In this document: positions 1 through 7,651 of the stretch, one piece after another
Numbering within the stretch: position 1 is the first letter of the stretch
Layout: the number at the start of each line of letters is the position of its first letter
DNA from: a virus
Length of the DNA: 7,651 nt
Virus genome (UHGV): UHGV-0363594
Strand: one strand, 5' to 3'
Notes under the pieces: generated by a model
Seen by the model: the letters and a program-made list of their open reading frames with translations, nothing else
What the model was told of the DNA's origin: nothing
Databases searched by the model: none
Program-made: the position numbers and the translations under genes

Positions 1-90
1 TTTTCACTATTTATGAAAATTTTCCGGGATCCATGTCCGGTTTCTCTGCAAGTTAACCATATGAAAAATATAAAAACATGCTTTCTATGA

Positions 91-167
91 ACCGGACATG
101 CGCAAAAAACAGACACTAAAACCGGACATCGTACCCGTTAACCGGAAGTGTGCAAAAATCACACGCA
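91..167. repeat. Imperfect direct repeats of a ~27-bp unit (AACCGGACATGCGCAAAAAACAGACAC at 91-117; AACCGGAAGTGTGCAAAAATCACACGC at 141-167), a partial third copy AACCGGACATC at 121-131, and an inverted core CATGTCCGG at 32-40
   Basis: Direct inspection: the two long copies match at about 21 of 27 positions; the core CCGGA(C/A)(A/G)T recurs four times within 140 bp in a non-coding stretch. Confidence 0.6.
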
Positions 168-550
168 TTGCTGCGCGTGATTAACAATTTATCGGCTTTA
201 CTGTTCTGTATAGGCTGGGTGGCGTCATGCCGTAGCCGTTCTCCGTGCCAGCATGGAATAATCCGTAGTTACAGAGCGGTAAAGTTAAAAATCACTTTCT
301 GTTACGCCATCAAATACGCGATACAACAACCATGTGTTTTTACAAAACCATTTGATATCATTGAATTTTTTCACATTAATGACATCAAAATACATCGTAA
401 GGTTGTTGTATTTATTTTATTTTTACCTTACTTATCAATTAGATATACCAAACAATTAAACAACAACCACCCCCTCAAAAAATCTCATAAATAGCGAAAA
501 ACCGCGAGGTCGCCGCCCCGTAACGGGTCCATATGCCGGAAAGGACCCGT

Positions 551-574
551 AAAAAAAAGCCGGATTTCTCCGGC
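551..574 (-). terminator. Rho-independent terminator of the capsid operon (minus strand)
   Basis: GC-rich hairpin GCCGGA-gaaa-TCCGGC (plus 559-574) followed on the minus strand by a run of 8 T (plus A-run 551-558), 7 bp after the stop of the 581..994 ORF. Confidence 0.75.
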
Positions 575-580
575 CTTGTC

Positions 581-994
581 TCAGATGGTTTTCAGTATGC
601 GATCGATGTCGCCGTCATCGCCCTGGTTTCTGCCATCGTATGCCATGCCAGCTGATACGGCTTGCGGGCTGTGCATGTCCATAAAGTTTTCAAAGGCTGC
701 GGTAAGCTCTGGTGCAACCTTTGGGCGCTCCTGCTCTATGGTCATGTTCAGGATTTCACGAGCATTATCGACGCTAATACATGGCACGTTTGCCATTGCA
801 CGTAACAGCGGCTGATAGTCTTTATGCTCATGAAGCGCCATAATCGCATCAGCGCGCGGCTTGTCCTGTTCTTCCAGTTTGTTGAGTTGATATACGGCCT
901 CGTAGGTTGATAAACCTCTGTCAGCCATTGCCCGCGCTTCTGCTTTAAATTTACTCGCCAGCGGTAGCGCCATGATGCTTTCATTCGTTGCCAT
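581..994 (-). CDS. Hypothetical protein (137 aa), last gene of the capsid operon; acidic C-terminus
   Basis: ORF with a G-rich Shine-Dalgarno (AGGGGAA, 5-nt spacer) immediately after the stop of the decoration-protein gene; followed by an intrinsic terminator. No family recognised by eye. Confidence 0.6.
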   Translation of the reverse strand: MATNESIMALPLASKFKAEARAMADRGLSTYEAVYQLNKLEEQDKPRADAIMALHEHKDYQPLLRAMANVPCISVDNAREILNMTIEQERPKVAPELTAAFENFMDMHSPQAVSAGMAYDGRNQGDDGDIDRILKTI

Positions 995-1006
995 CGTTTC
1001 CCCTGC

Positions 1007-1342
1007 TTATCGCGCCAGCGGCTGAACGGATACGCCAGAACCCGCAAAGGCGGCGCATTTTTTCGCGTCAGTGTCGGCGCTCTCAGGCCAGTTAACGGCG
1101 GCAATATTGAATATCCCCGTCTTGTAACACTGTGCTGATTTCTGCTTTGACGTGTCCACAGGATACGAAGTCAGATAAACAGCCTTGCCAGATTCCTGAC
1201 CATCCCACGGCTTAAACTCGCCATTGTCCGCCAGCATCAGCGGGGTAAATTCCTGAATAACGCCAGCATCAGCGGCAAAATGTACCAGCGTCGTGGCGAC
1301 CTGCTGACTGCCTGCAAATAACTCAATGTATGGAGTGTCCAT
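1007..1342 (-). CDS. Head decoration protein, phage lambda gpD-like (111 aa)
   Basis: Length and sequence resemble lambda gpD as I recall it: TPLMLADNGEFKPWDG vs TPLMLDTSSRKLVAWDG, and a C-terminal block CYKTGIF..VNWPE..D.D.KK.AAFAGSGVSV vs FYKSGTF..VLWPE..D..KKRTAFAGTAISIV. SD GGGGGA 5 nt before the ATG. Confidence 0.85.
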   Translation of the reverse strand: MDTPYIELFAGSQQVATTLVHFAADAGVIQEFTPLMLADNGEFKPWDGQESGKAVYLTSYPVDTSKQKSAQCYKTGIFNIAAVNWPESADTDAKKCAAFAGSGVSVQPLAR

Positions 1343-1353
1343 AGAATCCCCCG

Positions 1354-2409
1354 TTAAGCAATTTTGACAGTAACAAATTTGCGAATATCTGCCGGAACCG
1401 GCTGCGGTGCGCTGTGCGTCTGCACGTACTCAATCGCCGGATCTCCGTCCTCAATCCAGTTTTTCGGGTAGTACATGTTTTGCGTTGCCCCCGTTCTTAC
1501 TGCGTCCTGATCCATAATCGCACCATAGGCCACCAGCCCTTTATTGTTGGTGTTGCCCAGGACAAGCAAATCAGGCTCAAGGAAATATTTTTCTGTGCCG
1601 TCGCTGTCAGTGTATTTGCCGGAATAGACGATAAGGGCCAGATCACCAAGATAGCCTTTAAAGCTCACCACTTCGCCCAGGTTTTTACATGCCAGCTCTG
1701 CGGCGGATTCTGAACCACGGGAGAGATCGTACAGTTCACGGAATTTTTTAAAGCTGCGTAACATGCGCCATACATCAACGCCCATAATCATGACGTTTGC
1801 GGGGCAACCTGTCTGATCTGCGTATAGCTCGATGTCATAGATTGGATCGTGTGTTTCCTTATCTGCCTCTGACCACTTTTTGCCATGTCCCTGTCTGGCG
1901 ATATTTTTACTTGGGATCTTCCAGTCGATTTCATAGCGTTCTATGCCTTCGCCCTCAATGATGTTTTTTCCGGTCGTTATCGCATTCACCGCCAGCCATT
2001 CCACGCGCGCTTTAATGGCGTTTATCTGGCGGCGCATGTTGCCAGTAATCAGGCGCATACGGCGGTAGGTAGGGTCGTTAAGCTGTGCCGGATCTTCTCC
2101 AGCCATGCGCATTATTGTTTTTAATGGATCGATTTCGTGTTTTGGCTTCATGTAGCCAGGGCGAATAATGCTTGTTTCGTACCCTTTATCGCGCTGAACC
2201 TGGCTACCAACCATAGGCGAACAAAACGCCGACATAGTGACTTCTTCAATATCCAGGTTATCTAACATGATGTCCTGTGTGTTGAATGTCGCCACGTTCG
2301 GGAAAAACAGCGCGGTAAACAGCGGACTGAATTTAAATTCCGCAATATCCTCGCGATTCAGGTACGCAAAAAGCTGGTTAGTGTTAAGTGCTATTGCTTT
2401 TACTGTCAT
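1354..2409 (-). CDS. Major capsid protein, phage lambda gpE family (351 aa)
   Basis: Strong similarity along the whole length to lambda gpE as recalled (e.g. KFSPLFTALFF vs KFDPLFLRLFF; PGYMKPKHE vs PGYVKPKHE; EDPAQLNDPTYRRMR vs EDPQNLADPAYRRRR; YPKNWIEDGDPA vs YPKNWVTTGDPA). SD GGGGGTG upstream; the start overlaps the stop of the upstream small ORF. Confidence 0.9.
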   Translation of the reverse strand: MTVKAIALNTNQLFAYLNREDIAEFKFSPLFTALFFPNVATFNTQDIMLDNLDIEEVTMSAFCSPMVGSQVQRDKGYETSIIRPGYMKPKHEIDPLKTIMRMAGEDPAQLNDPTYRRMRLITGNMRRQINAIKARVEWLAVNAITTGKNIIEGEGIERYEIDWKIPSKNIARQGHGKKWSEADKETHDPIYDIELYADQTGCPANVMIMGVDVWRMLRSFKKFRELYDLSRGSESAAELACKNLGEVVSFKGYLGDLALIVYSGKYTDSDGTEKYFLEPDLLVLGNTNNKGLVAYGAIMDQDAVRTGATQNMYYPKNWIEDGDPAIEYVQTHSAPQPVPADIRKFVTVKIA

Positions 2410-2615
2410 TATTCACCCCCGTGAACCTGATTCATACCCAGCGCCGCGCGTAAATAGGCGCGTACCTGCCAGCCTGTTGACGGCTCAACCATCGCCAGCG
2501 GATCAAGTCCTGCCGCAATGCCTGCTTTTACGTTCTGCTGGTGGCGTTCCTTGAGCGCCTTCACGATGTCGGGGCTTATGTACACCGAAACACCGCCTTT
2601 TTTCTCTTCAGCCAT
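2409..2615 (-). CDS. Hypothetical small protein (68 aa), first gene of the capsid operon
   Basis: ORF begins 30-60 bp downstream of the promoter/palindrome; SD AAGAGGAA upstream; its stop overlaps the capsid gene start, suggesting translational coupling. Function unknown. Confidence 0.55.
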   Translation of the reverse strand: MAEEKKGGVSVYISPDIVKALKERHQQNVKAGIAAGLDPLAMVEPSTGWQVRAYLRAALGMNQVHGGE

Positions 2616-2642
2616 AGTAAGAAATTCCTCTTTGACTTAAAA

Positions 2643-2699
2643 AATCATAACTGGATGTTCATCCAGTTATGATTATAATCATGATTGCATTTTGTGCAA
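2643..2699 (-). promoter_or_regulatory. Candidate sigma70 promoter of the capsid operon with an overlapping 32-bp palindromic operator
   Basis: On the minus strand: -35 TTGCAC (plus 2694-2699), 16-nt spacer, -10 TATAAT (plus 2672-2677). The palindrome AATCATAACTGGAT-GTTC-ATCCAGTTATGATT (2643-2674, 14-bp perfect arms) spans the -10 and the predicted transcription start. A second small inverted repeat TTGCA-TTTTG-TGCAA (2686-2700) overlaps the -35. Confidence 0.5.
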
Positions 2700-2780
2700 T
2701 GATATTGAGTTGCGTTGCAAATTATGAAATGATTATCCCGATCATGTGTGTCAGTGCACCAAAAAAAACCTCATATGCAA

Positions 2781-2819
2781 AAGCCCGATAAGCCCCCTCT
2801 GACCTTATCGGGCTTTTTT
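2781..2819 (+). terminator. Intrinsic terminator-like hairpin with T-run, strongest on the plus strand (possibly bidirectional)
   Basis: Stem GCCCGATAAG (2783-2792) / CTTATCGGGC (2804-2813), 11-nt loop, followed by TTTTTT (2814-2819). Four A precede the stem, so a weak minus-strand terminator is also possible. No protein-coding gene on the plus strand ends upstream of it. Confidence 0.5.
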
Positions 2820-2994
2820 ATCTGCCTGCAAAGATGTCGAACAAAAATTAACCACAATCATCATCTTTTTTGCATCAAAATAATTAAAAACAATCACTTA
2901 CGCACATGATGATGATGACGATAAAATCAAAAAAATGCGCTTCTTTCCGCGCCTCCCGCCCCGTGTTCAGGCCCACCCCGCCAGGAGGACCCGT

Positions 2995-3016
2995 AAAAAA
3001 GCCGGATTGCTCCGGC
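2995..3016 (-). terminator. Rho-independent terminator after ssb (minus strand)
   Basis: Hairpin GCCGGA-gcaa-TCCGGC (plus 3001-3016) followed on the minus strand by 6 T (plus A-run 2995-3000), 17 bp downstream of the ssb stop. Nearly identical to the terminator at 551-574. Confidence 0.75.
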
Positions 3017-3032
3017 TTCTGTCACTCGTTGC

Positions 3033-3455
3033 TTAAAACGGTATGTTATCCCCGTACGGATCATCGTTACCCGCCTGTTGTTTTGCCCTGTTCAGTGCGT
3101 CAGTAGCCTGGCCCTGCTGGCCTTTTTTACCACCTGGTCGCGCCGTTCTGGCACTGATTACGCTGTCAGCGATAACCTGCCACCCCTGCCGCGTTTCTCC
3201 GTTCTGCCCAGTCCACTGGCTGATCTGCATGTTACCCGCCACGCTCAGGAGTTCACCCTTGCGGTGCCTTTCCAGTGCTTCGGCCTGTCTGCCAAATGCG
3301 ATGACCGATAGCCATAACGTCGCCTGCCCATCCTGCGCCTGACTACATGGCAACGATACCGCCATACGTGCCAGCGTCATTGGTGTGCCCTTGCTGGTCT
3401 GTTTTACCTGCGGGTCGTCCACCAGCCGCCCGTAAGCTGCTATCTGTGCTGTCAT
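3033..3455 (-). CDS. ssb: Single-stranded DNA-binding protein (SSB), 140 aa
   Basis: The N-terminal two-thirds has an OB-fold SSB pattern (GRLVDDPQV...; W..VIAFGRQAE.....KG). A Gly/Gln-rich linker is followed by an acidic tail ending DDPYGDNIPF, matching the canonical SSB C-terminus (...DDDIPF). Strong SD GGAGAGGTGG. Confidence 0.9.
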   Translation of the reverse strand: MTAQIAAYGRLVDDPQVKQTSKGTPMTLARMAVSLPCSQAQDGQATLWLSVIAFGRQAEALERHRKGELLSVAGNMQISQWTGQNGETRQGWQVIADSVISARTARPGGKKGQQGQATDALNRAKQQAGNDDPYGDNIPF

Positions 3456-3730
3456 GATTCCACCTCTCCGGTTTTAACGTTGATGGTTGTTACCTGTTCC
3501 GCTTCGGCAATCTCCCGCTCTGTCAGCGTGGCAAAATTTGCCGCCGTCGTGGTCATGAATGCGCTTATCAGTTCGGGATGTGCTTTCGCGTATCCTTCCC
3601 CCGCGTGGCGGTCTATCGTTCTGATTGCCACCTTTAAAGCGTGCTCTGTCATGTCTAACGCGCGATATTTCGGTTCTGTTCTGTCTCTGCGTTTTTTGAG
3701 TGATTTGTTAAATCTTCCTGATGTGTGCAT
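3452..3730 (-). CDS. Hypothetical protein (92 aa) translationally coupled to ssb
   Basis: ORF whose stop overlaps the ssb start (ATGA); SD-like GAGGGT upstream of the 3730 start. Basic N-terminus. No family recognised. Confidence 0.5.
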   Translation of the reverse strand: MHTSGRFNKSLKKRRDRTEPKYRALDMTEHALKVAIRTIDRHAGEGYAKAHPELISAFMTTTAANFATLTEREIAEAEQVTTINVKTGEVES

Positions 3731-3775
3731 TTTTATTTTTACCCTCGTGTTTAAAAAGTTTTAGGTTGTGGTGCA

Positions 3776-4004
3776 CCTCCTCTACCTCTCTACCTAATCA
3801 TCTTTCATGTCAGTAATGGCGCGGCTTTCAGATGGGTAGAGGGCTTTCGTGGCCCTCTACCCATCCTCTACCCGCCCCTCACAAACGATCTTAATCATGG
3901 TAGAAGAGGTAGAGAGGTTTTATTAGCCTTCTACCTAGCCCTCTACCCACTTATCATGTTGAATAATATGCGTTTATTTCATTCAGGTAGATGGGGTAGA
4001 GGGC
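3776..4004. repeat. Iteron array, putative origin of replication: at least 10 copies of the core GGTAGAG / CTCTACC in both orientations, flanked by AT-rich stretches
   Basis: Copies at about 3779-3786, 3787-3794, 3834-3844, 3852-3862, 3864-3873, 3899-3909, 3908-3917, 3927-3936, 3938-3948, 3986-3994 and 3994-4004. Includes a perfect inverted pair GGGTAGAGGGC-tttcgtg-GCCCTCTACCC (3834-3862). AT-rich tracts at 3751-3765, 3955-3984 and 4005-4025. No plausible ORF. Lies directly 3' of the primase/helicase gene. Confidence 0.6.
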
Positions 4005-4016
4005 TTTTACAAAAAA

Positions 4017-5771
4017 TTATAAAAACGCGTCACAATCATCAGTTGTAATTGCGTTGGTCTGCGTTACTCCCTTAACTCTCCGCGTAATATATTCATGTCC
4101 GTAAACTTTTGCCGCTGGCTTCATGGCCTTGCTGAACTCAGCCACGTTTAGCGGTTTGCTCCTGCCTGCGTATGCCATAAACGCCAGATAGACGCGGTAA
4201 AGGCTGTTTCTGGTCGTGTACTTCACTGAATCGCCACCGCCGCCCATCATCAGGCCGCGTGCTTCCTCCAGAAAATTCAGGAACTGGCAAAACTCAATAA
4301 CCGGATCCGTCTGTTGCTTTATTGCCAGAGCTTCATCACCGTCGCGCTGTTCCAGTAATAAAGCCCGTGCCTTTTCAGGGTCGGCAAAATTAGCCAGCAA
4401 GCGACGGATAATTACGGGGATTTCAGCCGCGACCTTCTCCGGCAAATCCTTGTCTTTTTCGTCCTCCCTTACAATGTTGTCGAACCGGAAAATCACCCGA
4501 CGGCGTGACACACCTCCGGCCCGCTCGGTGAATATCATCGGGTTATTGTTGGTAGCCAGCACCACCGCCCTGATTACCGCCGTAAAACGCTTCTCATATT
4601 TCGGGTTTATTTCCACGGGGTCGCCGCCCGTGATTTTCTTGATGCCCGTTCCTTCGCCTGTATATTTCGGCTGGTCAGCCAGGACGATAAGACGACTCCC
4701 GACAACCTGCGCACGTCCACCAGCATCATCAAGTGAGGTCATTTCAGCGCTTACCGTGTTCTGTTTCCCTGCCAGAAGGCTGGCTATGTGCGTGAATGTA
4801 CTTTTACCGCTACCGCCCTCTCCGGTGGCCTCAATAAACATCTGCCAGTCGTACCGGTTCGCCATAATCATGTACAGCGCGGCACATATACGCATCATCT
4901 TGCGCGGGTCTTTTCCGGCTGCGTGCTCAAGCCATTTATGAAAGTTTGGCGCGTTGTCGCAGATATTCTCCCCTGGTGCTGGTGGCGTGTACTCAATGCC
5001 GTTGTGCGTGGTGATCCAGTTCTCCGGCGTGTGCGGGGAAAATTCCCCCGTTTTCAGGTCAAGCGCACCATTGGCGAACGGCAACAAATCGCCGGACGGC
5101 TCGCCCATTGGTTCGGCAATAACTTTTAACGCTTCCACGGCGTTATTGATTACGCGCTTGCTGAAAGTGGCCCTGTGCTCTGAATAGATCGCCACCATTT
5201 CGCGGCTAAGTTCCATTGTGCTGACCGGACACCATACCCCGCCGCGCCATACGTGAACGATTTCACTTTCAGGATGTACGCAAACGCCATCAAAGCGATC
5301 GGCAAGCAGCTGCGCGCGCTCACTGTCCGCCATCTGCGAAAGTTGCGCCTTTTGCTTTACCGGAAGCTCAATGACCAGACCATCAGAAAGATTCTGGCGC
5401 TCACGGGCCAGATATTCGCGCCAGTTCTGCACCTCCTGGCCGTGCATACCATCAGGATAAAAATTTGCATCCTGTACGCCTGCCGCCGCCAGCTTCTGAC
5501 CAATCGCCTTTATCATTACAGGCGCAAGATATCCGGCCCTGTATATGCGTGCTGATTTTCGGCCTTCCGGCACAATTTGCAGATTATCCAGTTCGGATAG
5601 CTGCTGCTCCCCAAGCCACACAGGAGGCTCATTATCTCCGGCCATACGCGCATCATGTTCCTGCCATTGTTTCGCGTGTGCCCAGGCATCACTACCCGCA
5701 AAAATAATGACTTCTGTTCCTTTGTGTTTTATGCCGCGTGACTGCTGTTTTACGTTCGGTGCCAGTTTCAT
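4017..5771 (-). CDS. DNA primase/helicase (584 aa), phage/plasmid P4-alpha / D5-like type with SF3 helicase domain
   Basis: Walker-A P-loop GEGGSGKST in the C-terminal half, with downstream hydrophobic strand and acidic motif (LIVLADQP) typical of D5/P4-type primase-helicases. The N-terminal segment TEVIIFAGSD may be TOPRIM-like (tentative). Start overlaps the stop of the upstream ORF (ATGA). Confidence 0.85.
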   Translation of the reverse strand: MKLAPNVKQQSRGIKHKGTEVIIFAGSDAWAHAKQWQEHDARMAGDNEPPVWLGEQQLSELDNLQIVPEGRKSARIYRAGYLAPVMIKAIGQKLAAAGVQDANFYPDGMHGQEVQNWREYLARERQNLSDGLVIELPVKQKAQLSQMADSERAQLLADRFDGVCVHPESEIVHVWRGGVWCPVSTMELSREMVAIYSEHRATFSKRVINNAVEALKVIAEPMGEPSGDLLPFANGALDLKTGEFSPHTPENWITTHNGIEYTPPAPGENICDNAPNFHKWLEHAAGKDPRKMMRICAALYMIMANRYDWQMFIEATGEGGSGKSTFTHIASLLAGKQNTVSAEMTSLDDAGGRAQVVGSRLIVLADQPKYTGEGTGIKKITGGDPVEINPKYEKRFTAVIRAVVLATNNNPMIFTERAGGVSRRRVIFRFDNIVREDEKDKDLPEKVAAEIPVIIRRLLANFADPEKARALLLEQRDGDEALAIKQQTDPVIEFCQFLNFLEEARGLMMGGGGDSVKYTTRNSLYRVYLAFMAYAGRSKPLNVAEFSKAMKPAAKVYGHEYITRRVKGVTQTNAITTDDCDAFL

Positions 5772-6067
5772 TTTTTACCCCTGAATGCGTTAATCATGTT
5801 TTTCATTTTCTGAATATTTGCCCGTGCCTTTGCGTTGCTGGTGGGCACGTTATGCGGCGCGGTCTGTACCAGAGAAAAATCACGCCGGAACTGATAAACA
5901 GGCATCACGCAATCATATTCGTAACCTTCACGGCGGTAGGTTACGCGCCGTTCTTCCACGCCCTTAATCATTACCGTGCCGCCGTACTGGTCGCGGTAAA
6001 TATCACCGCGCGTAAATTTAGGGTGAGTGTTGCCACTGGCAGTTAAGCCAGAATATTTAAGTTTCAT
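5768..6067 (-). CDS. Hypothetical protein (99 aa), translationally coupled to the primase/helicase
   Basis: ORF directly upstream of the primase with ATGA stop/start overlap; basic, Tyr/Arg-rich. No family recognised. Confidence 0.5.
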   Translation of the reverse strand: MKLKYSGLTASGNTHPKFTRGDIYRDQYGGTVMIKGVEERRVTYRREGYEYDCVMPVYQFRRDFSLVQTAPHNVPTSNAKARANIQKMKNMINAFRGKK

Positions 6068-6072
6068 TATTT

Positions 6073-6306
6073 TTATTCTCCGGTGTGCTGTTCGTTATAT
6101 CTGTCGTGCAATGTCTCTATTTCCTGCAACTCATTTATTACAGGCTCAAGAAGCGTTATTAATGCCGTGGCAATTCTTGATTTTTGTTTGTCGCGTTCAT
6201 TGTCGCCAAGTGTTTCAAGCCATATGCGCAATATTTCCAGCATGTTTTCACTGTGAGAAAGTGCAAGAGATGCGTGGCCTATTGTTTCAAGGTAAATATC
6301 ACGCAT
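6073..6306 (-). CDS. Hypothetical protein (77 aa)
   Basis: ORF whose ATG lies 1 nt after the stop of the upstream ORF (TAA-T-ATG); acidic, predicted helical composition. No family recognised. Confidence 0.5.
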   Translation of the reverse strand: MRDIYLETIGHASLALSHSENMLEILRIWLETLGDNERDKQKSRIATALITLLEPVINELQEIETLHDRYNEQHTGE

Positions 6307-6307
6307 A

Positions 6308-6529
6308 TTAATCCCCGTCCGTCGTTTTTCTTAAAACAACTTCTGTCACGAAATCAGCATAGTTAGCGGCAATATCAAGAATATTTAGCCCTGTATCCCT
6401 GTGCTCATCAGTGCAAAGAAAGAAAAAAGCCACCCGCATAATTTCAGATATTGACGAAAGCGCATCAGCCGCATCATCAGGAAAGCCGGAAAATTCCTGT
6501 TTCAGGGAATTAAAACGATCATCACGCAT
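6308..6529 (-). CDS. Hypothetical protein (73 aa with the start chosen here; the ORF extends to 6577)
   Basis: I prefer the internal start at 6529 (MRDDRF...): it is preceded by a G7 Shine-Dalgarno-like run and overlaps the upstream stop by only 8 bp. The 6577 start lacks an SD and would overlap the upstream gene by 56 bp. Confidence 0.45.
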   Translation of the reverse strand: MRDDRFNSLKQEFSGFPDDAADALSSISEIMRVAFFFLCTDEHRDTGLNILDIAANYADFVTEVVLRKTTDGD

Positions 6530-6743
6530 AACCCCCCCCATTTTCACAATCAGCAATAAGAATATTTTTAGCGTCATTCAGCGACCGCGTGGCGGTGTAT
6601 CTGATACATTCCAGGGCGAACTGTGTCCGGTCTTTCTGTTCTTCTCCCTGCGCAAGCTCTGCCGTGCATTCAATATCAATAAGCGCGTGCATCAGCGTAG
6701 TGAGTGCGGCGGCGGCTGCGTCCGGTGTGGTTTTATTGCACAT
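6522..6743 (-). CDS. Hypothetical protein (73 aa with the start chosen here; the ORF extends to 6773)
   Basis: The start at 6743 (MCNKTTPD...) is preceded by a strong SD AGGAGGT with a 5-nt spacer and overlaps the end of Icd-like gene A by 11 bp. Ala-rich N-terminus, several Cys. Confidence 0.5.
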   Translation of the reverse strand: MCNKTTPDAAAAALTTLMHALIDIECTAELAQGEEQKDRTQFALECIRYTATRSLNDAKNILIADCENGGGYA

Positions 6744-6906
6744 GGCACACCTCCTGACGAATACGGGCGACAAAAATCAGATGTGCGTGCGGCAGCTGGG
6801 CGCGGGCTTCGCGCTCAGTGGCAGCGGTAACGGTGTAAATATCAATGCTGCTGTGGTGGCACTGCATAAAGCGCCAGACAAAGTAAGGGCGTGCGGATAC
6901 AGCCAT
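6733..6906 (-). CDS. Small Icd-like protein, paralog A (57 aa from the internal start; the ORF extends to 7041)
   Basis: Shares FVWRF, TEREAR and F(V/A)ARIRQ motifs with the 7192..7389 ORF. The start at 6906 is preceded by GGGAGCC, similar to the RBS of paralog B. The motif pattern resembles host cell division inhibitor Icd-like proteins as I recall them (memory-based, unverified). Confidence 0.55.
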   Translation of the reverse strand: MAVSARPYFVWRFMQCHHSSIDIYTVTAATEREARAQLPHAHLIFVARIRQEVCHVQ

Positions 6907-6992
6907 GTGAAAGGCTCCCAGATGAATTTTAAGGAGTCTCGCTACTACGCTGTCAAACATGGTGGCGAGACGTAACAGGGTTGACAGACTGG

Positions 6993-7199
6993 TCATCTGG
7001 AAACCAGCGAGCACAAAGGCTCCCCCGTTACGCCCCGCCATAATGCGGGTATGGGTAGGTTTACGGACACAAAAAACCGCTTATCGGATGTGGGCGGCTG
7101 TCCGCCAGATGTATTCAGGCTGTCAAACCCGGTCGCCATGTGGGCGACGGGGGAAGCATACAGCCCCGTGATAATTTTTTGCAAGCGGTTTTTACGCAT
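6993..7199 (-). CDS. Hypothetical protein (68 aa with the start chosen here; the ORF extends to 7241)
   Basis: The start at 7199 (MRKNRLQ...) has an AGGGG SD-like element and overlaps Icd-like B by 8 bp. It occupies the same relative position as 6522..6743 in the duplicated unit but shows no obvious protein similarity to it. Confidence 0.4.
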   Translation of the reverse strand: MRKNRLQKIITGLYASPVAHMATGFDSLNTSGGQPPTSDKRFFVSVNLPIPALWRGVTGEPLCSLVSR

Positions 7200-7389
7200 G
7201 ATGTGACCCCTGGCGAATACGGGCGGCGAATACAGCAACACAACCGGACGGGCAACGGCTACGCGCTTCGCGTTCCGTCCAGGCGGTTACGTGGATGATT
7301 TGAGATTCTCCGGCACTCAGTGCCAGAAAACGCCACACAAAGGCCGTTTGTGTGTGTACAAGGTGTGGTATATGATTTACGGCAACCAT
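7192..7389 (-). CDS. Small Icd-like protein, paralog B (65 aa); first gene of the leftward early operon
   Basis: SD GGAG 5 nt upstream of the ATG. Motifs AFVWRF...TEREARSR...VFAARIRQG are paralogous to 6733..6906. Confidence 0.6.
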   Translation of the reverse strand: MVAVNHIPHLVHTQTAFVWRFLALSAGESQIIHVTAWTEREARSRCPSGCVAVFAARIRQGSHHA

Positions 7390-7417
7390 AACGGCTCCTA
7401 GTTTACGTTGTTGGTTA

Positions 7418-7452
7418 GAAGCCCCGTTACTGCTCCAACAGTGCGGGGCTTC
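7418..7452 (-). other. GC-rich stem-loop in the predicted 5' leader of the Icd-like operon
   Basis: 9-bp perfect stem GAAGCCCCG (7418-7426) / CGGGGCTTC (7444-7452) with a 17-nt loop. It is not followed by a U-run on the minus-strand transcript, so it is probably not a terminator. Confidence 0.4.
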
Positions 7453-7490
7453 GTCGTTTCAATTGCTGAATTGCATGTATCAGCACTTGT

Positions 7491-7544
7491 GGTATTCACA
7501 TTACATTTATGTGAATACCATTTCAAGTCTTTTTTGGTATTCAC
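7491..7544. promoter_or_regulatory. Operator-like perfect inverted repeat plus an extra half-site in the divergent promoter region
   Basis: GGTATTCACAT-tacattt-ATGTGAATACC (7491-7519) with a third half-site GGTATTCAC at 7536-7544. A candidate minus-strand promoter overlaps it: -35 TTGAAA (plus 7521-7526) and -10 TGTAAT (plus 7500-7505), 15-nt spacer. Confidence 0.5.
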
Positions 7545-7587
7545 TTTTGTATTACACTGCATCCCGTTATTAATGGGAGGTGCAAAC

Positions 7588-7651
7588 ATGTCCAGGAGTT
7601 CTGTTAACAATAAGTCACAGCAACTGAATGCCAGATTTCCACATGAAGTAG
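7588..7651 (+). CDS. 5' end of a plus-strand gene (partial, runs off the window), divergent from the Icd-like operon; possible regulator
   Basis: ATG at 7588 is preceded by a strong SD GGGAGGTG with a 6-nt spacer. The open frame MSRSSVNNKSQQLNARFPHEV continues to the window end. Its function cannot be assigned from 21 residues. Confidence 0.5.
   Translation, partial: MSRSSVNNKSQQLNARFPHEV

Follow-up and report, generated by a model that had tools for sequence, protein, structure and literature searches.

A capsid, decoration and scaffold-derived gene operon as the late module of a phage-inducible chromosomal island of the EcCICFT073 family

Results

Operon organization and expression signals

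The window, i.e. the whole 7,651-nucleotide stretch of viral DNA analysed here (UHGV-0363594), contains four closely packed ORFs on the minus strand (Table 1). The first two genes share 1 nt and the remaining intergenic gaps are 11-12 nt, and the four-gene operon proposed in a first-pass annotation of the sequence is borne out. The same annotation had pointed to G-rich Shine-Dalgarno sequences, and SD-like motifs are indeed found, one ahead of each start (AAGAGGA, which belongs to the upstream regulatory region, GGGGGTGA, GGGGGA and AGGGGAA). It had also described a capsid-before-decoration order, reversed in lambda (D then E), and a terminator at the end of the operon; both are confirmed, the terminator being a hairpin of -15.5 kcal/mol (z -5.6) followed by a T8 run.

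Table 1. Position and basis of the features discussed in the text.
Feature	Position	Strand	Basis or content
cosB-type region of second, inverted cos	1-140	(+)	three ATGTCCGGTT-type repeats
Inter-cos slot without rppA	141-469	none	about 290 bp of AT-rich DNA and a short rppA 3'-end remnant
cos1	470-550	(-)	cosQ-like flank, exact lambda cosN at 507-518
Intrinsic operon terminator	556-577	(-)	9-bp stem with 5 GC pairs, then T8
Scaffold-derived protein (137 aa), c1501 homolog	581-994	(-)	profile and BLASTP homology
Head decoration protein (111 aa), c1500 homolog	1007-1342	(-)	Pfam PF02924, protein identity
Major capsid protein (351 aa), c1499 homolog	1354-2409	(-)	Pfam PF03864, protein identity
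orf68 (68 aa), c1498 homolog	2409-2615	(-)	protein identity
Conserved regulatory region upstream of the operon	2616-2830	(-)	comparison among four islands, sequence read by eye
SSB terminator and degenerate cos-like sequence	2940-3019	(-)	direct repeat of the terminator and cos after the 137-aa gene
SSB	3033-3455		
Primase	4017-5771		D5_N/DUF5906

The proposal that the operon has its own promoter with a palindromic operator is plausible. A perfect 14-bp palindrome at 2643-2674 overlaps the candidate -10 and the expected start point, and folds as RNA with -17.7 kcal/mol (z about -6). The promoter itself, TTGCAC (2699-2694) and TATAAT (2677-2672) separated by 16 nt, is plausible when read by eye, but was not reported by a consensus promoter scan because its -35 fits the consensus at only 3 of 6 positions; in that scan, promoter-like sites were overall no more frequent than in shuffled sequence. 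The regulatory region also contains an upstream terminator hairpin at 2775-2818 (-25.1 kcal/mol, z about -6). The approximately 210 bp upstream of the operon are nearly invariant in four islands, while the sequence farther upstream diverges, and a search of phage records found no DNA similar to the region. With its flanking terminators and this nearly invariant upstream sequence, the operon is an insulated transcription unit.

Capsid, decoration and 68-aa proteins

Each of the four proteins has its counterpart, at 93-99% identity and with lengths and gene order preserved, among c1498-c1501 of EcCICFT073, which is the prototype Gram-negative phage-inducible chromosomal island (PICI) and resides in E. 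coli CFT073 (Fillol-Salom et al. 2018, PMC6092414; 2019, PMC6739421). The capsid protein, correctly called gpE-like from the sequence, matches Pfam Phage_cap_E (PF03864, E=6e-49) and is an HK97-fold protein of the lambda gpE family. It is 93% identical to c1499; the PDB entry 3BQW, which is c1499 itself (100% identity), matches it at E=1.5e-225. Its identity is 43% to lambda gpE and 45% to the capsid protein of a CFT073 prophage, and none of the 50,697 phage records searched exceeded 46%. The capsid protein of a Salmonella satellite, on the other hand, is 67% identical to the E. coli copy; with 67% across genera against at most 46% to phages, the protein forms a deep, satellite-specific clade. 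The capsid gene appears frameshifted in Pluralibacter and in strain A33.

The gpD-like assignment of the 111-aa protein was likewise upheld (Pfam HDPD, PF02924, E=2.6e-17). This protein is 98% identical to c1500 and 36-37% identical to prophage and lambda gpD (lambda: 37%). It is a member of the gpD/SHP family: among solved structures, the 'head decoration protein' entries 1TD0 and 1TD3 (phage 21 SHP) match it best (E~6e-13), followed by lambda gpD. To our knowledge, decoration proteins have no role other than on the assembled lattice.

The product of orf68 is 99% identical to the CFT073 protein (c1498 is likewise 68 aa in the published supplement). It matches phrog_3255, a family of unannotated function, and found no match among Pfam and NCBIfam profiles. 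Its AF2 model, a beta-hairpin and two helices (pLDDT 76), has no significant match among PDB folds. Homologs with 60-68% identity are encoded in Salmonella and Pluralibacter islands, again ahead of the capsid gene.

The 137-aa protein

The last gene of the operon encodes a protein 93% identical to c1501 (137 aa in the published supplement). It matches positions 494-567 of the 583 of phrog_53, 'head maturation protease' (E=1.2e-10), and two CFT073 prophages encode 501-aa S49 peptidases whose C-terminus, residues 416-493, aligns with it in BLASTP (37-39% identity, E~3e-11). A phmmer search of 1.84 billion representatives retrieved Nu3-like proteins (E~3e-5), which in turn match both scaffolding families and the 137-aa family phrog_1999 (1e-41 to 1e-46), and hhalign gave a probability of 96.9% (E=1.3e-10). 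The aligned part, residues 47-118 (to 131 by BLASTP), corresponds, in 501-aa gpC-type and Nu3-like proteins, to the last repeat and the C-terminal motif, including a common FxxFMxxHSPxAV motif. The homology is a partial one that excludes the N-terminal 45 residues and the final tail: the C-terminal RILKTI (residues 132-137), invariant in the satellite protein, stands where the helper tail reads KMLMAMP. No similarity to lambda's own Nu3 was found. The AF2 model is all-helical, with low confidence (pLDDT 49). No recognisable counterpart of this fourth gene was found in the Salmonella and Pluralibacter islands.

These matches trace the 137-aa protein to the C-terminal region of a gpC/Nu3-type scaffold of lambdoid phages. 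The first-pass statement that the locus has no scaffold must therefore be revised, while its guess that this protein might be an assembly factor was a good one. Because the fourth gene encodes a shortened homolog of the helper scaffold, the operon is a coherent kit of capsid, decoration and scaffold genes rather than a single captured capsid gene.

Genomic context

In the closest complete genome, the operon lies in an island of about 11.3 kb, 97% identical to the window, with an integrase, an AlpA-like HTH protein, a primase, an SSB and cos sites, flanked on either side by chromosomal genes. To the right, beyond the SSB/primase module already recognized in the window, the integrase and the AlpA-like HTH gene follow just past the window's end, and the island extends to tRNA-Pro, adjoining which are imperfect 42-nt direct repeats (79% identical), 11,323 bp apart. 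To the left, inspection for a contiguous head module found none: a second cos and one 94-aa gene are present, and chromosomal yejO lies about 1 kb on. The same layout is seen in CFT073, SCU-106 and an O157 strain. Four copies of such an island amount to about 45 kb, and tetramers would fit full-size helper heads without a satellite shell.

As first noted, the window is devoid of a portal, a protease and a terminase (here, the large terminase): Pfam scans of its ORFs found none of them, and none is present in the whole best-matching island. In four annotated whole islands, tail and lysis genes are missing as well, and the structural genes are limited to those for the capsid, decoration and scaffold-derived proteins. 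With portal, protease, large terminase and tail genes absent from the island, a lambdoid helper must be required to form particles.

The unidirectional arrangement of integrase, AlpA-type regulator and pri-rep module, the small size, within the range of about 10-15 kb, the separate integration site with its att repeats, and the helper-type cos for packaging are those of a PICI. The satellite-like, helper-dependent element suspected from the sequence is a classical Gram-negative PICI and belongs to the EcCICFT073 family; the operon, equivalent to c1498-c1501, forms its late or 'capsid' module. The operon is not new: its genes were described in 2018, when the EcCICFT073 capsid and decoration genes were reported, and the 3BQW crystal structure has been in the PDB without functional context.

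The window also has the same neighbouring genes as EcCICFT073 (a DUF4222 protein, a 584-aa primase, a small ORF and the SSB) and, like it, a cos straight after the 137-aa gene; the second, inverted cos is likewise common to both islands. The integration sites differ, EcCICFT073 being inserted between roxA and phoQ and the island closest to the window beside tRNA-Pro (yejM/yejO).

cos sites

The left flank of some 580 bp, initially described as non-coding, is not featureless: an exact lambda cosN with cosQ-like flanks, cosB-type repeats and an rppA remnant are found in it. The cosN of cos1 is the exact lambda 12-mer GGGCGGCGACCT; the lambda-like sequence runs to ...CGCTATTTATGA, with divergent DNA beyond. 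The flanks of cos1 can be aligned with the cos site of a lambdoid prophage in CFT073, and EcCICFT073 has a cos at the equivalent position. The ATGTCCGGTT-type repeats of the second cos (at about 25-43, 91-104 and 119-137) match, also in their spacing, the cosB region of a CFT073 lambdoid prophage, and positions 1-23 are an inverted repeat of 478-500. The cosN of this second site falls 6 nt beyond the window's edge; its coordinates in the 97%-identical island (L001) are 14983-14994, corresponding to window positions -17 to -6. Both EcCICFT073 cos sites have been proven functional (PMC6092414). The cos sites of the island come immediately downstream of the operon.

The slot between the two sites varies within the EcCICFT073 family. 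EcCICFT073 carries there the packaging gene rppA, of the Rpp type that redirects the small terminase of the helper, and its cognate cosB, whereas both are absent from the window variant, in whose AT-rich DNA no credible ORF was found. In the alignment of this slot, CFT073, 042 and VTB96933v carry an rpp-type gene of 144-146 aa, while other islands hold a full 180-aa small terminase. The rppA-less variant was found, at a query coverage of at least 80%, in 46 complete E. coli genomes. On the other side of the operon, the degenerate cos-like repeat (families D1 and D6), which includes the SSB terminator hairpin (-15.4 kcal/mol), aligns with cos1 and with a prophage cos; CFT073 lacks it and encodes perC in that place.

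Distribution and selection

The operon is present in 598 of 5,426 complete E. coli genomes (about 11%), and in 594 of these at least 80% of it is retained. In E. coli, the capsid, decoration and scaffold-derived proteins always co-occur. All four ORFs are intact in the nine islands compared (9/9), and the dN/dS values across these islands (capsid 0.13, decoration 0.09, 137-aa protein 0.27, 68-aa protein 0.29) show purifying selection on all four genes, the decoration gene being the most constrained.

Discussion

Comparison with other elements

The capsid-forming PICIs (cf-PICIs), e.g. EcCIEDL933, construct their own capsids (bioRxiv 10.1101/2022.09.08.507074). They have the same int/alpA/rep backbone as the island described here, and also a capsid protein of their own. 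However, their large terminase, portal, prohead protease and head-tail connectors are absent from the window and related islands, whose kit is confined to the capsid, decoration and scaffold-derived proteins.

The relationship with lambda is one of protein families: the capsid and decoration proteins belong to those of E and D, and the 137-aa gene is related to the C-terminus of gpC, of the 501-aa CFT073-prophage type. Nevertheless, the identity to lambda-type head proteins is only 36-46%, the order of transcription is E, D, scaffold-like instead of Nu3, D, E, and the protease domain, portal, W, FI and FII of the lambda W-B-C/Nu3-D-E-FI-FII module are all lacking.

A capsid gene is present in 21 of 29 reference Gram-negative PICIs (PMC10111431). 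As in helper-embedded PICIs such as 11capE (PMC10111431), some islands are inserted into prophage late genes, and the orf68-capsid-decoration cluster occurs in such islands (L006; L015 and L016 in Salmonella), but the closest relative of the window island sits in the chromosome next to tRNA-Pro and not within a prophage. P4-like satellites are similar in being small, integrative, helper-dependent elements with a large primase, and with a capsid-related late operon and cos at the end distal to the integrase. In contrast, their helper is of the P2 type, while that of the window island is lambdoid; Pfam and PHROG scans revealed no Sid, Psu or Delta homologs, and the capsid-related genes of the window encode true shell proteins, not external scaffolds.

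Experimental evidence from EcCICFT073

Helper-dependent induction, packaging and high-frequency transfer have been shown experimentally for EcCICFT073 only (PMC6092414). The helper terminase packages this island through its cos sites as phage-length DNA; induced CFT073 strains gave phage-sized packaged DNA, and a PICI-monomer band was not seen (PMC6092414). Deletion of c1499 or c1500 left transfer by the resident CFT073 prophages and lambda interference unchanged, and lambda and phi80 transferred c1499::cat islands (PMC6092414). When cas9 was put in place of c1498-c1501, transduced cells were still obtained (PMC10530653). Interference with lambda maps to RppA, a binder of the helper small terminase, which blocks lambda and phi80 when cloned alone; in the spot assays, the tetA-marked island was set against a version lacking c1503 (rppA) (PMC6739421). 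It should be noted that the marked islands in Table 1 of the 2018 study are c1501::tetA or c1499::cat, with the marker inside the operon (PMC6092414).

Under laboratory conditions, EcCICFT073 islands that carry a marker within the operon do not need it for transfer or for lambda interference. These data do not support the roles first assigned to it, i.e. the supply of capsid proteins with reliance on a helper, or interference with an invading phage: the c1499 and c1500 deletions left transfer and interference unchanged, the cas9 replacement still gave transduced cells, and interference maps to RppA.

This poses a puzzle, considering that about one in nine complete E. coli genomes keep the operon intact under purifying selection. 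The puzzle is sharpened by the nature of the fourth gene, a truncated homolog of the helper scaffold, and by the fact that the published negative results come from islands with the selection marker inside the operon.

Possible functions of the operon

Taken jointly, the identity of the operon as an EcCICFT073-type PICI capsid module and the mechanism proposed below probably provide the best explanation of the data. The mechanism, considered by itself, is put forward only tentatively: the three structural proteins may be a cognate shell kit. The mini-scaffold would chaperone the satellite's own capsid protein, which would polymerize on the helper portal, alone or mixed with helper gpE, and the satellite decoration protein would then stabilize the filled head. 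Under laboratory conditions this shell supply would be redundant with helper E, D and Nu3, and the kit would matter where the helper capsid supply is limiting, interrupted or incompatible. The EcCICFT073 family would then be a partial step towards cf-PICIs. Such a mechanism is consistent with the purifying selection, the satellite clade of the capsid protein, the co-occurrence of the genes, the scaffold homology and the strong constraint on a decoration gene whose product is known to act only on assembled lattices, and the difference between the RILKTI tail and the helper tail KMLMAMP fits a specificity for the satellite's own capsid protein. Precedents are the cf-PICIs, with capsids of their own, and SaPI1 CpmB, whose C-terminal capsid-binding motif is common to the helper scaffold (PMC5644958). 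The null deletions, the transfer of c1499::cat islands by lambda and phi80, the phage-sized DNA and the cas9 swap count against it, as do the lack of a recognisable fourth gene in Salmonella and Pluralibacter, the apparently frameshifted Pluralibacter capsid gene, the low-confidence model of the 137-aa protein and an island length that suits tetramers in full-size helper heads.

A bolder form of this idea, to which we assign a rather small chance, is that c1498-c1501 is an active assembly module, made up of a satellite capsid protein, its decoration protein and a CpmB-like mini-scaffold derived from the C-terminus of helper Nu3/gpC, that was missed because the marked islands tested for transfer (c1501::tetA, c1499::cat and c1498-c1501::cas9) had lesions inside it, and that an intact operon with a natural 21-type helper would give satellite-encoded or mixed shells on the helper portal. 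Such shells might differ in size or exclude the helper protease, and the family would represent a 'shell-only' intermediate between classical PICIs and cf-PICIs. If the kit is active, it would reveal how satellites can pass, step by step, from stealing complete capsids to building their own, and would be relevant to PICI-based delivery vectors, where the c1498-c1501 genes are currently discarded.

It is rather unlikely that the operon is instead an interference module, in which the mini-scaffold, the satellite capsid protein or both would be competitors or poison subunits, blocking the scaffold site of gpE or co-polymerizing with it and excluding the gpC protease/Nu3 from helper procapsids; helper yield would be lowered, or non-helper lambdoid phages blocked. 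The last repeat and the FxxFMxxHSPxAV motif, common to the 137-aa protein and the C-terminus of helper gpC/Nu3, offer a parallel with SaPI1 CpmB. CpmB, likewise small, helical and encoded by a satellite, is a competitor of the helper scaffold by virtue of a common C-terminal motif, a capsid-binding hook that acts on the helper capsid protein (PMC5644958); the satellite described here, in contrast, supplies its own capsid protein. However, the extreme tail of the 137-aa protein is unlike that of the helper, arguing for another binding partner, and similarity to lambda's own Nu3 is lacking. A capsid-protein homolog that strongly blocks its own helper is known in Ccm of SaPIbov5, like the present island a cos-packaged satellite, yet Ccm is only 23% identical to the helper's protein (43-46% for the window capsid protein), lacks an accompanying decoration gene and is needed for small isometric capsids, whereas c1499 showed neither a size change nor an interference phenotype. 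All interference assays used a c1501::tetA island, so that c1501 was disrupted throughout; on the other hand, the contrast in the spot assays was c1503, RppA alone suffices to block lambda and phi80 (PMC6739421), and deletion of c1499 or c1500 gave no relief.

Less probable still is a redirection of capsid size, with the satellite capsid protein and the short scaffold building smaller shells for one or two island copies, an activity comparable with that of P4 Sid, SaPI1 CpmAB or SaPIbov5 Ccm and hidden by the marker insertions at c1501 or c1499 in the marked islands of the 2018 study. A capsid homolog with a shortened scaffold is a type of toolkit known to alter shell size, and PmCI172, a Gram-negative PICI with a capsid homolog, does form small capsids. 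Nevertheless, induced CFT073 strains gave phage-sized DNA and no visible PICI-monomer band, and four island copies fit a lambda-size head. In addition, transfer of the size-neutral c1499::cat island, devoid of the capsid gene, was more efficient than that of the enlarged tetA island, an observation that its authors regarded as support for the cos mechanism (PMC6092414) and that in our reading fits multimers in full-size heads.

That the operon is an evolutionary leftover, i.e. captured helper late genes being lost and now without function, is very improbable. The deletions without phenotype and the apparent frameshifts in Pluralibacter and strain A33 would agree with it, as would the cycles of late-gene capture and loss proposed for helper-embedded satellites (PMC10111431), but the purifying selection on the four genes and their integrity in all nine islands, the at least 80% of the operon retained in 594 of the 598 genomes, the nearly invariant upstream region and the deep capsid clade all speak against decay.

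Finally, an ordinary prophage head region, which both Pfam families, those of lambda E and D, might have suggested, can be dismissed with near certainty if the window's source genome resembles the relatives examined: the left side of the island has only the second cos and a small gene before yejO, the right side leads through the primase to the integrase and tRNA-Pro, and the true lambdoid head modules of CFT073 are separate loci, only 36-45% identical.

The operon and its relation to EcCICFT073

ORF calling in the window returned four minus-strand genes, encoding proteins of 68, 351, 111 and 137 aa. The first two overlap by one base, the remaining intergenic gaps are 11–12 nt long, and each of the four starts is preceded by a G-rich Shine–Dalgarno-like motif. 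The 351-aa protein belongs to Pfam family Phage_cap_E (E = 6e-49) and the 111-aa protein to HDPD, the lambda gpD family (E = 2.6e-17), with PHROGs concurring (major head protein, 1.5e-105; head decoration, 7e-27), so that the gpE/gpD assignment of the first-pass annotation held in the profile check. Its description of a four-gene operon with matched Shine–Dalgarno motifs and its own terminator is likewise borne out, as is the capsid-then-decoration order, the opposite of that in lambda (D at 5747–6079, E at 6135–7160 in the lambda annotation). To the right of the operon lie genes for an SSB, a small ORF, a D5_N/DUF5906 primase and a DUF4222 protein (Pfam).

Features of the window and their coordinates
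Feature	Position	Strand	Remarks
cosB of inverted cos	1-140		three ATGTCCGGTT-type repeats
AT-rich segment	141-469		~290 bp of AT-rich DNA, no credible ORF, plus short rppA 3' remnant
Exact lambda cosN, GGGCGGCGACCT	507-518		63 bp past stop codon of 137-aa gene
Operon terminator	556-577	-	9-bp hairpin then T8, directly past last gene; -15.5 kcal/mol, z -5.6
137-aa ORF	581-994	-	ORF calling
111-aa ORF	1007-1342	-	ORF calling; decoration
351-aa ORF	1354-2409	-	ORF calling; capsid
68-aa ORF	2409-2615	-	ORF calling
Perfect 14-bp palindrome	2643-2674		AATCAT half-sites repeated inside
Candidate promoter	2699-2672		TTGCAC-16 nt-TATAAT, read by eye
Strong hairpin	2775-2818		upstream of operon; -25.1 kcal/mol
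Degenerate cos-like sequence, TTTTTTACGGGTCCT...ACGGGGCGGGAGGCGCGG	2940-3019	-	span includes SSB terminator, which directly precedes it
SSB terminator	2995-3019		upstream of operon
cosN-like 12-mer, GGGCGGCGACCC	4618-4629	-	one mismatch; inside primase gene
C4 antisense RNA, RF01695	6958-7045	-	Rfam, 72.6 bits
a1/b1 target, RF03163	7112-7161	-	Rfam, 46.8 bits, just above gathering score

The solved structure 3BQW, titled "putative capsid protein of prophage", has the sequence of c1499, the EcCICFT073 capsid protein (100% identity), and matches the window capsid protein at E = 1.5e-225. The closest solved relatives of the decoration protein are 1TD0/1TD3, which we take to be phage 21 SHP, ahead of lambda gpD. 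NCBIfam gave no usable match for any of the four proteins, and Pfam, even at E ≤ 10, none for the 68-aa or 137-aa protein. A PDB fold search with the 68-aa model (pLDDT 76) returned nothing at E ≤ 0.001, and a ribbon-helix-helix regulator is a weak guess for this protein. Two other candidates, a gpW-like 68-aa protein and a gpFI-like 137-aa protein, drew no Pfam or PHROG support.

The window as a whole finds matches in E. coli chromosomes, the closest of them (strain KY203, NZ_AP045179.1) having 97.1% identity over 97% of the window. There, the genes are ordered integrase, HTH regulator, Icd-like ORFs, DUF4222 protein, primase, SSB and operon, with the integrase adjoining tRNA-Pro; past the operon come non-coding DNA, one small gene and, ~1 kb further, chromosomal yejO. 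No att repeats emerged in this island from a search for exact 14-mers, and a repeat tool located imperfect 42-nt direct repeats 11,323 bp apart. The island holds no portal, protease, large terminase, tail or lysis gene, which excludes an ordinary prophage head region and shows that the satellite interpretation put forward in the first pass was correct.

The supposed novelty of the module did not survive comparison with EcCICFT073, the prototype Gram-negative PICI of E. coli CFT073, whose genes c1498–c1501 were published in 2018 (Fillol-Salom et al., 2018; PMC6092414). In our CFT073 sequence (stretch L004, 36931–47655), this island has the genes in the same order following SSB, their lengths being 207, 1056, 336 and 414 bp; c1498 and c1501 are listed as 68 and 137 aa (supplement, PMC6092414). 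The window proteins are 99% (68-aa), 93% (capsid), 98% (decoration) and 93% (137-aa) identical to their counterparts. Given the shared genes, order, lengths and identity, the operon is a variant copy of a published and partly characterized satellite module: the feature is already known, and the observation was largely correct. Two 49-kb CFT073 stretches that contain only lambdoid prophages, without the island, served as helper-type comparators.

Scaffold ancestry of the 137-aa protein

The first pass had also listed a scaffold among the missing parts, but several comparisons indicate that the 137-aa gene is itself scaffold-derived. Its product aligns with the C terminus of PHROG 53 ("head maturation protease"; profile positions 494–567 of 583, E = 1.2e-10), and in BLASTP its residues 49–131 align with residues 416–493 of the S49 peptidases, each 501 aa long, that two lambdoid prophages of CFT073 encode (37–39% identity, E ~ 3e-11). 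One of these peptidases comes from the prophage at icd (stretch L002), the site to which the EcCICFT073 helper is assigned in a later paper (PMC10111431). According to the lambda annotation, the aligned region of gpC is the scaffold part, common in lambdoid phages to gpC and to Nu3 nested within it. When 1.84 billion representatives were searched exhaustively with phmmer, relatives were few; among them were two Nu3-like proteins (E ~ 3e-5), both of which match "head scaffolding" and "capsid assembly" families as well as phrog_1999, the family of the 137-aa protein itself (1e-41 to 1e-46). In a profile–profile comparison (96.9% probability, E = 1.3e-10), residues 47–118 paired with the last IMALxE...PGMT...A repeat and the FxxFMxxHSPxAV motif of the gpC type. 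Direct comparison with lambda's own Nu3 showed no similarity; the ancestry of the protein thus appears to lie in the lambdoid lineage with the 501-aa type of gpC. In the literature searched, nothing linking PICIs with Nu3 was found.

A tblastn search of all phage records with the 137-aa protein gave a single match. A word-indexed homologue search returned only close relatives (≥ 83% identity over the full length), leaving a shallow alignment from which AF2 produced an all-helical model (pLDDT 49) whose quality did not suffice for searching folds; such a model would fit a flexible scaffold, but proves nothing. The six C-terminal residues, RILKTI, are invariant across all variants of the protein, the helper's tail being KMLMAMP.

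Natural 93-aa variants of the family (P0027, P0029 and P0031) lack residues 21–64 in alignment A1, a deletion that fuses two AEARAMA-type repeats. The 137-aa protein is therefore composed of recombining repeat units, which resemble the repeats in the helper's scaffold region.

Distribution and selection

The operon was found in 598 of 5,426 complete E. coli genomes at 90–98% identity, with at least 80% of its length present in 594. All four ORFs are intact in nine of nine islands, one of them prophage-embedded, for which mean dN/dS (Nei–Gojobori) is 0.13 for the capsid, 0.09 for the decoration, 0.27 for the 137-aa and 0.29 for the 68-aa gene.

Among 50,697 phage records, no capsid protein exceeded 46% identity, whereas the capsid copy of a Salmonella helper-embedded island, located inside a terminase gene, with a 68-aa gene before and a decoration gene after it, is 67% identical. 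This difference marks the capsid gene as an old, satellite-specific lineage rather than a recent capture. Scanning a species-representative genome collection with the capsid protein, singly and as an alignment, found nothing; the distant copies were located by exact-sequence look-ups of distant 68-aa homologues. Outside E. coli, unrelated small proteins occupy the place of the fourth gene, and the Pluralibacter capsid gene has an apparent frameshift.

The cluster of 68-aa, capsid and decoration genes was also seen in helper-embedded islands of E. coli (L006, NZ_CM143727.1) and Salmonella (contigs L015/L016). The L006 copy lies between the lambda-type head genes and contractile-tail genes of a prophage, and one of the Salmonella copies interrupts the gene for the terminase large subunit.

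Possible role of the operon

Deletion of c1499 or c1500 did not relieve interference with lambda and left transfer unchanged; packaged DNA was phage-sized, and the authors reported no phenotype for c1499 (PMC6092414). A review describes EcCICFT073 as apparently packaged into normal-size capsids, and a later survey, in which 21 of the 29 Gram-negative reference PICIs carry a capsid gene, calls that gene "not required" for transfer (PMC10111431). In another study, cas9 was put in place of the whole operon, treated as an "adaptable module", and transduced cells could still be scored (PMC10530653). No later literature resolving the function of the operon was found. According to Table 1 of the 2018 paper, all transfer tests used c1501::tetA or c1499::cat islands, the c1499 and c1500 deletions having been built in the c1501::tetA background (PMC6092414). 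Because the markers thus lie in the scaffold-derived gene or in the capsid gene, an intact operon is absent from every listed 2018 experiment.

A capsid protein, a decoration protein binding the outer lattice and a scaffold-type protein binding the inner face would form the set needed for a shell, lacking portal and protease. We know of no role for decoration proteins off an assembled lattice. All three shell-type genes are constrained, decoration most strongly, and the invariant RILKTI tail, unlike the helper's, points to a cognate partner. On these grounds we tentatively favour a shell kit, which would assemble on the helper's portal and, under laboratory conditions, would duplicate what helper E, D and Nu3 supply. 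An interference role like that of CpmB or Ccm, set beside the unrelieved lambda interference of deletion islands that themselves carried c1501::tetA, seems unlikely. Redirection of capsid size, masked by the markers, is less probable still: against over-reading the marker caveat, no PICI-monomer band appeared on induction, transfer was better with the size-neutral c1499::cat island than with the enlarged tetA one (PMC6092414), and four island copies of ~11.3 kb each (~45 kb) fit a lambda-size head. That the operon is a functionless relic is very improbable beside its intact, constrained ORFs. What is of interest beyond the known module is the scaffold homology of c1501, along with the marker caveat; jointly they make the role of PICI capsid genes more directly testable.

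Packaging site

The ~580 bp to the left of the operon, taken in the first pass for plain non-coding DNA, are in fact a packaging site. The flanks of the exact cosN (ACGGGTCCTTTCCGG...GTTACG/GGGCGGCGACCTCGCGG..TTTTCGCTATTTATGA) agree with the cos of a CFT073 lambdoid prophage before diverging from it. In the near-identical island, a second, inverted cosN lies six bases outside the left end of the window, and the repeats of its cosB match the CFT073 lambdoid prophage cosB (L004 7534–7700) in sequence and spacing. The 2018 paper reported no identifiable phage cosB in EcCICFT073 (PMC6092414). In CFT073, two inverted cos sites bracket rppA, which encodes a protein that binds the small terminase of the helper and directs it to the island cos1 instead (PMC6739421). 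In the window, AT-rich DNA replaces rppA and its cognate cosB, and the sole trace of rppA is a short remnant of its 3' end. The inverted cos with a prophage-type cosB suggests that this rppA-less variant could be recognized directly by the small terminase of a helper.

The inter-cos slot is a variable cassette, occupied in CFT073, 042 and VTB96933v by an rpp-type gene and in the SCU-106, O157 and O26 islands by a complete small terminase of 180 aa; for the AT-rich version, which is unannotated, 46 complete E. coli genomes reach a query coverage of at least 80%. A 100%-identical copy of the AT-rich segment is present at a second locus of KY203 (~3,215,753–3,216,033), and the first search gave seven matching places in that record; two or more related islands are probably present in this strain.

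The SSB terminator and adjoining cos-like sequence form a direct repeat of the terminator and cos past the 137-aa gene, 2,442 bp away, so that in the window variant the capsid operon is bracketed by these repeats, whereas CFT073 has perC at the position of the degenerate copy. The cosN-like 12-mer within the primase gene is conserved in position in both CFT073 and KY203.

Regulation

With the SSB terminator and a strong hairpin upstream and its own terminator downstream, the operon is an insulated unit. The stretch of ~210 bp that precedes the 68-aa gene is near-invariant, more conserved than coding sequence, among four islands that differ further upstream (with or without perC). Of the promoter with palindromic operator proposed in the first pass, the palindrome stands, being perfect and overlapping the candidate -10 and expected start point; the promoter was not called in a consensus scan, in which promoter-like sites were not enriched over shuffles, and such an arrangement is no more than plausible. 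Descent from a copied helper late promoter/qut region is unsupported, as phage records contained no similar DNA. In EcCICFT073, genes are activated by AlpA, which helpers induce (PMC6092414).

Rfam located a C4 antisense RNA and an a1/b1 target beside ORFs that carry an Icd-like annotation in related islands. The regulatory region of the satellite thus contains a c4-icd module, which resembles the immI region of phage P1.

Follow-up and report, generated by a model that had tools for sequence, protein, structure and literature searches.

A palindrome at the capsid promoter of an Escherichia coli phage satellite contains a predicted operator for the host SOS repressor LexA

What does a long, perfect palindrome do at the point where the transcription of a satellite's capsid genes is predicted to start? 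The stretch of viral DNA analysed here (UHGV-0363594, 7,651 nt, referred to as the window) raises this question with a palindrome of 32 bp, for which the original prediction had proposed that it holds the capsid operon off until a specific signal arrives, possibly a protein of a helper phage. In our analysis, the palindrome quite likely has at its core an operator of the host's own SOS repressor LexA, placed on the promoter of the capsid cassette. As set out below, this reading can be developed from the position of the palindrome, from its inner 20 bp, and from what relatives of the satellite have kept and changed.

The satellite, its capsid cassette and the palindrome

Judged by its gene content, the window belongs to a phage-inducible chromosomal island (PICI) of E. 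coli, one with a cos site of the lambda/21 type (Table 1). A very close relative in E. coli JNEC-KY203 (L001), which is identical to the window over the 641 bases compared, has the full element of about 10.6 kb at a tRNA-Pro gene, with an integrase, a small HTH regulator, Icd-like genes, primase, SSB, capsid genes and cos that share one direction. Gram-negative PICIs are recognised by int, an alpA-type regulator, primase with a downstream ori, unidirectional genes, a cos or packaging module and a size of about 10-20 kb; L001 fits this layout, and the window has the D5-type primase, the iterons and the cos. The four genes of the capsid cassette form a compact and self-contained unit (2615 to 581) that is closed by the terminator at 577-556. 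The last gene product is weakly similar (E 1e-10) to the C-terminal part of a head maturation protease/scaffold family (phrog_53) and may be a Nu3-like scaffold, in which case the cassette would encode capsid, decoration and scaffold proteins. The small first gene is conserved together with the cassette in several genera, and in a sequence search of the three small ORFs against solved structures no match to the packaging-redirection protein Rpp was obtained. As many E. coli genomes match the window only over 2400-2819, the cassette looks like a module that was placed between SSB and cos; the hairpin at 2772-2824 is where the similarity to many E. coli genomes stops.

Table 1. Features of the window around the capsid promoter and in the rest of the satellite (positions in the window; strand given where assigned)
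Feature	Position	Strand	Basis or remark
Intrinsic-terminator-like hairpin and T-run ending the capsid operon	556-577	-	terminator scan
cos site, lambda/21-type	472-556		matches cos region of phage 21 and relatives
137-aa protein, last gene of the cassette	581-994	-	phrog_1999
Head decoration protein	1007-1342	-	lambda gpD family (PF02924)
Major capsid protein	1354-2409	-	lambda gpE family (PF03864)
68-aa protein, first gene of the operon	2409-2615	-	phrog_3255
Shine-Dalgarno GAGGA	2626-2630	-	read directly; 10 nt before the ATG at 2615
T6 tract after the palindrome, on the operon strand	2639-2644	-	with the hairpin gives a terminator-like look
Palindrome, 32 bp, 15-nt perfect arms and 2-nt centre	2643-2674		repeat finder, shuffles
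Predicted LexA (SOS) box, 20-mer, HI 6.81	2649-2668		AACTGGATGAACATCCAGTT on the operon strand
Predicted transcription start	2664-2666	-	from hexamer positions; about 7 nt past the -10
-10 hexamer TATAAT	2672-2677	-	6/6, 16 nt after the -35; TATAAT or TAAAAT in all related lineages
Dyad ATTGCA-N5-TGCAAT over -35 and spacer	2684-2700		conserved
-35-like hexamer TTGCAC	2694-2699	-	3/6 to TTGACA (TTG); TTGC kept in relatives
Second, weaker copy of the ATTGCA-N5-TGCAAT dyad	2714-2730		30 bp upstream
G+C-rich hairpin with T-runs on both sides	2772-2824		upstream edge of the capsid cassette
SSB	3033-3455	-	Pfam/PHROG
Iterons CTCTACC/GGTAGAG, origin-like	~3780-4010		downstream of the primase gene
D5-type primase	4017-5771	-	Pfam/PHROG

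Some further observations concern the rest of the element. A perfect inverted repeat of 14 nt (3831-3865) lies among the iterons, the "terminator plus cos-like" stretch has a degenerate second copy after the SSB gene (~2940-3019, repeat D16), and the complement of GGGCGGCGACCT is found at 505-520 in the cos region. In the early region, a C4 antisense RNA (RF01695; 6958-7045, minus strand, 72.6 bits against a gathering score of 45) and an a1/b1 target (RF03163; 7112-7161, minus strand, 46.8 bits) are contained in ORFs (6733-7241) whose counterparts in L001 are annotated as Icd-like, which points to an RNA immunity circuit of the P1/P4 style. That the element has more than one regulatory circuit, as the original prediction had supposed, is reasonable in view of this C4-type RNA and its target (6958-7161). 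The last 200 bases of the window (7452-7651), which are not joined to the rest of it in any complete E. coli genome searched, hold an inverted repeat with 12-nt arms (7490-7520) and, from 7588, an ORF on the plus strand that has a good ribosome-binding site, and may be a different regulatory module.

The palindrome itself is present as described originally, with arms that are slightly longer than had been stated: the repeat finder gives 15 nt instead of 14 for each arm (2643-2657 and 2660-2674), which contains the reading as 14+4+14. The view that such arms are too long for chance holds as well, since only about 6e-5 perfect inverted repeats with arms of at least 15 nt and a spacer of 0-8 are expected per 7651 bases, and the longest arm in 200 shuffles of the window was 13 nt. 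On the minus strand, TTGCAC is followed by 16 nt, TATAAT, CAT, the remaining palindrome, TTTT, GAGGA and the ATG of the 68-aa gene, and both hexamers and their spacer were thus located correctly (2699-2694 and 2677-2672). The description of this promoter as near-consensus applies to its perfect -10 but not to its -35, which matches at only three of six positions, nor to its spacer of 16 nt; as the -35 matches only TTG and the spacer has this length, the promoter is absent from a generic promoter scan. In a similar way, the palindrome does cover the predicted start, around which it lies mostly at about -9 to +23, but it shares just 3 bp (2672-2674) with the -10 that it had been said to overlap. 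What remains is the repressor-operator geometry that had been recognised from the outset, in which a dyad-symmetric site directly follows the conserved -10 and covers the point where the capsid operon is predicted to start.

The inner 20 bp as a predicted LexA box

LexA boxes of the E. coli or gammaproteobacterial type have the consensus TACTG(TA)5CAGTA (PMC6590174). The inner 20 bp of the palindrome (AACTGGATGAACATCCAGTT) have the CTG-N10-CAG core, with CTG at 2666-2664 and CAG at 2653-2651. The match was graded by the heterology index (HI), which is only a proxy for affinity, using a matrix solved from 141 published pairs of E. coli K-12 20-mers and HI values (PMC12527982, Table S1). The fit is exact and symmetric with zero residual, and the recovered matrix returns 4.31 for TACTGTATGAGCATACAGTA and 9.19 for CGCTGGATATCTATCCAGCA. 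The published table names no genes; we take TACTGTATGAGCATACAGTA to be the recA box and CGCTGGATATCTATCCAGCA the ruvAB box. The entries close to the 6.81 of the window box are presumably those of uvrB (6.11), lexA (6.40) and uvrA/ssb (6.98), so that, on these assumed gene names, the window box lies within the range of the uvrB, uvrA and ruvAB boxes. The published LexA-binding (low-HI) class of E. coli reaches about 13.6 and peaks at 7.34, and the window box thus falls inside the range of experimentally bound sites. At the composition of the window, 3.5e-4 boxes of this quality are expected by chance, and the five other CTG-N10-CAG matches in the window score from 18.7 to 25.2. Relative to the predicted start, the box extends from about -3 to +17, beginning 3 nt past the conserved TATAAT; in Salmonella SOS genes with LexA-dependent bistable expression, LexA boxes overlap the start where it is known (PMC8072944).

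Close relatives permit an estimate of which part of the palindrome carries information. In a set of 80 IMG/VR contigs that encode capsid proteins 90-98% identical to that of the window, the box is intact in 78 (HI 5.4-9.6), and the remaining two comprise one with a 1-nt insertion in the centre and one that gave no match. Variation within the 20-mer is limited to positions 1, 2, 9, 15 and 20 and to one inversion of the centre, and the six substitutions observed are found at tolerant positions or go toward the consensus, as two of them do. Their mean change in HI is 0.76, compared to 2.08 for all possible changes (P ~0.016). The arms as a whole are kept much less strictly, as positions 6-8 vary freely and perfect 14-nt arms are present in just 21 of the 78 relatives with an intact box, the palindrome being imperfect in the other 57. 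Judged by this pattern, the conserved and information-bearing part is the inner 20 bp and not the full palindrome. The carrier strain ATCC 25922 (NZ_CP158443.1, genes ABS743_RS08340-08355) has the box AGCTGGATGAACATCCAGTT.

Four close relatives deserve separate mention. The centre of the palindrome is inverted in L074 (GAAC to GTTC), both arms have changed in a matching way in L065 (GGA/TCC), which restores perfect arms, a match is seen at one of two changed positions in L048 (GAG/TTC), and a 1-nt insertion breaks the CTG-N10-CAG spacing in L063. These variants look like hairpin-templated mutation events, and the "compensatory" variants of L048 and L065 as well as the inverted centre of L074 would fit template switching at quasi-palindromes as well as they would fit selection.

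More distant modules were reached via capsid proteins that are 51-85% identical to that of the window. Three of these modules have LexA boxes of differing sequence at the same place: a Salmonella module (L084, capsid identity 67%) with GACTGGATGAAAATCCAGTA (HI 7.98), a lineage of unassigned host (L296, 68%) with CACTGTATATAAATTCAGTT (HI 7.69), and a Lelliottia module (L089, 58%) with CACTGTTTTTTCATACAGTT (HI 7.57). A gap of exactly 3 nt lies between TATAAT and the 20-mer in the window, in L084 and in L296, and although the window and L296 differ at 6 of the 20 positions, both remain good LexA sites by HI. Two E. coli types (85% and 63% capsid identity) and an Edwardsiella module share the promoter architecture with the window and have no box; in the two E. 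coli types, the centre of the palindrome is replaced (AATCATGACTG-ACTTTTCG-TTATGTTT). Neither the box nor this architecture was found upstream of the capsid genes of EcCICFT073-like elements, Serratia, Cedecea, Scandinavium and a second Salmonella type. As several sister lineages lack the box, LexA control would be optional for this cassette; it is met repeatedly, apparently under selection, but not throughout the cassette family. Scans of species-representative genomes with the capsid protein gave pattern matches and no confirmed relative, the promoter pattern ATGCAATNATGNTTAWAAT returned from such genomes only unrelated A+T-rich DNA among the matches listed, and IMG/VR scans with the Salmonella and Lelliottia capsid proteins led to the same E. 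coli lineage or to nothing.

How would such an operator work? The TTGCAC-16-TATAAT promoter on the minus strand would drive the four-gene cassette, and a LexA dimer on the box would block open-complex formation or promoter escape. Upon DNA damage, activated RecA would trigger LexA's self-cleavage, and the cassette would be de-repressed, without any need for a helper-phage protein or an element-specific repressor. The same SOS signal would induce lambdoid helper prophages, whose cos-type packaging the satellite would use; it is the cos site that makes lambdoid prophages the likely helpers. We infer LexA binding, the transcription start, repression and SOS inducibility at the palindrome from sequence. 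The outer arms and the inner sequence change among relatives while the LexA-defining positions are kept, and together with the canonical LexA/SOS box in the inner 20 bp this argues against the helper-phage protein that had been suggested as the signal. The LexA mechanism can do without the outer 6 bp of each arm, which probably represent in part promoter sequence (TATAATCAT) and in part a side effect of the way in which quasi-palindromes evolve.

Outside the window, L001 has at 18385-18404 a further and weaker LexA-like box, TACTGGTTTTCTGTACAGCT (HI 10.33), in the gap that separates the integrase gene from the next gene upstream of the alpA-like regulator. Four IMG/VR relatives have this box too, and the early operon of some elements might be affected by SOS as well.

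Alternatives to a LexA operator

Which other functions could be assigned to the palindrome? One could think of the whole 32 bp as the operator of a dedicated repressor, which would be encoded either by the element, for example by the 68-aa protein as an autoregulator, or by a helper phage. This would explain why the 15-nt arms exceed what a LexA box needs and why the outer AATCA/TGATT are common to three of the box-bearing lineages, and the AlphaFold2 model of the 68-aa protein, a short beta hairpin followed by two helices (strand-helix-helix, pLDDT 74.5), is indeed reminiscent of ribbon-helix-helix repressors. However, a protein that reads the entire palindrome is difficult to reconcile with the freely varying arm positions 6-8 and the imperfect palindromes of most close relatives, and distant lineages swap the inner sequence yet keep the positions of the LexA consensus. 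Moreover, the 68-aa protein has no Pfam match, no PDB sequence or profile match and no significant fold match as a ribbon-helix-helix repressor or other DNA binder, no DNA-binding domain is recognisable in the cassette, and there is only a single dyad. The half-site ATAACTGGAT has six matches in the window, two of which are the arms themselves, compared to 0.36 expected in total, and this speaks for a dedicated repressor. The search for other copies that the original prediction had proposed thus gave four half-sites with one mismatch, none of which has a dyad partner, and as operators these four were rejected: they are isolated and mostly coding, two spell Asn-Trp-Ile codons and two break the CTG. 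A palindrome-like site was also sought in 50,697 phage records and gave no match. Taken together, we consider a dedicated repressor very improbable.

It is also very improbable that the palindrome acts mainly as RNA of the minus strand, be it as a terminator or attenuator against read-through from the replication genes or as a 5'-terminal hairpin that stabilises the mRNA. The terminator scan lists the palindrome together with the six T that follow it on this strand, a feature that the original prediction does not mention, as a stem of 14 pairs with a 4-nt loop and a T-rich tail. As RNA, the hairpin has a folding energy of -19.1 kcal/mol (z = -5.9), E. coli relatives and Salmonella have retained the T-run, and the U.G intermediates and GC swaps at pair 6-27 resemble covariation. 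But the predicted start lies inside the 5' arm, so that the operon's own transcript would keep only a 6-bp stem of no unusual stability (z = -0.78), and covariation does not exceed that of shuffles (0.087 compared to 0.076, a value reached by 61 of 500 shuffles, with 17 distinct variants), pair 6-27 being unpaired in 9 of these 17. L296 and L089 keep the LexA box without a comparable hairpin and T-run such as the window's T6, and terminator-like hairpins already exist upstream at 2994-3019 and 2784-2816. As any LexA box is palindromic, a hairpin simply comes along with it. No Rfam family was found at the palindrome. A role in stopping read-through may nevertheless exist alongside LexA binding.

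That the palindrome has no function at all, being a chance product or a mutationally generated quasi-palindrome near a promoter, appears extremely unlikely. Template-switch "corrections" of quasi-palindromes can yield perfect arms without selection, and the variants L065 and L074, and in part L048, resemble such events. Chance alone would have to account for the ~6e-5 of the palindrome and the 3.5e-4 of so good a LexA box, and the box recurs with differing sequence in four lineages at the same promoter position.

Upstream of the -10, the two ATTGCA-N5-TGCAAT dyads of Table 1 are an observation of their own. The pair is found with the same spacing in Salmonella (L084), L296, two E. coli modules (L082 and L085) and Edwardsiella (L087), and also in lineages that have no LexA box, which suggests a second regulator of the capsid promoter that acts at these dyads. 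A sigma-54 reading of TTGCAC-N5-TGCA was rejected, as TG stands in place of the conserved GG at -24, and CRP, FNR and IHF consensus readings of the dyads were rejected by eye.

A LexA operator could in principle also be one half of a more elaborate, dual-use switch, by which the capsid cassette would become an autonomous unit gated by SOS. In such a constellation, the palindrome would serve as LexA operator on the DNA and, together with T6, as terminator on read-through RNA from the replication genes, the two dyads at about -27 and -57 would be occupied by a second regulator, and the capsid promoter would work as an AND gate, so that the logic of operon I of the staphylococcal islands (SaPIs) would have been reached independently. 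The terminator would insulate the cassette from AlpA- or helper-driven transcription of the satellite, and the strand-helix-helix protein of 68 aa would be one candidate for the regulator that binds the dyads. We regard this combination as rather unlikely, and the reading that we prefer is the simpler one of a host LexA operator.

Known systems and consequences for phage satellites

The E. coli SOS box that is nearest to the window box in sequence is CGCTGGATATCTATCCAGCA, with an HI of 9.19 (PMC12527982, Table S1), which we take to be the ruvAB operator. The two share the CTG-N10-CAG core, the half-sites CTGGAT...ATCCAG and the dyad symmetry. Like E. coli SOS boxes in general, the window box has an HI in the bound range and lies over the -10/start region of a promoter of the sigma-70 type. 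The differences are that it is found in a mobile satellite, where it would control capsid genes and not DNA-repair genes, and that the predicted box is located inside a longer palindrome of 32 bp that is followed by a T-run.

A functional parallel may be operon I of the SaPIs, which comprises packaging and capsid morphogenesis genes and is, according to the work of Ubeda et al. (2007) as cited in PMC5052747, repressed by LexA. Both cases would have a satellite capsid/packaging module under the host's SOS repressor, apart from the main induction switch. The hosts are unrelated, the LexA consensus in the SaPI hosts is a different one, and the genes differ, as operon I contains cpmAB, terS and pti, whereas the window has an E-like capsid protein, a D-like decoration protein and a scaffold-like protein. 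As only some Gram-negative PICI lineages carry the box, the likeness looks convergent rather than inherited, and we regard convergence with SaPI operon I as probable.

The element type is that of EcCICFT073, an E. coli PICI studied by experiment, which carries a capsid gene (c1499) and a decoration gene (c1500) of unknown role (PMC6092414, PMC10111431). The order int, alpA, primase, ori, capsid and decoration, cos is the same as there (PMC6092414, PMC6739421), and the lambdoid cos helpers used by EcCICFT073 would also serve the satellite of the window. The small first gene is absent from EcCICFT073-like loci (56% capsid identity), which contain a protein with an AlpA domain, which is likely Rpp, and a Nu1-like gene. 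No LexA box was found anywhere in the 8 kb of these loci, and this suggests why the EcCICFT073 model gave no hint of LexA control. Induction of alpA in EcCICFT073 depends on the helper and not on SOS (PMC6092414).

With the CI/Cro switches of lambdoid phages (OR/OL), the window site has in common that a dyad site overlaps a promoter and that it would be released upon RecA activation. In contrast to these switches, it is a single site without operator array and without adjacent repressor gene, and in sequence it agrees with LexA sites and not with the operator of any phage repressor. With Rho-independent terminators it shares a stem-loop that has a T-run behind it on the transcribed strand, but the stem is rich in A+T (only 4 of the 14 pairs are G-C), it overlaps the promoter and lies downstream of it, and hairpin and T-run are not conserved across the lineages that bear the box.

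In our literature searches, no published report of SOS control of a Gram-negative PICI capsid operon was found, nor any that links a LexA/SOS box to EcCICFT073, to PICIs or to the protein accessions, nor SOS transcriptomes of ATCC 25922. With the predicted LexA operator, a familiar kind of site would be found in a new place, the capsid cassette of a Gram-negative satellite. Capsid and decoration genes are the commonest late genes of Gram-negative PICIs, present in 21 of 29 reference elements (PMC10111431), and the LexA reading supplies a regulatory logic that can be tested for genes to which no role in PICIs has been assigned. Natural lineages with and without the box are available for comparison. 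The E. coli lineage concerned is widespread and includes ATCC 25922. It is predicted that the proteins of the capsid cassette are made in it whenever SOS fires, which includes exposure to quinolones or mitomycin, and that this happens with or without the helper's own inducing signal. If this is true, phage satellites of E. coli and of staphylococci would have arrived at a convergent regulatory design, in which the capsid cassette described here parallels operon I of the SaPIs.

Follow-up and report, generated by a model that had tools for sequence, protein, structure and literature searches.

Back-to-back, convergent or bidirectional intrinsic terminators occur between bacterial transcription units, and symmetric −10 elements or bidirectional promoters give divergent transcription. 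OOP, a 77-nt antisense RNA that overlaps the 3′ end of cII, is transcribed in a control region of phage lambda from a promoter of its own up to a strong terminator. The C4 RNA of P1 and the CI RNA of P4 (RF01695 in Rfam) are small RNAs of phage-related elements as well. Among phage-inducible chromosomal islands (PICIs), operon I of the staphylococcal SaPIs, a packaging operon, is under LexA control (Ubeda et al., 2007, as cited in PMC6092414). Two cos sites have been described in EcCICFT073, the model PICI of Gram-negative bacteria, and the authors who described this island found no phenotype for the genes c1498–c1501. In the PICI literature that we searched, we found no account of how the capsid-homolog operon of Gram-negative PICIs is regulated.

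The DNA analysed here is a virus genome of 7,651 nucleotides (UHGV-0363594), which in its whole length is referred to as the window. It is identical to a part of the tRNA-Pro-adjoining island of E. coli JNEC-KY203 (the exact-match genome) and colinear with EcCICFT073, and therefore the host element is a PICI of the EcCICFT073 family and not a P4-type satellite. The assignment is based on how the exact-match genome and CFT073 are annotated, and on Pfam matches, iterons, cos sites and the literature. PICIs of this type are marked by an integrase, an AlpA-type regulator, a primase with adjacent iteron origin, a cos site, capsid-homolog genes, a length of approximately 10–12 kb and a location next to a tRNA gene or conserved site, and the host element conforms to this description. 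The analogy to P4-type satellites, by which a preliminary description of the locus had made an RNA-based regulator plausible, thus does not hold. The C4/CI-type immunity RNA of the element and its targets lie at 6958–7161 on the minus strand, where a module resembling immI of P1 is located between Icd-like ORFs. It comprises a C4 antisense RNA (RF01695, 6958–7045, minus strand, 72.6 bits) and its a1/b1 target (RF03163, 46.8 bits), and this module is the real candidate for small-RNA immunity in the element.

All annotated genes of the exact-match genome are on the minus strand. In the direction of transcription, the C4-type RNA with its target sites is followed by small ORFs and a D5-type primase (4017–5771), an ori-like, iteron-rich region (3775–4009) and ssb (3033–3455; Pfam SSB, E = 3.9e-16, in agreement with the annotation), which is the last gene of the replication module. 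Downstream of the primase gene, the iteron region repeats GGGTAGAGG/CCTCTACCC about ten times, in either orientation, and is the expected PICI replication origin. After an intergenic gap of 417 bp (2616–3032), the capsid-homolog operon starts with a gene for a 68-aa protein homologous to c1498 (2409–2615) and continues with a major capsid homolog of the lambda gpE type (1354–2409), a decoration homolog of the gpD type (1007–1342) and a 137-aa gene homologous to c1501 (581–994), all on the minus strand. A minus-strand terminator (577–556) lies next to the lambda-type cos site. What was named capsid operon in the window is the c1498–c1501 group. The gap had been given as 415 bp in the preliminary description.

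Hairpin T1 and the boundary between two modules

The gap contains a hairpin, T1 (2780–2819, plus strand), which is predicted to be an intrinsic terminator facing rightward. Its 13-bp stem, 7 pairs of which are G-C, is formed by the arms AAAGCCCGATAAG (2780–2792) and CTTATCGGGCTTT (2804–2816), encloses an 11-nt loop (CCCCCTCTGAC, 2793–2803) and runs into six consecutive T residues (2814–2819). The preliminary description, which had reported a strong rightward hairpin with a T6 run at 2783–2819, is borne out in this respect. T1 thus combines the stable, GC-rich stem-loop and the U tract of intrinsic terminators, and the T tract comprises T6 in the window, T6–T7 in close variants and T6–T9 in other lineages. 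The hairpin is present in both the minimum-energy and the centroid fold of the intergenic region, with an energy of −17.8 kcal/mol as plus-strand RNA and −22.2 kcal/mol as minus-strand RNA. A consensus terminator scan missed T1 because the 11-nt loop exceeds the 8-nt limit of the scan. Perfect inverted repeats of at least 11 bp occurred with a mean of 0.03 per shuffled window, indicating that T1 is beyond chance. T1 is an element of an ordinary kind at a place without annotation: among 5,426 complete genomes of E. coli, 585 contain the control region with the hairpin, those of CFT073 and Nissle 1917 among them, yet neither has been annotated. No match to the control region with T1 was obtained among 50,697 phage records, and a phage origin of this segment was rejected accordingly. 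A function of the T1 loop as mimic of the ori iteron CCCTCTACC of the window, which it resembles, was also rejected, as the same loop occurs together with at least six other types of iterons.

Conservation of T1 was analysed at two levels. For the close set, 82 loci were collected from IMG/VR and from genomes of E. coli, which yielded 55 distinct sequences. Among these variants, the entropy was 0.02 and 0.00 in the two arms of T1 and 0.63 in the loop, and the arms varied even less than the beginning of the neighbouring coding sequence (0.05). A 33-nt block of the gap (2734–2766) had an entropy of 0.63, contained indels and was the most variable part of the gap. The distant set comprised loci with the same capsid module and 56–85% capsid identity that were reached by protein look-ups. 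A plus-facing hairpin with a T tract was located at the equivalent position in six of the seven lineages, namely in Salmonella, E. coli lineages 2 and 3, Edwardsiella, a Logan contig and the window group, while no clear equivalent was found at this position in Lelliottia. The stems of the distant loci (CCCGCCAG/CTGGCGGG, TCCCCCGG/CCGGGGGA, GGTCGGA/TCCGGCC, GCCCCCC/GGGGGGC and AGCCCA/TGGGCT) are unalignable, and MAFFT with RNAalifold failed to align the unrelated stems across lineages. The case for T1 is consequently one of conserved position and orientation and not of a covariation statistic. Structure is nevertheless kept while the sequence changes, with invariant arms around a variable loop in close relatives and unrelated stems at the same place in five further lineages.

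On its replication-module side, T1 is accompanied by a second terminator, T2 (2995–3018, minus strand; AGCCGGA-GCAA-TCCGGCT followed by T6), which faces in the opposite direction. In CFT073, O157 and most relatives, the two hairpins are immediate neighbours, with a distance within 6 nt in the islands of CFT073 and O157:H7, where T2 closes off the replication module behind perC or ssb. Homology of the window with these two islands extends from the 68-aa gene to exactly position 2819, the end of the T run of T1. In prophage Sp7 of strain Sakai, a capsid-forming PICI that occupies the same chromosomal site but carries another module, T2 is kept and T1 is absent; T1 thus travels with this capsid module. 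Published RNA-seq data of CFT073 are in line with a boundary at this point: c1498–c1501 changed together with temperature (log2FC 2.24, 2.05, 1.45 and 1.17), in contrast to c1495–c1497, for which no joint change was seen (log2FC 0.31, 0.36 and 0.24), indicating that the boundary separates two transcription units. The arrangement shares with known convergent terminator pairs the GC-rich hairpin, the U tract, the adjacent minus-facing T2, the A tract upstream of T1 and the location at a module boundary. It differs from them in that no annotated gene lies on the plus side, where the transcribed unit would be only about 80 nt long and would originate from the neighbouring promoter region.

In the window, T1 and T2 are separated by 176 bp of inserted DNA, which contains a second cos-type site on the minus strand (2830–2994). 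In minus-strand order, the insert consists of a cosQ-like element (ACGGGTCCT, 2994–2986), 24 nt, a cosN-like element (GGGCGGGAGGCG, 2961–2950) and an AT-rich stretch with repeats. The insert shows 86–88% identity to the Rz–terminase spacer of VT1-Sakai and Stx2 phages and aligns with the window's own lambda-type cos site (507–550, minus strand; cosQ at 550–542 and cosN, GGGCGGCGACCT, at 518–507), which together identify it as a cos-type site. Nissle 1917 contains the insert, and so do 17 of the 56 distinct T1-context sequences among the fetched loci; it is absent from CFT073 and O157. In all cases, it lies beyond T1 and thereby separates T1 from T2, but never T1 from the promoter region. Near-identical terminator hairpins precede both cos sites (577–556 and 3018–2995) and are a likely point of recombination. 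The presence of two types of cos sites could allow packaging by two classes of helper phages.

A predicted divergent control region and a putative short RNA

Between the 68-aa gene and T1, our map of the region contains two predicted divergent promoters, operator-like repeats and a LexA-type box, with the terminator pair dividing the capsid-homolog module from the replication genes. In a simple position-weight scan of 76,160 positions in the window, three of the six top-scoring promoter sites fell into this zone of 100 bp. The site ranked fourth, P-1 (2672–2699, minus strand), consists of TTGCAC (2699–2694), a 16-bp spacer and TATAAT (2677–2672), with a predicted start at about 2665. It recurs as TTGCAx-16-TA[T/A]AAT, as first or second of the minus-strand candidates in five lineages, and is the likely promoter of the capsid-homolog operon. 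On the plus strand, P+A ranked fifth (2705–2733; TTGAGT at 2705–2710, a 17-bp spacer and AATGAT at 2728–2733; start at about 2740) and P+B sixth (TGGATG-16-TATAAT with TATAAT at 2674–2679; start at about 2686). Equivalents of P+A are found at the same aligned position in Salmonella (TTGACT-17-AATGAT), in E. coli lineage 2 (TTGACT-17-AATTAT/AATCAT) and in Edwardsiella (TTGTTC-17-AATAAT), and in each of four lineages P+A was the top or second promoter match on the plus strand. Positions 2 and 6 of its −10 hexamer are invariant in close variants. The TATAAT of P+B, in contrast, is lost in other lineages (TATAAG in Salmonella, TTTAAT in E. coli lineage 2), from which it follows that the conserved unit extends from P+A to T1. 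The −35 elements of P-1 and P+A are only 5 bp apart, and this layout suggests two promoters arranged back to back. Systems with symmetric promoters are similar insofar as GATTATAATC is symmetric and reads TATAAT on both strands, so that promoter-like sites are present on both; they differ insofar as the plus-strand reading is unconserved here and P+A is a separate site, 50 bp away from the symmetric −10 element. P+A matches the consensus at 8 of 12 positions and lies within conserved repeats that may be protein-binding sites, and its conservation may for these reasons have another cause than promoter function.

The repeats in question are a direct pair of 19 nt, TTGCATTTTGTGCAATGAT (2685–2703) and TTGCAAATTATGAAATGAT (2715–2733), which are spaced 30 bp apart. 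They are conserved across lineages, cover the −35 element of P-1 as well as the spacer and −10 element of P+A, and look like an operator pair for an unnamed protein. A second operator-like element is the palindrome AACTGGATGTTCATCCAGTT (2649–2668; CTG-N10-CAG), which spans the predicted start of P-1 and resembles the LexA box of ruvAB. Its heterology index is 6.5, compared to 12.3 for the next-best site in the window, in a matrix rebuilt from operator sequences, in which the reference sites score 0.1–9.4. The box thereby unites the CTG-N10-CAG pattern, a low index and overlap with a promoter. It was kept in all 55 close variants and is present in Salmonella, Lelliottia and the Logan contig (index 4.2–6.9), whereas it is absent from three other lineages (index >15). 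An interpretation of the larger palindrome (2643–2674) as leader attenuator was rejected; changes in its outer arms are not compensated, CTG-N10-CAG is retained, and this pattern fits a protein operator better. The LexA-like box suggests SOS control of the capsid-homolog operon, as it operates for SaPI operon I, and in both cases a LexA-box-like sequence overlaps the promoter of a capsid- or packaging-type operon of a PICI. In contrast to the SaPI system, the putative site described here belongs to a Gram-negative PICI with an unrelated operon, is missing in three lineages and concerns the promoter next to T1 rather than T1 itself. In the PICI literature searched, the palindrome was not mentioned.

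A plus-facing terminator downstream of a conserved diverging promoter-like site, with no gene between them, is read most economically as the end of a short divergent transcript. From the layout of the locus, T1 most likely ends an unannotated RNA of about 80 nt that diverges from the promoter of the capsid-like operon. The putative RNA (2740–2819, plus strand; predicted only) would begin with a weak 5′ hairpin and continue through an A-rich linker and the conserved stretch CCTCATATGCAAAAG into the terminator. In CFT073 (NC_004431.1), it would be encoded on the minus strand of the record, between about 1385337 and about 1385259. A short plus-strand transcript ending at T1 had already been proposed, with a start near 2680–2720 and a length of 100–150 nt. 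By comparison of the lineages, such a transcript gains support from the conserved P+A site upstream of T1, which in turn moves the predicted start to about 2740 and shortens the RNA to about 80 nt; if the hexamer at 2674–2679 directed the start, the RNA would have about 134 nt. The predicted length is 65–80 nt in five lineages. Immediately before the terminator hairpin, CCTCATATGCAAAAG has an entropy of 0.16 in close variants, and alternative 5′ hairpins occur in variants of the predicted RNA.

In size, and as a self-contained unit of promoter and terminator next to regulatory DNA in a mobile element, the predicted unit is similar to lambda OOP. It differs from OOP by overlapping no known transcript, and no sequence similarity to OOP was found in the comparison with phage records. 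The T1 region likewise has no match to the C4/CI model (RF01695; none at 2600–2830 up to E = 10), and the true C4-type RNA is encoded 4 kb away. More generally, Rfam searches of T1, both for the window and for five other lineages, returned no real match. The known E. coli island sRNAs Esr41 and PasA–D represent neither the same locus nor the same sequence, and Sakai carries a different island at this site. Esr41, which maps to OI-43, and PasB, which in E2348/69 is flanked by tail genes of prophage PP6, were rejected as counterparts on this basis, and a literature search with the stem sequence retrieved only unrelated primers.

If the short RNA is real, it represents a new transcription unit in a satellite family that is used both as a model and as a chassis for engineering. 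If it is absent, the hairpin would still be a defined insulator that should be kept when such islands are re-engineered.

Insulation, regulation or remnant

Taking these observations together, we consider it rather probable that T1 is a functional plus-facing terminator that ends a short divergent transcript and, together with T2, insulates the replication and the capsid-homolog modules from each other. According to this model, P-1 would drive the capsid-homolog operon (c1498–c1501) on the minus strand, while P+A would fire in the opposite direction, with a transcript that runs for about 80 nt into T1 and stops there. Without T1, plus-strand transcription would continue antisense into ssb and the primase gene, in the window also across the cos site. 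T2 would stop transcription of the replication module from entering the capsid operon, so that T1 and T2 would jointly mark the module boundary. Insulation is the best-supported role of T1. The preliminary description had offered a bidirectional insulator as alternative, of which the insulating part is retained, but the effect would be mainly one-directional because the T tract on the minus side is short in most lineages. The A4 tract upstream of T1, which gives UUUU after the stem on the minus strand, and the greater stability of the hairpin as minus-strand RNA make some activity on this strand likely as well. Where bidirectional terminators have a U tract on both strands, the window has A4 upstream versus T6 downstream of the stem.

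This unevenness also bears on the question whether T1 could be a backup terminator of the minus strand that catches read-through past T2, with the plus-strand T run being incidental, which we regard as quite unlikely. T2 and T1 stand in tandem on the minus strand, and the UUUU tail, the higher stability on this strand and the uncoupled expression of the modules in the RNA-seq data all agree with such a role, by which the capsid-homolog operon would come to depend only on its own promoter. The first T run on the minus side, however, comprises 4, 4, 5, 2, 3, 3, 4 and 6 residues in the T1-bearing lineages and variants, which corresponds to a run of 2–4 in five of the seven groups of lineages, with one variant of the window lineage at five and only the Logan contig at six, whereas 6–9 consecutive T residues are found on the plus side in every T1-bearing lineage. 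T2 is already a canonical minus-strand terminator, so that T1 is not needed for this strand, and T2 alone was kept in Sakai Sp7, where the capsid module differs. The cos insert, moreover, uncouples T1 from T2 and leaves its connection to the promoter region intact.

The preliminary description had proposed a regulatory function of the RNA ended by T1. Such an RNA might pair with an mRNA of the PICI, a helper phage or the host, or control the capsid-operon promoter in cis. The conserved promoter-like site of its own, the strong terminator with at least six U residues, the succession of 5′ hairpin, A-rich linker and terminator hairpin, the low entropy of CCTCATATGCAAAAG and the maintenance of a length of 65–80 nt across lineages speak in favour of an sRNA. 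Within the gap, however, variability, including indels, is highest in the body of the predicted RNA, whose 5′ part falls into the block 2734–2766, and no seed or motif is common to all lineages. The duplex energies with the translation-initiation region of the adjacent operon, to which the complementarity test was confined, were no better than those of shuffled sequences (z from −1.35 to +1.33). The c1498 leader contains GUCA..GAGG, to which the T1 loop CCUCUGAC and, to a greater extent, the Salmonella loop are complementary, and CCUC is present in the loops of three lineages. Against a role of this motif speaks its absence from Edwardsiella and E. coli lineage 3, and an action of the loop as anti-Shine-Dalgarno sequence was rejected for this reason and because the duplex energies were no better than those of shuffles. 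With neither an Rfam match in any lineage nor identity with Esr41 or PasB, we consider a regulatory sRNA unlikely. It appears similarly doubtful that the EcCICFT073 family as a whole encodes an unnoticed RNA of about 80 nt, diverging from a capsid-homolog operon under SOS control and with an architecture, but not a sequence, that is kept in Escherichia, Salmonella and Edwardsiella, which would regulate the promoter switch or a transcript of the helper phage or the host.

The statement that no protein-coding gene lies upstream of T1 on the plus strand proved correct, since all genes are on the minus strand. The accompanying list of upstream frames was incomplete: the 20-codon ORF exists, but in the same frame an ATG opens 40 codons (2669–2791) that encode a hydrophobic peptide and end inside the T1 stem. 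Together with the usual role of divergent promoter pairs in phage switches, expression of a regulator gene, this frame could point to T1 as the relic terminator of a decayed plus-strand gene, for example for a divergent regulator or a toxic peptide. We judged the frame to be non-coding, and rejected it as type I toxin or other small protein, because it is stopped at codon 9 in CFT073, has lost its start codon in many variants and is shifted by changes in the length of an A run; its variable columns are distributed as 14, 15 and 16 over the codon positions, showing no bias. No lineage retains a gene at this place, and decay would not keep the arms of T1 invariant or let new hairpins arise at the same spot, which makes a relic highly improbable. 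Termination of a short divergent transcript with insulation of the two modules remains our preferred explanation for T1.

Further features of the island and its relatives

The 68-aa protein (phrog_3255) with which the capsid-homolog operon starts is conserved throughout the Enterobacteriaceae. Its predicted structure has a strand-helix-helix topology (mean pLDDT 74), and a fold search with the predicted model gave no significant match; the topology of the model hints at a DNA-binding protein of the ribbon-helix-helix type. At the other end of the operon, the 137-aa ORF (581–994) matches the C-terminal 75 residues of phrog_53, a family of head maturation proteases and scaffolds (E = 1.2e-10), and may be a scaffold-like remnant. 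In a Salmonella relative (L172), a hok/sok toxin-antitoxin locus (5301–5454) is located downstream of a Nu1-type gene, with a sok match to RF01794 of 109 bits and a Hok_Gef ORF. In E. coli UTAK-10 (L004), a related island occupies positions 4159–8083 inside a truncated gene for terminase gpA of a lambdoid prophage and contains the same Stx-type cos segment, a placement that resembles the published arrangement of PICIs embedded in helper phages.

Follow-up and report, generated by a model that had tools for sequence, protein, structure and literature searches.

The DNA considered here, a stretch of 7,651 bp from the virus genome UHGV-0363594 (referred to as the window), carries all of its genes on the minus strand. 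Its central part is occupied by a replication module, in which the gene of a primase/helicase-like initiator, Pri-Rep, is followed by an intergenic region, a small ORF and an SSB gene:

4017-5771, minus strand: pri-rep, 584 aa, with D5_N, DUF5906 (SF3 helicase) and a Pox_D5 C-terminal domain, the latter match (21.0 bits) lying just below the Pfam cut-off of 21.4
3452-3730, minus strand: ORF of 92 aa, the first gene downstream of the array described below; it matches phrog_1231, which assigns no function
3033-3455, minus strand: SSB gene, 140 aa, member of the replication module

After the SSB gene follow genes for a major capsid protein resembling lambda E and for a decoration protein resembling lambda D, and then an ORF of 137 aa. 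The whole element is displayed by a 97%-identical copy in Escherichia coli JNEC-KY203, and locus L001 is an island of about 11 kb, flanked by tRNA-Pro/yejM and yejO, whose genes all share one strand. In the complete island, an integrase, a small HTH regulator, Icd-like genes and DUF4222 are located upstream of the primase-like gene. The att region is the one listed for EcCIATCC25922 and EcCIED1a.1, and the gene order matches that of EcCICFT073 and EcCIATCC25922. Integrase, regulator, pri-rep, unidirectional genes, a size of about 11 kb and a specific att site together make up the organisation of a PICI, and judged by its sequence the element of the window is a PICI of the EcCICFT073 family, residing in E. 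coli at tRNA-Pro.

A dense array of opposed iterons downstream of pri-rep

The intergenic region 3731-4016 houses an array of short repeats, which begins 14 bp past the pri-rep stop codon and which, on the minus strand, is placed 3' of the 584-aa gene and 5' of the 92-aa ORF and SSB. Allowing at most one mismatch, a motif scan with GGTAGAGG gave 13 matches in the window, where 2.81 are expected by chance and where none of 200 shuffles reached this count. Eleven of the 13 fall within 3779-4002, five on the plus and six on the minus strand; scaled to these 224 bp, the expectation is 0.082, and the Poisson probability of at least 11 matches is 2.7e-20. The hexamer GGTAGA is invariant in all 11 copies, and the fuller iteron consensus reads GGTAGAGGGC. 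Numbered from the pri-rep stop codon, the sites and the two other prominent elements of the region are:

3995-4002, plus strand: iteron 1, GGTAGAGG, nearest to the pri-rep stop codon; doublet with iteron 2, 9 bp start to start
3986-3993, plus strand: iteron 2, GGTAGATG
3948-3985: AT-rich spacer between the opposed doublets 1-2 and 3-4, GC about 0.23-0.27; putative melting site
3940-3947, minus strand: iteron 3, GGTAGAGG
3928-3935, minus strand: iteron 4, GGTAGAAG
3908-3915, plus strand: iteron 5, GGTAGAGA
3899-3906, plus strand: iteron 6, GGTAGAAG, 9 bp from iteron 5
3865-3872, minus strand: iteron 7, GGTAGAGG
3854-3861, minus strand: iteron 8, GGTAGAGG, arm of a perfect 11-bp inverted pair
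3835-3842, plus strand: iteron 9, GGTAGAGG, other arm of the 11-bp inverted pair, 7-bp spacer
3811-3832: non-iteron block CAGTAATGGCGCGGCTTTCAG, column identity 0.9-1.0 across 89 distinct arrays
3787-3794, minus strand: iteron 10, GGTAGAGA
3779-3786, minus strand: iteron 11, GGTAGAGG, 8 bp from iteron 10

The arms of the perfect inverted pair are GGGTAGAGGGC (3834-3844) and GCCCTCTACCC (3852-3862), with 7 nt between them. A preliminary description of the DNA had reported at least ten motif copies in both orientations within about 230 bp of non-coding DNA, an 11-bp inverted pair with a 7-bp spacer and a position 3' of a primase/helicase gene and 5' of an SSB operon; the eleven copies, the pair and the gene map bear this out. 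It had also placed AT-rich tracts on the flanks of the array. Such tracts are present, but the most AT-rich one lies inside the array: the lowest G+C content (0.23-0.27) is found at 3950-3989, between the doublets 3928/3940 on the minus and 3986/3995 on the plus strand. The gap between sites 2 and 3 is AT-rich also in the relatives that were mapped, and the tract 3948-3985 is, by analogy, the likely DNA-unwinding (melting) site.

The 286-bp region was matched in 544 of 5,426 complete E. coli genomes, at a median of one place each and always on the chromosome, and a homologous primase gene adjoins the array at all seven places examined (H1, H22, H28, H29, H39, H50 and H55). A dispersed genomic repeat, which the preliminary description had named as one outcome that would overturn its reading, is thus rejected, the region being present typically once per genome and beside an initiator gene wherever this was examined.

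The array is homologous to a tested PICI origin

For comparison, EcCICFT073 was taken from the CFT073 genome. It has the gene order of the window, including homologues of the capsid (c1499) and decoration (c1500) genes, and the two Pri-Rep proteins are 96.6% identical. The gap after its pri-rep gene measures about 287-288 bp. It contains about 11 copies of the GGTAGA core, whose distances from the stop codon almost equal those in the window, and the two arrays are homologous site by site; the AT-rich tract and the invariant block at 3811-3832 are common to both arrays. According to the original report (Fillol-Salom et al., 2018, ISME J, PMC6092414), the segment immediately 3' of pri-rep is the origin in this family: a plasmid carrying pri-ori is kept at restrictive temperature, whereas pri-deltaori and deltapri-ori plasmids are not. 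The same report describes the architecture of PICI origins as sets of iterons on either side of an AT-rich region, and this is the arrangement found in the window, with the opposed doublets 3986/3995 (plus) and 3928/3940 (minus) around the AT-rich tract.

Taken on its sequence, the array is very probably the replication origin of an EcCICFT073-family PICI. The preliminary description had suggested an iteron-type origin for the adjacent primase/helicase, and the homology to the tested pri-rep-ori segment of EcCICFT073 supports this suggestion. Origin function is transferred here from EcCICFT073, whose iterons differ at positions 7-8, and by this homology it almost certainly applies to the window. 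The type of origin is therefore one already known, of which the window represents a new specificity allele.

The differences between the two alleles are few. Iteron positions 7-8 are GG in the window and CA or TA in EcCICFT073, EcCIATCC25922 and EcCIIHE3034; the initiator has A544, E545 and S547 in the window, where the same three islands have N, D and G. Furthermore, sites 3-6 are two plus then two minus in the window (by ascending coordinate) as against one plus then three minus in EcCICFT073. EcCIATCC25922, which shares the att site of the window's island, and EcCIIHE3034 repeat the EcCICFT073 pattern.

Fillol-Salom et al. (2018) name four "allelic variants" of Pri-Rep which, from three that were examined, comprise at least three grossly different proteins:

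EcCICFT073: initiator of the 584-aa type
EcCIRM13514: initiator of the 607-aa type, with P4 iterons
EcCIO42: helicase of the RepA family; in EcCI11128 and EcCI11368, initiators of this type are accompanied by AGTGGGGA iterons

Since the variants named there differ so grossly, the fine-scale switch of iterons and residues within the 584-aa type has probably not been described before. In EcCIRM13514 (L206, 7600-7850), the exact P4 iteron GGTGAACA occurs in nine copies, in a layout like that of the window's array. In EcCI11128 and EcCI11368 (L207, 6386-6586; L208, 5641-5841), which have the RepA-family initiator, the AGTGGGGA iterons surround an AT-rich tract that is found at the corresponding place. 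These RepA-type islands retain the upstream DUF4222 gene, which points to an exchange of the initiator-origin module as a cassette.

The initiator Pri-Rep and its origin-binding domain

Residues 488-576 of Pri-Rep match the origin-binding domain of the P4 alpha protein (1KA8, E 5.4e-6), and the helicase core matches the SaPI5 PriRep (7OLA, E 2e-14). Two stretches of the gene are of importance for what follows:

4044-4310, minus strand: origin-binding-type domain, residues 488-576, of winged-helix type; homologue of 1KA8; low-confidence model
4131-4142, minus strand: codons A544-E545-F546-S547, start of the predicted third (recognition) helix; class-specific, covarying with iteron position 8

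Homologue searches gave nothing beyond fragments and sequences of 98% identity or more, and residues 486-584 were modelled by single-sequence AlphaFold. The resulting model is of low confidence (pLDDT 63) and consists of three helices followed by a beta hairpin, the third helix comprising residues 543-556; a Foldseek search of this model against the PDB gave no significant match. With the third helix at 543-556, residues 544, 545 and 547 are predicted to fall into the initial turn of what is presumably the recognition helix.

At the other end of the protein, a Pfam search found no primase domain in residues 1-150. P4-alpha-like proteins of about 790-810 aa align to Pri-Rep only from residue 140 or so onwards, and for the first 140 aa the only match is to a PHROG without an assigned function. 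This part (residues 1-140, encoded at 5352-5771 on the minus strand) is hypervariable: proteins that share at least 95% of their residues elsewhere are 23-65% identical in it.

Iteron sequence and initiator residues covary

From genomes, viral contigs and metagenomes, 192 related loci were collected. When 89 distinct arrays of the close family were compared with that of the window, the GGTAGA core hexamers showed a mean identity of 0.89 and the spacers one of 0.63, a footprint-like contrast with a Mann-Whitney p of 4e-13. Iteron positions 7-8, in the same arrays, reached a mean identity of only 0.42 as a result of a switch between two classes.

The iteron sequence covaries with residues of the initiator's C-terminal domain. 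Proteins with the motif L-N-V-A-[E/D]-F-S-K accompany iterons with G at position 8, of the GGTAGAGG type, and proteins with [N/S]-V-N-[D/E]-F-G-K accompany iterons with A at this position (GGTAGACA or GGTAGATA), never G. The iteron of the AEFS class is GGTAGAGG, that of the NDFG class GGTAGA[C/T]A. The two combinations, A-x-F-S with G8 and N-x-F-G with A8, are concordant in 82 of 83 unique protein/array pairs, with a Fisher p of 6e-23 that ignores shared ancestry. Both iteron classes are found on four different N-terminal backbones. Between the window and genes of the EcCICFT073 class, the codon changes are concentrated in a patch, 543-554, where three of them are non-synonymous (544, 545 and 547) and five synonymous; the last 30 codons before the stop, between this patch and the array, are not class-specific.

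The recognition-helix codons are only about 115-125 bp away from the array, so simple linkage could yield much of this association; the covariation could thus in part reflect linkage, among pairs that are phylogenetically non-independent. At the single discordant locus, L060 (IMGVR_UViG_3300029303_000153), an A-E-F-S Pri-Rep is found beside an array of the GGTAGA[C/T]A class. It may be a recent recombinant, or may hint at further determinants of specificity beyond these residues.

Relation to the replicon of phage P4

In P4, whose features were read from the annotated record NC_001609, iterons form two clusters, at 4314-4585 (crr) and 9310-9413 (ori). The crr region (4291-4590) lies directly 3' of the alpha gene; its ten type-1 repeats point in both directions and include doublets spaced at 9 bp. 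The ori, 4.7 kb from crr, has six repeats, and the two clusters are both needed in cis. The P4 iteron TGTTCACC is the complement of GGTGAACA.

The array in the window shares with crr the bidirectional octamers, the 9-bp doublets and the position directly 3' of the initiator gene, and its Pri-Rep shares with alpha the SF3 helicase core and the homology of the C-terminal origin-binding domain. This likeness gives some weight to an alternative in which the array is an auxiliary cis element, which binds the initiator and stimulates replication that starts at a separate origin elsewhere, as the P4 cluster directly 3' of alpha is crr and the true ori is the distant one. However, a motif search for a second GGTAGAGG cluster, which the preliminary description had considered as a crr-like site, came out negative for the window and for the whole of the island in L001. 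In addition, the pri-ori segment of EcCICFT073 is sufficient to sustain plasmid replication (PMC6092414). Because a second cluster is missing from the island and the homologous segment suffices, a pure crr-like enhancer is improbable. Not only crr but also the P4 ori (9310-9413) aligns with halves of related PICI arrays, in scores that are inflated as explained below.

Several features set the window apart from P4. Its iteron differs from that of P4 at four of eight positions, its island has one cluster where P4 has ori and crr 4.7 kb apart, no terminator separates its initiator gene from the array, and its initiator, at 584 aa against the 777 aa of alpha, is without the N-terminal part of the latter. 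No cluster of GGTGAACA is found in the window. By its iteron, its single cluster and its shorter initiator, the window's array is outside the P4 ori/crr system as this is defined. Both iterons are nonetheless octamers beginning with GGT, within one GGT-N5 family. The layout of 11 sites with an AT-rich gap after site 2 persists down to 45% initiator identity as the octamer changes: it is GGTATACA or TGAACACC in the group of 58% identity, and GGTGAACA, with the 11-site layout, in EcCIRM13514, L173 and L009 (45-47% identity). Since the motif belongs to the GGT-N5 family and shares its layout with islands that carry the P4 iteron, it represents a diverged relative of the latter. The preliminary description had proposed a specificity distinct from P4; this holds for the sequence, though not in the sense of an unrelated motif.

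The distal half of the L173 array and, when reverse-complemented, the proximal half of the L009 array align with the P4 ori, in each case with the same order and spacing of sites. The scores, 62 and 61 as compared to shuffle maxima of 33 and 29, are inflated, since the shuffles did not preserve the shared iteron content. From these alignments, the PICI array looks like two inverted P4-ori-like units. The shared site layout and the exact P4 iteron in EcCIRM13514 suggest that the replication modules of P4 and the PICIs are related. That a three-residue change in the recognition helix has re-addressed some 11 iterons and, jointly, that the PICI origin consists of two inverted P4-ori units, is a proposal we make tentatively, as plausible but still somewhat doubtful.

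Further signals in the intergenic region

The non-iteron block CAGTAATGGCGCGGCTTTCAG (21-22 bp) is kept in both iteron classes and its conservation exceeds that of the iterons. It is GC-rich and occupies, at 3811-3832, the mirror position of the AT-rich tract in the array; no promoter, host-factor or RNA match was obtained for it. The 45 bp adjoining the start of the 92-aa ORF (3731-3775) are highly conserved as well. Both elements, together with the position of the array 5' of the SSB operon, could be taken to indicate an operator or regulatory region for the 92-aa ORF, SSB and the capsid genes, to which Pri-Rep or another island protein binds. Against this, scanning 3400-4300 for consensus sequences revealed neither a sigma-70-like promoter nor an intrinsic terminator on either strand, and a promoter or terminator reading was rejected for this reason. 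Gram-negative PICIs are moreover described as unidirectionally transcribed (PMC6092414), and an origin is the better fit for 11 opposed sites that surround an AT-rich tract and co-evolve with an origin-binding domain. A purely regulatory function is accordingly very improbable; a secondary regulatory role beside origin function is possible.

With respect to host factors, the IHF consensus has no match in the array and is at chance level overall. DnaA boxes are likewise at chance level, with only two weak one-mismatch matches, located at the edges of the array. An Rfam search of the array region returned two sub-threshold matches only and no family. The strong fold of the single strand (z = -8.9) results from the inverted iterons and provides no evidence for RNA; a structured RNA was rejected.

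Comparison with SaPI and classical plasmid origins

The origins of Staphylococcus aureus SaPIs are located directly downstream of the initiator ORF and consist of 6-12 short iterons and an AT-rich region, with at least two iterons on each side of the latter in opposite directions (PMC9371898). The C-terminal winged helix of the SaPI Rep recognises the iterons, its binding is specific to the cognate origin, and SaPI Reps self-load, probably as two hexamers (PMC9371898). The window has this type of layout, with 11 sites and opposed doublets around 3948-3985. SaPIs differ from the window's island in the host phylum and in the sequence of their iterons, and the AT-rich tract of the window lies away from the middle of the array, between the second and third of its 11 sites.

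Classical iteron plasmids (pPS10, R6K, RK2, F and P1 types) have in common with the window repeated initiator sites beside an AT-rich element. Their origins, however, involve direct repeats of 17-22 bp, a WH1-WH2 Rep, DnaA boxes and the loading of host DnaB, whereas the window has bidirectional sites of 8-11 bp, DnaA boxes at chance level and an initiator that is itself an SF3 helicase. The short bidirectional repeats, the chance-level DnaA boxes and the SF3 initiator rule against a classical iteron plasmid origin.

A model for initiation and its implications

By homology with the P4 and SaPI systems, we infer initiator binding, melting and double-hexamer loading at the window locus. Upon induction of the island by a helper phage, Pri-Rep would be made, which from its homology with P4 alpha and the SaPI Rep is expected to be a self-loading SF3 helicase. 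Its C-terminal winged-helix domain would read the GGTAGAGG iterons, of which up to 11 might be filled, as opposed groups. Helicase rings, probably two hexamers, would then assemble around 3948-3985, this tract would melt and the helicase could load without DnaA. The unwound DNA would be covered by the island's own SSB, whose gene is close by on the downstream side. Positions 7 and 8 of the iteron, the latter above all, together with A544, E545 and S547 may set the allele-specific match between initiator and origin.

If this is true, A-E-x-S versus N-D-x-G on a near-identical Pri-Rep backbone would create orthogonal pairs of initiator and origin, and co-resident or competing PICIs would each own a private origin. 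The allele pair bears on the question of whether satellites sharing a cell keep their origins separate, and two natural alleles on 97%-identical proteins provide a minimal system for studying how a winged-helix SF3 initiator reads its iterons. If the idea of two inverted units is true, the replicons of P4 and of Gram-negative PICIs would share ancestry, contrary to the published notion of an origin organisation unique to PICIs. For annotation, the repeat cluster would be entered as the origin of a phage satellite, neither as a regulatory curiosity nor as a new class of element.

Packaging site and head genes of the island

Among the products of the island are homologues of the lambda capsid (E) and decoration (D) proteins, and the island is packaged with the aid of a helper phage, but the probability that the array is a helper-terminase packaging site (cos/pac), or a chance or generic genomic repeat, is negligible, because a perfect lambda cosN lies far away at 507-518, and the motif count is above all 200 shuffles and the region adjoins homologous initiator genes only, in the places examined. 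The cosN, GGGCGGCGACCT, is on the minus strand within 470-560 and has lambda-like flanks (…GTTACG GGGCGGCGACCT CGCGG.TTTTCGCTATTTATGA…). From this sequence it is the packaging site of the island, in agreement with the published functional cos sites of lambda/phi80 type in EcCICFT073.

Between SSB and a 68-aa ORF that precedes the capsid gene, an AT-rich gap of 417 bp (2616-3032, GC about 0.36) contains no convincing ORF; EcCICFT073 has a gene for a perC-family regulator in this place. The 137-aa ORF after the decoration gene (581-994, minus strand) matches phrog_1999, of unknown function; a further, weak match (E 1e-10) is to the head maturation proteases of phrog_53, in their C-terminal part. 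Judging from these matches its product may be scaffold-like, and with the E-like and D-like genes the ORF makes up a partial head module of the lambda type.

Follow-up and report, generated by a model that had tools for sequence, protein, structure and literature searches.

A predicted C4 antisense RNA immunity region between two Icd-like genes of a probable phage satellite

We analysed a stretch of 7,651 nucleotides of the UHGV virus genome UHGV-0363594 (hereafter the window), in which two small Icd-like genes lie in tandem. In our reading, positions 6733-7389 together with the upstream leader are likely to be the region that governs immunity and early control in a PICI/P4-like satellite with capsid genes, and they follow the design of P1 immI and of the seqA-CI-seqC region of P4. 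The gene pair, a C4 antisense RNA encoded between the two genes and the target sites of this RNA are predicted to form one immunity switch, with C4 and its target sites as the elements that define the unit. The observations behind this reading are the family memberships of the proteins, the RNA with its target sites, the covariation between them, the conserved architecture and the recombinant relatives. The original prediction, which described a duplicated gene unit, overlooked what lies between the icd genes, namely the C4 antisense RNA with its a1/b1 and a2/b2 targets. The region is largely explained by known biology, and its arrangement is slightly new.

The Icd-like gene pair and the RNA region between the genes

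The two proteins, IcdA and IcdB, share the motifs FVWRF, TEREAR and F(A/V)ARIRQ at the limits given in Table 1, as had been predicted, and BLASTP aligned them with 22 of 44 residues identical (50% over 44 residues, E = 2e-11). The mechanical ORF of icdB extends back to position 7041 and would encode 102 aa. In a profile search both proteins fell into one family, NF033153 (phage_ICD_like, NCBIfam), IcdA with 64.7 bits and IcdB with 55.1 bits against the curated cut-off of 25 bits; as references, P1 Icd scored 52.6 bits and the kil region of P4 73.9 bits. The similarity indicated by the profile and BLASTP scores is therefore far above chance, and the reading frames are correct. Both proteins also aligned with the smallest part of P1 Icd that binds FtsZ and is antibacterial (residues 12-51; PMC11897509), and the residues F, W, R, F, V, A, T, E, E, A, R, P, F, A and R were invariant in the three-way alignment of IcdA, IcdB and P1 Icd, so that the Icd-like assignment of the pair was borne out. 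By homology with P1 Icd, the only member for which division inhibition has been tested, IcdB, when made, is probably an FtsZ-directed division inhibitor. A Pfam search gave no match for IcdA or IcdB, the Protein Data Bank contained no sequence relative and no solved structure of any IcdA/IcdB relative, and tblastn of IcdA against phage records returned one satellite-like record only, with neither P1 nor P4 among the matches. A contig scan with the Icd alignment, for which these proteins are too short, gave a single locus, in Shigella; this locus is an informative c4-less recombinant.

The spacer of ~285 nt between icdA and icdB consists of an antisense-RNA gene and its target sites, and contains no diverged copy of the upstream DNA. 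The Rfam C4 model (gathering score 45) was matched over its full length (Table 1), and positions 7136-6948 were 78% identical in DNA to the c4 region of phage P1. The match to the a1b1 element, although it exceeded the gathering score of 46.7 by only 0.1 bit, was supported by alignment to the a1 and b1 sites annotated in P1. A weak isrK match was seen at 7148-7070 (29.7 bits); the RsaJ and Spy1186876 matches of the same library were far under their thresholds and were disregarded.

When the b' loop of C4 was compared with a transcript of 1 kb, its top partner was the b2 site at the icdB SD (11 bp, -14.5 kcal/mol), followed by b1 (-10.6 kcal/mol). The loci that we fetched comprised at least 24 b' loop types; b1, b' and b2 co-varied three ways in at least 10 types, from satellites as well as phages, and the cognate b' loop was the strongest binder of its own icd ribosome-binding region in 20 of 24 types. 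Every b2 site ends in GGAG(C/G)C. The similar ribosome-binding strings of icdA and icdB, which the original prediction had correctly pointed out, are thus due to the design in which b2 includes the SD. Control of icdA by C4 was considered and rejected, since the ribosome-binding site of icdA did not rank with the strongest b' loop partners across the 1-kb transcript. No cognate C4 for this site (loop ...CUAGUUU...) was present among the 24 loop types of the fetched loci. Two pattern scans of IMG/VR for the CUAGUUU loop gave one match, a c4-like RNA (L088) on an unrelated 37.5-kb contig with a different a' site, which we took as chance.

Table 1. Features of the immunity region and its surroundings (window coordinates)
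Feature	Position	Strand	Details
Third operator-like copy	7532-7547		copy of the repeat unit
Operator-like repeats, whole region	7490..7547		includes the putative operator sequence TGGTATTCAC
Candidate upstream early-operon promoter	7526..7498	-	TTGAAA (7526-7521), 17-nt spacer, TAATGT (7503-7498)
Operator-like palindrome	7490-7501, 7509-7520		TGGTATTCACAT / ATGTGAATACCA; flanks the -10; repeat families I4 (12 nt, 100% complementary) and D6
Leader hairpin in the icdA 5' UTR	7418..7452	-	GAAGCCCCG ... CGGGGCUUC; leader fold z = -3.7
icdA	7389..7192	-	65 aa; SD GGAGCC at 7398..7393; first cistron; predicted non-target of C4
eta-like ORF remnant	7199..6993	-	68 codons; ATG overlaps icdA stop (ATGCGTAA, 7199-7192)
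Candidate immunity promoter Pc4	7184..7155	-	TTGCAA (7184-7179), 18-nt spacer, TATGCT (7160-7155)
c4-a1b1 element (upstream C4 targets)	7161..7112	-	RF03163, 46.8 bits (gathering score 46.7)
a1	7126-7120	-	UUGACAG; site mapped from P1 annotation
b1	7111-7105	-	CAUCUGG; site mapped from P1 annotation
T6 run	7071..7076	-	terminator-like tail of a1b1/IsrK-like element; T7 in most relatives
C4 antisense RNA	7045..6958	-	RF01695, 72.6 bits, E = 3.9e-13, model positions 1-87 of 87
Mature C4 RNA, P1-mapped	~7039-6961	-	by alignment to P1
C4 b' loop	7003-6993	-	UUUCCAGAUGA; mapped from P1
C4 a'	6987-6981	-	CUGUCAA; mapped from P1
a2	6956-6950	-	UUGACAG; downstream target
b2	6925-6915	-	UCAUCUGGGAG; downstream target, over icdB SD (GGGAG)
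icdB	6906..6733	-	57 aa from the ATG behind GGGAGCC (6919..6913)
Next cistron	6743..6522	-	73 aa; ATG overlaps icdB stop by 11 nt (ATGTGCAATAA)

Promoters, reading frames and a proposed mechanism

C4-class RNAs are defined by a transcript in common with their target, a constitutive promoter and processing to ~77 nt; as regards the promoter, what the window offers is Pc4, a promoter-like site with an 8/12 match to the consensus that is homologous in position to P1c4 of P1. Pc4 begins 8 nt past the icdA stop and aligns position for position with the annotated P1c4 (former P51b, TTGACC-N17-TATAGT), as well as with TTGCCT-N17-TATAGT of P4 and the equivalents in solo-icd satellites. The candidate upstream promoter also reached 8/12 in our own scan, and a stricter default promoter scan of 6700-7651 found none. 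On grounds of homology, both sites may well be active promoters. Should Pc4 be silent, the upstream promoter would have to supply C4, and IcdA and the immunity RNA would then be expressed together.

icdA was confirmed at the head of the operon, where the original prediction had placed it, as the ORF that comes first after a divergent promoter/operator region. E. coli loci with 99% identity to this region have a divergent gene that annotation assigns to the YlcI/YnfO family. The relatives carry at least six different, interchangeable promoter/operator modules, joined at an unchanged distance to the same leader and the start of icdA, and these modules have clearer hexamers, for example TTGACA-N17-TACTAT. 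A hairpin of other sequence occupies the same leader position in relatives; no U-tract follows the leader hairpin of the window. The sole terminator-like match of the default scan (7354-7334) lies inside icdA, is within chance expectation and was not retained.

Downstream of icdB, the next cistron matched phrog_5146 and phrog_2512, both of unknown function, and an overlap like that between icdB and this cistron is also present between icd and ant1 of P1 and between kil and epsilon of P4. By its position icdB is the counterpart of P1 icd and P4 kil, and it would be a translation-gated leader. Capsid-forming PICI/P4-like elements are recognized by an integrase, an AlpA-type regulator, a primase/replicase and capsid genes of their own, with ~10-18 kb between att sites; the window contains neither end of the element, and its ORFs matched, by position and length, the primase, SSB, major capsid and head decoration genes of a near-identical E. 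coli relative, the DUF4222 ORF being the only one of them checked directly against Pfam. This relative additionally carries an integrase, an HTH regulator and a small terminase, and is inserted in tqsA.

We propose the following mechanism. Pc4 would transcribe a1/b1, the C4 RNA, a2/b2 and icdB, and C4, processed from this transcript, would bind a2 and b2 with its a' and b' loops, masking the icdB SD. With icdB untranslated, Rho would halt transcription, as suggested by homology, and the replication genes (DUF4222 protein, primase, SSB) would stay off because the untranslated icdB RNA permits termination. In this scheme icdB would have two roles, as a leader gated by translation and as a probable FtsZ-directed division inhibitor; icdA would be an old paralog upstream of Pc4 that C4 does not control and that comes first behind a separate, operator-controlled promoter. 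When the upstream promoter fires, IcdA would be made, and ribosomes coupled via the overlap of the icdA stop and the next ATG would enter the a1b1/C4 region; in most relatives they may continue in frame to icdB through an eta-like ORF, as in P4, overriding C4 immunity.

This bypass role of icdA and the eta-like ORF is hypothetical. In 7 distinct relatives the distance from the ATG of the eta-like ORF to the icdB ATG is exactly 294 nt, with no in-frame stop and 1-7 stops in the other frames, so that the ORF runs in frame through a1b1 and C4 into icdB; the P4-type nested kil/eta layout is thus present in these relatives and absent from the window. In the window and one other locus (L067) the distance is 293 nt and the eta-like frame has 3 stops; in the window a one-nucleotide difference in the T6/T7 run breaks the frame, and the ORF ends inside C4. 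Either the bypass does not operate in the window, or T6 is a base-calling error, or the eta-like ORF is dispensable. The constant length of 294 nt could reflect RNA spacing constraints rather than translation. The 68-codon ORF of the window had no family match.

Relatives, known systems and rival explanations

The layout of the window follows that of P1/P7 immI, with promoter, a1, b1, C4, a2, b2, icd and an overlapping next gene; the P1 record gives the order promoters, a1, b1, c4, a2, b2, icd and ant1, and describes b2 as 'repression of icd ant translation' and icd as 'apparently required for expression of ant'. The likeness in DNA extends across b1-c4-a2, the a sites (UUGACAG) are identical, b2 lies on the ribosome-binding site of icd in both, and the Icd core is conserved. 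The b specificity, however, is UUUCACUAACG in P1 and UUUCCAGAUGA in the window. In P1 icd is followed by ant, in the window by small unknown ORFs and then the replication genes; whereas the window has icdA ahead of its immunity promoter, P1 has just the C1 operator and promoter P2c4 there; and the host element is a plasmid prophage in P1 and a satellite here.

The window is also like P4, where the operon for satellite replication is controlled by a C4-family RNA that has targets on either side of the RNA. In P4, the stretch after isrK/seqA and C4/CI encodes an Icd-like domain, located in the old 'cI' ORF and ending 8 nt into epsilon; the first gene past the RNA is thus Icd-like (the kil region) and overlaps the next gene, as in the window. 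The nested kil/eta genes of P4 and their role were reportedly described by Forti et al. in 1999. The long in-frame ORF through the RNA region in relatives of the window resembles P4 eta; in the window this P4-type frame is broken. The two systems differ further in the cassette, which is of the isrK type in P4 and of the P1 (a1b1) type here, in the RNA itself (the window C4 is only 58% identical to P4 CI) and in the upstream gene, orf88 (vis) in P4 and an icd paralog in the window. The Rho-dependent terminator timm of P4 (X51522, 8365-8209; PMC3177188) falls within the Icd-like kil ORF. The points on P1 icd/c4 and P4 kil/eta draw on the P1 and P4 record annotations, PMC3177188 and PMC4825925.

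A model built on the original prediction explains the pair by a recent in-situ tandem duplication of ~450 bp, followed by arms-race divergence into two inhibitors that act in parallel, either on division or on different host or phage targets, with a spacer that had merely diverged. The spacing of the paralogs (456-459 nt), the repetition of whole cassettes in relatives with a period of 477-479 nt and the variability of the segment between WRF and VTA among B-type proteins would agree with this, but we regard it as highly improbable. The spacer is a high-scoring C4 RNA with its targets and no decayed duplicate, and in the DNA alignment similarity is restricted to the Icd coding cores, so that no segmental duplication is visible in the window. 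The repeated DNA reported downstream of each gene (~6755 and ~7210; repeat D3, 22 nt, 86%) falls within the two reading frames themselves and spells the (V/A)ARIRQ codons in reverse complement, and a protein motif had therefore been counted a second time. IcdA and IcdB are 43-47% identical, which is close to the figure for IcdB and P1 Icd (41-47%), and in two-cassette relatives the RNA of the second cassette shares 79% identity with P1 c4 but only 67-68% with the C4 of the neighbouring first cassette. A-type and B-type genes keep their own positions in ~18 IMG/VR satellites and 68 complete E. coli genomes. Both paralogs are under purifying selection (dN/dS ~0.29 for A-type and ~0.30 for B-type cores), and arms-race diversification is not indicated. 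As judged from these comparisons, the paralogs appear to be old, with no recent duplication in situ.

The arrangement of the window recurs in many enterobacterial satellites. The relatives contain one to three full C4-icd cassettes (target leader, C4, icd), and an upstream icd was found at 18 of the 73 c4 sites examined, its end always 202-203 nt before the c4 core. Two-cassette relatives begin with a 5' fragment, A0, which shares its first ~24 residues with IcdA of the window, followed by isrK-C4(1) and an A-type icd; one relative (L075) has the promoter region of the window and then A0-isrK-C4(1)-icd. Deletions between icd repeats do occur, and c4-less recombinants are joined at these repeats, at the ARIRQ codons. 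All this would also fit icdA being mainly a recombination scar, an A0 N-terminus joined to an A-type C-terminus after loss of an upstream isrK-C4(1), and kept only as a translated leader against Rho, with no role for the protein itself. This we consider quite unlikely. The exact IcdA protein, named Icd-like, is present on at least 1000 contigs, its A-type core has the low dN/dS given above, the residues invariant with P1 Icd are retained, and in O55:H7/O157-type elements icdA is the sole icd, with no c4; together these points argue that the IcdA protein itself is selected, and the last makes icdA independent of the RNA cassette. Alternatively, Icd-like proteins may be mainly effectors of abortive infection or superinfection exclusion, with an incoming phage triggering the operon and the host being stopped, rather than serving satellite replication. 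In the ECOR61 system, expression of a phage accessory gene leads to growth arrest, for which an Icd-like gene is required (bioRxiv 10.1101/2023.04.06.535777), and the description given for that gene agrees with how the eta-like/icdB ORF is annotated in relatives (153 aa); the likeness is one of gene description, and the two may belong to one family. Such a role would be compatible with the C4 switch, as an added output, and as the main function of these proteins it seems unlikely to us, if less so than the scar.

For the tandem pair itself, we propose that it is a remnant of a modular cassette array, in which the icd coding repeats serve as recombination joints for the gain and loss of cassettes. 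A wider form of this proposal, which we offer tentatively and hold to be possible rather than probable, is that icd coding sequences are portable joints by which C4 cassettes of distinct b' specificity are stacked, swapped or dropped, and that long eta-like ORFs lead ribosomes through every cassette of a series, whereby one protein-repressed promoter would override all the locks at once.

Implications for phage satellites

Icd-like genes are common accessory genes of P4-like, PICI and cf-PICI satellites (PMC13612085), and annotation based on NF033153 treats each as a separate accessory gene. In E. coli genomes PGAP marks 'Icd-like (x2)' at the locus and leaves the C4 RNA unmarked. The C4 region is annotated as an N-terminal extension of Icd or as an 'ash family' pseudogene, and in PHROGs and the P4 RefSeq record as 'transcriptional repressor'; the RNA region is thus systematically misannotated as protein.

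Under the reading preferred here, that of an immunity region, an 'accessory' gene pair would turn out to be the central on/off switch in a family of phage satellites that is widespread in E. coli and Shigella, and P1 immI, P4 immunity and the Icd-like genes of PICI, which have been studied separately, would be linked. It may also account for how an Icd-like protein, reported to be a cell-death effector in an E. coli prophage, stays silent. If the cassette-array idea is true, the window would represent an element that has lost its first lock, with icdA under repressor control only, and the array would provide a route by which the immunity specificity of satellites diversifies, as the many b' loop types of the fetched loci would illustrate; combinatorial RNA immunity could then set coexistence and exclusion among satellites and P1-like phages.

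Two Icd-like genes on a probable capsid-encoding satellite

The two look-alike small genes were borne out, and their reading frames are correct: the minus-strand genes icdA and icdB encode proteins that align by BLASTP with 22/44 identities (E = 2e-11). Both belong to the NCBIfam family NF033153 'host cell division inhibitor Icd-like protein' (64.7 bits for IcdA and 55.1 bits for IcdB; cut-off 25 bits), which agrees with the Icd-like assignment proposed earlier, and neither was matched in a Pfam search. The mechanical ORF of icdB reaches upstream to an ATG at 7041. Repeated DNA had been placed just downstream of each gene (~6755 and ~7210), but it actually lies within both coding regions; this repeat family (D3) corresponds to the (V/A)ARIRQ codons, read as their reverse complement, and therefore provides no independent evidence. 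When the two DNA units were aligned, similarity was confined to the coding cores, and the similar ribosome-binding sites are explained by the b2 antisense targets, which all terminate in GGAG(C/G)C.

Identity was 43-47% between IcdA and IcdB, 41-47% between IcdB and P1 Icd, and 31-37% between IcdA and P1 Icd. The dN/dS ratio over the cores was 0.29 for proteins at the icdA position (A-types) and 0.30 for those at the icdB position (B-types), with no overall sign of the arms-race diversification suggested for the pair. The genes are old paralogs, both maintained as proteins. In P1, Icd binds FtsZ and prevents the Z-ring from forming, residues 12-51 being sufficient (PMC11897509). The invariant residues of this core are retained in IcdA and IcdB, as judged by alignment, and we infer that both could delay host division once the operon is on.

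The remainder of the minus strand (581-6067) is a satellite backbone, in which the primase, SSB, capsid and decoration genes were assigned by correspondence with an annotated E. coli relative and the DUF4222 gene by a direct Pfam match. Together these genes mark the window, by content, as a probable capsid-encoding PICI-like element. In the relative that is inserted in tqsA, a PerC-family regulator and small ORFs separate the capsid module from the SSB gene; between the corresponding genes of the window, 2616-3032 is a stretch of ~420 nt without a sizeable minus-strand ORF.

Features of the Icd region and of the satellite backbone
Feature	Position	Strand	Sequence or basis
candidate icdA promoter	7526-7498	-	TTGAAA-N17-TAATGT, inside perfect palindrome TGGTATTCACAT/ATGTGAATACCA
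icdA	7389..7192	-	65 aa; preceded by GGAGCC at 7398-7393
candidate immunity promoter	7184-7179, 7160-7155	-	TTGCAA, N18, TATGCT; aligned with P1c4 hexamers
a1/b1 target element	7161..7112	-	RF03163, 46.8 bits (gathering score 46.7)
a1	7126-7120	-	UUGACAG; P1 alignment
b1	7111-7105	-	CAUCUGG; P1 alignment
C4 antisense RNA	7045..6958	-	Rfam RF01695, 72.6 bits (gathering score 45)
b' loop	7003-6993	-	UUUCCAGAUGA; P1 alignment
a'	6987-6981	-	CUGUCAA; P1 alignment
a2	6956-6950	-	UUGACAG; P1 alignment
b2	6925-6915	-	UCAUCUGGGAG; P1 alignment
icdB	6906..6733	-	57 aa; preceded by GGGAGCC at 6919-6913
DUF4222 protein	5768-6067	-	direct Pfam match
primase-family protein	4017-5771	-	correspondence with E. 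coli relative
SSB	3033-3455	-	correspondence with E. coli relative
major capsid protein	1354-2409	-	correspondence with E. coli relative
head decoration protein	1007-1342	-	correspondence with E. coli relative

The C4 antisense RNA and its targets

The original prediction was right about the genes but overlooked what lies between them: an Rfam scan revealed a C4 antisense RNA and an a1/b1 target element. Window 7136-6948 has 78% DNA identity with the c4 region of phage P1, and the individual sites were placed by alignment from the P1 record annotation. The Shine-Dalgarno sequence of icdB is directly covered by b2. When the entire 1-kb leader transcript was scanned for pairing with the b' loop, the top partner was b2 (11 bp, -14.5 kcal/mol), b1 ranked second (-10.6 kcal/mol), and the icdA ribosome-binding site was absent from the top partners.

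We compared 71 fetched IMG/VR loci sharing the c4 core CCAGTCTGTCAACCCTG. When satellites, P1-like phages and P4 were aligned, the b1, b' and b2 sites were seen to co-vary in at least 10 specificity types, with constant flanks. Of the b' loops, 24 were distinct; 20 of these were the top binders of their own icd ribosome-binding regions and the other 4 the second-best, at energies of about -10 to -17 kcal/mol for cognate and about -6 kcal/mol for non-cognate pairs. At the sequence level, covariation and cognate preference are evidence for functional antisense pairing. A c4-like RNA on an unrelated 37.5-kb metagenomic viral contig (L088, ~3330-3440), in which the a' site differs, has a b' loop, UUCCUAGUUU, that would pair with the icdA ribosome-binding site AAACUAGGAG; this match is probably a coincidence.

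The P1 record lists, in order, promoters P2c4 and P1c4, a1, b1, c4 RNA, a2, b2, icd and ant1. Its b2 is annotated 'repression of icd ant translation', and icd (73 aa, its stop overlapped by ant1) is described as 'apparently required for expression of ant'. P4 has the same order as the window: an isrK/seqA-like element (8692-8615), the C4/CI RNA (8507-8420), and then an Icd-like domain (73.9 bits), with which the ORF formerly called 'cI protein' terminates. This ORF ends at 8168 with an 8-nt overlap with epsilon, and its last 65 residues begin at 8365; the Icd-like ORF is presumably kil (65 aa), nested within the longer eta ORF. By position and by sequence, given the P1 and P4 gene order and the Icd-like P4 domain, icdB corresponds to P1 icd and P4 kil. 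Translation of this small ORF would be prevented by the antisense RNA, the untranslated icdB RNA then halting the operon. The Rho-dependent terminator timm of P4 occupies X51522 8365-8209 (PMC3177188) and therefore lies inside the Icd-like ORF (8365-8168). PMC3632133 and PMC4825925 describe the IsrK/C4 pair as the immunity system (seqA/CI) of P4-like prophages.

In public annotation the C4/IsrK region carries protein features: 'cI gene product / transcriptional repressor' in P4 (L076, 8168-8584), an 'ash family protein' pseudogene or Icd-like proteins with long N-terminal extensions in other loci (L075 8652-8990; L001 9664-10125), and 'transcriptional repressor' for PHROGs 1743 and 6196. These labels appear to date from before P4 CI was recognised as RNA.

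Candidate promoters around icdA and possible translation into the cassette

The annotated P1 promoter P1c4 (former P51b) is TTGACC-N17-TATAGT, and the P4 site aligned with its hexamers is TTGCCT-N17-TATAGT. The corresponding candidate in the window begins 8 nt past the icdA stop and scores 8/12 against the consensus; it was not detected in a stricter promoter scan. Satellites without an upstream icd have equivalent hexamers at the aligned position. If the candidate is active like its homologs, C4 would be made independently of icdA, and icdA would sit on a separate upstream transcript.

The operator-like repeat at the candidate icdA promoter, TGGTATTCAC, has a third copy at 7532-7547. A YlcI/YnfO family gene runs divergently from 7589 on the plus strand. 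A strong hairpin (7418-7452, z = -3.7) without a U-tract lies in the icdA 5' leader; relatives have a sequence-divergent hairpin at the same position, immediately ahead of a conserved UCUAACCAACAACGUAAACUAGGAGCC. Comparison of window 7490-7547 with L001, L003, L035, L039 and L091 revealed at least 6 unrelated promoter/operator modules ahead of the same hairpin position and icdA start, which supports the predicted position heading the early operon. Around its -35 and -10 hexamers, which are near-consensus in several modules, every module has a repeated operator of its own. This diversity suggests that repressor specificities are swappable. In the int-alpA type elements L090/L091, a 594-nt 'Icd-like, partial' pseudogene (PGAP) is annotated upstream of icdA (1757-2350); its translation had no NF033153 match, and the real gene appears to be an ORF on the opposite strand that ends close to the promoter, possibly the repressor gene.

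An ORF that we call eta-like, after P4 eta, starts at an ATG that overlaps the stop codon of icdA (ATGCGTAA, 7199-7192). In 7 distinct relatives with at least 5 b' specificities it is exactly 294 nt to the icdB ATG, with 0 stops in this frame versus 1-7 in the other two, and the product, labelled Icd-like protein by PGAP, has 153 aa with IcdB at its end. Translation of eta is said, after Forti et al. 1999, to prevent termination at timm. By analogy, we hypothesize that translation through the RNA cassette from the upstream promoter could override C4 immunity; alternatively, the fixed length could reflect RNA spacing constraints. The window (7071-7076, minus strand) and L067 have a T6 run where most relatives have T7, which puts the eta-like ORF out of frame with icdB, with a stop at 6993 inside the C4 RNA. 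The 102-aa ORF that this creates has been recorded solely for the window's 7651-nt contig, and the T6 run could be either genuine variation or a homopolymer error. An Icd-like system has been described in which expression of a phage accessory gene leads to growth arrest (bioRxiv 10.1101/2023.04.06.535777); the gene description matches the eta-like/icdB ORF, and such an effect could be an additional output of the C4 switch.

Cassette arrays and distribution of the pair

Rfam scans indicated that relatives carry [target leader - C4 - icd] cassettes in series: one in the window, L011, L033, L035, L065, L067, L001 and L091, two with a period of 477-479 nt in L015, L023, L027, L039, L045 and L050, and three in L034. 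In the latter, an IMG/VR satellite (~845-1880), the tandem C4 RNAs (1090, 1432 and 1789) have different b' loops, and an icd-like start follows each. Where elements have two cassettes, the first combines an isrK-type leader with an icd beginning MATTPTL (P4 kil: MATTLTP), and the second is of the a1b1 type, as in the window. C4(2) is 79% identical to P1 c4 and 67-68% to the adjoining C4(1); thus, the array is no fresh local duplication. These elements also have an extra 5' icd fragment, MVAVNHIPHLVHTQTAFVWRFLAL, with an N-terminus identical to that of the window IcdA, opening a ~185-aa ORF through isrK-C4(1) into icdA (phrog_29966). In L075, the promoter region seen in the window leads into the fragment, isrK, C4(1) and icd, and the second cassette is absent. 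In Shigella flexneri L003 (CP182556, 2939-3234) and E. coli FORC_042 (H58), the ARIRQ codons of a single hybrid icd mark the junction between an IcdA body and an IcdB tail, and the whole c4 cassette is missing; this looks like recombinational deletion between the two icd repeats, leaving the element without RNA immunity. O55:H7/O157-type elements have a sole icdA without c4. Given these intermediate and derived states, the repeat recognized in the original prediction is a real recombination substrate.

We examined 73 c4 sites: at 47, icd is found downstream only, mostly on large contigs with a P1-like arrangement, and 18 have an additional upstream Icd-like ORF, on contigs of ~4-17 kb and one of ~60 kb; its end lies 202-203 nt before the c4 core in 18/18. 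The complete window-type unit is present in 68 of 5426 complete E. coli genomes, where PGAP labels both genes Icd-like, and the exact IcdA protein in at least 1000 contigs.

The gene pair originally reported is real, but was interpreted too narrowly: the region represents a C4 antisense-RNA immunity cassette of the P1/P4 type on a probable capsid-encoding satellite, and an extra old Icd paralog, icdA, heads a putative operator-controlled transcript. No published description of tandem C4-icd cassettes or of an extra upstream icd was found in a literature search mostly outside subscription journals.

Follow-up and report, generated by a model that had tools for sequence, protein, structure and literature searches.

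A predicted repressor–operator switch with a candidate antisense RNA in the control region of a capsid-forming PICI-type phage satellite of Escherichia coli

The right end of a stretch of virus genome UHGV-0363594 carries a set of closely spaced repeats between a leftward operon and a gene that reads rightward off the end of the sequence, and the question is what acts on those repeats and which transcripts they govern. The window, by which I mean the entire 7,651-nt stretch analyzed here, is by its gene content and sequence a capsid-forming PICI-type phage satellite of E. coli, and this gives the question a broader bearing. No global repressor is known for Gram-negative PICIs, the activator AlpA being the only demonstrated regulator (PMC6092414). 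AlpA activates PICI transcription and is needed for induction (PMC6092414; 10.1101/2022.09.08.507074), including that of EcCIEDL933, the prototype element, whose gene content has been published (10.1101/2022.09.08.507074).

The genes of related E. coli loci run in the order integrase, AlpA, and a rightward pair of small genes that includes one of the YlcI/YnfO family, while the divergent leftward genes comprise Icd-like ORFs, DUF4222, a primase or helicase, SSB, PerC, and the capsid genes. The leftward genes in the window are two Icd-like ORFs, small ORFs, and a 584-aa primase. The first gene of the operon is Icd-like, 65 aa in length (7192–7389, minus strand; NF033153, E 5.8e-18), with a Shine-Dalgarno sequence AGGAG (7399–7395, minus strand), and Icd-like proteins are annotated as division inhibitors. 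The capsid-forming PICI of O157:H7 agrees in gene content with what has been published on EcCIEDL933 (HK97-type capsid, protease, portal, connectors, HNH, TerS, and TerL), encodes an identical rightward protein, and possesses a control region 99.5% identical to that of the window. Satellites with parts of the window are found in 2317 of 5426 complete E. coli genomes. The exact mosaic is present in none of the complete E. coli genomes searched, the best match ending at 7424. The rightward protein (WP_001403025.1) is identical in 57 E. coli genomes, and the exact control cassette of the window is likewise found in 57.

The repeats are real and non-random. A sequence-only reading of this DNA had described an 11-bp perfect inverted repeat and a third half-site, situated 45–95 bp upstream of the rightward ATG. 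The inverted repeat is present and perfect, with arms that extend to 12 nt, TGGTATTCACAT (7490–7501) and ATGTGAATACCA (7509–7520), separated by 7 nt. The third copy is also there, an exact TGGTATTCAC at 7535–7544, which lies 14 nt past the right arm, is oriented like the left one, and starts 45 bp from the start of the left-arm copy. Altogether the repeats span −98 to −44 relative to the ATG at 7588, much as had been claimed. An inverted repeat of 12 nt arose in none of 5000 dinucleotide-preserving shuffles of the 198-bp intergenic region, and 10 nt was reached in 0.16% of them. The 10-mer TGGTATTCAC, allowing at most one mismatch, occurs five times in the 7.6-kb window against an expectation of 0.35, and its three exact copies all fall inside 55 bp. 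I will refer to the left arm as site S1 (7490–7501, core TGGTATTCAC at 7490–7499) and the right arm as site S2 (7509–7520, core GTGAATACCA at 7511–7520), the two composing operator O1, and to the third copy (7535–7544) as site S3, the left site of operator O2; the sites are assigned to neither strand.

Three other features of the region were considered and set aside. The sequence TGTGGTAT at 7364–7371 was rejected as a fourth site, since the same sequence is found in locus L011, which has a different operator type. A 70-aa ORF (7398–7610, minus strand) and the long “Icd-like” CDS that PGAP draws across the region in locus L001 were both rejected as coding, since the region is a non-conserved, swappable cassette.

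About 20 related loci were collected, from at least 10 genera (E. coli, Citrobacter, Klebsiella, Enterobacter, Phytobacter, Yersinia, Serratia, Xenorhabdus, Photorhabdus, and others); they are related to one another, and counts of loci given here are therefore not counts of independent cases. All of them share one scaffold of ~198 bp. Among 18 loci, repeat units lie at about −99 (S1), −75 (S2), −54 (S3), and −30 (S4) from the ATG, most of the 18 having a unit at the S1 position, and S1 to S3 and S2 to S4 are each 45 bp apart. The unit at S2 is inverted in most relatives. It is direct in L027 and L028, whose cassettes go with short proteins (61–62 aa) and carry direct units at S1 and S2 (GGTGTGCTCCAC twice; GTCAGCCAC three times). 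Because the repeats in these two loci are direct rather than inverted, each unit appears to be an autonomous protein site and not the arm of a hairpin or half of a site. The inverted arrangement in the window would then be one variant of this layout, as expected for symmetric ribbon-helix-helix dimers. The palindrome with an added half-site, taken earlier as the unit, thus gives way to four autonomous sites, direct in some cassettes. In the window the partner site S4 is absent, and by comparison with the relatives the “extra half-site” is a remnant of the second operator, O2.

The same two loci bear on a reading that I consider very improbable indeed, in which the inverted repeat functions as a nucleic-acid structure (an RNA hairpin or a DNA cruciform) and a GC-rich stem-loop to its left acts within the leader of the leftward transcript. 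Perfect 12-nt arms could certainly pair, but the direct repeats of L027 and L028 stand at the same positions and are unable to, and for this reason a hairpin or cruciform role of the repeat is ruled out. Moreover, most of the repeat region would lie upstream of both predicted transcript starts.

Promoters were identified by positional conservation, a consensus promoter scan of 7150–7651 having returned none at the scanner's threshold. The predicted leftward promoter, PL, has the −35 hexamer TTGAAA (7521–7526, minus strand), where 15 of 19 loci have TTGAC[AG]-like hexamers at the same position (−62), and, within the spacer of O1, the −10 hexamer TAATGT (7498–7503, minus strand), where again 15 of 19 loci show TAnnnT at −85 after a 17-nt spacer. 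The predicted −10 of the rightward promoter, PR, is TACACT (7553–7558, plus strand), and the corresponding hexamer of relatives (−36), between S3 and S4, is TATACT or TATAAT. In the window itself the hexamers are weak, matching the consensus at 8 of 12 positions for PL and 4 of 6 for PR. Transcription would start near 7490 from PL and near 7565 from PR. Judged by position relative to the conserved hexamers, S2 fills the spacer adjoining the PL −35, S1 lies over the PL −10 and the predicted start, and S3 and S4 flank the PR −10, S3 being just upstream of it. The earlier claim that the repeats overlap a leftward promoter therefore stands, the promoter being a predicted one.

What protein might recognize such sites? 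The rightward gene enters the window with its first 21 codons (7588–7651, plus strand; NF041551), behind a Shine-Dalgarno sequence GGGAGG (7575–7580, plus strand), and in relatives the full-length product is 101 aa. This protein matches the NCBIfam model YlcI_YnfO_N (NF041551) over residues 9–50 with a score of 60.8 bits against a cutoff of 30 (E 9.6e-17). It also matches phrog_6522 over its full length and phrog_949 in its N-terminal portion, both labeled “unknown function”. The family is small: a search of 1.8 billion proteins gave 79 representatives at E ≤ 0.001. The sequence-only reading had expected a helix-turn-helix in the complete product; the 101-aa protein matched no helix-turn-helix family in Pfam, NCBIfam, or PHROGs, and the only such domain nearby is that of AlpA (PF05930).

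What the N-terminus does possess is the pattern of a ribbon-helix-helix protein: K-S-x-x-h-x-x-R-h-P, a helix, a G-E-S/T turn, and a second helix ending in E-I-x-R-R. Most sub-threshold matches within the family are to ribbon-helix-helix families: 21 of 32 members match PSK_trans_fac, and there are others to CB_ParB_C, RHH_1, TacA1, NikA, and RHH_5. The direct matches are all below curated thresholds (PSK_trans_fac, E 0.008; RHH_1, 0.0029; CB_ParB_C, 2.7e-4). The strand QLNARFP falls in register with QFNLRWP of Arc in an hhalign alignment that is not significant (E 0.0034, probability 9.6%), nor is the one with Mnt. The positional equivalent in the alternative cassette of L003, a protein of 59 aa, matches a PHROG annotated “Arc-like repressor” (E 2.5e-6), and its alignment with the family profile takes in the entire strand-helix-helix (72% probability, E 3.5e-5).

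In structural prediction, an AlphaFold monomer (pLDDT 77) shows helices at 19–28 and 35–53 with the G-E-T/S turn, residues 8–16 are modeled as helix with no strand, and a Foldseek search of the PDB with this monomer gave no matches. A natural relative with tandem domains, P0168, was modeled too poorly (pLDDT 57) to show the ribbon in one chain. Sequence searches of the PDB with the protein and two profiles found ribbon-helix-helix-type chains 3no7 and 4me7 at E 0.2–0.4, together with Pol beta (E about 0.3) and Hef (1x2i, E 0.008), matches that are at chance level or belong to the helix-hairpin-helix-like C-terminus. That C-terminal half is highly conserved and would be a helical domain that weakly resembles a helix-hairpin-helix. 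The N-terminal ~50 residues are most likely an Arc-like ribbon-helix-helix DNA-binding domain, with which the matches are consistent, though weak.

A further connection between protein and repeats comes from their joint variation. The sequence of the sites differs from cassette to cassette and tracks residues 11–15 of the rightward protein, in its N-terminal strand, across genera. The strand QQ[LI]NARF is found with [TG]ATTCAC cores in E. coli, Yersinia, and Phytobacter; QLTTVRV with GTGTGTTTC and GAAACACAC arms in Xenorhabdus, Photorhabdus, E. coli, and Citrobacter koseri; KQISIRI with the site TGTGATTC; and QSLTARI with the site GTGTAAGAC. As predicted in advance, the E. coli proteins bearing QLTTVRV are accompanied by arms of the Xenorhabdus type, and those of Citrobacter koseri are too. 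The match of strand to site is imperfect in some groups (L005, L018, and L020). Profiles of pairwise identity indicate that the exchanged unit extends from the GC hairpin to about codon 40 of the gene, and so it would consist of the operators plus the DNA-binding domain, as in the immunity regions of phage. Because site sequence covaries with the N-terminal domain of the rightward protein, this protein and the repeats are most likely a cognate repressor and its operators.

It is difficult to reconcile these observations with binding of the repeats by some other protein (AlpA, the co-transcribed 57-aa ORF, a host factor, or a protein of the helper phage), with the YlcI/YnfO protein acting in some other way, and I regard that alternative as quite improbable. 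It can call on the demonstrated role of AlpA as activator and requirement for induction (PMC6092414; 10.1101/2022.09.08.507074) and on the fact that DNA binding by the YlcI/YnfO protein is itself a prediction. Against it, AlpA is 94–98% identical across three operator types, with no more than four residue differences among L001, L003, L011, and L012, whose operator sequences are of three unrelated types. L001 and L012, whose operators differ, share a downstream 57-aa ORF that is 100% identical. A host or helper factor would leave unexplained why the sites follow the N-terminal strand of the adjacent gene across genera and why the unit that is swapped contains the operators together with the first ~40 codons.

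On comparison of the related sequences as a whole, I judge it probable that the YlcI/YnfO protein made from PR blocks PL through S1 and S2 and limits its own synthesis through S3, with an antisense RNA as a second lock. Dimers would bind the autonomous ~10-bp units. Those on S1 and S2 would bracket the PL −10 and abut its −35, silencing the operon of Icd-like, replication, and capsid genes, and occupancy of S3 would restrain transcription of the repressor gene. The proposal made from the sequence by itself, an autoregulating repressor of the early operon, survives in this form, agreeing by comparison of loci with the covariation of sites and N-terminal domain, but without the helix-turn-helix it presupposed. 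How the switch is opened is a matter for speculation: leftward transcription driven by AlpA might converge on the repressor gene, or a phage protein might act on the C-terminal domain.

The protein might bind these sites and yet have some role other than silencing the operon, whether as an activator or as a purely autoregulatory or antitoxin-like factor paired with a toxic Icd-like product, in which case AlpA and the RNAs would be the main controls on PL. Ribbon-helix-helix proteins do include antitoxins, the family shows weak matches to families of the VapB and TacA type, and the annotation of Icd-like proteins would suit a toxin. In addition, the sister element L025 has no divergent gene at the position of the switch (as judged by gene content), and therefore the switch is not essential to such satellites. 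I nonetheless find this unlikely, since the placement of S2 in the spacer beside the −35 and of S1 over the −10 and start of a promoter recognizable in 15 of 19 loci is a geometry expected to block RNA polymerase, and since antitoxins are normally co-transcribed with their toxins, whereas this gene is divergent from the Icd-like gene.

The second lock concerns the GC-rich stem-loop, whose 9-bp stem had been noted previously and is indeed present, formed by GAAGCCCCG and CGGGGCTTC (7418–7426 and 7444–7452) with four further pairs inside the 17-nt loop. It had been proposed to act in the leader of the leftward transcript, and the hairpin does form on that strand in the window almost as well as on the other (−23.0 kcal/mol on the minus strand, −24.3 on the plus). 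An alignment of 17 loci tells the two strands apart. In the 14-pair helix, 96.2% of cells are paired when read on the plus strand and 84.7% on the minus. There are 27 G·U cells on the plus strand and none on the minus, where they would be A·C mismatches. Nine of the 14 pairs display double changes. None of 500 shuffles scored as high as this helix, nor did any of the slid controls. Over the whole 103-nt segment the plus strand is the more stable in 17 of 17 loci. What follows the hairpin also differs: on the plus strand a U-rich stretch (7453–7465), modest in the window (GUCGUUUCAAUU), where U makes up 6 of the 12 nt beyond the stem, and strong in L003, L005, L020, and L022, and on the minus strand UAACCAACAACG, which lacks a U-tract. 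Because of the covariation and the pattern of G·U pairs, the hairpin (7418–7452) appears to have been selected on the plus strand, as the intrinsic terminator of a small RNA, and not in the leftward leader where the structural reading of the region would have it. A simple terminator scanner admits loops of 3–8 nt and therefore passed over this hairpin, whose perfect arms are 17 nt apart; the consensus terminator scan of 7150–7651 gave one terminator-like site only, on the minus strand at 7354–7334.

Some post-transcriptional control of the operon is likely even so, though the agent would not be the one first suggested but a candidate RNA of ~80 nt, antisense to the PL leader and covering both the start codon and the ribosome-binding site of the Icd-like gene. 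It would begin near 7383, from a promoter with the predicted −10 TATGAT (7371–7376, plus strand), its T, A, and final T unchanged throughout the 17 loci, and a weak −35 TTGTGT (7348–7353, plus strand; 3 of 6 relative to consensus). The A at the second position of this −10 pairs with the third base of a codon, and the amino acids encoded there differ between loci. Upstream of the terminator is a second hairpin (7380–7413, plus strand), which presents an anti-Shine-Dalgarno sequence CTCCT (7395–7399) in its apical loop, and in 17 of 17 loci it too is more stable on the plus strand (summed −142 versus −82 kcal/mol). The predicted RNA is conserved in all 17 loci aligned for RNA. Running rightward from about 7383 through the 7418–7452 hairpin, fully complementary to the PL leader, it would confront the ribosome-binding site of the Icd-like gene with its anti-Shine-Dalgarno loop and so block translation from leaky PL transcripts. 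A search of 7330–7600 against Rfam at a permissive threshold found no family, matches to sar (E about 1), RsaJ, and miRNAs being at noise level.

The logic of such a switch is closest to that of the immI region of phage P22, which combines Mnt and Arc, both ribbon-helix-helix repressors, with the divergent promoters Pant and Pmnt and the antisense RNA sar. Both arrangements would have a small repressor of ribbon-helix-helix type (here predicted), autoregulated and encoded divergently from the operon it controls, with operators inside and over the promoter. The window's candidate antisense RNA resembles sar in being short, in ending at an intrinsic terminator, and in covering the ribosome-binding site of the downstream gene. 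The protein is like Mnt in having a C-terminal helical extension beyond the DNA-binding domain and like Arc in the strand residues Q-x-N-x-R-x-P, which are in register, although the similarity to Arc and Mnt is not significant. The two systems differ in that the satellite has no anti-repressor gene, its operon opening instead with an Icd-like gene followed by replication and capsid genes, and in that it has four sites with a 45-bp period and 21–24 bp between paired sites, as opposed to the compact 17–21-bp operator of P22. The candidate RNA also fails to match the Rfam model of sar at any meaningful level.

Plasmid repressors of the ribbon-helix-helix class, such as Omega of pSM19035 and those of the CopG type, bind with one dimer per short unit in arrays over promoters. 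As with those repressors, the units of the satellites are direct or inverted, depending on the cassette. Unlike them, the units are of ~10 bp and widely spaced, not contiguous heptads, and the protein possesses an extra conserved C-terminal domain. Among the Gram-positive PICIs, including the SaPIs, the regulators Stl and Rpr are encoded divergently from the replication and packaging operon, beside int (PMC6092414). The YlcI/YnfO gene has a similar situation, and its product plausibly keeps the island silent, although it lacks the helix-turn-helix of Stl-type repressors. By this analogy, the switch would occupy the place that Stl has in Gram-positive PICIs. It would be of a known type of switch, built on an uncharacterized protein family.

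Should this account hold, it would provide a function for the YlcI/YnfO family (phrog_6522 and phrog_949) and a candidate silencer, with defined sites in a tractable element, for a class of islands, the Gram-negative PICIs, whose repressor is not known (PMC6092414). It would also contribute a conserved candidate antisense RNA that is absent from Rfam. The five or more pairs of operator and strand on a single scaffold make a natural series for the study of recognition by ribbon-helix-helix proteins and for orthogonal switches. A search of the literature on YlcI/YnfO function, ribbon-helix-helix proteins in PICIs, repressors of capsid-forming PICIs, and C4 or Icd in satellites found no study of the switch. 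A more ambitious extension is possible, though I would hold it only tentatively and would sooner doubt it than assert it: that many Gram-negative and capsid-forming PICIs, including the O157:H7 element of the EcCIEDL933 type, have their missing master repressor in the YlcI/YnfO-type protein, together with its exchangeable cassette of operators. The C-terminal domain might then be the point at which a helper phage, or convergent transcription driven by AlpA, inactivates the repressor, the ~80-nt RNA might represent a new family that keeps a toxic Icd-like gene untranslated, and the cassettes might serve as “immunity types” of co-resident satellites.

The operon bears signs of a further RNA, on its own strand and outside the control region. 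A C4 RNA (RF01695) was found at 6958–7045 on the minus strand with 72.6 bits (threshold 45), and a c4-a1b1 target (RF03163) at 7112–7161, also on the minus strand, with 46.8 bits (threshold 46.7). Both lie between the two Icd-like ORFs of the leftward operon. Control at the level of RNA over an operon led by icd is shared with P1 immI and with the immunity of P4 (C4/CI antisense RNA), and the C4 and a1b1 sequences of the window are bona fide members of those families. P1 and P4 have no protein operator of the window's kind at the corresponding promoter, and so the satellite's switch sits in front of a module, icd-C4, that is like theirs. C4 is processed, acts in trans, and comes from the operon's own strand, whereas the RNA proposed above is from the opposite strand, a cis-antisense to the leader. 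The C4 system is thus a separate layer of control in the same operon, where control is layered. At gathering score, C4 was found in two of the 14 related loci scanned (L003 and L013), in addition to the window.

The sister element L025 (NZ_AP045179.1 1728900-1731800) is 97% identical to the window as far as position 7424. The gene order in L025 is alpA, a 222-aa ORF and the Icd-like gene, all in the same direction, and the divergent YlcI/YnfO gene is absent. As a module, the candidate repressor gene is thus optional and exchangeable.

In cassettes with differing N-terminal domains, the C-terminal half of the 101-aa product is about 95% conserved. This half (LDALAQVEKIGIKAAEEI, with I-G invariant; residues 60-90, 9326-9418 in the related locus L001) gives weak matches to helix-hairpin-helix domains (Hef 1x2i, E 0.008; Pol beta, E ~0.3). 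A metagenomic relative of 122 aa, P0168, carries the YlcI/YnfO N-terminal domain twice, in tandem on one polypeptide. This protein, possibly a naturally occurring single-chain "dimer", would be a helpful subject for structural studies.

Annotation of the control region differs among genomes. RefSeq gives some of them a 162-aa "Icd-like" coding sequence (8737-9222, minus strand, in L001; the counterpart in the window is 7398-7610, minus strand) that overlaps the rightward gene as well as spanning the entire control region, and the same DNA in another related locus, L002, is annotated as a 68-aa protein. The 162-aa version is probably the product of an over-extended start.

The leftward operon contains RNA elements of its own, all on the minus strand. 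A C4 antisense RNA (6958-7045; 72.6 bits), its a1b1 target (7112-7161; 46.8 bits) and an isrK-like element (7070-7148; 29.7 bits, below threshold) with a strong terminator inside it all lie between the two Icd-like ORFs of the window. Their placement makes this an RNA immunity module of the P1 immI / P4 type within the same operon. C4 reached threshold in only two (L003 and L013) of the 14 related loci scanned. A further terminator-like hairpin on the minus strand (7334-7354; arms CACACAAA and TTTGTGTG, followed by GCGTTTTCTG) lies some 35 nt past the start codon of the first Icd-like ORF, inside the reading frame, and may serve as an early attenuation point.

Further features lie elsewhere in the window. 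Phage 21 and other lambdoid phages share 84-94% identity with positions 472-556 in their cos / terminase-proximal region, and this stretch probably represents the cos site of the satellite. A perfect 10-nt inverted repeat (3831-3865; GATGGGTAGA-N15-TCTACCCATC) sits in the gap that directly follows the primase gene, the usual place of PICI replication origins. Escherichia phages PhiR12_1 to PhiR12_5 carry a hypothetical-protein region that matches positions 1-129 at 98.5% identity.
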